Positions 1 to 64,000 of a DNA stretch of 64,000 bases are shown here, in pieces (the first letter of the stretch is position 1; each line of letters starts with the position of its first letter). Location of the stretch: the sequence record DRR723986_4177. The stretch is one strand, 5' to 3'. The notes under the pieces are model-generated. The model searched no databases and was not told the origin of the DNA. It was given only the letters and a program-made list of their open reading frames with translations. Position numbers and translations under genes: made by a program.

Positions 1-90
1 TGGCGGAGACGAAGGGATTCGAACCCTCGATACCGTTGCCAGTATACTCCCTTAGCAGGGGAGCGCTTTCGACCACTCAGCCACGTCTCC
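1..90 (-). tRNA. tRNA-Ser (anticodon GCT)
   Basis: Reverse complement reads GGAGACG...TGGTCGAA...CTCCC-CTGCTAA-GGGAG, long variable arm, GGTTCGAATCC T-loop, CGTCTCC-G-CCA 3' end. Confidence 0.97.
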
Positions 91-97
91 GCCGCCG

Positions 98-126
98 TGA
101 ATAGCGAAGCGCATACGCCGAGTCAA
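98..126 (-). promoter_or_regulatory. sigma70-like promoter of tRNA-Ser
   Basis: TTGACT-17 bp-TATTCA on the minus strand, ending 7 nt upstream of the tRNA. Confidence 0.6.
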
Positions 127-226
127 CGCAACAATATCATTCCGGCAAAAAAAAGTGGCTTGCACATGGCCGCGCTCTATTTCACGCTCAGGTCAACACT
201 TTTACAAAATAGGATAAGGAAAGCCC

Positions 227-1126
227 ATGGAAGCCGTCCGCACACCCGATGAACACTTTGAAAACCTGCCAGACTGGTCATTTGAATCGCACTATATTGA
301 AGACTTGGAAGGCTATGAAAATATTCGCATTGCCTATGTTGACGAAGGCCCCAAAGACGCAGACCGCGTATTCCTGTGCCTGCACGGCGAACCAAGCTGG
401 TCATACCTGTACCGCCATATGATCCCGCATTTCACTGCCTCCGGCGCACGGGTGATTGCGTCAGACCTTGTTGGTTTCGGCCGGTCCGACAAGCCCGTAA
501 AAGACAGTGACTATACATTCCATTTCCACCGTAATTACCTGCTACGCTTTATCGAGAAGCTGGACCTGCAAAACATTACGCTGGTTTGTCAGGACTGGGG
601 CGGCCTTCTCGGCCTTACCTTGCCGATGGACATGAAGTCTCGCTTCAAGCGCCTGATTGTTATGAACACAGGCCTTGCCGTTGGCATGGGAGCAAGCGAT
701 GGTTTCAATGCATGGCGCGATTATGTGGCCAATACCCCCAACTTGCCCATTGGCGCCATCATGAAACGCGCAACACCGCACCTGTCGGAAGCTGAAGTCA
801 CCGCTTACGACGCGCCCTTCCCTGATGATTTGTACAAAGCCGGTGCGCGCAAATTTCCGGCGCTCGTGATGACAGAGCCCGACATGGAAGGCGTTAACAC
901 ATCAAAGCGTGCAGCGGCTTTCTGGTCAACCGAATGGACCGGCGAAAGCTTCATGGCCATCGGCATGCAAGACCCGGTTTTGGGCCCGCCCGCCATGCAT
1001 ATGCTCAAAAAGCTCATTAAAGGCTGCCCCGCACCGCTGGAAATTAATGAAGCTGGGCACTTTGTTCAGGAATGGGGCGATATCGTTGCGCCCGCCGCAC
1101 TGAAGCATTTCGGTGATATCGACTAA
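227..1126 (+). CDS. Haloalkane dehalogenase (DhlA/HLD-I type alpha/beta hydrolase)
   Basis: LHGEPSWSYLYR, nucleophile motif QDWGG (Asp-Trp), QDPVLG acid, AGHFVQE His. Confidence 0.9.
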   Translation: MEAVRTPDEHFENLPDWSFESHYIEDLEGYENIRIAYVDEGPKDADRVFLCLHGEPSWSYLYRHMIPHFTASGARVIASDLVGFGRSDKPVKDSDYTFHFHRNYLLRFIEKLDLQNITLVCQDWGGLLGLTLPMDMKSRFKRLIVMNTGLAVGMGASDGFNAWRDYVANTPNLPIGAIMKRATPHLSEAEVTAYDAPFPDDLYKAGARKFPALVMTEPDMEGVNTSKRAAAFWSTEWTGESFMAIGMQDPVLGPPAMHMLKKLIKGCPAPLEINEAGHFVQEWGDIVAPAALKHFGDID

Positions 1127-1179
1127 TGCAACTTGAGTTGATAGGATAACGCCTAGTGGGGTTAAAAAGGGGAAATACA

Positions 1180-2514
1180 GTGATCTATTCAAAGCTAACC
1201 AAAATGCTGGCAAGCACCGCGCTTGGCGCGGCCATTATGGCAACGCCTATACAGGCAGACGACTTAACTGATGCCATTGCAAAAGACTATTCATACCTTG
1301 AACCCCTGTTTGTTCATTTTCACAAAAACCCGGAGCTTTCCTTTGTTGAAACAAAAACAGCCGCCCGCATGGCGGCGGAACTTACCGCGCTTGGTTTCAC
1401 TGTAACCCAAGGCATAGGCGGCACGGGTGTTGTCGCCATGATGGAAAACGGCGAAGGCCCCCAAGTGCTGGTGCGCGCCGACATGGACGGCCTGCCGGTT
1501 CAAGAAGACAGCGGTGTTGCATACCCATCCACCGCAACGCAGGTCAACATCAACGGCATTGAAATGCCAGTGATGCACGCTTGTGGCCACGACATGCACA
1601 TGACCTCGCTTATTGGCACCGCCCGACGGCTGGTGGCCATGCGCGATAAATGGTCAGGCACCCTCATGCTGATCGGCCAACCGGCAGAGGAGCGCATCGG
1701 CGGCGCCAAAGCCATGATCGAAGACAACCTGTATGAACGCTTCGGCAGACCAAATTATGCGCTAGCGCTGCATGTGGCGGCGGGCGAGCCCGCAGGTAAG
1801 GTCATCTACGGCTCCGGCCTTACCTACTCCAGTTCCGACAGCGTTGATATCCGCGTATACGGCACCGGCACACACGGCGCATCACCCCACTTAGGCAATG
1901 ACCCCATTGTGCTAGCCTCTCAAATTGTTGGCGCGTTGCAAACACTTGTTTCCCGTGAAATCTCACCACTGGAAGCAGGCGTTGTAACCGTGGGCTCCTT
2001 CCATGCGGGACGCAAACATAACATCATCTCTGATCATGCTGACCTGCAATTAACGGTTCGCTCCAACGATGAAGCTGTGCGGGCAAAACTGTTGCAGGGC
2101 ATTAAGCGCATTGCAGAAAATATGGGCCGGGTGGCCGGCTTACCCGAAGACAGGCTGCCGAAAGTTGACCTGTCAGTGGAAGCAACGCCTGTCACCTATA
2201 ACGACGAAGCACTGGCCGAACGGCTGGGTGCCGTTTTTGAGCGTGAATTCGGTGCAGATGGCACAGCGCCTGCCATTCAGCGCGGCATGGGTGCGGAAGA
2301 CTTCCCGTATTTCACCAATGTTGAACCGCGAGTTCCCGGCTTTTACTTTGCCATTGGTGGCACGTCGCAGGCAGACCTAGACGCGCAGAAAAACGGAGGG
2401 CCTCCTGTTGCCGGGCACCATTCGCCTTTCTTCAAAATTGAGCCGGAACTTTCCATCAAGGCGGGTGTGCGCGCCATGACACTGGCTGTGTTGGAATTGA
2501 TGCCCACAAAATAG
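1180..2514 (+). CDS. M20D amidohydrolase (hippurate hydrolase-like), probably exported
   Basis: HKNPELS, RADMDGLP, MHACGHD, QPAEE, GAEDF, HHSP motifs; signal-like N-terminus (ALGAAIMATPIQA); GTG start at 1180 chosen, exact start uncertain. Confidence 0.88.
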   Translation: MIYSKLTKMLASTALGAAIMATPIQADDLTDAIAKDYSYLEPLFVHFHKNPELSFVETKTAARMAAELTALGFTVTQGIGGTGVVAMMENGEGPQVLVRADMDGLPVQEDSGVAYPSTATQVNINGIEMPVMHACGHDMHMTSLIGTARRLVAMRDKWSGTLMLIGQPAEERIGGAKAMIEDNLYERFGRPNYALALHVAAGEPAGKVIYGSGLTYSSSDSVDIRVYGTGTHGASPHLGNDPIVLASQIVGALQTLVSREISPLEAGVVTVGSFHAGRKHNIISDHADLQLTVRSNDEAVRAKLLQGIKRIAENMGRVAGLPEDRLPKVDLSVEATPVTYNDEALAERLGAVFEREFGADGTAPAIQRGMGAEDFPYFTNVEPRVPGFYFAIGGTSQADLDAQKNGGPPVAGHHSPFFKIEPELSIKAGVRAMTLAVLELMPTK

Positions 2515-2538
2515 GCCGCTGATCTAAGGACAGGTACA

Positions 2539-2958
2539 ATGAGCACGCTAACCCCTTTCCATCTTGCGGTACCGGTGGATGACTTGTCAGCTGCACGCAC
2601 TTTTTACGGTAGGTTGCTAGGCTGTCCTGAAGGTCGCTCAACTGACAAATGGATCGATTTTGATCTGTTTGGTCACCAATTCGTTGTCCATTTGGGTACA
2701 CCTGTCGGCCAGCCGGACAGCAACGGCGTTGACGGCGACAATGTGCCTAGCTTTCATTATGGCTGCGTTTTGGCGTGGGATGATTGGCAACAATTGGCAG
2801 ACAAACTAACAGCGGCAGGCACGAATTTTGTCATTAAACCAAAAGTCAGGTTCAAAGGCGAAGTGGGCGAACAGGCCACCATGTTTTTCCGCGATCCCGC
2901 AGGCAATGCGCTTGAATTTAAGGCCTTCAAAGACCCATCACAGCTATTTGCTAAGTAA
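2539..2958 (+). CDS. VOC/glyoxalase family protein
   Basis: [31 protein letters not shown]. Confidence 0.88.
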
Positions 2959-2967
2959 ATAGGTAGC

Positions 2968-3543
2968 CTAGCTTGCAGGTTTGTCTGGCACGTCAGGTAT
3001 GGAGACGCGGCCTGGCAAAACGAAACGCTCGATCAAAAGCACAAAGCATACAAACGCGAGTACATTCCATACCTTAACGAAGGCCACTGCAAGATAGATG
3101 CTACCACCCGCAATGGCCAGTAAGCCAAACACATAGAGCTTGCCGCGCTTTCTAACCGCATCTGCACGCTGTTGCAGCAGTGAAAGCCCCTCATCAAGCG
3201 GGGTTAAGCCTTCGACCAACCTATTTGTGAAGCGGTAGGTCATTAGCTGTCCGCCAACCAGAAAAGTCAAGATTCCGAACCCGTATATGGCTATGGTGTA
3301 AAAGTTTGGGTAATGGGTAAATCCTTGAACCCAACTCACCATCAGCGGCAATATAAAGGCGAAAAAAATCTGGGCAACACCATAGGAAGCAGCAATTCCC
3401 AGAAGTAGCGGCACAATTGAATATAGCCGCTTACCGCGCTTATAGCGCTTTTCTACATCAAGCGACACACGGTATGCTTTCGCTTCTCGTCCTGCGCGAA
3501 TAATAGCATCAGTTTTTGGCGGTCCCGGCTTCCATTTTGCCAT
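2968..3543 (-). CDS. Hypothetical membrane protein (about 4 TM)
   Basis: ATG at 3543 with GGGAG SD; hydrophobic segments; no family recognised. Confidence 0.65.
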   Translation of the reverse strand: MAKWKPGPPKTDAIIRAGREAKAYRVSLDVEKRYKRGKRLYSIVPLLLGIAASYGVAQIFFAFILPLMVSWVQGFTHYPNFYTIAIYGFGILTFLVGGQLMTYRFTNRLVEGLTPLDEGLSLLQQRADAVRKRGKLYVFGLLAIAGGSIYLAVAFVKVWNVLAFVCFVLLIERFVLPGRVSIPDVPDKPAS

Positions 3544-3689
3544 TGGTGCTCTCCCTTGCGAGTACAGTTTTGACAATAGTGCGTCCAAACGCAATATCTT
3601 TGATCGCCACAAACAAAAAAGCGTCAAAAAAAGCTACTGCGTCAACTTTTCAGGTTTGGCCCCGCGCTTAAGTGCCGTATAGGATACCT

Positions 3690-5198
3690 ATGGCCTACAA
3701 ATCATTACGTGACTTCATTGATGAACTGGAAACCGACGGACTACTCGTGCGCGTTTCTGAGCCTGTCTCTACCGAACTGGAGATGACAGAAATTCAAACC
3801 CGTGTGCTGGCTGAAGGTGGCCCCGCCATCTTGTTTGAAAATGTACTGAACGAACACGGCGAAAAAGCCGATATGCCTGTACTGGTGAACCTGTTTGGCA
3901 CCGTCGAGCGTGTAGCCCGCGGCATGAGCCGCGAGCCAAGCGAGCTGCGCGAGGTAGGCGAAACACTGGCTTTTTTGCGTCAGCCCCAGCCGCCTGCTGG
4001 CATTAAAGACGCCATAGACCTGTTGCCGCTTGCCAAAAAGGTTTTGGCCATGCGCCCCAAGACCGTGAAACGCGCCCCGGTGCATGAAGTGGTGCTCACC
4101 GGTGATGATATCGATATCAACAAATTGCCCATCCAGACCTGCTGGCCGGGCGAACCAGCGCCGTTGATCACCTGGCCCCTTGTGGTGACACAGGGCCCGA
4201 CAAAAAGTGCGGAAGATGACTTTAACCTCGGCATTTACCGCATGCAGCGGGTGGGCAAAAACCAAACCCTGATGCGCTGGCTCAAGCACCGGGGCGGTGC
4301 ACAGCAGTATGAGCGCTGGAAAAAAGCCAAACGCGAGCCCGTGCCCGCCGCCGCCGTTTTGGGTGCTGACCCCGGCACCATTTTAGCCGCCGTAACACCC
4401 GTGCCTGACACACTCTCTGAATATCAGTTCGCTGGCCTGTTGCGCGAAAAAAAGGTGGAGCTGGTTGACTGTAAAACCGTGCCGCTAAAGGTGCCTGCCA
4501 CCGCAGAGATTGTACTGGAAGGGTTTGTCAGCCTTGATGATTACCGCGATGAAGGGCCCTACGGCGACCACACCGGCTATTACAACAGCGTAGAGAAATT
4601 CCCGGTGTTCAACATTACCGCCATTACCATGCGTAAAGACCCTATTTACCTGTCCACCTACACGGGCCGCCCGCCGGATGAGCCCAGCGTGCTGGGGGAA
4701 GCGCTGAATGAGGTTTTCATTCCGCTACTACAGCAGCAATTCCCCGAAGTGGTGGACTTTTGGCTGCCGCCCGAAGGCTGCAGCTACCGCATCGCAGTCG
4801 TCAGCATCAAAAAGGCCTACGCAGGCCATGCCAAACGCATCATGACCGGAGTTTGGTCTTACCTGCGCCAGTTTGTTTACACCAAATTTGTCATTGTGGT
4901 GGACGACGACATTGATTGCCGCGACTGGAAAGATGTCATGTGGGCGATCAGCACCCGTATGGACCCGGTGCGCGACATCGTAACCGTGGAAAACACGCCG
5001 ATCGATTATCTTGATTTTGCCAGCCCAGAAAGCGGCCTTGGCGGCAAACTGGGATTGGATGCCACCAACAAAGTGGGTAATGAGACCCACCGCGAATGGG
5101 GCGTGCAAATACGCATGGATGACAGCGTAATTGATAAGGTGGACACCATGTGGGACAGCCTCGGCATTAAGGGCAACTATCCCAAAATTTGGAAATAG
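3690..5198 (+). CDS. ubiD: UbiD-family prFMN-dependent decarboxylase (4-hydroxy-3-polyprenylbenzoate decarboxylase)
   Basis: [45 protein letters not shown]. Confidence 0.95.
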
Positions 5199-5207
5199 GA
5201 TTATAAA

Positions 5208-6028
5208 ATGAGCCTGAAAAACATCATTGCAGCGATAGTTCTGGGCGCAGCCACACCCGCAGTCTCTGCCGACGATACCATCAATCTTTACGCAATGGAC
5301 TGCGGCGCTGTTGATGTTAGGGACATGGCGCCCTTCGATAACAAGGGCCGGTTTGACGGCCAAAGCATCGTTTTGGCGAACCCGTGTTTTCTCATTCGCC
5401 ATCCCAAGGGTAACCTGTTGTGGGATACGGGCATGGAACAATCCCTCGCTGACATTCCCGAAGGCATTGGTGACAATTTCCATTTCACCACTAAACGAAA
5501 ACTGACCGATCAGCTCGCTGACTTGGGGCTTGCCCCTCAGACATTGACTTTTTATCCATCTCGCACTGGCACCCGGACCACAGCGGCAATGCCGGGCTTT
5601 TCGCAGCTTCAACATGGATTGTGAACCGCACAGAACGGGCCTTCATGTTTGCCGAGGAAAAGCCACAAGGCTTCGAGGATTATGCCGCCCTGGAGAGTGC
5701 GAAAACCATTCAGTTCGACGCAACCCACGACGTTTTCAGTGATGGCAGCACTGTCATCACATCCCTGCCCGGCCACACACCCGGCCATTCTGTATTGACC
5801 CTCAAACTGGACAAGGCGGGAACCCTGATGTTTTCCGGCGACTTGCATATATTTGCCGAAGGCCGGAAAGTGGGTGCCATTCCCACATTTAACTTTGATG
5901 CAGAAGCAACCGTGCCTTCCTTAAAGGCCTTTGCCGAAATGGCAGAGAAAACCCAAGCACGGGTGATCATCCAGCATGAAAAAGCGCATTTCGACGCCCT
6001 GCCCGAATTCCCGAAATATTTGAATTAA
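5208..6028 (+). pseudogene. Secreted N-acyl homoserine lactonase-family MBL-fold hydrolase split by a 1-nt deletion (or a sequencing error)
   Basis: Signal peptide and LLWDTG in the first frame; SHWHPDHSGN, PGHTPGH, FSGD and IQH in the next frame; one extra C in CCCC at 5533-5536 joins the frames. Confidence 0.85.
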
Positions 6029-6039
6029 CCCGTTCGCTT

Positions 6040-6068
6040 TTGACACTGCCCACAGCCTGCTTCATACT
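6040..6068 (+). promoter_or_regulatory. sigma70-like promoter
   Basis: TTGACA-17 bp-CATACT upstream of the aminotransferase. Confidence 0.6.
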
Positions 6069-6112
6069 TCACCATCATTATGACAAGCATGCATTCAGGG
6101 GGCATTATAGGC

Positions 6113-7270
6113 ATGGAACTTCACAATATTTCGCGGCGAAAGCTGCTTGGCAGCATCGGCGCAGGCGCATTGGTCGCAGGGCTTACTGGTCCGGCATTGG
6201 CCGTTCGTGCGTTTGAAGGCGGTGCCCTGCCTTTCCGGCAAAATGCTGCTGAATTGCTGCTGCATTTCAATGAAAACTCGCTGGGCATGTCACCGCTGGC
6301 CACCGAAAGTGCGCGAGTGGCAGTGAATAATGCTGCCAACCGCTATGCGGATGATGCCATCATTGAGCTACGCGGCATGATCGCCCAAAACCACGGCGTA
6401 TCGATGGAGCAGGTGACGCTGGGCAATGGCTCCACCGAAGTTATCCGCGCGGTTGTGACAGCCGCCGCCCAATCAAACGCCACGGTTATTGAGCCCACGC
6501 CCACCTTTGGTGCTTTACAGCGCTATGCAAGTGCCGAGGGCATGGCGGTTAAAACTGTGCCGGTTGGTGCAGGTTTCATCACAGACATCAACACCCTGCG
6601 CGCATTAGCCGAGGCCACCGCTGGCCCTTTACTTATCAACATATGCAACCCCAATAACCCCACAGGCACCATTGTTGATGGATCGGCCCTGATGGATTGG
6701 ATTGAAAGCGCGCCAGTCGACCATATGTTCCTAATCGATGAAGCTTATTATGATTACGCTAAAGACAGCGATGGCTACATAAGCCTTGCAGCGGATGTTG
6801 CTGTGGGCCGTGAAAATGTTGTTGTGGCGCGCACTTTCTCAAAGATATACGGCATGGCTGGCATGCGGGTGGGCTACGGCATCTCTGGCCCTGAAACAGC
6901 CAAGCGCATCAATGCTTTTGCTGCTAACTTTAACTTAAGCGCAGCAGGAGTTTCTGCCGCCGTTACGTCCATGAAGGACCAAGCCTATTACGCCAAAAGC
7001 CTGGCGTCTAATGCTGCAGGCAAAGCCATTTTGATAGAAGCATTAGACCGCCTAGATTTGGCCTACATTCCAAGCCACACCAATTTCCTGTTGCACCGCA
7101 TTAGCGGTGACCTTGCAAGTTACCAGCAGCGCATGAAAGCAAACAACATTCGGGTGGGGCGGCGCATGACCGCCGAGGATGGTTGGTGCCGCCTGTCTAT
7201 TGGTACACCAGACGAAATGACCGAATTTGTGCGCACACTGAACGCCTTCCGCGACAAAGGTTGGGTTTAA
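6113..7270 (+). CDS. HisC-like class I/II PLP aminotransferase with Tat signal
   Basis: SRRKLL twin-Arg signal; NEN, GNGSTE, CNPNNPTG, IDEAY, RTFSKIYGMAGMRVGY. Confidence 0.88.
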   Translation: MELHNISRRKLLGSIGAGALVAGLTGPALAVRAFEGGALPFRQNAAELLLHFNENSLGMSPLATESARVAVNNAANRYADDAIIELRGMIAQNHGVSMEQVTLGNGSTEVIRAVVTAAAQSNATVIEPTPTFGALQRYASAEGMAVKTVPVGAGFITDINTLRALAEATAGPLLINICNPNNPTGTIVDGSALMDWIESAPVDHMFLIDEAYYDYAKDSDGYISLAADVAVGRENVVVARTFSKIYGMAGMRVGYGISGPETAKRINAFAANFNLSAAGVSAAVTSMKDQAYYAKSLASNAAGKAILIEALDRLDLAYIPSHTNFLLHRISGDLASYQQRMKANNIRVGRRMTAEDGWCRLSIGTPDEMTEFVRTLNAFRDKGWV

Positions 7271-7357
7271 ACGTTTATTACCATGGTCACACTTTCTTGA
7301 GTTAACCAAACGCCAACTATCGCTATAGTGCCCCTTTCGGGGAACAGGAGCCTTTTC

Positions 7358-8377
7358 ATGTCATCAAATTCATCATTTTCACGTAGAAACTTCATGGCAG
7401 CAACTGGTGCTGCAATTGGCGTAGGGAGCATGTTTGGCTCCAGCGCACGGGCAGATAGTTTCCCCACCTTCGGCAAAGTAGTTGAAGAACAGCCTTTCGC
7501 GCGCATTGAGGAAGTGGGCGAAGGCATTTGGGGTGTAGTCTCCACGCCTTTAAACCCGGACGGCAGTTTCAACCCGGCAGCAACCGCCACGCTGTGTAAC
7601 GGCGGTATTATTGCGGGAGAAGACAAGGTGGTAGCCATTGATGGTTCGTTCCGGCCCGAGGGGTCTGCGTGGCTTGCCGCACAAGCCCTACGCCTAACCG
7701 GCAAGCCGGTAACCGATGTGATTGTAACCCACTTCCATGCTGACCACACCGGCGGACTGGCGGGCTACCAGAACGGCGCAACAGGCCCTGAAATTATTGC
7801 CACGGCTACAACGGATAAGCTGATTTATGAGCGCTATTCAGGGGCAAAACAATCGCCCGAGGGTGCTCAGTTCGCGCGGCCCGCCATTCGTCCGGTTATG
7901 CCCACTCGCATCATCACTGATGAAACTTCCATCATTACGATGGACCTTGGCGGGCGCACCATCCGGCTGCATCCCCTTAAGGGCCATACCCCCAGTGACC
8001 TCGCGGTAGTAGTGGATGATGCGCCGGTTATTTTTGCGGGTGATCTTGTATGGGCCGGGTTATTCCATAATTATGTTGATGCCATTCCTAGCCATTTGAC
8101 CACTTCGGCCGAGCATTTGCTGTCCGACCCCAAGCGCACAATTGTCACCGGCCACGGTGCTATTGCCAATGCCGGTGACCTGAGCAGCTATGTGGACCTG
8201 TTAAGGCTGGTTGAAGAAAAAGCCCGCGCTTCATTCGAGGCTGGTAAAACACCAGCAGAAGGCGCGAAGGATTTTATGGTGCCTGCCTCGCTCGGGACAT
8301 GGCAATTGTTCAACCCGCGTTACTATGAAACTGCATTTGAAGCCTGGCGCCGCGAACTTGCAGGCGAAACCAGCTAA
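7358..8377 (+). CDS. Tat-exported MBL-fold metallo-hydrolase (cyclase-like)
   Basis: SRRNFM twin-Arg signal; THFHADH, GHTPSD, AGDL, TGHG. Confidence 0.85.
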   Translation: MSSNSSFSRRNFMAATGAAIGVGSMFGSSARADSFPTFGKVVEEQPFARIEEVGEGIWGVVSTPLNPDGSFNPAATATLCNGGIIAGEDKVVAIDGSFRPEGSAWLAAQALRLTGKPVTDVIVTHFHADHTGGLAGYQNGATGPEIIATATTDKLIYERYSGAKQSPEGAQFARPAIRPVMPTRIITDETSIITMDLGGRTIRLHPLKGHTPSDLAVVVDDAPVIFAGDLVWAGLFHNYVDAIPSHLTTSAEHLLSDPKRTIVTGHGAIANAGDLSSYVDLLRLVEEKARASFEAGKTPAEGAKDFMVPASLGTWQLFNPRYYETAFEAWRRELAGETS

Positions 8378-8521
8378 CAACCGCTACGCAACATAGGGCG
8401 GTGCGACGAAATGCCGTCAAAAAACCCGTGTTCTGTTCGACATTATACCGATAGTGTCGCCGAAATATTATTTTTTATTGGCATATACTGAACCTGTTTT
8501 GGAAGTAGCTGTAGTTTAACA

Positions 8522-8896
8522 ATGTCCTTCATCAGTTCCATACTGCCTGCACTGCTGCTTATTGCCTTTTCATCCAAAGCGCTCGTGCCGGTTGGTATGA
8601 TGCTGGACGTGAAATCATTTATGCATGGCGGTGACTTGGTCACCATTTGCCCTTCCGTGGGCAAGTTGCCGTGGATGACCGTATTCACCGACCACTCGGG
8701 CCACCATATGGCTGGGGTTGATGAAAATGCAGATGCGCGTTGCCCCTATGCGGCCTTGGACGCACCAGCGTCCTTTGATATGCCGGACGCACTATGGCTA
8801 TTTCTTCAACCTGACTATGAACAAACCGTTCTCCCGTCTGGTCAATACAGCAGCATCATTTTCAAACGCTCTGCAAGAGCGCCACCTGAAGTTTAG
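8522..8896 (+). CDS. DUF2946-like leader protein with C-terminal RAPP motif
   Basis: Hydrophobic N-terminus ending ALVPVGMM, ICP, His cluster DHSGHH, CPYA, C-terminal ARAPPEV. Confidence 0.75.
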   Translation: MSFISSILPALLLIAFSSKALVPVGMMLDVKSFMHGGDLVTICPSVGKLPWMTVFTDHSGHHMAGVDENADARCPYAALDAPASFDMPDALWLFLQPDYEQTVLPSGQYSSIIFKRSARAPPEV

Positions 8897-8938
8897 AGAA
8901 CTGAAAACCCTCTATACTTATACATAATTCAGGAAATA

Positions 8939-10036
8939 ATGATGAAATGCTTCGGCTTATCCGTTGCAGCGCTTGCATGCTGCACACCTGCATTCGCGCC
9001 GGTTTTTACGCCCGCCAATGCACACGATGTACATATAGAACCCCGCGCTTATGACCATGCCCCGATTGGGGTTATGGGAGACCATTTGCATAAAAAAGGC
9101 GAGTTTATGCTGTCTGCCCGCTACATGCGCATGGAAATGGAAGGCAACCGCATTGGCACCAATAGTGTAACGCCAGAACAAATAGCAACGACAATACCTA
9201 ACCAGTTTTTTGGCCAACCCATGCAACCACCAACCCTGCGGGTGGTGCCAACGACCATGCCTATGGATATGGTAATGCTGGGCGGCATGTATGCCCCTTC
9301 AGATACTGTGACCCTGATGGTTATGGGTATGTATGCAGAGCGCGAAATGGACCATATCACCTTTCAGGGCGGTATGGGGACGGACCGGCTCGGCGAATTC
9401 ACCACAGGTAGTAAAGGCTTTGGTGATACAAAAGTGGCGGCCCTGGTTCGCCTGTTTGATAATGTCACCCATAAGGTGCATTTCAATGCAGGCATTTCGG
9501 TGCCCACTGGTTCTATCAGCAAAGAAGACACCATCTTAACACCCATGGGCGGCACCCCAACGGTGCGCTTGCCGTATCAAATGCAGCTTGGGTCCGGCAC
9601 TTGGGACTTAGAGCCCGGTATTACTTATGTAGGCCATGAAGGCAATTGGAACTGGGGGGCGCAAGCGCGCGCAACCATCCGGCTTGGTCACAATGCGGCC
9701 AACTATAGCTTTGGCGACCGGTTTGAAGCGACAAGCTGGCTAGCATACGGCCTAACGGATTCTTTCTCGGTATCCACCCGTCTGAAAGCCGAAACACAAG
9801 GCACTATTGACGGGCAGGATGCCCGCGTTGTGGCGCCGGTACAAACCGCCCAAACAGATTTTCAGAGCGGAGAACGGATAGATATGCTTTTTGGTGCCAA
9901 CTACCTTTTCAAGGCGGGTGCACTCAAAGGCAACCGTTTAGGCATTGAAGCTGGCTTTCCTGTAACGCAAGACCTGAACGGCCCGCATTTGGAGACAGAT
10001 TTCACCCTTACATTGGGCTGGCAGATTGCCTTTTGA
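8939..10036 (+). CDS. Outer-membrane beta-barrel transporter, His/Met-rich (putative metal uptake)
   Basis: Signal peptide, DHAPIGVMGDHLH, GFGD, PTGS, MQLGSGTWD, C-terminal GWQIAF beta-signal. Confidence 0.78.
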   Translation: MMKCFGLSVAALACCTPAFAPVFTPANAHDVHIEPRAYDHAPIGVMGDHLHKKGEFMLSARYMRMEMEGNRIGTNSVTPEQIATTIPNQFFGQPMQPPTLRVVPTTMPMDMVMLGGMYAPSDTVTLMVMGMYAEREMDHITFQGGMGTDRLGEFTTGSKGFGDTKVAALVRLFDNVTHKVHFNAGISVPTGSISKEDTILTPMGGTPTVRLPYQMQLGSGTWDLEPGITYVGHEGNWNWGAQARATIRLGHNAANYSFGDRFEATSWLAYGLTDSFSVSTRLKAETQGTIDGQDARVVAPVQTAQTDFQSGERIDMLFGANYLFKAGALKGNRLGIEAGFPVTQDLNGPHLETDFTLTLGWQIAF

Positions 10037-10054
10037 TTCCTATCACAGACACAG

Positions 10055-10081
10055 TGGCAGCCTAAGAAAAGGCTGCCATTT
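10055..10081 (+). terminator. Intrinsic terminator
   Basis: TGGCAGCCT-AAGAAA-AGGCTGCCA followed by a short T run. Confidence 0.7.
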
Positions 10082-10267
10082 CATTCCCTTGAATTGCGCC
10101 AAGCTTGTTGTCCCCAAGCCAACGGGTCATAGGTATTAAACATGACATCACAATCACTAAACGCAAACATGGCACAAAAGGCAGCTGATTGAACTAATCA
10201 CCGTTGCGCCTTGTCGTCCTTTATGTCTTATTGGCGCCAATGTTGTTAAACCAAAAAGGTGCTTCTA

Positions 10268-11608
10268 ATGGCTGACCAAACTCTTAGCATTCTTGAAGAT
10301 CTGGTGAAGGCCGCGCGCCAAAAAGGCGCTGATGCCGCTGATGCTGTTGCGGTTGACGCCCGCAGTCGCGGCGTGAGCTGGCGCGAAGGTCAGTTGGAAG
10401 ATGTGGAAGGCTCAGAAGGCGAAGATATCGGCCTGCGCGTACTTATAGGCAAGCAGCAGGCGATGGTCTCCACATCTGACAGACGGCCAGACAACCTCAA
10501 GGAGCTGGTAGACCGCACCTTTGCGATGGCAAAGGCGGTGCCGGAAGACGAGTTTTGTGGCCTTGCACCGGAAGAGCGTTTGCACACCGGCCCCCTCGCT
10601 GACCTGGACTTGCACGACGACACCGACGTTTCTGCCGAAACACTCAGGCGCATGGCTTCAGAAGCAGAAGATGCTGCGCGTTCCGTAGAAGGTGTTACAA
10701 ACTCTGACGGTGCCGGTGCCAGTGCATCGACCTGGGCCATTTCGCTGGTAACCAGCCACGGGTTTTCCGGTCATTATCGTGGCAGTAGTTTCTCTGCCTC
10801 GGTATCCGCCGTTGCCGGGCAAGGCACAGGCATGGAGCGCGACTATGATTTTTCTAGCAAGCGCCACTTTGAAGACTTGGCGAAACCATCAGATATTGGC
10901 CGCCAAGCGGGCGAAAAGGCGATTAAGCGCCTCAATCCATCCAAACTTGAAAGCGGGCAATACACGGTAGTGTTTGACCCGCGTGAGGCTAAAAGCCTGC
11001 TTGGGCATTTTTCCGGCGCCATATCTGGTGGCAGTGTCGCCCGCGGCACCAGTTTTCTGAAAGACCAAATGGGTGAAAAAATATTCTCAAGCGGCGTCAC
11101 CATCGTGGATGACCCATTGATTGTTCGTGGCTTGTCATCAAAGCTTTTTGACGGCGAAGGCGTTTCTGTCGGAAAAACGAATTTGGTCGAAGATGGTACA
11201 CTGCGTAGCTGGATGCTGAACAGTGCTACAGCACGCCAGCTGGGCCTGTCAGTTACAGGGCACGCATCTCGTGGCACGTCTTCAGCACCGGGCATTTCAT
11301 CAAGCAACTTGTATATTGAAGCCGGTACAATCCCGCCGGCAGAACTCTATGCAGACGTGAAAGATGGCTTATATGTAACCGAGTTGATTGGCATGGGCGT
11401 AAACGGTGTTACTGGCGACTATAGCCGAGGTGCCGCAGGGTTCAGAATTAGAAACGGCGAACTATGTGAAGCAATCAGCGAAGTCACAATTGCCGGCAAC
11501 CTAAAAGACATGTTCAGGGCGCTCACGCCAGCGTCTGACCTTGAATTTAAATATGGCAGCAACGCCCCAACGCTTCGGGTGGATGGCATGATGGTAGCAG
11601 GCTCGTAG
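10268..11608 (+). CDS. pmbA: TldD/PmbA family protein (PmbA/TldE)
   Basis: MERDY, FDGEG, GVNGVTGDYSRGAAGF, EVTIAGNL. Confidence 0.9.
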   Translation: MADQTLSILEDLVKAARQKGADAADAVAVDARSRGVSWREGQLEDVEGSEGEDIGLRVLIGKQQAMVSTSDRRPDNLKELVDRTFAMAKAVPEDEFCGLAPEERLHTGPLADLDLHDDTDVSAETLRRMASEAEDAARSVEGVTNSDGAGASASTWAISLVTSHGFSGHYRGSSFSASVSAVAGQGTGMERDYDFSSKRHFEDLAKPSDIGRQAGEKAIKRLNPSKLESGQYTVVFDPREAKSLLGHFSGAISGGSVARGTSFLKDQMGEKIFSSGVTIVDDPLIVRGLSSKLFDGEGVSVGKTNLVEDGTLRSWMLNSATARQLGLSVTGHASRGTSSAPGISSSNLYIEAGTIPPAELYADVKDGLYVTELIGMGVNGVTGDYSRGAAGFRIRNGELCEAISEVTIAGNLKDMFRALTPASDLEFKYGSNAPTLRVDGMMVAGS

Positions 11609-11658
11609 AGTAGGAACCGATCACAATTCAATTACAGTGAACTAGAGACAATATTATC

Positions 11659-12528
11659 GTGACAATTACGCCATCAGATACACCCAATATTCAAACAGGA
11701 AAGAACGTAAAAGCCGACTTTCGCAACGATGCAAATTTGATCAAAGATGCCACCCTTGAAGCCGGTCGTATTGCCATGTCTTACTTTAAGCAAGACATTG
11801 AGGTTTGGGAAAAATCACCTGAAAACCCAGTGTCTGAAGCAGACATCGCAGTTGATGAATTTCTACGTACCACACTACTGCAAAATCGAAGCAATTATGG
11901 CTGGTTATCTGAAGAAACTGAAGATCAACCAGACAGACTTAATCGCGACCACGTTTGGATTGTTGACCCCATTGATGGCACCAGGGCCTATTTGGCGGGG
12001 CGTGACGACTGGGGCATTTCTGTAGCTCTTGTCAAAGACAAAAGGCCCGTTCTGGCCGCCTTTTATGCTCCGGTAAAAAATGCTTTTTATTTCGCTGAAC
12101 TTGGCAAAGGAGCAACAAAAAACGACGTTGCTATTTGGGCATCGCCTTGCGCTGATTTGGAGTCAGCGAAAATGATGGGCGACCCATCCGCATTCAAGGC
12201 AAGCAAATTTTGGCCTGTTGCCTGGCCAAGCAGCATGATTGCAGAACAGGCAAACTCTATCGCTCTCAGGCTATGCCAAATTGCAGATGCGCAATTTGAC
12301 TGCTGCGTTACCTTGCGCCCTAAAAGCGATTGGGATGTTGCCGCTGCAGACCTGATTTTGTCAGAGGCTGGTGGCAAACTAACCACTGGAGACGGTACCG
12401 ACCTTCTGTTCAACAATAGTGAGCCGCTGCATAAGCATATTGTTGCAGGCACTGCACCAATTTTATCGGCATTGATGAAACGGGTAACCCCTGCGCTTGA
12501 GCAGTGGCGCAAACGACATCAGAAGTAG
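11659..12528 (+). CDS. Inositol monophosphatase/CysQ family phosphatase
   Basis: PVSEAD, LSEE, WIVDPIDGT, DWDVAAA. Confidence 0.88.
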   Translation: MTITPSDTPNIQTGKNVKADFRNDANLIKDATLEAGRIAMSYFKQDIEVWEKSPENPVSEADIAVDEFLRTTLLQNRSNYGWLSEETEDQPDRLNRDHVWIVDPIDGTRAYLAGRDDWGISVALVKDKRPVLAAFYAPVKNAFYFAELGKGATKNDVAIWASPCADLESAKMMGDPSAFKASKFWPVAWPSSMIAEQANSIALRLCQIADAQFDCCVTLRPKSDWDVAAADLILSEAGGKLTTGDGTDLLFNNSEPLHKHIVAGTAPILSALMKRVTPALEQWRKRHQK

Positions 12529-13205
12529 AAGCGAGAACCAAAAATCACACTGCCATTACCCGCACGCTGATCAAGAGAACTGTCATTATAGGATAGACTA
12601 AGTTCAATATCCCCAACAAAAAGCGAAAGGCCAGCTGACCAGTCCCATAGGTCGACGATATCACTGCGAAAATCTCGCCCCACACGACCAATTACCGTTA
12701 AAGCCGGCAAGGTTGGAACTGGCACCTCAAGGTCTGCGAAGGTGTACAAGCTCTGGCTTTGCGGGTTAATCCAGCGGCCCCCTGGCGCATAAGCCGCTCC
12801 TACTCTGGTAAAAGCAATGCCAAAGTCTCTGGATACAGAAGCCTTAAACTCAGGATAATATTGGCTGGTATCACCATAAATAGTATCCAGCTCAACAGAA
12901 AAATCATAAACATAATCACCACGATCCAGTGAATAACCGGCAAAAAGCTCGGTGCGGAAATTACCACCTGTCAGCGTGTTAATTTTGGCAGCATCCAACC
13001 CGCCATAGAAGCCATTGTCATGAAACATACCTAGTGATGCCACAACGCCAATATCACCGTCCGTCAGCGAAAGACCCCTGTCGCGGTAATCACTTACAAC
13101 ACCAACATAACCGTCTATAGAAAAGTCAGTGCCGCTGTCTTGCGCATGTAGGCCCCCGCCACTCAGCATACATGCCGCAACAATTGTTACCCAAATAGTT
13201 TTCAC
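12519..13205 (-). CDS. TorF-family putative porin (TIGR02001-like)
   Basis: Signal peptide, VSDYRDRGLS motif, C-terminal aromatic FYF. Confidence 0.75.
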   Translation of the reverse strand: MKTIWVTIVAACMLSGGGLHAQDSGTDFSIDGYVGVVSDYRDRGLSLTDGDIGVVASLGMFHDNGFYGGLDAAKINTLTGGNFRTELFAGYSLDRGDYVYDFSVELDTIYGDTSQYYPEFKASVSRDFGIAFTRVGAAYAPGGRWINPQSQSLYTFADLEVPVPTLPALTVIGRVGRDFRSDIVDLWDWSAGLSLFVGDIELSLSYNDSSLDQRAGNGSVIFGSRFYF

Positions 13206-13209
13206 CTTG

Positions 13210-14031
13210 CTATTCCTTTTCCAGTACCAACAGAGGGTCCAGCCTTACATTTTTCCAGTTTATGCGCCAATCAACATGGGGGCCATTTGCCCGCCCTTTG
13301 GCTCCAACCGTGCCAATGGCGTCACCTTTTGCAACGCGCGCGCCTTCCTTAACAGTTACTGAGTTCATATGAAACAAGGTTGAGGTTACGCCCAGCCCAT
13401 GATCGATAATAACAATCCCGCCTTCCAACAGAAAGTCCGGAGCAGCAAGACGAACAATGCCGCCAGCCGGTGCATAAATGGGTGTGCCAACATCAGCCGC
13501 AATATCAAGGCCATAGTGCGGGCTGCGCGGTTCGCCGTTCAGAATACGCTGGCTACCATAAAACCCGGAAAACCTGCCTTCTGCGGGTTTCAAAAAGCCT
13601 TCAACCCATTGTACTTCAGGCATCATCACAGCACGAGCTGATCGCACCCGCCCATTCTCTACTTTACGGCGCGCGGTCCATTCTGGAGGCGGACTCACTG
13701 TTTTGGGCGGCAAACCATTCACGCGCTCAATGTTAAACTCCCGCGAGGCAATTTCTATGGTTTGGGTTTCTCTTGTACCGTCGGGCATTTGGTATGCCAG
13801 CACAGCTGAAGCTCCATGGTCACGTCCAAAGCCAACCACGAATGTACCATCCGTATGAACAGTGATCGCCTCGCCGTCCAGAAAGATGGCCGTGCCCGGT
13901 TCAACTTTGCCCCACAATAATCCGCCCTGCGTAGCATCGCCATTGAGCGGCGGCACCGTTGCTGCAACAGGCGGCGATATAGCAAGCACAAGGCAAATAC
14001 CCATAGTGCGCAAAATATTTAATTTTTTCAT
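13210..14031 (-). CDS. M23 family metallopeptidase
   Basis: HYGLD and HVD (HxH variant) zinc motifs, IDHG, YGSQRILNG; signal peptide. Confidence 0.88.
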   Translation of the reverse strand: MKKLNILRTMGICLVLAISPPVAATVPPLNGDATQGGLLWGKVEPGTAIFLDGEAITVHTDGTFVVGFGRDHGASAVLAYQMPDGTRETQTIEIASREFNIERVNGLPPKTVSPPPEWTARRKVENGRVRSARAVMMPEVQWVEGFLKPAEGRFSGFYGSQRILNGEPRSPHYGLDIAADVGTPIYAPAGGIVRLAAPDFLLEGGIVIIDHGLGVTSTLFHMNSVTVKEGARVAKGDAIGTVGAKGRANGPHVDWRINWKNVRLDPLLVLEKE

Positions 14032-14104
14032 CGGTTACATTCTTCCCATAAGGGCTATAAAAAAGGCCATAAAGAAGGCAAAATCACGACAGCATATATA
14101 TTGT

Positions 14105-15565
14105 CTAAAAAAGTTTCCCTTGCCGCGAATTTGGCGACACACTTAGTTTTGGCTTTTTCGTCTCAGGCGCAGCTTTCTTCTTTTTTGGGGTGACGGGCGA
14201 TGACATTGACCCTTGATCAATAATTTGTGCAGCCGCAATACCGTCCGCAAACCTTAGCGCCACGTTTTCACCCGTTGCCAAGTCTGCCGCCCTTGCAACA
14301 GGATGACCTTGGTCATCCTCCACCAAAATAAACCCGCGATCCAAAATTCGTTCAAACGATAGGCTTTCAAGCATGCGGGCGCTTGATGAAAGAGCCTCGC
14401 GCCTTGTCTTGACAAGCCTCGCAAATGCCGGGTTAAGCCTATCGCTCAGCCCTTTCAAGCCCTTAGCCTGAAAAGATACTGTTTGTGTCAAGCGACCCGG
14501 CGTTAAGGCACCACTTATTCTATTAAGGGCGCTTTCCTTGCTACGAGCAATATACAAAAGGGCTCTTGGAAGTCGGTCACATAAATCATCAAACCGTTGC
14601 TGCGCCATACCCAAAATATCAGAAGGCGTTGGCAAGGCACGGCCCAATGCATCCAACTTGTCTCGCCTGCCTTGCACCAATTGTTGTTTTTGCAGTGCCA
14701 AACGCCGCCCGGCATCTGTAACCGTAAACACCAAGTCTTCCCGAACCGGCACTGCAAATTCTGCCGCGCCCGTTGGTGTAGGCGCCCGCAAATCCGAGGC
14801 AAAATCAATCAAGGTTGTATCTGTCTCATGACCAACCGCCGAAATAAGCGGAATATCACTGGCCGCAGCCGCCCGCACCACAACTTCTTCATTGAAAGAC
14901 CACAAGTCCTCAATTGATCCGCCACCGCGCGCGACAATGATCACATCAGGTTTAGGAACACTGCCGCCGGGTTTTAATGCATTAAAACCGTTAATGGCTC
15001 CGGCAATCTGGTCGGCAGCGGCTTCGCCTTGAACCACAACGGGCCAAACAATCACTCGGCGCGGAAACCTGTCGTTCAAACGATGCAGTATGTCCCGAAT
15101 AACAGCACCGGTTGGGGACGTGACAACACCAATAACCTTTGGCAAGTAGGGTATGGCTTTCTTGGTTGTGTCATCGAACAAACCCTCGGCAGCCAGCTTT
15201 TTGCGCCGCTCGTCCAACAAGGCCATAAGCGCGCCAGCACCGGCCGGCTCCATCTTATCAACCACCATTTGGTATTTGGACCGCGCTGCGTATGTGGTCA
15301 GCTTGCCGGTGCAAACAACCTCTAGGCCGTCCTCGGGTCGAAATGCCAACTTTTGCGCATTACCGCGCCAGCAAACACCGTCCAGAACCGACTTGTCGTC
15401 TTTCAGGGCAAAATATAAATGACCCGATGCCGCATGTTTCACACCCGACAGTTCAGCCCGAACCCGCACATAACCAAACTGGTCTTCAACGGAACGTTTA
15501 AGCGCAGAAGACAAGTCTGAAACACTATATTCCTGCACATTGGTTGCAGGCCATTCTTCGGTCAT
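14105..15565 (-). CDS. xseA: Exodeoxyribonuclease VII large subunit
   Basis: SGHLYFALKD, TSPTGAVIRDI, ARGGGSIEDLW, SAVGHETD, RAPTPTGAAE. Confidence 0.96.
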   Translation of the reverse strand: MTEEWPATNVQEYSVSDLSSALKRSVEDQFGYVRVRAELSGVKHAASGHLYFALKDDKSVLDGVCWRGNAQKLAFRPEDGLEVVCTGKLTTYAARSKYQMVVDKMEPAGAGALMALLDERRKKLAAEGLFDDTTKKAIPYLPKVIGVVTSPTGAVIRDILHRLNDRFPRRVIVWPVVVQGEAAADQIAGAINGFNALKPGGSVPKPDVIIVARGGGSIEDLWSFNEEVVVRAAAASDIPLISAVGHETDTTLIDFASDLRAPTPTGAAEFAVPVREDLVFTVTDAGRRLALQKQQLVQGRRDKLDALGRALPTPSDILGMAQQRFDDLCDRLPRALLYIARSKESALNRISGALTPGRLTQTVSFQAKGLKGLSDRLNPAFARLVKTRREALSSSARMLESLSFERILDRGFILVEDDQGHPVARAADLATGENVALRFADGIAAAQIIDQGSMSSPVTPKKKKAAPETKKPKLSVSPNSRQGKLF

Positions 15566-15670
15566 TTTTACAGCCTATCTTATCAGGGTCTTGAGTGATG
15601 CCAAACCTATGATACAAGTGAGGCTGTTTCAAGAAATGACCGACGACACAGAGCAATAAAAGGGCAATTA

Positions 15671-16942
15671 ATGAATATTCTATTGATCGGATCTGGTGGA
15701 CGCGAACATGCGCTCGCATGGAAAATCAACCAAAGCCCTTTACTTGGTACGCTTTATTGCACCCCAGGCAACGGCGGTATGGAAAATATTGCAACCTGCA
15801 CACAGCTTGATACCAACGATCATGATGCGGTGATCCACTTTTGCAGAGAGCAGGCAATTGAGCTTGTAGTGGTCGGCCCGGAAGCACCATTGGTTGCAGG
15901 CATTGCCGACTCTCTGATTGCCGCTGATATTGCCGTTTTTGGGCCCACCGCAGCCGCGGCGCAGTTGGAAGGCTCCAAAGGCTTCACCAAAGACATGTGC
16001 GCGCGCTACAAGATTCCCACGGCGGCATATGGGCGTTTCACCGCCCCGGAACCGGCAAAAAAATACATTACCAAGCACGGTGTACCAACGGTAGTAAAAG
16101 CAGACGGGTTAGCCGCAGGGAAAGGCGTTATTATTGCCCATACCTTGGCTGAGGCACACGATGCCATTGATATGATGTTTGACGGTGCTTTCGGTGATGC
16201 CGGTGTGGAAGTTGTGGTTGAAGAATTTATGGTTGGCGAAGAAGCCAGCTTTTTCGCGTTAGCAGACGGCAATTCAACCCTGCCACTAGCAACGGCGCAA
16301 GACCATAAAGCTGTTGGTGAAGGCGATACAGGCCCCAACACCGGCGGCATGGGGGCCTATTCGCCAGCACCGGTTATGACAGACGATATGATCAAGCGGG
16401 TTATGGATGAAATTATTGAGCCTACCGCCGCGGCCATGAAAGACATGGGATGTCCCTATAAAGGTGTTTTCTTTGCCGGCCTGATGATTACGGCGGACGG
16501 CCCAAAACTTATTGAATATAATTGCCGTTTCGGCGACCCGGAATGCCAAGTTCTAATGATGCGCATGACCAGTGATATTGTACCTCTATTGTTGGCCACA
16601 GCCAACGGCACGCTATCTGAACATAGCGCGAACTGGACAGATAATTGCGCCCTAACCGTTGTTTTAGCGGCCAAAGGGTACCCCGGCTCCTATACCAAAG
16701 GCTCTATCATCAATAACCTAGATACAGCTGCAAGCGGCGATACTATTGAAATATTTCATGCAGGTACCAAAACACAAAACGGTAACACGGTTGCTGTAGG
16801 CGGAAGAGTATTAAATGTTTCAGCCCTTGGCGCGACTGTGGCAGAGGCCAAAGAAAACGCTTACTGCGCTGTCTCAAAAGTTAACTGGCCTGAAGGCTTC
16901 TGCCGACATGACATTGGGTGGCGTGCGGTCAACCGAGGCTAG
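15671..16942 (+). CDS. purD: Phosphoribosylamine-glycine ligase
   Basis: [42 protein letters not shown]. Confidence 0.97.
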
Positions 16943-16956
16943 AAAAGCCTGCCAAT

Positions 16957-18510
16957 TTACGCTGTTGCTGCCAATGGCATAGATACAGGCTTTTCAGACA
17001 CTGTTGCTGCGGGGAAAAGCACCGAAACCCGAGTTCCAATGGCTGGCTTGCTTTCGATGGATACAGTACCACCCAATTTTGCGGCAAAAGCAACCACAAG
17101 CGGCAAGCCAAGACCTGAGCCTTCATGAGACCGATTCAAGCTTGATTCAACCTGTCCAAAAGGCACTTTGGCTTGCGCAATTTCCGCTGTTGTCATGCCA
17201 ATGCCCGTGTCTTCAACAGCAAGGCATGCACCGCCGTCGCTGGTTTTCTTGAGCGTTACGGAAACCTTGCCGCCCGCACGGGTAAATTTTATTGCGTTCG
17301 AGAGTAAATTTAGGCCAATTTGTTTTAGTAATCGCTCATCAGCCTCCAGCATTATTTGGCAATCAAGATCGCTGCTAATCTTAACATCGGCCTCAACAGC
17401 GCGCTGTTGAACCAGTCGCATACACATTTCGAGGCAGGGAGCAGGATCCAGTATGCTAATATGAGCTTCCAAGCGGCCTGCTTCAACTTTCGAAATGTCA
17501 AGAATATCATTGATAATGGACAGTAGATGTGTGCCGCTTTTGTGAATATCACTGGCATATTCCGAATGTTTCACGGCAAGCGTTTCACCGCCCACATCGT
17601 CACGGATAAGTTCTGAAAAACCCAGAATAGCATTCAGGGGTGTTCGCAATTCATGGCTCATATTCGCCAAAAACTCAGACTTTGTCCGGTTAGATAATTC
17701 CGCGGCATCACGCGTGCGTTGCAGCTCATGCGCATGCGACAATTCTTCTGTCACATCGCGGCCCGTCATCAGCAGCAAAGGCTCAGTTCCGTCATCAATA
17801 CGGCGTGCAAATAGCCGGAAATGGCGAATAATACCGCCTCGGGTTTTCAGCGCCGCCGGAACATCCGTTAGGGAAGCCGTGGTTTTCAGCTCTTCGATAA
17901 AACGATCAAAAAAAGTAGGGTCTGACCACATATCAAGTTTGCCAATATCACTCCCCAAAACACCTTCTTTACGGTGGCCAAAAACATTTAAAAATGATGG
18001 ATTAATGTCAATAATCACATTGTCCGTAAGCCTGAACAAAAGCATAAACTCTGGTGTGATATTAAAGATATTTTTAAACAGGCCGTTACTTAACTTTTGC
18101 TTGTCGCGACTTTCAATTTCTGACGTGATATCGTTTAGATATGCCACTAAACAGGCTTCTCCGCCCCAAGTTGACAGCGACGCCCGACTGGAAACCCAAA
18201 CACAACTGCCATCAAGCCTGATTAGGCGAAATTCATAAGTACTCGGCATGTCTGCACCTGCCATCCGCTGGCTATACATCTGGTTTATTCTGTCTAGGTC
18301 GTCAGGGTGAATCCAGTCTTCAAGTCGCTTTTCAAGCTGAGAGGTGTCATCGGGTTCAGCGCCGAGTATGCGGAAAATTGCACTGTTGGCAAAAACCACA
18401 TCATCCCCGCAGCGTACAACCACACCTTCGCTTATGTTGTCCAGCAACATAGCCTGAGACTGAATGTCAGCTTTTGGATGATTTGAATACGGATTGATAG
18501 GGTCTGCCAC
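16957..18510 (-). CDS. Cytoplasmic PAS-PAS sensor histidine kinase (PleC/DivJ-like H-box)
   Basis: IHPDD PAS; FLANMSHELRTPLNAILGFS H-box; NLLSNAIKFT, DTGIG, GSGLGL. Confidence 0.9.
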   Translation of the reverse strand: MADPINPYSNHPKADIQSQAMLLDNISEGVVVRCGDDVVFANSAIFRILGAEPDDTSQLEKRLEDWIHPDDLDRINQMYSQRMAGADMPSTYEFRLIRLDGSCVWVSSRASLSTWGGEACLVAYLNDITSEIESRDKQKLSNGLFKNIFNITPEFMLLFRLTDNVIIDINPSFLNVFGHRKEGVLGSDIGKLDMWSDPTFFDRFIEELKTTASLTDVPAALKTRGGIIRHFRLFARRIDDGTEPLLLMTGRDVTEELSHAHELQRTRDAAELSNRTKSEFLANMSHELRTPLNAILGFSELIRDDVGGETLAVKHSEYASDIHKSGTHLLSIINDILDISKVEAGRLEAHISILDPAPCLEMCMRLVQQRAVEADVKISSDLDCQIMLEADERLLKQIGLNLLSNAIKFTRAGGKVSVTLKKTSDGGACLAVEDTGIGMTTAEIAQAKVPFGQVESSLNRSHEGSGLGLPLVVAFAAKLGGTVSIESKPAIGTRVSVLFPAATVSEKPVSMPLAATA

Positions 18511-18747
18511 GGCTTTCCATGTCCCGCTGTACTCTGAATAACAATAGAAGCTAATCTATAAATCTTCACAAATGATGAACAAACGCTGGATTGAATGCGG
18601 TTCTTTGCCAAAATCATGGTCCTTAGGGTTTAATTTTTGGCCGTGACTCCCATATATTTTTGATATATATCTCTAAAGGCTAATAAAAGTGGCAAAAAGT
18701 CACTGTAAAAAACAAAACAATAACGACAAAAAAAATGCGAGGACAAA

Positions 18748-19932
18748 GTGAGGAAAATACTCAAAGTAGCTATGCCTTTAGTGGTGATAGCCGTGGGTGC
18801 AGGCGCTGTTATGGCACTGTCACTTGCAAAAGAAGCTCCAGAAAAAACAATTGAAGAACCCCGCCCTGTTTCACTGCACGTGGACAAAGTACGCTCTGAA
18901 CGCGTAACTGTTTCGGTTGGCACACAAGGCGAGGTTCGCGCAAAAACAGACATCAGCCTTGTGCCCCAGGTAGGTGGCAAAATAGTAAAAGTATCTGATG
19001 CTTTTGCTGAAGGTGGCAAGTTTAGCGCAGGCGAAACACTCGTTCAGATCGACGACGCGAACTACAAGCTCGCTGTAACCAGCGCCGAAGCGCGCGTTGC
19101 CGAGGCTGCTGTTCGGGTTGAGCAAGAACTTGCAGACGCCAAAATTAAGGAAAAACAGTGGAAAGACTGGGTCATTGACGGTGAACCGACACCGCTTGCC
19201 CTTAACAAGCCGCAAGTAGCCAACGCGCAAGCACAACTCAGAGCCGCAGAAGCTGATCTTGCTAATGCCAAACTGAACCTTGAGCGCACCAAAATTAAAG
19301 TACCCTTTGATGGCCGCGTCTCGGAGCGCAATATCGGCGTCGGTCAGTTTGTATCTGTGGGTGCCACACTAGGCCGTGTATTCGCAACAAACACCGTTGA
19401 AGTTAGGCTACCTCTAACAGATGATCAGCTCGGCGAACTGGCCTTGCCCATTGGTTACGTTGCTGAAGACGGCAAAGCACCTGCGGTAACCTTGTCAACT
19501 AATATTGGTGGCGCTGAGCGGTCCTGGACTGGCAAAATCGTGCGGGTTAATGCATCGGTGGATAGCCAAACCCGTTTGGTCTATGCAATTGCAGAAGTTG
19601 ATGACCCATACGGTGCAGCCGCAGATCACGGCATGCCATTGGCCGTTGGCCTGTTTGTAACCGCTGACATAGCCGGTGTGACACAGCATGATGCCATGAT
19701 CATTCCGCGCACAGCGCTGCGTGGTGATGACCGTGTATATGTCATTGCGGATGAAAAATTACAGATCCGTACCGTTGATGTACTGTCTACTTCGGAAGAA
19801 CAAGTGATTGTACTCGGCGGCCTTTCGGACGGTGAGCAGGTGGTTACGTCACCCGTTCGCAGTGTGATTGAAGGCATGGCCGTTCTCCCGATTGAGCGCA
19901 CAGCCAATCAATCTGCATCAGCATCACGGTAG
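18748..19932 (+). CDS. RND efflux periplasmic adaptor (MFP)
   Basis: N-terminal TM, PQVGGKI, coiled coil, LERTKIKVPFDG. Confidence 0.9.
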   Translation: MRKILKVAMPLVVIAVGAGAVMALSLAKEAPEKTIEEPRPVSLHVDKVRSERVTVSVGTQGEVRAKTDISLVPQVGGKIVKVSDAFAEGGKFSAGETLVQIDDANYKLAVTSAEARVAEAAVRVEQELADAKIKEKQWKDWVIDGEPTPLALNKPQVANAQAQLRAAEADLANAKLNLERTKIKVPFDGRVSERNIGVGQFVSVGATLGRVFATNTVEVRLPLTDDQLGELALPIGYVAEDGKAPAVTLSTNIGGAERSWTGKIVRVNASVDSQTRLVYAIAEVDDPYGAAADHGMPLAVGLFVTADIAGVTQHDAMIIPRTALRGDDRVYVIADEKLQIRTVDVLSTSEEQVIVLGGLSDGEQVVTSPVRSVIEGMAVLPIERTANQSASASR

Positions 19933-19941
19933 GGGGATAAC

Positions 19942-22900
19942 ATGAACGGTATTATTGAATGGTGGTCTCGCAATAAAGTTGCTGCCAACCTCTTGATGTT
20001 CGGTATTTTCATGGCCGGCATTATCGGTCTAACCTCTATGGAGCGGGAAATGTTCCCGCAGGTTCGCTTCCCTGGTCTTCAAATTGTAGTGGCTTGGCCC
20101 GGCGCCGGACCGCAAGAGGTTGAAGAACAGATCGTCACCAAAATTGAAGAATCTGTTCGCGATCTGGATAACATTGAATGGGTGCGTTCATTTGCAGGTG
20201 AAGGTGTCGGCGAAATATATATTCTCGCGGAACAAAATGTTGATTTCACCCAATTTATGAATGACGTGAAAATTCGCGTAGACGGCATTTCCTCGCTGCC
20301 ACGCGACATTGAACCGCCAAGGGTACAACAGTGGGTAAACCGTAACGAATTTATCCGCGTTGCCGTCCACGGTGACATCAGTGAACGTGACCTGAAGCGC
20401 TTGTCTGAACAGCTACGCCGCGAAGCCGCACAACTGCCCGCAGTTTCTATCGTCGAGCTTTTTGGTGTGCGCCGCGAAGAAGTTTCCATTGAGGTCAGTG
20501 AAGAATCGCTCCGCCGCTATAATATGAGCTTCGCACAAGTGGCCACCGCTATCCGCAACAGTTCCTTTAATTCATCCGGCGGTTCCGTAAGAACCGAAGC
20601 TGGTGAAATCCAGATCGCCACGCGTGCAATGGCGGATACCAAAAAAGAATTTGGTGAGATCATTGTAAGTCAAAATACTGATGGTGCCACGATCAGAGTA
20701 AAAGACGTTGCAACCGTTATTGACGGTTTTGAAGACAATGAAATTCTCGCCACACTAAACGGTGAGCAAGCTGTTCTTTTACAGGTGATGACCACAGACA
20801 TAATGGACATTGTTACTGCGTCAGAATCCATTACGAAATGGATTGAAGAAAGACAAGAAACCATGCCTGCCGGGGTTCAGCTAACCTTATGGACCGACAT
20901 GAATGAGGCCTTTGAAGGCCGCATGAAAACAATCGGCAGTTCAGCTTTTTGGGGTCTGATCCTTGTGTTAATCGTGCTGTTGCTCACGCTGCGGCCCAAA
21001 GTGGCATTCTGGGTTGCTGTTGGCATTGCCACTGCATACGCCGGTGCCTTCATTCTTTTGCCAAGCCTAGGTGTTTCACTCAATATGCTATCCACTTTCG
21101 CCTTCCTGCTTGTACTCGGGATTGTGGTGGATGATGCCATTGTGGTCGGTGAAAGCATTCATACCGAAAGCCAGAAAACCGGTGGCGGTATAACCGCAGC
21201 GGTGTTTGGCACCCAGTTGGTGGCCAAGCCGGTTATATTTGCCGTGCTTACAACCATCATTGCATTCCTGCCGTGGGTGTTTATTGATGGCTCAACAAGC
21301 GAATTTACGCGTAATATTACCTGGGTAGTTATCACTGCTCTGGCATTCTCGCTGGTGGAATCCATTTTAATTCTTCCTGCTCACCTGTCATCGCTCAAAC
21401 CTCGAGAAAACCTCGGGCGCTTTGGTCGTTTCCAAAAGTCTATTGCGGACGCTATTACCACATTCGCACAAACCAAATATAGGCGGATTGGCCAGTGGGC
21501 GATTGCAAACCGCTACCTAACCTTCTCTATTTTTGTTGCAGTCCTGGTGATTGGCTTTGGCCTCTTCAACTTGGGCTATGTCAAGAAAAGCTTCGAACCC
21601 GAATTCGAGTCAGACCAAATAACCGTCACGGTAGAAATGCCAGAAGGCTCCCCTTACAGCAGGGCGCTTGAAGTACTTGCCCAATTGCAAGATGCGGAAA
21701 AAGCCTTGGTTGAAGAAGTGAATGAGCGCACTGGCGGTGAAGGCAAGCTGATTGAAAACTGGTATACGCGGTCGCGCCGCGACAGTGTTCTGGCAATTGT
21801 AAAGCTTGCACCGCCTGAAGAGCGTGACATGTCAACCAAAGACGCATCCATCCGTTTGCGCGAATTGATGGGCGACATCCCGGACGCAAAATTGGTTACT
21901 GTTGTTTACGAAGACGGCCAAAACAATCCGGGCTTTGAGCTTTCTGTTCGCCACCCTGATCTAGATCTGCTCAGGGAAGCCGTTGCTGACATTGAAGTTA
22001 AGCTGCGTGAATATGACATGCTCTATGATATTCGCAACAATCTGGACAGTGCGTCTGAGGAGATTCGCCTCACGCTAAAACCGGGGGCTGAAAAACTCGG
22101 GCTAACGCTGTCTGAAGTCTCTCGTCAGGTGCGCCAAGCCTACTTCGGAGAAGAAGTACAGCGCATTCCGCGTGAAGGCCAAGACGTCAAAGTCATGGTC
22201 CGGTACCCTGTTTCTTCACGCCGTTCGATTGAAAGCCTACAGCATTTCCGTGTACGCACAACCGATGGCCGCGAAGTACCGCTTACATCAATTGCAAACC
22301 TTGAATATGCACCGGGCATAACCCGCATTGTACGCTGGAATATGAACCGCGCCGCCCGCATAAGCGCTGACATGAAAGAAAATGTTCGCCAGGACATCAT
22401 GGAAGACCTTAACGAGAACTTCTTCCCTGATTGGGAGCGGAAGTATCCGGGCATTATTCGCGGCAGTATTGGCCAGGCAGAAGGCGAAGCCAGGTTTGTG
22501 AAGCAAGTGATGGGGTTATATCTCACTGCTTTCTTCGCCATGTATATGCTTCTGGCCATCGCCTTCAAAAGCTACTGGCAACCGCTGGCTATTATGGTTG
22601 CAATCCCCTTCGCGTTCGTTGGGGCCGTATACGGTCACTTTGCGGTTGATATGACCATGGCTATTTTCAGCTACTTCGGCATTGCAGCAGCCGCAGGCGT
22701 GGTGATCAACGATAACCTTGTGCTCGTGGATTATTGTAACCGATTACGCGAACGCGGCATGGGTCTTCGTGAGGCGATTGTTGAAGCAGGTGTGGCGCGT
22801 TTCCGTCCTATCTTGCTTACATCTGTCACCACATTTGTTGGCCTCATGCCCATGATGCTGGAACGCTCAATTCAAGCGGCTTTCTTACAGCCAATTGTTG

Positions 22901-23067
22901 TTGCATTGGCATCGGGCGTTGTTATCGCCTTCTTCGTTACCCTGTTAATGGTGCCCTCGCTTTATGCCATCGGTGACGACATAGGCACCCTAGCCGGACG
23001 CTTCAAACGGTTTGTCATAAAACTGTTTGGTGGCAGAGAAAAGCAATTGCCAAAACAAGCCGAATAA
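19942..23067 (+). CDS. RND efflux permease (AcrB/AcrD/AcrF family)
   Basis: 1041 aa, GIVVDDAIVVGE, GVVIND, RFRPILLTSVTT. Confidence 0.93.
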   Translation: MNGIIEWWSRNKVAANLLMFGIFMAGIIGLTSMEREMFPQVRFPGLQIVVAWPGAGPQEVEEQIVTKIEESVRDLDNIEWVRSFAGEGVGEIYILAEQNVDFTQFMNDVKIRVDGISSLPRDIEPPRVQQWVNRNEFIRVAVHGDISERDLKRLSEQLRREAAQLPAVSIVELFGVRREEVSIEVSEESLRRYNMSFAQVATAIRNSSFNSSGGSVRTEAGEIQIATRAMADTKKEFGEIIVSQNTDGATIRVKDVATVIDGFEDNEILATLNGEQAVLLQVMTTDIMDIVTASESITKWIEERQETMPAGVQLTLWTDMNEAFEGRMKTIGSSAFWGLILVLIVLLLTLRPKVAFWVAVGIATAYAGAFILLPSLGVSLNMLSTFAFLLVLGIVVDDAIVVGESIHTESQKTGGGITAAVFGTQLVAKPVIFAVLTTIIAFLPWVFIDGSTSEFTRNITWVVITALAFSLVESILILPAHLSSLKPRENLGRFGRFQKSIADAITTFAQTKYRRIGQWAIANRYLTFSIFVAVLVIGFGLFNLGYVKKSFEPEFESDQITVTVEMPEGSPYSRALEVLAQLQDAEKALVEEVNERTGGEGKLIENWYTRSRRDSVLAIVKLAPPEERDMSTKDASIRLRELMGDIPDAKLVTVVYEDGQNNPGFELSVRHPDLDLLREAVADIEVKLREYDMLYDIRNNLDSASEEIRLTLKPGAEKLGLTLSEVSRQVRQAYFGEEVQRIPREGQDVKVMVRYPVSSRRSIESLQHFRVRTTDGREVPLTSIANLEYAPGITRIVRWNMNRAARISADMKENVRQDIMEDLNENFFPDWERKYPGIIRGSIGQAEGEARFVKQVMGLYLTAFFAMYMLLAIAFKSYWQPLAIMVAIPFAFVGAVYGHFAVDMTMAIFSYFGIAAAAGVVINDNLVLVDYCNRLRERGMGLREAIVEAGVARFRPILLTSVTTFVGLMPMMLERSIQAAFLQPIVVALASGVVIAFFVTLLMVPSLYAIGDDIGTLAGRFKRFVIKLFGGREKQLPKQAE

Positions 23068-23094
23068 CTGCTTGAATGAAGCACTAAACAAAAT

Positions 23095-23128
23095 AAAAGG
23101 CCGCCAAGTTACCGGCGGTCTTTTTTTT
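23095..23128 (+). terminator. Intrinsic terminator, likely bidirectional
   Basis: AAAAGGCCGCC-loop-GGCGGTCTTTTTTTT between convergent genes. Confidence 0.8.
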
Positions 23129-23166
23129 ATGCAATTAGCGCTAAGCGTTTAATCCGTTGTAGCCCA

Positions 23167-24921
23167 TCAATAGGCGGCGGCAAAGGCTCCGGGCCGTCGC
23201 GGGTCTGCAGCCCCGGCAATAATGCCGTTGGGGCGACGAATGATTGTCATAGTAGCACCCAGCACCCGTTCACCTTCATTATATGAGGCAACCGCGCTTA
23301 CGCTGTGGCCCATTGCGGCCAGCATCTGCCGCGTATCAACAGAATGGCCTGGCTCCATGATCAACCGGTCAGGAAACCATTGATGATGGATGCGCGGACG
23401 CGCCGTTGCTGTTGCCGCGTTCATGTCAAATTCCATCACGTTCAAGACAGTTTGTAAAACAGCCGTAATAATGGTTGAACCGCCGGGGCTTCCCGTGGCC
23501 ATCATTGGCTGGCCATTTTTAAATAGTAAAACCGGCGTCATAGAACTTAGCGGACGCTTGCCCGGCTCAATGGCGTTGGCAACGCCGCCAATTAGGCCGA
23601 AACCGTTTGGTGTACCTGGCTTGGCGGAGAAATCATCCATTTCATTATTCAGTAGAAACCCAGCACCCTCAACAGTACGCCCATTCCCGTAGCTGAAATT
23701 CAGCGTATAGGTGTTCGAGACCATATTGCCCGCTGCATCCATTGTAGAAAAATGCGTAGTGTCCTTACTTTCGTCAGGCAAACTTGGTGCAGGAGCAATC
23801 TCGGTGGAAGGTGTGGCCGCGTCCAAATTAATTTTGTTGCGGATAGTACCTGCATAAACTTTGTCGGTTAGCGCTGTAACCGGCACCTTAAAGTAATCTG
23901 GATCGCCAAGATACTTTGACCGATCTGCATAGGCATATTTCATGCTTTCGGTCAGCCGGTGCAAATAACTGGCGCTATTATGTCCAAGCGACTTAAGGTC
24001 CCAGCCTTCCAGCACGTTCAACATTTGCACCACATGAACCCCGCCCGAAGATGGCGGCGGCATGGCAACAACGCGGTAATCTCGGAAAGTACCGGAAATG
24101 GCGCTGCGTTCCTTGGCAACGTAATTCAACAGGTCATCACGACGGATAAGACCGTCGCTGGTTTTCATTGTGTCCACGATGCGGTCTGCAACCCAGCCCT
24201 GATAAAAACCGGCAGCACCTTTAGCGGCAATTTCCTTAAGCGTTTTGGCCAAATCAGGTTGCTGAAACAGCTCGCCCTGTTGGTAAGAGCTGCCATCAGC
24301 TTTAAAGAACTGCTTTAAACTGGCTGGGTCTGCGCCCAAGCGCTCACGGTAGCGCGACAGGGAAGCCGACAGCGCCCAATTCATAATGAAGCCTTCGTCC
24401 GCCAAACGTATCGCAGGCGCCATAACAGCGGAAAGCGGCAACGCACCATATTTTCCTTGTGCCTCGGTAAGGCCCATTACTGTGCCTGGCACGCCGGATG
24501 ACTGCATACTAAATCGTGCACGCCGGTTATCCACGTCACCGTTTGCGTTTAAAAACATATCGCGTGATGCTGCCTGCGGTGCCATTTCGCGGTAATCCAG
24601 CGCGATGACACGGTCTTCAGCTTTTAGATAAATCAGCATGAAGCCGCCGCCGCCCAAATTACCGGCTTGCGGGTGCGTCACCGCGAGCGCAAAACCAGTA
24701 GCTACAGCCGCATCAATAGCGTTACCGCCCATTTTAAGGATTTCAAGTCCGGCATTGCTGGCATGGGTGTCTTGGCTAACCACCATACCCTTGCGCCCCA
24801 AGGTTGGGTGAAACTGTGTGTTGTAGGTAATGATCGGCGTTGCATTTTGCGCGGCCACACCACCAACAAGGCCAGCTAATAGCATTATAGAAACCAACAA
24901 AGACGATAAAATACGCATCAC
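23167..24921 (-). CDS. ggt: Gamma-glutamyltransferase
   Basis: GGNAIDAA, DYRE, DTTHFS (Thr nucleophile), NNEMDDF, PLSSM, GSPGG; signal peptide. Confidence 0.93.
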   Translation of the reverse strand: MMRILSSLLVSIMLLAGLVGGVAAQNATPIITYNTQFHPTLGRKGMVVSQDTHASNAGLEILKMGGNAIDAAVATGFALAVTHPQAGNLGGGGFMLIYLKAEDRVIALDYREMAPQAASRDMFLNANGDVDNRRARFSMQSSGVPGTVMGLTEAQGKYGALPLSAVMAPAIRLADEGFIMNWALSASLSRYRERLGADPASLKQFFKADGSSYQQGELFQQPDLAKTLKEIAAKGAAGFYQGWVADRIVDTMKTSDGLIRRDDLLNYVAKERSAISGTFRDYRVVAMPPPSSGGVHVVQMLNVLEGWDLKSLGHNSASYLHRLTESMKYAYADRSKYLGDPDYFKVPVTALTDKVYAGTIRNKINLDAATPSTEIAPAPSLPDESKDTTHFSTMDAAGNMVSNTYTLNFSYGNGRTVEGAGFLLNNEMDDFSAKPGTPNGFGLIGGVANAIEPGKRPLSSMTPVLLFKNGQPMMATGSPGGSTIITAVLQTVLNVMEFDMNAATATARPRIHHQWFPDRLIMEPGHSVDTRQMLAAMGHSVSAVASYNEGERVLGATMTIIRRPNGIIAGAADPRRPGAFAAAY

Positions 24922-25089
24922 AAAACTCCGGTCACGCTGATAGGGCTGTTTATATAGTATTCGTTTAGGTCAATCGCACTGTAGCCTGTTCAATATTTTT
25001 TTCTACAACGATATACAAAATGTTACTGGTGCGCATACGCCGAAGGTTTTAGGCTCTTTATTGCCCATCGTCAGCATTCGGGGAAATAT

Positions 25090-26070
25090 ATGTCCAGCAA
25101 TCCAACTGTTACAATTGTGCAGGAAGCATCGGTTTTTTTGAATCTTGAAGCCAGTGTTGAAAAAGCGATCGCGCATATTACTGACGCCGCCGCGACCGGT
25201 GCGGACATTGTTGCTTTTGCAGAGTGCTGGTTACCGGGCTATCCGGTTTGGATAGACTTTGCCCCCAATGCCGCTATTTGGGATGAACCGGGTGCGAAAA
25301 CACTATTTCGCCTGCTTGCCGACAACTGCGTGGTTATGGGCGACAAATACCTGTCCAAGTTACAGAAAACAGCCGACGACCTGAATGTGTATATTGTTAT
25401 GGGCACGCAGGAGCGGGCGGGTGCAACGCTGTATAACACCATATTCACCTTCGCACCGAATGCCTCCGAACCCACGCCGCACCGCAAGCTGGTGCCCACA
25501 TACACTGAACGGTTGGTGTGGGGGCGCGGCGATGGCTCGATGCTCAATACAGTTGAAACACCTTGGGGCAACCTAGGTAGCCTGATCTGCTGGGAACACT
25601 GGATGCCCTTTGCCCGTGCTGCCATGCATGCACAACACGAGTTCTTGCATGTGGCGCAATGGCCAATTGTTAAAGACATGCACCAGGTCGCCAGCCGCCA
25701 TTATGCCTTCGAAGGGCGCTGCGCCGTTGCTGCTGCCGGGTCTATCATGACGAAGAGTGACATCCTTGATGGGTTTGGCTCATTGAAGGCAAACGAGCCT
25801 GCAGCTCACGCCATGCTTGCGTCCATGCCTGGTAGTGAAACCGATTATGTCCACAACGGTGGCAGCGCCGTTATCGATGCCAACGGAAATTATGTGGCTG
25901 AGCCGGTTTATGATCAAAGCGGGCTGGTTAGTGCGGTTATTAACCTGACCGACCAGCGCGAGGCTTGGCAAACACTGGATACTGACGGCCATTATAGCCG
26001 CCCGGATATTTTTGAGCTGAGTGTCAACACCGCACCGCAACCCGGTGTGAAATTTGAAAACAAACCTTAA
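25090..26070 (+). CDS. Nitrilase (carbon-nitrogen hydrolase)
   Basis: Glu (FAECWLPGYP), Lys (HRKLVPT), Cys (LICWEH); GHYSRPDIF. Confidence 0.88.
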   Translation: MSSNPTVTIVQEASVFLNLEASVEKAIAHITDAAATGADIVAFAECWLPGYPVWIDFAPNAAIWDEPGAKTLFRLLADNCVVMGDKYLSKLQKTADDLNVYIVMGTQERAGATLYNTIFTFAPNASEPTPHRKLVPTYTERLVWGRGDGSMLNTVETPWGNLGSLICWEHWMPFARAAMHAQHEFLHVAQWPIVKDMHQVASRHYAFEGRCAVAAAGSIMTKSDILDGFGSLKANEPAAHAMLASMPGSETDYVHNGGSAVIDANGNYVAEPVYDQSGLVSAVINLTDQREAWQTLDTDGHYSRPDIFELSVNTAPQPGVKFENKP

Positions 26071-26084
26071 GCTTAATATAAAAC

Positions 26085-26636
26085 CTAATGAAATGACCTA
26101 ATCATCGCTTTCAAAGCACGGTCACGATCATCTGGATTAGTGCAAACGTCCAGAATAGCCAAACCATCCAACATACCCAGTATCATTACGGCCTGTGCCT
26201 TACGCTCTAATGGGTCTTGAGTTTTAAGTCTTCCTTCAAGCCAAAAAATGAAGCCCGCCGCAATGGCTTTAGACAGATTTGAATAGGGTTCTTCACCCCT
26301 TATCGCCGCAGCAGTAATCTCTACTCCAAGACGCATATAGGGCCTGAAAGCATCACCACTTGTTATGGTAGCAGCATGGGCAAACAATGCGCTTGCTTCA
26401 AATGTCTGCCCTGCCGGGATCGCCGCATTCATTTCTAAAGTCATTTGCTGTGCTAAATAGTCAAGGACGACGGTAAGCACTTCGGCTTTATCTTCAAAAT
26501 AATATAATAACATGCGGTCGCTAATGCCCGCAGCAGCAGCCAACTGTCGCAAACTGGTTTTGGACAAGCCCGCAGCCCGAACATGATGGGCGATTTTTTC
26601 AACCGCCTGATTTCGCTGTTCTAATTTCGTTGCCAT
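26085..26636 (-). CDS. TetR/AcrR family regulator
   Basis: SLRQLAAAAGISDRMLLYYFEDK HTH. Confidence 0.9.
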   Translation of the reverse strand: MATKLEQRNQAVEKIAHHVRAAGLSKTSLRQLAAAAGISDRMLLYYFEDKAEVLTVVLDYLAQQMTLEMNAAIPAGQTFEASALFAHAATITSGDAFRPYMRLGVEITAAAIRGEEPYSNLSKAIAAGFIFWLEGRLKTQDPLERKAQAVMILGMLDGLAILDVCTNPDDRDRALKAMIRSFH

Positions 26637-26644
26637 ATTTTTCT

Positions 26645-26690
26645 TGTAGCGAATGCTACATTGTTATACAAGTATGTAGCGATCGCTACG
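26645..26690. promoter_or_regulatory. Two palindromic operators (TGTAGC-N4-GCTACA)
   Basis: TGTAGCGAATGCTACA at 26645-26660 and TGTAGCGATCGCTACG at 26675-26690 in the divergent intergenic region. Confidence 0.75.
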
Positions 26691-26700
26691 GAGAAATACT

Positions 26701-27117
26701 TTGACCACGACAGCACAAGAAACCTTTTGTAATTTACCCATCACCAAAAAGCAGGCAGCCATTCTTGTCTTACTAGGCTCTGTTTTATGGTTTATTGCAG
26801 CGATGATCCTCAGGGCGTTGGCACCGAATGGTATTTACGAAGGCGCATCACAGACTATACTTTATATTTTGATTGTTCCCGGCACGATACCCTTCCTTCT
26901 AATCTCACTGAAAGTTGCAGGCATAGAGCGCCACTACAGTTTCATAGCCGTTTCACTTATGACTATGTCAGCAATGTTATTAGACGGCATCGCACTGGCA
27001 TGGCTCCCTTCACTATACGGCGGCAGTCAAGTGTATGTTGCAGGTGCGGGCGCCACTATTCTATGGGGTGCCGGTTTGGGGCTGGTATTGGCGCTGTTTA
27101 TCAACCGGTCTAAGTAA
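26701..27117 (+). CDS. Small 4-TM membrane protein (DUF5367-like)
   Basis: Hydrophobic helices, AMLLDGIALAWLPSLYG, GATILWGAG; GGAG SD before TTG. Confidence 0.7.
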   Translation: MTTTAQETFCNLPITKKQAAILVLLGSVLWFIAAMILRALAPNGIYEGASQTILYILIVPGTIPFLLISLKVAGIERHYSFIAVSLMTMSAMLLDGIALAWLPSLYGGSQVYVAGAGATILWGAGLGLVLALFINRSK

Positions 27118-27149
27118 CCAACAATCCAGTACGATAGGAGCATGAAATT

Positions 27150-27494
27150 ATGTACGCATTTAGAGTTTTATTGGCTGCAATATTTATTGCCATTGTTGTT
27201 TACACAGCGATTGTGATCAACAATCACGGTGCCAATCTAATTCCAGTATTCTTCGGTGACATGGCGGCAATGACTTGGCCGGGGCAGTTTAATGCCGACT
27301 TTATGGGCTTTCTAATCCTGTCTGGCCTTTGGCTTTCTTGGCGACACCATTTTACACCAGCAGGCCTTGTGCTCGGCGTATTCGGACTGTTTGGTGGCAT
27401 CATGTTTTTAGCCCCTTACCTTCTGGTTGCCAGCGTTAAGGCCAACGGTGATATCAAGGAGCTCATGTTGGGTAGGGCACGAGCTAACAATTGA
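27150..27494 (+). CDS. Small membrane protein
   Basis: AGGAG SD; WPGQFNADF motif; three hydrophobic segments. Confidence 0.75.
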   Translation: MYAFRVLLAAIFIAIVVYTAIVINNHGANLIPVFFGDMAAMTWPGQFNADFMGFLILSGLWLSWRHHFTPAGLVLGVFGLFGGIMFLAPYLLVASVKANGDIKELMLGRARANN

Positions 27495-27589
27495 GCACTC
27501 CAACCGGCAAACTCGCGACCAAAACGACGAAACGGTTACACCGTGACATACGAGTGATATTACTTTAAGCGCGGAAAGCAATGCCAGCG

Positions 27590-28138
27590 TTACTTGTGTG
27601 CGTTCATTTCCGCGCGCACACGGCTGCCAGGTACAACAAACTCAAGCCTGTTGCCAGACGGCTCGCGGATCATCATGTGGGTTGTAGGGCCTTGCCCCAT
27701 AAATTCAGGCGCAAACTCAATAACCAGACCTTCTACATTCAGAAACCTTTGATGCAGGTCGTGTAGTGCCTTCAGGCTTTTAACTGTGAAAGCCAAATGG
27801 TGCAAACCCACATTGTTTTTGCGGTTAAATTCAATGGCTACCGCAGGGTCTGTTACCCGCCACAGGGTGACAAAAGCGTTGCCGTCGGTGACAAAAACCG
27901 CAGGGTAATCAGGGTCACCGCCTGCAATGCGCCAACCGAGTGTTTCAGTGAAAAAGGAGACTGACCGTTCAAGGTCTTTAACCGCAAGGCCAATATGATT
28001 GATGCCCTCAGTAACAACCGCTGTTTTTTCTTGCCCGCTATTCTCTTGCGCCGCTACAGGTATGGTTGATACGGATAGAACCATAGACAAAAGCAGGATT
28101 TTAACCGCGCTTTTAGCGCTGATATTTTTACGGTTCAT
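27590..28138 (-). CDS. VOC family protein with signal peptide
   Basis: GINHIGLAVKDL, VGLHHLAF, EPSGNRLEF; GAGG SD. Confidence 0.85.
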   Translation of the reverse strand: MNRKNISAKSAVKILLLSMVLSVSTIPVAAQENSGQEKTAVVTEGINHIGLAVKDLERSVSFFTETLGWRIAGGDPDYPAVFVTDGNAFVTLWRVTDPAVAIEFNRKNNVGLHHLAFTVKSLKALHDLHQRFLNVEGLVIEFAPEFMGQGPTTHMMIREPSGNRLEFVVPGSRVRAEMNAHK

Positions 28139-28158
28139 TTTGTTTTTCCTCACCTCAT

Positions 28159-28187
28159 AAAAAAGGCCCCGCACTGCGGAGCCTTTT
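28159..28187 (-). terminator. Intrinsic terminator between YHS and VOC genes
   Basis: Minus strand GGCTCCGC-AGT-GCGGGGCC followed by T6. Confidence 0.7.
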
Positions 28188-28192
28188 AAATT

Positions 28193-28672
28193 TTAATCTT
28201 CGTCGTTGAGGCCAACAACCTCAGGGTAATTCACATCGGCTTTCTTAATGAAGCCCGGAATATCGACTTCCCAGTCAGCTTTCACCTCAGCGTTATAGTT
28301 AAGGTACAGCTTGCCATCGACGATTTTCCACTGCTCGGGGTCACCGCTGGCTTTATAGCCGCCTGCCATAGCCCAAGCGCAGTAGCCACCATATTGAGGG
28401 GCGTATTTTGTTGGGTCCGCAAGGAACTTATCCAGGTTTTCCTGGCTTGAGAAACGCCACTTGGTATCCATATATTCGGTCTGGAACTTCTTGCTACCTT
28501 CTACCGGCTTTCCTTCAGTGAAGTAAGCAACGGCGTCATAGCCGCTTACGGCAGTACTGCTGAAAACACCGGTATAAATTGGGTCGTCTGCGGCGGTTGC
28601 AGCGCCTGTTGCTACAACACTGCCCAATGCAATGAATGCTGCGGTCATAAAAGATTTGAATAATTTGGTCAC
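28193..28672 (-). CDS. Exported YHS-domain protein
   Basis: GYDAVAYF, WRFSSQEN, YAPQYGGYCAWAM, DGKLYLNY; signal peptide. Confidence 0.88.
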   Translation of the reverse strand: MTKLFKSFMTAAFIALGSVVATGAATAADDPIYTGVFSSTAVSGYDAVAYFTEGKPVEGSKKFQTEYMDTKWRFSSQENLDKFLADPTKYAPQYGGYCAWAMAGGYKASGDPEQWKIVDGKLYLNYNAEVKADWEVDIPGFIKKADVNYPEVVGLNDED

Positions 28673-28813
28673 GACAATAGCCCTATTCTGTTAAAGCGAT
28701 ATTTTTTTATTTGGTGCATTGGATATAGAAGCAACCGCACAACAATACACTTCAAGTTCAGTAAACCTTTTGTGTAAAGCGCGCGAGCATAAGCTCAAAA
28801 GTTAAGAGAAAAC

Positions 28814-28912
28814 CGGAGAATTCGCGAAAAAGCCTCAAAAATCAGCAGAAAAATCGGCAAAATTAGAGGTAAACACGCAGAAATTAGAAACAAACTGGCA
28901 AAAATTAGAAAA
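28814..28912. repeat. Degenerate 21-bp direct repeat with phased A-tracts
   Basis: AAATTAGA at 28860, 28881 and 28902; AAATCAGC at 28839; GAATTCGC at 28818. Confidence 0.6.
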
Positions 28913-30169
28913 TTAGTCGCCCAAAATTGATTTCAAACGAGCAATTTCATCAGGATCCAACTTTAAGATTTCTTCCAGCACTTCCTGAGTATGTTCCCCC
29001 AATTTTGGGGGCGGCCGATTATAGACAACTGGTGTCTTCGAAAATTGCATCGGGCTTGCCACCAATGGCATCATTTCGCCGTTGCCGCGTTCAATGGTTT
29101 TTGACATACGGCGAGCAACAACCTGCTCGTTTTCAAACACCCGCTGCATACCATTAATTGGCCCACCCGGAACAGTATTCGCTTCCAACAATTCAACCCA
29201 TTCATCGGTGGTGCGGGTTAGCATAATTTCATTAAGTACCGGAATAAGCGTATCCCGGTTTGTCACCCGACTTGGGTTGGTCTTAAATCGATCATCGCCG
29301 GACAGGTCGCTTCGGCCAACCGCGGCGCAGAAGCGGGCAAACTGACCGTCATTACCAATGGCCAAAATCATATGGCCATCTTTGGTGGCAAAGGTTTGGT
29401 AGGGTACGATGCTGATATGCGCATTGCCCATGCGATTTGGCTCATTGCCTGAAATCAGATAGCCCAGCGCCTGATTGCCCATCACCGCCACCTGCGTGTC
29501 CAAAAGCGACATATCAATATGCTGGCCCTCGCCAGTTTGCTCCCGGTGGTGCAGTGCAGCCAAAATTCCAATCACACCGTAAAGCCCCGTGAACAGGTCG
29601 GCGGTAGCAATGCCGGTTTTTTGCGGGCCACCGCCGGGCATGTCGTCGCGCTCACCGGTTACGCTCATCATGCCGCCAAGGCCTTGCACCAAAAAGTCGT
29701 AACCGGGCCGGTCGCTATAGGGGCCGGATTGGCCAAATCCGGTGATAGAGCAATAAATAAGTTTCGGGTTCACCGCTGAAAGGCCCGCATAATCAAGGCC
29801 GTATTTTTTAAGGCCGCCCACCTTGAAATTCTCAACCACAATGTCGCATTCTGCTGCAATTTGGCGGATTAGCGCCTGGCCATCTCTTGTTGCCATATCA
29901 ATGGCGACCGAGCGCTTGTTGCGGTTAGCCGACATATAATAGGCGGCCATGGTTTCGCCGGGTGTCTTTGCGCTTTCAAAGAACGGGGGGCCCCAAGTGC
30001 GAGTATCGTCGCCGCTGCCGGGCTTTTCAATTTTGATGATGTCGGCGCCCAAGTCACCCAGTGTTTGGCTGGCCCAAGGCCCCGCGAGAACACGGCTAAG
30101 GTCAAGCACCCGAATACCAGCAAGCGGCCCACACCGCTTTACGGTTTGGTCTTTCGAGTGCTCAGACAC
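28913..30169 (-). CDS. CaiB/BaiF CoA-transferase (succinyl-CoA:glutarate CoA-transferase-like)
   Basis: DLSRVLAGP, GDDTRTWGPP, NRNKRS, PGYD; directly downstream of gcdH. Confidence 0.9.
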   Translation of the reverse strand: MSEHSKDQTVKRCGPLAGIRVLDLSRVLAGPWASQTLGDLGADIIKIEKPGSGDDTRTWGPPFFESAKTPGETMAAYYMSANRNKRSVAIDMATRDGQALIRQIAAECDIVVENFKVGGLKKYGLDYAGLSAVNPKLIYCSITGFGQSGPYSDRPGYDFLVQGLGGMMSVTGERDDMPGGGPQKTGIATADLFTGLYGVIGILAALHHREQTGEGQHIDMSLLDTQVAVMGNQALGYLISGNEPNRMGNAHISIVPYQTFATKDGHMILAIGNDGQFARFCAAVGRSDLSGDDRFKTNPSRVTNRDTLIPVLNEIMLTRTTDEWVELLEANTVPGGPINGMQRVFENEQVVARRMSKTIERGNGEMMPLVASPMQFSKTPVVYNRPPPKLGEHTQEVLEEILKLDPDEIARLKSILGD

Positions 30170-30171
30170 GC

Positions 30172-31350
30172 TTAAAAGAAAGCCTGCAGGCCTGTTTGCG
30201 CGCGGCCTAAAATAAGCGTGTGAATGTCATATGTGCCTTCATAGGTGTTCACTGTTTCCAGGTTAACCATATGGCGCATCACATGAAATTCGTCCGAGAT
30301 ACCGTTGCCGCCATGCATGTCACGCGACATGCGGGCAATGTCCAGTGCCTTACCGCAGCTGTTGCGCTTAATCATGGAGATATTTTCCGGTGCGGCACTG
30401 CCCTCGTCCAGCATACGACCCACGCGCAAGCAAGCTTGCAGCCCAAGGCTGATTTCAGTTTGCATATCGGTTAGCTTTTTCTGCACCAGTTGGGTTTGCG
30501 CCAACGGCTTGCCGAATTGTTGTCTGTCGAGGGTATATTGCCGCCCGGCATGCCAGCAAAACTCTGCCGCACCCAGCGCGCCCCACGCAATGCCAAAACG
30601 CGCCTTGTTGAGACAACCAAATGGCCCACCCAAGCCCGTTGCGTTCGGCAGTAGGTTTTCCTCCGGCACAAACACATTGTCCATAACAATCTCGCCGGTG
30701 ATCGACGCCCGCAACGACAGTTTGCCTTCAATCTTGGGCGTGCTGAAACCTTCCATGCCGCGTTCAAGGATAAAGCCGCGAATGATACCATCCAGCTTGG
30801 CCCACACTATTGCAATGTCAGCAATAGGGCTGTTAGTAATCCACATTTTATTGCCAGTCAGGCGGAAGCCGCCAGCAACGCTCTCGGCGCGGGTTAACAT
30901 GCCGCCAGGGTCAGAGCCATGGTCAGGCTCAGTCAAACCAAAGCAGCCGATAAACTCACCCGAAGCAAGCTTGGGCAGAAACTTCTGTTTTTGCTCTTCG
31001 CTGCCGTACGCATTGATGGGGTGCATCACCAATGACGACTGCACACTCATCGCCGACCGGTAGCCGCTATCAACCCGCTCTACTTCGCGGGCGATCAGGC
31101 CGTAGGCCACATGGTTAACACCAGCGCCGCCGTACTCTTCCGGAATGGTTGCCCCCAAAAGGCCAACGTCACCAAGCTCGGTCATAATATCACGGTCAAA
31201 CAGCTCATTGCGGTTTGCTTCAAGGATGCGCGGCATCAATTTCGACTGACAAAATTCATAAGCGCTGGCTTGAATAAGCCGCTCTTCTTCTGTGAGTTGC
31301 TCGTTCAGGAGAAACGGGTCTTCCCAGTTAAATTTGGCATAGCCAGCCAT
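30172..31350 (-). CDS. gcdH: Glutaryl-CoA dehydrogenase
   Basis: [47 protein letters not shown]. Confidence 0.93.
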
Positions 31351-31432
31351 GACGATGTGCCCTTCTTATTACACGTGAATAGTTGCCCGCATGTATATCG
31401 CATCTTATGGGCAAAGCCATCAAAAACCCCAC

Positions 31433-31458
31433 AAAAAAAAGCCATACAATTGCAGGCT
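31433..31458 (-). terminator. Intrinsic terminator after rimK operon
   Basis: Minus strand imperfect stem AGCCTGCA...TGTATGGCT running into a T tract. Confidence 0.55.
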
Positions 31459-31502
31459 CCGTTCGTTTAACCTGCAACTATTGTTGGTCCGGCGCTGGCC
31501 GA

Positions 31503-32546
31503 TCAGATAATTTCGTCTTCGTCAAACAAAGGCTCAGCATCCAGTTGGTCCATCTGACTTTCGATTTTATCTTCAGATGTGTTGGTCTGGCGATGTTTCG
31601 CAATATGGAAAAGGGCATCCCCTTCGTTCACAACAGGCATGTTTGCACGCCCAATGATGAGACCACCGCTTCTGGTAACCACGTCGGTTTCCACCTCCCC
31701 GAACGGATCAGCAACAACACCAACCACATCGCCCTCGCTGACTTCTTCACCCGTGGTTCTATATGTTCTAAGCAGTCCACCGGCGGGGGCGCGTAACCAA
31801 TAGCTTGATGTGGACAAAATAGATGGCGTTTTTAACTTGGGCACACCTTTTGAGGAAATCATGCCCAACTGATTCATTACCCGTAAAATACCGCTAACCC
31901 CGGCCCGCACGGCAAATTCATCAAACCTAAGGCCTTCACCAGCTTCATACAAAAGTATATCCACGCCTTCTTCTTGGGCCGCATGACGGAGCGAGCCCTC
32001 TCGTATTTTAGACGTCATGATGAGCGGTGCACCAAATATTTTTGCCAGTTCCATTGTCTCTGGCTTGGAGGGTGATACCCGAATTTGGGGCAGATTGGTT
32101 CGGTGGATGGCTGCTGAATGCAGGTCAATGCCGACATCTGCTTTCTTGACAATTTCATGCATGAATAAATTGGCAAGACGTGACGCCAATGGCCCTTTTG
32201 GACTGCCTGGAAAACACCGGTTCAGATCACGCCTGTCTGGCAAATAACGCGAATGATTTATAAACCCAAGCGAATTCACAATAGGAATAACCAACAACGT
32301 GCCAGCCAACGTATTCAAATTTTTTGCGCGCAACAAACGCCGCACAATTTCAACGCCTATAATTTCATCGCCGTGAATTGCAGCACTGACAAACATGGTT
32401 GGCCCCGGCCGTTTGCCGTGGACAACATGCACCGACAAAGTAACCGGCGTATGGTCAGATGTAACACTGACAGGTAAGTTGATAGTTTTGCGGGTTCCGG
32501 GCTTAATCTCATGATCGCCCAGCACAAACGGCTCCCTGTTTGACAT
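31503..32546 (-). CDS. Succinylglutamate desuccinylase/aspartoacylase family deacylase
   Basis: AIHGDE, RDLNRCFPG, IDLHS, YEAGE. Confidence 0.9.
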   Translation of the reverse strand: MSNREPFVLGDHEIKPGTRKTINLPVSVTSDHTPVTLSVHVVHGKRPGPTMFVSAAIHGDEIIGVEIVRRLLRAKNLNTLAGTLLVIPIVNSLGFINHSRYLPDRRDLNRCFPGSPKGPLASRLANLFMHEIVKKADVGIDLHSAAIHRTNLPQIRVSPSKPETMELAKIFGAPLIMTSKIREGSLRHAAQEEGVDILLYEAGEGLRFDEFAVRAGVSGILRVMNQLGMISSKGVPKLKTPSILSTSSYWLRAPAGGLLRTYRTTGEEVSEGDVVGVVADPFGEVETDVVTRSGGLIIGRANMPVVNEGDALFHIAKHRQTNTSEDKIESQMDQLDAEPLFDEDEII

Positions 32547-32547
32547 A

Positions 32548-33453
32548 TTACCCTTTACCTATCGTTTTGGTTTTTCCTGGTTTTGCCTTCTTCTCGATCA
32601 GCTCAATTATTTTCCCCGCAATATCAATACCTGTTGCCTTTTCAATGCCTTCCAGGCCGGGAGAGGAGTTTACCTCCATAACAACAGGGCCGTGGTTAGA
32701 ACGCAGCAAATCAACACCGCACACATTCAAACCCATTGCCTTTGCACTGCGAACGGCAGTTGCCCGCTCCTCCGGGGATATTTTCACCTGAACGGCACTG
32801 CCCCCGCGGTGAAGGTTGGAGCGAAAATCACCGTCGGCACCCGTGCGCTTCATCGCTGCCATAACCTTCCCGCCGACGACAAGAACGCGAATATCGGAAC
32901 CACCAGCTTCCTTGATAAACTCTTGCACCAGAATATTGACGTTGGCACCTCGGAAAGCCTCAACAACAGATTTGGCTGAGCGGTCCGTATCTGCCAGAAC
33001 AACACCAATACCCTGTGTACCCTCCAGCAGTTTAATTACCAGCGGAGCACCACCCGCTTGCCGGATAACTTCTTCAGTTTGCTTTGGGTCATGCGCAAAG
33101 GTAGTTACCGGCAGGCCCACACCTTCTCGCGATAAAACCTGCAGGGAACGCAGTTTGTCGCGCGAACGACCAATCGCCACACTTTCATTGAGCGGATAAA
33201 CACCCATCATTTCAAATTGTCGCAACACCGCCAGCCCGTAAAATGTTATCGACGCGCCGATACGCGGAATAACAGCATCGTATTTGGGCAGCTTTTCACC
33301 ACGGTAGTATATGGATGGCCGCCGGGAGGCGATGTTAATGTAGCACTGCAACGTGTTAATCATGTCTAGCTGATGGCCGCGCTCCTCAGCTGCTTCAAGG
33401 AGCCTTTTATGTGAATAAAGGTTGTGATTACGGGCGAGCATCGCGATTTTCAT
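32548..33453 (-). CDS. rimK: RimK ATP-grasp alpha-L-glutamate ligase
   Basis: [50 protein letters not shown]. Confidence 0.96.
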
Positions 33454-33539
33454 GATTTTTTCCTTGTCTGGTTGGTTTTAACTATAACCGGGAACATCGA
33501 AGAGAGACCAGAGGCACATAGAAGAACTATATGCCTATG

Positions 33540-33980
33540 TCAGCCCACATCATCCGAGGCAAAAAGAAACGTTTTTGACGGGTCTACCAGAATACGGTCT
33601 CCCATTCCCTCGCGCCCCAACAACATAAGATAGCTCATATCGGACCGATCTGTCAGGGTTATTTCGATTGGCCAGGAATTCTGCCCCAATTGAAACAACG
33701 TAATGATGACATAGCGTTTCTCGGAGCGCCCATTGGACGACTTAATGCTCCTCAAATCGCTCAGGGCTGCCTCGCAGTTGATGACGGTTTCAACATGATA
33801 AATATCCGGATGGAGATCAAACTTGACCCAAGGCTTGCCGTTTTTCTTTACTTTCTTCAGGTTATCAACGTGAAGCGAGGATGTTTTAGCACCGGTATCG
33901 ACCCGGACTTGCAGGTCTTCGATGCCTAATTCAGGCAAACTGCATGTTTCCAAACATCCGACTATTAGCTTTTTGGTCAA
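33540..33980 (-). CDS. RimK-associated retropepsin-like protease (RimB / 'ATP-dependent Zn protease' family)
   Basis: RVDTGAKTSSLH, KSSNG, LTDR, MLLGRE. Confidence 0.88.
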   Translation of the reverse strand: MTKKLIVGCLETCSLPELGIEDLQVRVDTGAKTSSLHVDNLKKVKKNGKPWVKFDLHPDIYHVETVINCEAALSDLRSIKSSNGRSEKRYVIITLFQLGQNSWPIEITLTDRSDMSYLMLLGREGMGDRILVDPSKTFLFASDDVG

Positions 33981-34098
33981 GGCGTTTACCTTTGTTTTTT
34001 CGCTTCGTTAAAAATGATGAAGCCTAGCATAACCACAATGACAAGGGTTGGGCTATGTAAACATTACTAGCAATAAAATACAGGGAAGCGAACCACAT

Positions 34099-34132
34099 AA
34101 AAAAGGCCGGTAACAATAAGTGTAACCGGCCT
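34099..34132 (-). terminator. Intrinsic terminator after M13 peptidase
   Basis: GGCCGGT...ACCGGCC stem with T6 on the minus strand. Confidence 0.7.
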
Positions 34133-34157
34133 CTTGTTCATTTAAATTGGAACAAAC

Positions 34158-36245
34158 CTACCAAATGGAAATACGCTCCTCAGGTGGCAGATACAAGGCG
34201 TCCTCTTCGGTTACACCAAAGGCCTCGTACCATTCGTCCATATTACGCACCACACCGTTTACACGGAATTCTCCCGGTGAGTGTGGGTCAGCTTTAAGCA
34301 GGCTTATAAGGGCAGCATCGCGGGTTTTACGTTTCCAAACCTGCGCCCACGCAAGGAAGAACCTTTGGTCTCCAGTAAGGCCGTCAATAACAGGGGCTTC
34401 CTTGCCGCCAAGCGACAGCTTGTAAGCATGGTAAGCCATCGATAGTCCGCCAAGATCACCAATGTTTTCGCCGAGCGTGAAGCGGCCATCAACAAAGTTG
34501 CCAGGCACCGGCTCAAACTTATCATACTGCGCCGCGAGGGCATCGGTTTTCACATCGAAGTTAGCCCGGTCTTCATCGGTCCACCAATTGCGCTGAATGC
34601 CTTTGCCATCAGACTTGGAGCCCTGATCATCAAAGCCATGACCCATTTCGTGGCCGATCACTGCACCGATGCCGCCGTAGTTAACAGCCGGGTCGGCATT
34701 GGGGTCAAAGAATGGCGGTTGAAGGATTGCTGCCGGGAAAACAATTTCGTTAAACTGCGCATTGTAATAGGCGTTAACGGTTTGCGGCGTCATACCCCAA
34801 CGCTCGCGGTCGCTTGGTCGTTTTAACCGCGCGGCGGCATCCGCCTGGTTAAAGGCCCGCACATTGCGCGCGCTGGCAAATAAATCCCCTTCAACGATTT
34901 CAATACCAGACCGGTCCCGCCATACGTCTGGGTAGGCAATTTTAGGCCGGAAGGCTGCCAATTTTGCTTTGGCCTGCACTTTGGTTTCCGCGCCCATCCA
35001 GTCAAGGCCGTCAATGCGAACGTCCATGGCTGCACGCAGGTTCTCAACAAGCTCAACCATTTGGGTTTTTGCTTCAGGCGGAAAATAACGGTCTACATAA
35101 ATTTGCCCAATAGCGTCACCCAGTGCGTTGCGGGCGCCCACTCGCTGCACGCCGCGCTCCCAGCGCTCGCGCTGTTCTTTCTGGCCGCGCAGTTTCCGGC
35201 TATAGAAATCAAAGTTTGCACTGTCTATTTCTTCAGACAATACACCGGCATTGTTAGAAATGACATGATAGCTAAGGTAAGCCTTCCAATCATCTAATGA
35301 CGTTGAATTAACGATACCAATGGCTGCTGCAACTGGTTCGGGGTGTGACACATTCACATCTTCCAAATCAGAGACACCGCCTTCAGCAAGCATGCTGTCC
35401 CAATCAAAACCGCTATATTCAGCCTTGAAGTCCGCATAGCTCATAGGGTTGTATATTTTATCGCGGTCGCGGCGATCAGAGCGCGGCCATTGCTGCTCGG
35501 CAAGACGTGTCTCCAACGCCAAAATAGCAGCCGCCTTTTCCTCTGCGCCCTCTATGCCCGCAAAGCCCAGCATTTGGGCTATATGGGCCACATAGTCAGC
35601 ACGAACACTTGTGAAGCGTTCTGTGTCTTCCAAATAATAATCACGGTCGGGCAAGCCCAAACCACCAAGGCCAATGTTCAACACCGTACGGTCTGGGTTA
35701 CCGCGATTAAGACCAACATTAAGCGTTATTGGTGCCTCGCTACCATCTAGGCTTTCCCGGCCAAAAGCACGCACCAAATCATCCATTGTTTCAATGGCGG
35801 CGATACTGTCCAGTGTTGGCTGAAGCGGTGTAATGCCGAGGGCATTGATGGTTTCAACATCCATATAGGCATTGTAATAGGCGCTGATGCTATGCTCTAG
35901 CGAGCCCGGTTCAAACGTGCCTGCCGCCATTTCATCAATAATGTCTTTTACCCGGTCGCGAGAGCGATCTGCCAGCACATTAAACGCACCATAGCCTGTG
36001 CGCGACGCAGGAATTTCAAAGGTATCAAGCCATGTACCATTGGCGGCTACAAAGAAGTTATCACCCGGCTTCACGGATGGTTTGGCGGCGGTCATGTCAA
36101 CGCCCCAAGTACCAAGCTCTGGCTTGCCCATTGCTTCTGCTACTTCGGTGGCAGCATCTTGGTCATTGCTTGCTCGCTGATTATCCGAGCAGGCCGCGAC
36201 CATAAGGGCCGCAACGGCAACAGATGTCTTCAGGAAAAATTTCAT
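34158..36245 (-). CDS. M13 (PepO/neprilysin) metallopeptidase, lipoprotein
   Basis: Lipobox VAAC; VNAYY, HEMGHGFDDQG, GENIGD, DPHSP. Confidence 0.93.
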   Translation of the reverse strand: MKFFLKTSVAVAALMVAACSDNQRASNDQDAATEVAEAMGKPELGTWGVDMTAAKPSVKPGDNFFVAANGTWLDTFEIPASRTGYGAFNVLADRSRDRVKDIIDEMAAGTFEPGSLEHSISAYYNAYMDVETINALGITPLQPTLDSIAAIETMDDLVRAFGRESLDGSEAPITLNVGLNRGNPDRTVLNIGLGGLGLPDRDYYLEDTERFTSVRADYVAHIAQMLGFAGIEGAEEKAAAILALETRLAEQQWPRSDRRDRDKIYNPMSYADFKAEYSGFDWDSMLAEGGVSDLEDVNVSHPEPVAAAIGIVNSTSLDDWKAYLSYHVISNNAGVLSEEIDSANFDFYSRKLRGQKEQRERWERGVQRVGARNALGDAIGQIYVDRYFPPEAKTQMVELVENLRAAMDVRIDGLDWMGAETKVQAKAKLAAFRPKIAYPDVWRDRSGIEIVEGDLFASARNVRAFNQADAAARLKRPSDRERWGMTPQTVNAYYNAQFNEIVFPAAILQPPFFDPNADPAVNYGGIGAVIGHEMGHGFDDQGSKSDGKGIQRNWWTDEDRANFDVKTDALAAQYDKFEPVPGNFVDGRFTLGENIGDLGGLSMAYHAYKLSLGGKEAPVIDGLTGDQRFFLAWAQVWKRKTRDAALISLLKADPHSPGEFRVNGVVRNMDEWYEAFGVTEEDALYLPPEERISIW

Positions 36246-36424
36246 CGATCCCCTCCAATTATATAAGTCTACTGGGCGCCGCATTCATTGCGTCGCCTCA
36301 AGCGCGTATCGCCAGCCTGACTTAACGCGCCGCACGGCACGGTATAATAACCGGGCTACGAGTCAACAGAACTGAGGGAAAATGAAGAGAATTGGGGTCA
36401 AATTGATGTGATCTAATACTAAAG

Positions 36425-36461
36425 TTTAGCGGACGCCATCATATAGACGACGCCCGCTAAA
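36425..36461 (-). terminator. Stem-loop downstream of mscS
   Basis: 16-bp stem with three G-U pairs that form only on the minus (mRNA) strand. Confidence 0.6.
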
Positions 36462-36476
36462 CCTCAGAGATATCAA

Positions 36477-37310
36477 TTAAACCGACGCGTTGTGGTTATA
36501 AACCGTCCGCGTTGGGTAAGGAATGTTAACGCCTTTGGCGTCAAAGTCTTCTTTCACGGCTTTCAGAAGCGCCCAATTCAGCGCCCAATAGTCACCAGAC
36601 GCGCACCAAACACGAATCATGATATTCACAGAACTATCTCCAAGTTCGGTTACCGCAACCAGTGGCTCCGGATCAGCCAAGCAACGATCGTCTGCAGCGA
36701 TGATGTCCGAAATCACTTTCATTGCCTTATCAATATCGTCGTCATAGCCAATGCCAAACACGATCTGAAGGCGGCGTGTGTCGTGGTAATTATAGTTCGA
36801 AATAGAGCTACCCCAGACAGACCCATTCGGAATCATGATACGCACATTGTCGCCCGTATCCAGCATGGTTGTGAACAGCGAGATAGCTTTCACCACACCA
36901 GATTCGCCGCCAACCTGAACAAACTGCCCCACTTTGAACGGGCGGAAGACCAACAGCATTACACCGGCGGCCAAGTTAGACAAAGTGCCCTGCAGGGCCA
37001 AGCCAATAGCCAAACCTGCGGCACCCAAAAGGGCAACAACGCTGGTGGTTTCAACACCGAACTGATCCAGAAGTGCAATACCAGTGAAGATGATGACAAC
37101 ATATTTGCCTAAGCTCGCGAGGAATGAGCCGACAGTGACATCAATTTTACCGCTTTTAGCGAAAAGTTTGGTCAAACGGCGTTCAACAAAACCGGCAAGC
37201 CACAAACCAATGACCAGAACCGCCAATGCGCCGAGAATAAGCAAACCGACGTCAATGCCCTGCGCCATCAGCGCATCCATATCGATCGATTCATTATTGA
37301 AAATATCCAT
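36477..37310 (-). CDS. mscS: Small-conductance mechanosensitive channel
   Basis: GAAGLAIGLALQGTLSNLAAG, RPFKVG, IPNG, IPYP. Confidence 0.92.
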   Translation of the reverse strand: MDIFNNESIDMDALMAQGIDVGLLILGALAVLVIGLWLAGFVERRLTKLFAKSGKIDVTVGSFLASLGKYVVIIFTGIALLDQFGVETTSVVALLGAAGLAIGLALQGTLSNLAAGVMLLVFRPFKVGQFVQVGGESGVVKAISLFTTMLDTGDNVRIMIPNGSVWGSSISNYNYHDTRRLQIVFGIGYDDDIDKAMKVISDIIAADDRCLADPEPLVAVTELGDSSVNIMIRVWCASGDYWALNWALLKAVKEDFDAKGVNIPYPTRTVYNHNASV

Positions 37311-37483
37311 TAAATAACTCCCTAACTACAACCCCGAGTTTCTATTATGCCGATCTTTCAAAAATGTCCAACCCAAACTGGCACCATTAACTGTAGTTTT
37401 GCGTGCATATCACGGATACAGGTTTTGATTTTTGACCGCAAAGCCCTACATTCTGTTTTCAACCATACATGCGGGAGAGCGAC

Positions 37484-38566
37484 ATGGCAGCGGCAGAGTT
37501 ATTGATCAACAAATCGGATATCAGCAAAACACGGTTTAATGCAGCGTGTCCGGCGGCAGACCAAGCATTAGAGGCTGGTGAAATTCGTTTTGAGCTGGAA
37601 CGGTTTGCTTTCACTGCCAACAACATAACTTATGCCGCATTTGGTGAAGCCATGAAATACTGGAATTTCTTCCCCGGCCGCGACGGGCACGGTTTTGTCC
37701 CCATATGGGGTTTTGCTGTTGTCACCGAAAGTGCTGCTGACGGTGTTACCGTGGGCGATAAATATTATGGGTATTTCCCCATGGCGAGCCATTTGATTGT
37801 GTCGCCCGCGAAAAACAGCCCCGCCGGTTTTTTTGACTGTAAAGAACACCGCGCTGAGTTAAGCCCCGTTTATAATTACTACACGCGCTGCGCCGGTGAC
37901 CCCAGCTACAGCAAGGCCCTTGAAGAAATTCAAATGCTGTTCAAGCCACTATTCACCACATCTTTCTTGATTGACGACTTTCTGGCGGACAATGACTTTT
38001 ACGGCGCGGCGCAAGTGATTTTGTCCAGCGCTTCATCAAAAACTGCTTACGGTTTGGCGTTTCAATTGGCCAAACGCGACGGCATTAAAACCATTGGTCT
38101 GACATCACCGGGCAATGTGGACTTTGTGAATAGCACAGGGCTGTATGATGAAGCCGTTGCCTACGGCGACATCACCGCCATTGATAATACCATACCGACA
38201 GTGTTTGTTGACATGGCCGGTAACGGAGAGGTGCGCGCAACTCTGCACGGCCATTTTGATACTATGCTGAAATATAGCTGTTCAGTGGGCGCCACCAATT
38301 GGGACCAGATGGGCAGCAACAAAGAGCTGGCCGGGCCAGCCCCCCAGTTATTTTTCGCGCCTTCTCAAGCCCAGAAACGCTCGGCTGAATGGGGCGCAGC
38401 GGGCTTGCAAGAGCGAATTGGCGGTTCCTGGGTTGATTTTGTTGCCCGTGCCAATGACTGGGTAGAAGTGGTGGAAGAAAGCGGTGAAGCCGCTATCACC
38501 GACATTTACCTGAGCACGCTAAAAGGCACAGCCAGCCCGAAAAAAGGCTATATCCTGTCGTTTTAA
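37484..38566 (+). CDS. DUF2855 family protein
   Basis: FTANNITYA, YWNFFP, PLFTTSFL, SSASSKTA, VGATNW, FFAP. Confidence 0.82.
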   Translation: MAAAELLINKSDISKTRFNAACPAADQALEAGEIRFELERFAFTANNITYAAFGEAMKYWNFFPGRDGHGFVPIWGFAVVTESAADGVTVGDKYYGYFPMASHLIVSPAKNSPAGFFDCKEHRAELSPVYNYYTRCAGDPSYSKALEEIQMLFKPLFTTSFLIDDFLADNDFYGAAQVILSSASSKTAYGLAFQLAKRDGIKTIGLTSPGNVDFVNSTGLYDEAVAYGDITAIDNTIPTVFVDMAGNGEVRATLHGHFDTMLKYSCSVGATNWDQMGSNKELAGPAPQLFFAPSQAQKRSAEWGAAGLQERIGGSWVDFVARANDWVEVVEESGEAAITDIYLSTLKGTASPKKGYILSF

Positions 38567-38604
38567 CAACGCCTTTTATAGATTAAACTTATTGCGCGGT
38601 TGGC

Positions 38605-39210
38605 CTATTGAGCCGTCGGTAAGGACCAGCCGCGTTTAATGCCGCCTGCTCGCGCCAGAAATGCGCCGCCCATGGCAAGCCAGATTACAATTTCCTCCGG
38701 CACGGCCAGATATGTCAGGCCGCAAAAAGTACCGGCACCAATGAAGGCAGCGGTGGCGTAAATCTCGCCTCGGCGCATAACAATGGGTATTTCGTTACAG
38801 ATAACATCGCGGATGATACCGCCTGCAACGCCCGTCACCACACCCATAATAACCGCCACCAGCATACTGCCAGACACCTCCAGCGCCTTCTCTGCGCCCA
38901 CCACACAAAATAGCGACAGCCCCACCGCATCGGCCCAGGTGAGAAATTTCAACCGGCTTTCGATGAAGCGCGCAAAAAAGAACGATGCACCCGCTGCGAT
39001 TAGCGCGACCCATATAGGCAGGGTATTATCAATCCAGAAAACAGGTTGCCCAAGCGTGAGATCGCGGATGGTGCCGCCACCAATCGCAGGCATAAGGGCA
39101 AGAACCGCAACGCCGAACATGTCCATGCTTTTACGCACAGCCGCAAGCGCACCACTGACCGCAAAAACAAAAATGCCGGCCATATCCAAGAAAAAAATTA
39201 AAGGTTCCAT
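38605..39210 (-). CDS. UPF0126 / trimeric intracellular cation channel family membrane protein (YadS-like)
   Basis: FAVSGA, GGGTIRD, DAVGL, GGIIRD duplicated halves. Confidence 0.88.
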   Translation of the reverse strand: MEPLIFFLDMAGIFVFAVSGALAAVRKSMDMFGVAVLALMPAIGGGTIRDLTLGQPVFWIDNTLPIWVALIAAGASFFFARFIESRLKFLTWADAVGLSLFCVVGAEKALEVSGSMLVAVIMGVVTGVAGGIIRDVICNEIPIVMRRGEIYATAAFIGAGTFCGLTYLAVPEEIVIWLAMGGAFLARAGGIKRGWSLPTAQ

Positions 39211-39285
39211 TGGTTGCTTTCTATGAATGACGCGCGGCCGCTTGGCTGGTTGTTAGAACTATGTAGCATATCACATACTCAGTAA

Positions 39286-40098
39286 CTACAAGCCCGGCAG
39301 GCTTTTAGGAACCAGATATCGGTCTTTGCCATTTTCCCACCGGGCAACCTGAATGTGAAAAACATCATGGAGTATCTTATCGGTCAAAACATCAACGGGC
39401 GGGCCGTCAGCCACCAGCTTACCTCCGTCAAGCACCAGCAAACGGTCGCAGTAATGCTGCGCCAAATTCAGGTCATGCAGCACCACCACACCGCCGTGAT
39501 CGTCGTCAATCTGATCGCGCAGCAGTGCCATCATTTCCAGTTGGTAATGCGGGTCTAGCGATGCTGCAGGCTCATCCGCAAACAAATAGGGCGCATCTGC
39601 CGCCAGCGCCCGCGCCAGCATAACTCGCGCCCTCTCCCCGCCTGACAGGCTGGTGACTGTGCGGTCACGAAAAGCTTCAATGCCTGTTTTGTCAATCGCA
39701 ATTTGAATTTGCAGATAGTCCGCATCAGACATGGACTGCCACGGATTATTATGTGGCACACGGCCCAGTTCAACTATACTTTGCACCGTTAGGGGCCAGT
39801 GCAGCGGCCCACCCTGCGCCAAATAGGCAAACATGCGTGCTCGTTCTTTAACTGACAGAGACGCTAGCGATTGGGAGCCCATCGTCATCTCACCGGCGGT
39901 TACTGGCACAAGCCCCAAAAGCGCGCGCAACAATGTGGTTTTACCAGCCCCGTTAGGACCAACAAGCCCGACAAGTTCCCCCGCATGCAAGGTTAGATCA
40001 ACACCGTCTAATACCGGCTTATCCCCGTAATAAACGGACAAATTGCGCGCCGTAATATCCAGCGCAGAACCAACAGTATTTTGCACGGGGCTACTCAT
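39286..40098 (-). CDS. Cobalamin/iron-chelate ABC transporter ATPase
   Basis: GPNGAGKTT, LSGGE, DEP, VLHDLNLA; ATGA overlap with the permease. Confidence 0.9.
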   Translation of the reverse strand: MSSPVQNTVGSALDITARNLSVYYGDKPVLDGVDLTLHAGELVGLVGPNGAGKTTLLRALLGLVPVTAGEMTMGSQSLASLSVKERARMFAYLAQGGPLHWPLTVQSIVELGRVPHNNPWQSMSDADYLQIQIAIDKTGIEAFRDRTVTSLSGGERARVMLARALAADAPYLFADEPAASLDPHYQLEMMALLRDQIDDDHGGVVVLHDLNLAQHYCDRLLVLDGGKLVADGPPVDVLTDKILHDVFHIQVARWENGKDRYLVPKSLPGL

Positions 40099-41102
40099 CG
40101 CATCGACCACCGGGTTTTGAAAATAATATACAAGAACACGGGCGCGCCGATCACGCCCATCACAACACCCAGCCGAAGCTGACCGCCACCAATGGGCAGA
40201 CGCGTGACGATATCGGCAGCCAGCAGTACCAGCGCCCCCATGAGGGCACTGGGCAGCATGATGCGCCGAGGCTCGAAGCCAATTACAGCGCGGACAAAAT
40301 GCGGCACGACAAGGCCGACAAAGCCAATGGCACCGGCCACCGCCACTGTTGCCCCCACCGCCAAAGCCGTACCTACCACCACGCGGAAGCGCAAGCGCTT
40401 GAGGTCAACCCCCATAGTGCGGGCGGTTTCTTCGCCGAGGCTAAGCGCATTCAGCCCCTGCCCTGCCCCCGCAACGCACAGCGTGCCTGCCGCCATAAAA
40501 GGCACAGCCAGATACAAATCATAATAGGTGCGGTTTTCAAGCGACCCCATCATCCACAGGATCATTTCCTGCAATGTCATCGGATGCGGTGCGAAATTCA
40601 TCACCAGGGAAATACCGGCACCAGCAAGGCTCGAAATACCAACGCCTGCAAGAATCAGCGTTAGCACGCTGGTCTCGCGCATGGAAATCAGCACCAGCAA
40701 AGCGGTGGCAATAAGCGCACCCGCAATGGCCCCAAAAGGCACAAGGAAAGAAATGGCAGATGTTGCACCAAGGTAAATGGTGACCACCGCCCCTAAACTG
40801 GCCGAGGCCGAAACACCCAGCACACCGGGGTCAGCCAGTGGGTTACGCAGCAAGCCCTGCAACAATGCGCCCGAATAGCCCAGCACTGCGCCGCACAATA
40901 TGGCCAGTATAATGCGCGGCAGCCTCAATTCTTGCACAATAATGTTTGTGGCCACATCTGCACGGCCCATAAGCCCCGCAAAAAATTGCCCAACTGTAAG
41001 CTCTGCCTGCCCAAAAAAACCCGCAAACATGGCTGTCGCCAACAAAACAAGGCAAAGCAAACCGTTTAGGCCGCGCGGCGATATGACATTGGGTTTGATC
41101 AT
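40095..41102 (-). CDS. FecCD/BtuC family ABC permease
   Basis: LRLPR, RNPLADPGVLG, LGEETA, IGFVGLVVPH. Confidence 0.92.
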   Translation of the reverse strand: MIKPNVISPRGLNGLLCLVLLATAMFAGFFGQAELTVGQFFAGLMGRADVATNIIVQELRLPRIILAILCGAVLGYSGALLQGLLRNPLADPGVLGVSASASLGAVVTIYLGATSAISFLVPFGAIAGALIATALLVLISMRETSVLTLILAGVGISSLAGAGISLVMNFAPHPMTLQEMILWMMGSLENRTYYDLYLAVPFMAAGTLCVAGAGQGLNALSLGEETARTMGVDLKRLRFRVVVGTALAVGATVAVAGAIGFVGLVVPHFVRAVIGFEPRRIMLPSALMGALVLLAADIVTRLPIGGGQLRLGVVMGVIGAPVFLYIIFKTRWSMR

Positions 41103-41200
41103 ATATCTTCAGTACCGACCATCATTAGTGAAAACTTGCTAGTGACCGCTATACGCGATGCCAGCACCTGCCCGCAAAGTTTAATATTCTAACGGCCTAA

Positions 41201-41677
41201 TTAATCGTTCAAATGATGCCCTACCGGAATGCTGGTGGTGTTTTTGACCGCTGTCAGAGCAATAGACGAACTGATTTCGCGCACGCCGTCGATGTGCGAA
41301 AGGCGTTTCCAGAAAAAATCCTCATAGGCCTGCACGTCTTTCACGACAACCTTCAGGATAAAGTCGATATCCCCCATCAGGGTATGGCATTCTATCACTT
41401 CCGGGAAGCTGCTTACCTTTTCAATAAACTCGGGCAGGCTGTCGCGGTTCTGGGCTTGCATTTTTACATGGGCAAACACCATAACGCCCAGCCCCACCTT
41501 TGCGGCATCAAGCAGAATAGTTTGTTTTTTTATAACACCGTCTGCTTCCATTTTCTGAATACGCCGCCAAACCGCCGATTTACTGGAGGCAACCTTCTCT
41601 GCCAAGTCAGCCAGCGAAATTCGGGCATCGTCTTGCATATAATCGAGAATTTGTGCGTCTGTTTTATCTAAATGCAA
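41201..41677 (-). CDS. Lrp/AsnC family regulator
   Basis: LDKTDAQIL, DARISLADLAEKV HTH, ECHTLMGDIDF; TTG start at 41677 assumed. Confidence 0.9.
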   Translation of the reverse strand: MHLDKTDAQILDYMQDDARISLADLAEKVASSKSAVWRRIQKMEADGVIKKQTILLDAAKVGLGVMVFAHVKMQAQNRDSLPEFIEKVSSFPEVIECHTLMGDIDFILKVVVKDVQAYEDFFWKRLSHIDGVREISSSIALTAVKNTTSIPVGHHLND

Positions 41678-41808
41678 AAAATTATTCCATATTATTAATA
41701 ATAATTGAGACAATTTCTCATATTTACCTCAATCAAGTCAACATCAGGAACCTAATTTCATAGTGACTGGGCTACATTCCACTGGTCAGCAAATAACAGG
41801 AGGTTCCC

Positions 41809-42078
41809 ATGGTACTGACAGGTAATACCCGCACCCGCTTTTCGGTGCATGCAGATTTTGAACCCAGCACGCTCGCCCGCGTTCTGGAACTATTTTCCGT
41901 TCGCGGCTTGGCTTATGACACAATGAGCGCGCGCAAAACCAGTGACGGCCTGCAATGGATTGAGCTGGATTGCAGCGATGTAGAAGACCAGCACGCCAGC
42001 GTTCTCCTTAACAAAATCCGCCAGATTATTACCGTGCGTACCGCCCGCATTGAAACAACGCTTCTGGCGACAGCCTAA
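41809..42078 (+). CDS. Stand-alone ACT-like domain protein
   Basis: AGGAGG SD; FSVHADFEPSTLARVLELFSVRG resembles IlvM/ACT pattern. Confidence 0.75.
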   Translation: MVLTGNTRTRFSVHADFEPSTLARVLELFSVRGLAYDTMSARKTSDGLQWIELDCSDVEDQHASVLLNKIRQIITVRTARIETTLLATA

Positions 42079-42098
42079 CTCTTTGATGTTGCTCAACG

Positions 42099-42141
42099 AC
42101 CCATGAAGCCGTTCGTCAGAAAGAGACACTTCATGGGTTTT
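42099..42141 (+). terminator. Stem-loop between convergent genes
   Basis: ACCCATGAAG...CTTCATGGGT followed by TTT. Confidence 0.55.
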
Positions 42142-42173
42142 CTGTTATGGTCAGCCGTAAAATGCTTGCGATG

Positions 42174-42761
42174 TCATGGTCGTCCATCCAGGAAATTTGC
42201 CCAATGTGTTGCCCATGTAAGCATCAGGCTTTTTGGTTTTGGGTTGACCGGGCCGAGTAACTGACCCTGCTTCCCGAGATAAAATAACCAGCCTCCAAAC
42301 ACGATATAAACCAACTCGGCGATGGAAGTCATTGGAAGCTGTTGCGTCGCTGGCTTATCTTTAAGCCATTCAAGCAGGCCGTTGAAAAGCTTTTCATTGG
42401 CTTCGGCCATTTTCGCAGACAAAAGCGGAATCCGACCTGCTTCCGCCTGAATAATCTGAGCCAAAGGCCCTCCCGATTCATTCAAACGCTCGTAAGCTTG
42501 CGCTATATAGACAAGTTCAGCTCTTGTGTCTTCGAGGTTGAATATACTATCCAGACCAAGACGCTCGGGCGTTTCAAGTCTTGTCTCCGCAAGAATCAGC
42601 AAAATATCTTCCTTACTCTTGAAATGACGGTAAAAGCCCCCAGCACGCGGCGTCAAACCAGCGGCTTTTTCCAGATCACCAACAGATGTTGCCTCGTATC
42701 CTACATCAGCAAATAATTTTGCTGCAGCATTGATCAGGTTCTGACGCGTATTTTTTGGCAT
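42174..42761 (-). CDS. TetR/AcrR family regulator
   Basis: AAAKLFADVGYEATSV...GGFYRHFKSKEDIL. Confidence 0.9.
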   Translation of the reverse strand: MPKNTRQNLINAAAKLFADVGYEATSVGDLEKAAGLTPRAGGFYRHFKSKEDILLILAETRLETPERLGLDSIFNLEDTRAELVYIAQAYERLNESGGPLAQIIQAEAGRIPLLSAKMAEANEKLFNGLLEWLKDKPATQQLPMTSIAELVYIVFGGWLFYLGKQGQLLGPVNPKPKSLMLTWATHWANFLDGRP

Positions 42762-42779
42762 ACAAGTTTCCAATTGACA

Positions 42780-42820
42780 TATGTAATCATGGATTACATA
42801 AAATAATCAAAGATTACATA
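42780..42820. promoter_or_regulatory. Palindromic operator plus a second imperfect copy
   Basis: TATGTAATC-ATG-GATTACATA (42780-42800), then TAATC-AAAA-GATTACATA. Confidence 0.72.
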
Positions 42821-42842
42821 TCAAAGTTATCAGGAATATTTA

Positions 42843-43556
42843 ATGGCATATTTAGCAAATTTACCAGAAGCGAATACTCTACCATTTTCAAAATTATCAT
42901 TGGTCAAGGATGTCATATCTTTTTTGACTTTAGCATGTTTCTTCATTGCACTTGATCTCCATATAGGCCTACCGGCGATGTATGCGGGTTTTATTAGTAT
43001 TATAGGTGCCTTTCTTTCAGTCTTGCTTATTCTGCACATACGTCAGCAAAAAATTGTCGGATTAGGGCTAAAAAAACCCGAGAACCTGAAAACTTTACCT
43101 CTATGGATTATAGGAATACTTGTCATCACTGTCGGTATCGCTGGTGGCGCCCAACTTTTAGCTTCCCAATTCATTGATGGTAAGGTGGATCTCAGTAAAT
43201 TTGCAGCGCTTCACCAAAATGTGCCAATGCTTGTCATGTCATTGCTCAGCGTATGGGTCACAGCGGCCTTCTTCGAGGAAATCGTTTTTCGGGGCTTTTT
43301 ACTTGGCCGACTGATAGACATATGGGGCATAGGCGCAACGGGCAAGGCGATAGCAGTTATTACACATGCTATTCTTTTCGGTGCACTCCATGCCTATCAA
43401 GGTCCGCTAGGCATCGTAACCACAAGTGTAGTGGCCATAGTCTTTGGGCTGTTCTTCGTAGTGCTGAAAAGAAACCTCTGGGCATTAATAATCGTTCACG
43501 GCTTGATAGACACGATGGGCATTATTCAATTCTTTTTGTTAGGCTTACCAAGCTAA
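42843..43556 (+). CDS. CPBP (Abi/CAAX) intramembrane glutamic endopeptidase
   Basis: EEIVFRG, FGALH, IVHGLID. Confidence 0.9.
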   Translation: MAYLANLPEANTLPFSKLSLVKDVISFLTLACFFIALDLHIGLPAMYAGFISIIGAFLSVLLILHIRQQKIVGLGLKKPENLKTLPLWIIGILVITVGIAGGAQLLASQFIDGKVDLSKFAALHQNVPMLVMSLLSVWVTAAFFEEIVFRGFLLGRLIDIWGIGATGKAIAVITHAILFGALHAYQGPLGIVTTSVVAIVFGLFFVVLKRNLWALIIVHGLIDTMGIIQFFLLGLPS

Positions 43557-43582
43557 GGAACGTAGGAGTTAATTCCTCTCAT

Positions 43583-46500
43583 CTATTCTTTCCGCTGGAA
43601 ATACATGGTCGGCGTGGGCGCAGGGTTCGGGTAAACACGCGAAGCATCATCACCGCTGTATAGCACACCGTTTTGCATCACCCACCTAACGGCGCGGGCG
43701 TTTTTGATGTCCTCAAGTGGGTTCTTGTCCATCACAACCAAATCAGCGAACTTGCCAACCTCAATAGAGCCAAGCTCATCAGCAAAACCATGATACCAAG
43801 CACCGTTAATGGTTGAAATATCAATGATCTGCGCCGGGGTGAACCCGCCCATTTGGTACAGCTCCATTTCCCAGTGTGCATCCAAGCCACTCATTTGACC
43901 GTGCGCCCCAAGTTGTAGAGAAACCCCCACTTCATAGAGCGGCTTCAACTCAGCCGCCATTTTAGGGGCATATTGCTCGTCGTCCCAATAATGGGTGGGC
44001 CTGCGCGTACGCAGCAACTCATCGCGGGTTTGGAATTTCAGTAATTTGGGGTCTTCCCATACCCGCTCCGTACGATGGAAATAGGTTTCCCCAGACGGAC
44101 CATTATACACCACAATCAGGGTCGGCGTAACGCCCACGTCAGTTGCTGCCATAAACTTAGTCACGTCACCGTATAGCGGCGTCATGCCCATAGAATGCTC
44201 AAGGCCGGTAATGCCATCAATAATTTGCGTCATGTTCATCTGCAAATTGCCGGCGGTTTCGGCCACATCATGGATACCAATTTCACGCGAAGCAGCAATG
44301 GTTGCGTGCCGGGCCCGCCGTGTGAACTGGGTGTAATCCTTAACTGCTTCAGCCCCGAAAGCATGGTTGTAGCTTAATGCCTGGCGTGCTTCGTCTAAGT
44401 TAGTGATGGGCCGCATCAAACCCTTGCGGTATTTAGCCCCGAAAATAGGCGTGCCAGTAGTAAACAAGCGCGACCCATAGGTTTTGCCTGCCTCAAGCCT
44501 GTCGCGCACCCACGCATCTTTTTCTGCGGTGCCGTATACTTCATATAGCGTGGTCACGCCCTGTGCCAGCGGCGACAAAAGCCCCGGCAGCGAGTCCTCA
44601 AGCGCGTGAAGATATGATTGGTTATCACCGCCGTAATGACCGTGCGCATCCACAATACCTGGCATGATAAATTTGCCAGTTGCATCAAACACTTTGGCCC
44701 CGTCAGGTACGGCAACATCAGCACCAACAGCAACAATTTTGTCGTCTGTTACCAACACCGTTGCATTTTCAATAACGCGGCGATCACCGTCTACCGTAAT
44801 AACGGTTGCCCCCGTAAGTGCAATCGTACCGCTTGGTTTTGCAACAGTATATTCAACGCCTATATCGGTAACCTTTGCGCTGTCGGCTTTGCCTGCCAGC
44901 ACATCATCCAATGACTTTTGATAAAAGTCGGTGCCGCGGGTCCAGTAAACACCTTTGCTGTCAGCCTGCCACCCCATGTAGACACCTTCATTGGTATCAA
45001 CACGCTTGGTGAAACCCATGCCGTTTTCGGCACTAATTTTCTGCGTTATGCCCACATAATCAAAAGGCGTAACAAAGGTGCGCTGATATTCCCGAAAAGC
45101 AATCCACTTCATATCGGGCGACAGCATAGCCCGGGAAGATGTCGGAAAATTATATAATGTTTTCTCACCGCGTCCGTCCAGGCCTATGTTTTTCAACTTC
45201 AGGCCATCGTCGCTGAACTCAACATAATAGATCGAGGTGCCATCATCTGAGAAACGAAGGGGCGACGCGCGCCGTATTTCGGGCGTATTGCCGTTGGACC
45301 AGTTGGCACGCACGTCTGTAACCTTGCTGATCACGCCGTCGCTATCGCGCACCATTAGTTCAAAGCTTTGCTGAAACTCAAGCCGTCCGCCGTTGGCCAG
45401 CGTACCCGGTCCCCGCAAAAATGCCAGCATCTTGCCGTCGTTAGAAAGTGCAAGCGCACCATACTGCGTCGCGAGACTGGTTAGCTTTTCTGCCCGGCCC
45501 GTAAGCTTGCCGCCGCGCATAGACCGGCGGTAAATAGCGCCGAAATCATCATCACTCCATGTGGTATAATACAGCTTTTTATCTGCCGGGTTATACAGCG
45601 GGTTTGCCTCAAGCGTATCGCTGTCTGTAAGATTGCGGTTACTGCCATCCGAATGCAGGTATATGTCGCCCAGCGCTTCCGACAATATGCCGTCTTTCAT
45701 AGGGTTGGCAAAGCGCTGAATGCGGGTTTTTGACTGCCCAGTTTTAATGCGGTTCACCGTGCGCACGGTTTTGTTAACCTCGCGCGATACTTGTGCAGTG
45801 AAGGGTATTTCCGTAACCGCACCAGTATCCATATTTACGCGCAACAATTTACCGCCATTGCTAAACACAAGATCACTGTCAGATGCCCAGCTCATGCCCG
45901 CACCTGAGCCATATTGGCTAAGGTTTTCCATTTGGTCACGGTCAAGGTCGGTTAGAACCAGCTTGTCTTTGCCGGTATTCAGGTCACGCACATAAAGCGA
46001 CGTGGCTAAGTCTTCGCGCCCCATAAAGGCAAGCCGCTCACCGTTTGGCGACAGCTCGGGGTTAAATACGCCGCCCGCCTTTCGGACGTATATTTCAGTA
46101 TCACCCGTTGACTTATTGAAGCGGTATATGCGCGCACCGTCACTGGGCAAATTGCCGTTCACATGCTCATAATAAATATAACCACGCTTAGCATCATCAA
46201 TATAGTGGTTGGCAAACCGGAACACGGCGCTTTTGAGCAGTTCCTGCTTTTTGCCAAAACGATTATACATTTCACCGTGCAAAGTAAGCTCGCGCGGGAA
46301 ACGCACAGCAAATATATGTCGGCCATCTGCGGACCAGTTGCCGCGCAACACGGGGTCATTTGATTTTGTCAAATTTTCCAACGCACCGCTTTCACGGTTC
46401 ATAATCCAGATATTATCAGCACCGCTGCGGTCAGACGTGAAGGCAATTTCACTGCCATCGGGGCTATAGCGCGGCATGTGGTTCCACGACCGCCCAGCGG

Positions 46501-46783
46501 TCAGAGCCTTTGCATCGCCGCCTTTAATTGGCATTTCGTATATATGCCCCAATAGATCAAACACAACCATCTCACCGTCAGGCGAAACATCCACGCTCAT
46601 CCATGTACCTTCGGATGTTTCAAATTCAATCAGCTGTGTCGGCGTGCCTTCCGGGTTTGCAGTATCAATTGACCACTCTTCTTTTTCGTCAGCTGCATTT
46701 AATGAATTTAATGTAATACTACATAGTAGTACAAATGATGATCCGACGACCACAGCAGCCCGGCCTAATGAATAAAAAGTCAT
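43583..46783 (-). CDS. Exported amidohydrolase with N-terminal TolB-like (PD40) beta-propellers
   Basis: EGTWMSVDVSPDG, PRYSPDG repeats; MPGIVDAHGH, LEHS, GAHGQ, GSIEVGKFADLVV. Confidence 0.88.
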   Translation of the reverse strand: MTFYSLGRAAVVVGSSFVLLCSITLNSLNAADEKEEWSIDTANPEGTPTQLIEFETSEGTWMSVDVSPDGEMVVFDLLGHIYEMPIKGGDAKALTAGRSWNHMPRYSPDGSEIAFTSDRSGADNIWIMNRESGALENLTKSNDPVLRGNWSADGRHIFAVRFPRELTLHGEMYNRFGKKQELLKSAVFRFANHYIDDAKRGYIYYEHVNGNLPSDGARIYRFNKSTGDTEIYVRKAGGVFNPELSPNGERLAFMGREDLATSLYVRDLNTGKDKLVLTDLDRDQMENLSQYGSGAGMSWASDSDLVFSNGGKLLRVNMDTGAVTEIPFTAQVSREVNKTVRTVNRIKTGQSKTRIQRFANPMKDGILSEALGDIYLHSDGSNRNLTDSDTLEANPLYNPADKKLYYTTWSDDDFGAIYRRSMRGGKLTGRAEKLTSLATQYGALALSNDGKMLAFLRGPGTLANGGRLEFQQSFELMVRDSDGVISKVTDVRANWSNGNTPEIRRASPLRFSDDGTSIYYVEFSDDGLKLKNIGLDGRGEKTLYNFPTSSRAMLSPDMKWIAFREYQRTFVTPFDYVGITQKISAENGMGFTKRVDTNEGVYMGWQADSKGVYWTRGTDFYQKSLDDVLAGKADSAKVTDIGVEYTVAKPSGTIALTGATVITVDGDRRVIENATVLVTDDKIVAVGADVAVPDGAKVFDATGKFIMPGIVDAHGHYGGDNQSYLHALEDSLPGLLSPLAQGVTTLYEVYGTAEKDAWVRDRLEAGKTYGSRLFTTGTPIFGAKYRKGLMRPITNLDEARQALSYNHAFGAEAVKDYTQFTRRARHATIAASREIGIHDVAETAGNLQMNMTQIIDGITGLEHSMGMTPLYGDVTKFMAATDVGVTPTLIVVYNGPSGETYFHRTERVWEDPKLLKFQTRDELLRTRRPTHYWDDEQYAPKMAAELKPLYEVGVSLQLGAHGQMSGLDAHWEMELYQMGGFTPAQIIDISTINGAWYHGFADELGSIEVGKFADLVVMDKNPLEDIKNARAVRWVMQNGVLYSGDDASRVYPNPAPTPTMYFQRKE

Positions 46784-46878
46784 GCGTTTATCTCCCCCCA
46801 AATGCCCGAGGGCATATACATCAAAAACTCAGAACATATGATACCAGCTTCATGAAAAAAGCCTGTGAGCTTTATTGA

Positions 46879-48801
46879 TTACCAGGCAATACCATAATCG
46901 TCGCCGCTATCGCTGGCACCGCCCCACATGGAGCCGGTTTTATGGTCAAAGTAAATTGCCGTTACCGGGCTGTAGGTGCGGTTCACAATTTCCACCCGGT
47001 AACCACGCTTGGTAAGCTCACTGCGGACCCACTCAGACACCTTGCCTGTTACTTGAATGCGCCCCGGTTCTGATTTGTGTGCACCAAAGCTGCTTTGCAT
47101 TTGATAGCTGGTCACATTATGCGCCTCAACCGCTTCCTGCACGTTCATGTCAAACTCAATCATATTGAGGAAAAACTGCAGCAGGTTTTGGTCTTGGCTG
47201 TCACCACCCTGCACAGAAAACGCCATTAAGGGCTTGCCGTCCTTCAATGCAAGGCTTGGTGTCAATGTTGCGCGTGGGCGCTTGCCCGGTGCCACCACGT
47301 TAAACGGGTTCAGGCTTTCATCCAACACAAAGCTTTGCATACGTTGGCTGAGGCCAACGCCAGTTTCACCTGCGATAAAGGCCGGTATCCAGCCACCGCT
47401 GGGCGTGATGGAAACAACCCAGCCTTCGGCATCTGCCGCTTGAATGGACGTGGTGCCTGCAAGAAAGGCTTCATCGTCTGTCATCAAGTTTGGCACACTA
47501 TTTTGAGCAACCTGAAAACCATCAGCGCCTTCGCCTTTGCCTTTCGGCGGGATGGGTGTCCATTTTTCAAGCAAGTCTGTAAAGGGGTTTGTGCCGCCCT
47601 GAAACGGGTACGGATCACCCGGCTTCACATTTTCGTCGTTCCTGCCCCAATTGATCTGAGCGCGGCGCTGGTCCGCATATTCTTTTGAAAGTAGCCCATC
47701 AATCGGCTCTTCGGGGGCCAGATATGGGTCACCGTAATAAAAATCTCGGTCGGCAAAGGACAAGTTCATAGCCTGATACAATGCGTGGATATAATTCAGC
47801 GAATTATAGCCCATTTTTTTCAAATCCATCTTTTCAAGTATGTTCAAAGCCTGCAGTAAAACCGGGCCTTGCACCCATGTGGTCAGCTTGTAAACGTCTA
47901 CACCCTTATAATTTGTGCTGACCGGCTCCTCCAGATAAACCTGCCACTTGTCCAAATCTTCCATCGTCATGAGACCACCGTATTCCCTGGAGCCGCGCAC
48001 CAATTCTTCGGCGATGTCACCGCGGTAAAACCGGTCGTAAGCGGCGTAAATGGCTTCCTTACGGCTTTTGCCTGCCGCCAAGGCTTCGGCTTCGGTGTCT
48101 ACCAGCTTTTGCAATGTGGCCAGTAATTTATGCTGCTTGAAAATTTCACCTGCATAGGGGGCGGCACGCTCCTGACTATCATCCTCATTCAGGTGCGGCA
48201 GGAAAACCTCACGGGAATATTTCCAACTAGACAGTAATTCTTTGCGACGCTCAATGTTGTCCGCCTGATTTTCCTCAATTGGGTAGCCATCAGCCATTTG
48301 CATGGCCGGTGCAAGCACTTCCTTTAGGCTCAGTTTGCCGTATTCAGCCAACATCACCATCAAGCCGCCCGGGGTGCCCGGCGTTACCGCTGCCAAAGGA
48401 CCGTATTCCGGCGGGTATGCCATGCCTTTGTCTTTGAAAAACTCTGGCGTTGCGCCGGTGGGCGCTACACCGAGTGCATTAATGCCAATCACCTTACCTG
48501 TTTCGGGGTTGTAAATCAGCGCTTGTGTTTCGCCGCCCCAGCCAAGCGTGTCCCACATAGTGCTGGTTGCCGCCAACATGGCACAGGCTGCATCCACCGC
48601 ATTGCCGCCGCGCGTGAACGTCATGCTACCAGCCGTTGCCGCCAAGGGCTTACCCGTAACCGCAACCCAGTGTTTGCCGTGCAGTACCGGCTTAAGCGTT
48701 TGCGCACTCGCGGGCATAGACGAGCCTATAACCGCAACGCTGCATAGCGCAGACACAAATAATGATGACCTAAAATAGGAAAGGCGAAAACGTGACAACA
48801 T
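46879..48801 (-). CDS. Gamma-glutamyltransferase-family Ntn hydrolase (divergent paralog)
   Basis: GGNAVDAA, GTTSIQAAD (Thr nucleophile), PGKRPRATLTP, GGDSQDQ; signal peptide. Confidence 0.88.
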   Translation of the reverse strand: MLSRFRLSYFRSSLFVSALCSVAVIGSSMPASAQTLKPVLHGKHWVAVTGKPLAATAGSMTFTRGGNAVDAACAMLAATSTMWDTLGWGGETQALIYNPETGKVIGINALGVAPTGATPEFFKDKGMAYPPEYGPLAAVTPGTPGGLMVMLAEYGKLSLKEVLAPAMQMADGYPIEENQADNIERRKELLSSWKYSREVFLPHLNEDDSQERAAPYAGEIFKQHKLLATLQKLVDTEAEALAAGKSRKEAIYAAYDRFYRGDIAEELVRGSREYGGLMTMEDLDKWQVYLEEPVSTNYKGVDVYKLTTWVQGPVLLQALNILEKMDLKKMGYNSLNYIHALYQAMNLSFADRDFYYGDPYLAPEEPIDGLLSKEYADQRRAQINWGRNDENVKPGDPYPFQGGTNPFTDLLEKWTPIPPKGKGEGADGFQVAQNSVPNLMTDDEAFLAGTTSIQAADAEGWVVSITPSGGWIPAFIAGETGVGLSQRMQSFVLDESLNPFNVVAPGKRPRATLTPSLALKDGKPLMAFSVQGGDSQDQNLLQFFLNMIEFDMNVQEAVEAHNVTSYQMQSSFGAHKSEPGRIQVTGKVSEWVRSELTKRGYRVEIVNRTYSPVTAIYFDHKTGSMWGGASDSGDDYGIAW

Positions 48802-49002
48802 GAAAGACCCCAATTTGTGATAAACCCAAGAGACAAGCCTAATCAGCGCTTAATGAAAAGTAAACACGCGCCGTACGATGGAGTTTTAACATAAAAGTGT
48901 CTTTCCCTTTGTTCATGGGTCATTAAGGTTACATAGCGATAAACGAAAAGATGTATCTGACGTTTGGTTTTTACATCAGACCCGTTTTGACTAGGAGTAT
49001 TT

Positions 49003-64000: not shown

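Follow-up and report, generated by a model that had tools for sequence, protein, structure and literature searches.

A leader open reading frame (ORF) of 124 codons, located at positions 8522 to 8896 (+ strand) of the DNA stretch DRR723986_4177 (64,000 nucleotides, here called the window), encodes a divergent member of the Pfam family DUF2946, the family of CruR and CutF. It lies directly upstream of a same-strand gene for a predicted outer-membrane barrel. On balance, we think that leader and barrel form a two-gene CruR/CutF (DUF2946) module, which would act as a CutF-like translational switch. The leader belongs to an already described metal-sensing family and is therefore a fresh example rather than a new kind of switch. 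The features of the locus are as follows (coordinates, strand, feature, and source).

8522 to 8578, +, N-terminal hydrophobic segment of the leader, residues 1 to 19; putative export signal or membrane anchor (sequence)
8648 to 8650, +, codon of Cys43 (in ICP), the invariant first Cys (sequence; alignments A1, A3, and A8)
8690 to 8710, +, DHSGHHM cluster (sequence; alignment A1)
8741 to 8752, +, C-P-Y-A, the single-Cys version of the family CxxC position (alignments A1 and A3)
8876 to 8887, +, R-A-P-P (AGA GCG CCA CCT), residues 119 to 122 of 124; putative arrest motif (sequence)
8885 to 8890, +, 5' arm of the outer stem, CCUGAA (the final Pro codon and the Glu codon); predicted anti-Shine-Dalgarno (anti-SD) sequence (MFE)
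8889 to 8919, +, inner hairpin with 5' arm 8889 to 8898 (containing the stop codon, 8894 to 8896), loop 8899 to 8909, and 3' arm 8910 to 8919 (MFE)
8928 to 8934, +, 3' arm of the outer stem, UUCAGG (8928 to 8933), overlapping the SD sequence AGGA (8931 to 8934) (sequence)
8939 to 10036, +, predicted outer-membrane barrel gene, 365 aa (Pfam, AF2, and Foldseek)

The leader belongs to the single-Cys branch of the DUF2946 family

The leader length, its C terminus (RAPPEV-stop), and the motifs reported in an earlier note on this DNA were all correct when read directly from the sequence and the ORF list. The N terminus is hydrophobic over residues 5 to 18 approximately (SSILPALLLIAFSS), and a helix of residues 3 to 19 is the sole confident element of the AF2 model. 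Ahead of the hydrophobic stretch, the window copy has no basic residue, whereas one is present in the homologues. According to PMC9426467, more than 95% of the DUF2946 leader family is of the export type. Cys43 is invariant in alignments A1 (15 sequences) and A3 (12 sequences) and in the matching column of A8 (32 sequences). Asp57, His58, and Met63 of the DHSGHHM cluster do not change within the clade (A1), whereas the additional His residues 61 and 62 vary. Cys74 and Pro75 of C-P-Y-A are invariant in A1 and A3, and 45 residues separate Cys74 from Arg119. The N-terminal two thirds of the peptide contain the majority of the 35 columns that are invariant in A1, among them two Cys, one His, and one Met. 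A chance ORF was ruled out by this protein conservation combined with synonymous codon turnover. The AF2 model of the leader reached a pLDDT of only 44.2 from the 15-sequence alignment and was unusable for a metal-site search; such a value is more in keeping with a regulatory nascent chain than with a folded protein.

A search with the DUF2946 profile (PF11162), as the earlier note had proposed, matched the leader over profile positions 7 to 117 of 117 with 22.4 bits (E = 2.1e-4), slightly under the Pfam gathering cutoff of 23.7. By hhalign, the leader aligned to 32 PF11162-annotated proteins with 98.9% probability (E = 2.8e-17). Furthermore, homologues at 74 to 87% identity carry the PF11162 annotation, 14 close homologues were found in all, and a profile search yielded 309 relatives, with PF11162 on most of the best 120 of the 309. 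The signature VP.G.M - G - C - C[PA][FY] - R[AG]PP is common to A1, A3, and A8. We conclude that the leader is a divergent member of DUF2946.

The metal motif CxxC (CruR) or CxxxC (CutF) is replaced in the leader by C-P-Y-A. A single-Cys C-[P/A]-[F/Y]-x motif was found in 115 of the 126 nearest relatives, 45 to 50 residues ahead of R[A/G]PP, and CxxC occurred in none of the 126, many of which are annotated PF11162, nor in any of the 15 clade members. CxxC thus defines the DUF2946 members studied so far and not the whole family. The lack of CxxC, rightly pointed out before, is not special to this leader, and the missing second Cys cannot be taken as a sign of unusual metal chemistry, since the single-Cys form is the rule.

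The position directly upstream of a same-strand gene, the putative export-type N terminus, and the RAPP tail together make up the CruR/CutF architecture. CruR (Bp2923 of Bordetella pertussis) shares with the leader the Pfam family, RAPP 2 to 3 residues from the C terminus, and a semiconserved upstream Cys; it has an export-type N terminus and is the first gene of its operon, as is predicted for the leader (PMC9426467). In CruR, the distances from C90 and C93 to R139 are 49 and 46 residues, a spacing described as functionally important (PMC9426467); the corresponding distance here is 45. CutF (DUF2946-like; cutFOG of Rhodobacter capsulatus) is cis-acting and resembles the present locus in its short spacer; it has a stem-loop involving the SD sequence of the next gene, as is predicted here (PMC9973294). 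It differs in having CxxxC plus two further Cys, as opposed to one motif Cys and one distal Cys here, and in its PPP motif, which responds to EF-P, in place of RAPP.

RAPP is conserved 1 to 2 codons ahead of the stop codon

In the leader, RAPP is followed by GAA GTT and the stop codon TAG (8894 to 8896), so that the motif ends two codons ahead of the stop. It is kept in 14 of the 15 proteins of A1. For comparison at the nucleotide level, eight loci were used: the window and seven fetched orthologous Kordiimonas-type loci (L001 to L007), six with RAPP and one with RGPP. In all eight, the motif stands 1 to 2 codons ahead of the stop, and in 116 of the 126 relatives R[A/G]PP is found 1 to 8 residues from the C terminus. 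Five different codons (AGA, CGC, AGG, CGG, and CGA) specify the RAPP Arg among the eight loci. Together with the fixed position of the motif, this codon turnover suggests selection on the peptide.

RAPP motifs arrest ribosomes with RAP occupying the P site and Pro the A site (PMC10951233), and CruR arrests in vitro at those codons (PMC12992588). According to the same source, bacterial proteomes show strong avoidance of RAPP/RGPP except where it serves arrest, and RAPP is refractory to EF-P (PMC12992588). ApdA, ApdP, and a set of proteins from Streptomyces lividans likewise are small secretory or membrane proteins with a C-terminal RAPP/RGPP encoded upstream of a regulated gene; one S. lividans example, beside a metal gene, also resembles the leader in having a His cluster and two conserved Cys set apart from each other (PMC12992588). 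Unlike the leader, ApdA and ApdP monitor Sec/YidC components, and they share no sequence homology with it beyond the motif.

The leader stop codon lies in a covarying hairpin

The spacer between leader and barrel is 42 nt long in the window and 40 to 47 nt long and A/U-rich across all eight loci. Same-strand genes with such a short spacer are arranged as in an operon, and cotranscription is predicted; promoter and terminator scans between leader and barrel gave nothing above chance. Both pairings proposed in the earlier note exist: 8889 to 8898 (AAGTTTAGAG) is complementary to 8910 to 8919 (CTCTATACTT) save for one T-T mismatch, and CCTGAA is complementary to TTCAGG. The RNAfold check proposed there returned exactly this two-tier hairpin as the MFE structure, but its stability of -11.6 kcal/mol was ordinary: the z score was -1.31, and dinucleotide shuffling gave equally good folds in 25 of 200 cases. 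Hence, the window hairpin on its own is no better than chance.

Conservation across loci is what lifts the hairpin above chance. In all eight, the stop codon lies in the 5' arm with a pairing probability of 0.92 to 1.00. The spacer shuffles that matched the observed stop pairing numbered 47, 21, 38, 8, 24, 1, 15, and 7 of 300 for the individual loci, giving a Fisher's combined p of 4.5e-5 if the loci are treated as independent; since the eight loci are related, these p-values are optimistic. The stop codon varies between TAG, TGA, and TAA, and the hairpin arms covary with it. At stop position 2, the pair is A:U in four loci, G:U in one, and G:C in three; at position 3, it is G:C in two and A:U in six. 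The base after the stop forms A:U in three loci, G:U in one, and G:C in four. At all three positions, the changes affect both sides of the pair. When the 3' arms were dealt among the loci, the observed 32 of 32 paired cells were reached in 11 of 5,000 trials. The check for covariation among orthologs proposed in the earlier note was positive: the stem is present in every locus, and compensatory changes occur among the loci.

Automated alignment did not capture this structure. RNAalifold on a MAFFT alignment of the eight spacer regions yielded no shared structure, as the alignment did not bring the arms into register, and the register was again lost when MAFFT was given hairpins trimmed exactly to the stop codon and its partner. 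A covariance model seeded from three loci recovered seven of the eight at E values up to 10, along with one reverse-strand match; L003 was not recovered, and the alignments of L005 and L007 were poor. The covariation count therefore rests on our own stop-anchored pair table. Two other identities for the element were rejected: an intrinsic terminator, since no T run follows the hairpin, and a known riboswitch or small RNA, since no Rfam family was found in 8350 to 9100 at E values up to 1.

Masking of the SD sequence is conserved in part

CAGGA at the SD position is invariant in all eight loci. In the window, 0.71 of the pairing mass of the SD sequence falls on the region from RAPP to the stop. 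The CCUG/CAGG pairing, by which the last Pro codon was supposed to mask the SD sequence, dominates in three of the eight loci (the window, L003, and L007). In L002, L004, L005, and L006, the predicted partner lies upstream of the Arg codon, within the leader coding sequence, and the L001 SD sequence is largely unmasked (0.68 unpaired). Masking is slight in two loci. When the mRNA is free, leader-coding sequence takes up about half or more of the SD pairing mass in six of the eight loci, and 0.47 of it in a seventh, L003. SD masking is therefore conserved in part, and its form differs between loci. Measured against the 110 AGGA sites on the + strand of the window, the masking ranks at the 15th percentile and does not stand out. 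Five of the eight loci use CCU, the least frequent Pro codon of the window (134 of 691), as their last Pro codon.

The idea that a stalled ribosome frees the SD sequence fared similarly. With the ribosome footprint alone blocked, SD accessibility in the window rose slightly, from 0.24 to 0.38, and there was no rise in L004 and L006, where the anti-SD sequence lies behind the arrested ribosome. The predicted gain is thus modest and uneven.

These uneven values bear on two other explanations. One is CruR-type transcriptional polarity, in which the arrested ribosome would block Rho (or an RNase) instead of unmasking the SD sequence; once arrest is relieved, the leader would be terminated, the barrel poorly translated, and transcription stopped by Rho inside the barrel gene. 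This is how CruR operates, the family's RAPP member that has been studied best (PMC9426467), and single-footprint unmasking is weak or absent in several loci. However, the CruR intergenic region is 162 nt long and houses a Rho-dependent terminator (PMC9426467), whereas the A/U-rich spacers of all eight loci leave no such long region; the CutF authors associate short spacers with the stem-loop mode (PMC9973294). Moreover, polarity gives no role to the conserved hairpin directly at the stop. We regard it as unlikely.

The other explanation is plain translational coupling without regulated arrest. Any ribosome completing the leader would open the leader-SD pairing and the hairpin, and barrel output would track leader translation; RAPP would be inherited with little regulatory effect, and the hairpin would stabilize the mRNA or position terminating ribosomes near the SD sequence. 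In line with this, the SD partner upstream of the arrest site in four loci would be opened by every translating ribosome, and the stop codon itself is inside the hairpin in all eight. Coupling does not explain why a motif avoided in proteomes unless it serves arrest (PMC12992588) is kept here through synonymous turnover of its Arg codon, at a fixed 1 to 2 codons from the stop, and it has no need for the invariant N-terminal columns (two Cys, one His, and one Met). This makes it, in our view, still less probable than polarity.

The downstream gene encodes a predicted outer-membrane barrel

Translation of the barrel may start at ATG 8939 or at a second ATG, 8942; the latter is better spaced from the SD sequence and is the likely start. 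The protein matched PF13557 with 24.7 bits (cutoff, 22), and the L005 orthologue did so with 31.7 bits. The AF2 model is 12-stranded (pLDDT, 86.8); its best Foldseek matches were FapF (5o65) and a COG4313 protein (4rl8), with E values of about 1e-13 and target-normalized TM scores of 0.71 to 0.78, and its Atlas neighbours were PF13557 clusters. By this modeling, the target is a COG4313/FapF-like 12-stranded outer-membrane barrel, which agrees with the earlier reading of a small barrel rather than a TonB receptor or an oxidase. When the barrel was compared with PDB sequences, there was no match, and NCBIfam contained no family for leader or barrel. The predicted fold is shared with the COG4313 channel Pput2725 (PDB 4RL8) and FapF (PDB 5O65), which are only 13 to 15% identical to the barrel and have been associated with hydrophobic substrates or amyloid secretion. 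The present subfamily differs from these two proteins by its His-rich N-terminal segment and its conserved His and M-x-M-x-M ladders.

The homologue search with the barrel found 3,781 proteins, and homologues of 55 to 60% identity are present in other orders. The leader-barrel pairing is kept in all six loci that extend downstream. Among plasmid homologues of 30 to 39% identity, five regions were fetched. A RAPP-tailed ORF is present upstream of the barrel homologue in the Methylosinus region (L009), the sole case among the three regions L008, L009, and L010, and no RAPP ORF was found there in the Ruegeria regions (L008 and L010); the Methylocystis regions (L011 and L012) were assessed from annotation tables only. 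The Met ladders are retained in the Ruegeria and Methylosinus homologues but lost in the nitrate-linked Methylocystis homologues. A tblastn search of plasmids with the single-Cys DUF2946 protein P0156 gave no match.

The kept pairing could also mean that the two proteins cooperate, with gene adjacency reflecting this and not regulation. The leader would then be a stable periplasmic or membrane-anchored metal-binding partner, chaperone, or gate of the barrel, and its conserved Cys, His, and Met residues would suit such a role. This is very improbable: AF2 yielded no fold for the leader, CutF is described as undetectable in vivo and solely cis-acting (PMC9973294), and a partner protein leaves the C-terminal RAPP and the stop hairpin unexplained.

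The targets of the known leaders are of other kinds. CutF precedes a Tat-exported multicopper oxidase, as opposed to the predicted Sec-exported outer-membrane barrel here. CruR, with CxxC, a 162-nt spacer, and Rho-dependent termination (PMC9426467) in place of C-P-Y-A, 42 nt, and a stop hairpin, controls a TonB-dependent transporter and a PepSY protein; no gene for a TonB-dependent receptor follows the present leader.

Residues of leader and barrel are consistent with copper

The candidate metal ligands invariant in the leader clade are two Cys, one His, and one Met (A1). As judged from sequence, these residues and the Met/His-rich barrel would fit copper at least as well as other metals. The invariant His and the Met ladders of the barrel suggest copper, or a soft metal, and lend no support to a different metal. 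The 64-kb window contains no copper gene save for a distant YHS-domain ORF, and among the papers listed for COG4313, PF13557, or Phenol_MetA_deg, titles and abstract beginnings gave no copper link. According to PMC9973294, Cys/His motifs and targets vary among DUF2946 leaders, and the metal sensed may be one other than Cu.

By analogy, the metal may either favor arrest, which is the case for CutF, or release it, as with CruR. Since the barrel looks like a passive outer-membrane channel and no efflux partner is nearby, we lean weakly toward the CruR sign, with the barrel as an uptake channel that would be shut off when metal is plentiful.

Discussion

The CutF-like switch that we favor may work as follows. 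The leader would be translated, and its N-terminal hydrophobic segment would bring the nascent chain to the Sec translocon. At arrest, approximately the first 60 to 80 residues would have emerged, including Cys43, Asp57-His58, and perhaps Met63 and Cys74. The duration of arrest would be set by what this chain encounters in the periplasm, most likely copper, along with a possible Cys43-Cys74 disulfide. The arrested ribosome would sit on the A-site CCUG and on the start of the stop-codon hairpin, the stem of which begins at about +8 to +10 relative to the first base of the P site, and leader sequence that pairs with the CAGGA SD would consequently be held open. With the SD sequence freed, the barrel would be translated, so that arrest would correspond to the ON state.

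The locus does not establish a new category; published work already covers the mechanism as well as the variety of motifs and targets. How a nascent chain senses periplasmic metal has been worked out only for CruR and CutF, both of which have paired Cys. The locus described here is a compact and clean example of the uncharacterized single-Cys branch, with a 42-nt spacer, a covarying hairpin, and one target. Its compactness makes it an easy system in which to address the mechanism in the absence of CxxC, the metal that is read, and the cargo of the Met/His-rich barrel.

A more far-reaching idea, which we offer tentatively and consider doubtful, is that the barrel represents an uncharacterized, widespread family of TonB-independent copper or soft-metal channels, set by a single-Cys DUF2946 nascent chain together with a stop-codon hairpin. 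If so, the conserved His segment would form a lining or plug of the channel together with the M-x-M-x-M ladders, whose orientation toward the lumen is supposed. Periplasmic metal would be read via Cys43, His58, Met63, and Cys74 in Kordiimonas-type bacteria, and the conserved hairpin embedding the leader stop codon would supply the RNA half of the switch. The large single-Cys DUF2946 branch would then equip the CruR/CutF mechanism with a second sensor chemistry, and metal would cross the outer membrane by a new route, the barrel.

Leader ORF and its family

Direct reading of the sequence and the ORF list recovered every element that the earlier note had described; these are, with the downstream gene:

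8522-8896, + strand: leader ORF, 124 residues, hydrophobic N-terminus
8648-8650, + strand: Cys43 codon, in ICP (sequence reading)
8690-8710, + strand: DHSGHHM (sequence reading)
8741-8752, + strand: CPYA (sequence reading)
8876-8887, + strand: RAPP, followed by Glu, Val and TAG
8894-8896, + strand: leader stop codon TAG (sequence reading)
8889-8898 with 8910-8919, + strand: inner stem, complementary with one mismatch
8885-8890 with 8928-8933, + strand: outer stem, overlapping AGGA (8931-8934)
8939 (or second ATG, 8942)-10036, + strand: barrel gene, 365 aa

No recognizable Shine-Dalgarno (SD) sequence lies 5-10 nt upstream of the leader start codon (window 8480-8524); the closest purine run is GGAAG (8501-8505), 16 nt upstream.

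The proposed relation to DUF2946 was borne out by Pfam, since the leader matched this profile with an E value of 2.1e-4 over positions 7-117 of 117, although its 22.4 bits fall just under the 23.7 cut-off. A word-indexed search yielded 14 leader homologues among 28 candidates, and homologues with 74-87% identity were already annotated PF11162. The top-ranking matches were from Kordiimonas and Kordiimonadaceae genomes, and the window therefore probably originates from an alphaproteobacterium of this type. Exhaustive HMMER comparison of the clade profile with 1.84 billion cluster representatives yielded 10 proteins when E was limited to 1e-3, and 3 when it was limited to 1e-10, so the clade is small and divergent. 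One of the 10, P0018, is a repetitive protein and was rejected as spurious. When weak matches were included in the profile (A3, 12 sequences), 309 proteins were retrieved, with PF11162 on most of the 120 listed. Furthermore, profile-profile comparison of 15 clade leaders (A1) with 32 PF11162-annotated proteins (A8) gave 98.9% probability (E 2.8e-17). A1, A3 and A8 share an invariant skeleton of VP.G.M, a Gly, the first Cys, C-[P/A]-[F/Y] and an R-[A/G]-P-P close to the C terminus. In summary, the locus agrees with the family in profile match, in carrying RAPP at the C terminus, in spacing and in operon position.

Orthologous loci and gene neighborhood

One scan of species-representative genomes provided seven orthologous loci (L001-L007). 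In all seven, one or two residues follow R(A/G)PP at the end of the leader, and a 40- to 47-nt spacer, CAGGA and the ATG of a barrel homologue come next. The Arg of this motif is encoded by AGA, CGC, AGG, CGG or CGA; five different codons for one residue indicate that selection acts on the residue and not on the RNA. A Rho mechanism like that of CruR, the studied DUF2946-type leader of Bordetella pertussis, is unlikely here; CruR has a long spacer, which is absent from the locus.

The window's gene order (MBL-fold gene, leader, barrel gene, PmbA/TldD gene, inositol-monophosphatase-family gene) was matched by ORF sizes in all six loci that extend far enough. The gene names come from Pfam scans of the window and, among the loci, of the L003 MBL-fold ORF and the L003 and L005 barrels only. 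The Pfam pass revealed no other metal genes near the leader and ordinary chromosomal genes across the rest of the window, and the module thus consists of leader and barrel alone. That the leader serves this module as a stable partner protein is very improbable.

Elsewhere in the window, an ORF of 159 aa (28196-28672, - strand), 19 kb from the leader, has a YHS domain; such domains are often metal binding, and no link to the leader was seen. An 810-aa protein (49003-51432, + strand) contains RTX calcium-binding nonapeptide repeats in seven stretches, together with a C-terminal region of the serralysin type. Two adjacent ORFs of 138 and 135 aa with a 4-nt overlap (5208-6028) match the N- and C-terminal parts of a metallo-beta-lactamase fold, respectively, and give the impression of a single gene divided by a frameshift or a sequencing error.

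Hairpin at the leader stop codon

The two-tier hairpin is indeed the minimum free energy (MFE) structure in the window (RNAfold), but it does not reach significance by itself (-11.6 kcal/mol, z -1.31; 25/200 shuffles were as good). Comparison of the window with L001-L007 was more informative. The stop codon was within the 5' arm in 8/8 loci, with a pairing probability of 0.92-1.00. Spacer-only shuffles reached the observed stop pairing in 47, 21, 38, 8, 24, 1, 15 and 7 cases per 300; Fisher's combined p over the eight loci was 4.5e-5, a value made optimistic by the relatedness of the loci.

Covariation, which the earlier note had proposed to check among orthologs, was detected. Two loci stop with TAG, four with TGA and two with TAA, with matching changes in the 3' arm. 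Stop position 2 forms A:U (four loci), G:U (one) or G:C (three), position 3 forms G:C (two) or A:U (six), and the base after the stop forms A:U (three), G:U (one) or G:C (four). When 3' arms were dealt among the loci, 32/32 paired cells were reached in 11/5000 trials (mean 27.5), the observed 32/32 being by construction, since pairs were read from the MFE of each locus. Automatic consensus folding of the loci failed for alignment reasons, and a covariance model of the hairpin was of partial help only.

According to the available parts of the ApdA/ApdP structures (PMC10951233) and the CruR toeprints (PMC12992588), arrest occurs while the P site contains RAP and the A site contains Pro, and this position was assumed for the locus. 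The last Pro is separated from the stop by two codons (one in L003). If the first Pro codon occupies the P site, the stem starts at approximately +8 to +10 and the stop is at +13 to +15, so that a ribosome arrested there would keep the 5' arm unpaired.

Pairing of the Shine-Dalgarno sequence

The accessibility of AGGA was computed on free mRNA (60 nt upstream and 30 nt downstream context) and with the ribosome footprint (P-14 to P+15) blocked.

Unpaired probability of AGGA (locus: free mRNA; footprint blocked)
Window: 0.24; 0.38
L001: 0.68; 0.77
L002: 0.46; 0.47
L003: 0.23; 0.38
L004: 0.00; 0.00
L005: 0.01; 0.18
L006: 0.01; 0.03
L007: 0.25; 0.63

Larger gains were obtained only if everything upstream was also single stranded, as by queued ribosomes. 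In the window, L003 and L007, the SD pairs with the region from RAPP to the stop; in L002, L004, L005 and L006 it pairs with a leader coding stretch upstream of the Arg codon. L004 has a perfect 12-bp match (about 6301-6312 with 6372-6383), and L005 and L006 have 7-8 bp of complementarity; unlike the anti-SD of the window, this one lies in the leader's K-I-L-I codons, ~24 nt upstream of the Arg codon, and is complementary to the SD region of the barrel gene. The masking by CCUG/CAGG claimed in the earlier note is present in the window (0.24 unpaired), but the partner differs among loci, and 15% of the 110 AGGA sites on the window's + strand are at least as masked. The conserved trait is a tendency of the SD toward pairing with the 3' coding sequence of the leader; the CCUG/CAGG clamp is one local solution, and SD masking is the weaker part of the case. 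CCU serves as the last Pro codon in 5/8 loci although the window uses it less than any other Pro codon (134/691), a hint of selection for pairing.

In the window MFE with 30 nt upstream context, leader CAUCAUU (8854-8860) pairs with AAUGAUG (8938-8944), covering both barrel start candidates; this pairing was not seen in the MFE structures of the other loci.

As the SD tends to pair with the 3' coding sequence of the leader, translation of the barrel should hinge on ribosomes being there. Plain translational coupling is a rather improbable account of this arrangement. A switch like that of CutF (Rhodobacter capsulatus) is the best-supported reading of the overall picture, and we hold it with moderate confidence. 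Cotranslational export would expose the leader's sensor residues, arrest at RAPP would prevent both the hairpin and the leader-SD pairing from closing, and translation of the barrel would follow. In CutF, a stem-loop involves the next gene's SD; here the stop-codon hairpin is found in 8/8 loci and the SD partner is variable. Which metal acts at this locus, and in which direction, is inferred.

The downstream barrel

Tandem in-frame ATGs open the barrel gene (8939-8944). The second (8942) is more probably the start, with a more usual 7-nt spacing from AGGA; the orthologues begin with MK(R/P). The protein matched PF13557 (24.7 bits; Pfam cut-off 22), and a search at E up to 1e-5 gave 3781 homologues. 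The AF2 model is of high confidence (pLDDT 86.8), and the nearest structures are FapF and the COG4313 channel Pput2725 (E about 1e-13). The target, described previously as a small barrel, is therefore an outer-membrane barrel, but its 365 residues and 12 strands do not make it small.

In 26 homologues with at least 56% identity, His40, Asp48, His49 and His51 of the N-terminal segment are invariant, as are His139 and many Met residues; the latter include M107, M111 and M113 in one strand with the pattern M-x-M-x-M-x-M, and M127 in another alternating strand, M-x-M-x-M. Clusters of Met and His typify Cu(I)/Cu(II) sites. Judged by its residues, the barrel argues for copper, certainly not against it, and the different metal chemistry previously suggested is not borne out by the Met ladders and invariant His.

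The ladders are kept in the Ruegeria and Methylosinus plasmid homologues and absent from the Methylocystis homologues (L011, L012; 30-32% identity), which adjoin ANTAR, NrtA and nirB nitrate-assimilation genes, so the superfamily serves more than one substrate. The annotation of the Methylocystis homologues as "alpha-amylase" looks wrong.

On the Methylosinus sp. C49 plasmid pMSC49c (L009), an ORF missing from the PLSDB gene table (3110-3640) ends in RAPPRA-stop. It has a Cys-rich stretch ~55 residues before RAPP and matches nothing in Pfam at E up to 0.01. The gene 139 nt downstream of it encodes a fused outer-membrane protein of 738 aa, and the C-terminal half of this protein is homologous to the window barrel (35% identical); a PepSY-TM gene precedes the fusion gene and feoB/feoC follow. 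This suggests that RAPP leaders control this barrel family in a second lineage.

A single cysteine in place of CxxC

In the clade, the motif is C-P-Y-A (C-P-F-A once, C-P-Y-S once) and never CxxC. We examined 126 relatives, 22 from leader homologue searches (P0018 left out) and 104 from the A3-profile search, scoring the Cys nearest the Arg, 35-60 residues upstream of it. A single Cys was present in 115/126, and CxxC or CxxxC in 0/126; the remainder had CxC (n=1), no Cys (n=1) or no recognizable R[AG]PP-like motif (n=9). RAPP occurred in 75 and RGPP in 40, the motif lying 1-8 residues from the C terminus in 116/126, and the Cys-to-Arg distance was 45-50 residues in nearly all. The leader thus lacks CxxC, as do most of its relatives, and this absence is not the distinguishing feature it had been taken for. 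Although the sample is biased by a query profile that is itself single-Cys, the motif characterizes a large branch of the DUF2946 family.

The published description "CXXC plus RAPP," as it stands in the available text of PMC9426467, fits the branch of CruR. The accessible portion of the CutF paper (PMC9973294) describes 29 clusters of sequences whose motifs are Cys, His or mixed, and its conclusion is that they are not all copper specific. In the part available of a 2025 survey (PMC12992588), a Streptomyces RAPP peptide adjoining a metal gene has two separated conserved Cys and a His cluster, a layout much like the leader's Cys43, His58 and Cys74. As far as the literature searched shows, neither the single-Cys sensor nor the COG4313-like target has been studied experimentally; both fall within the diversity already in print.
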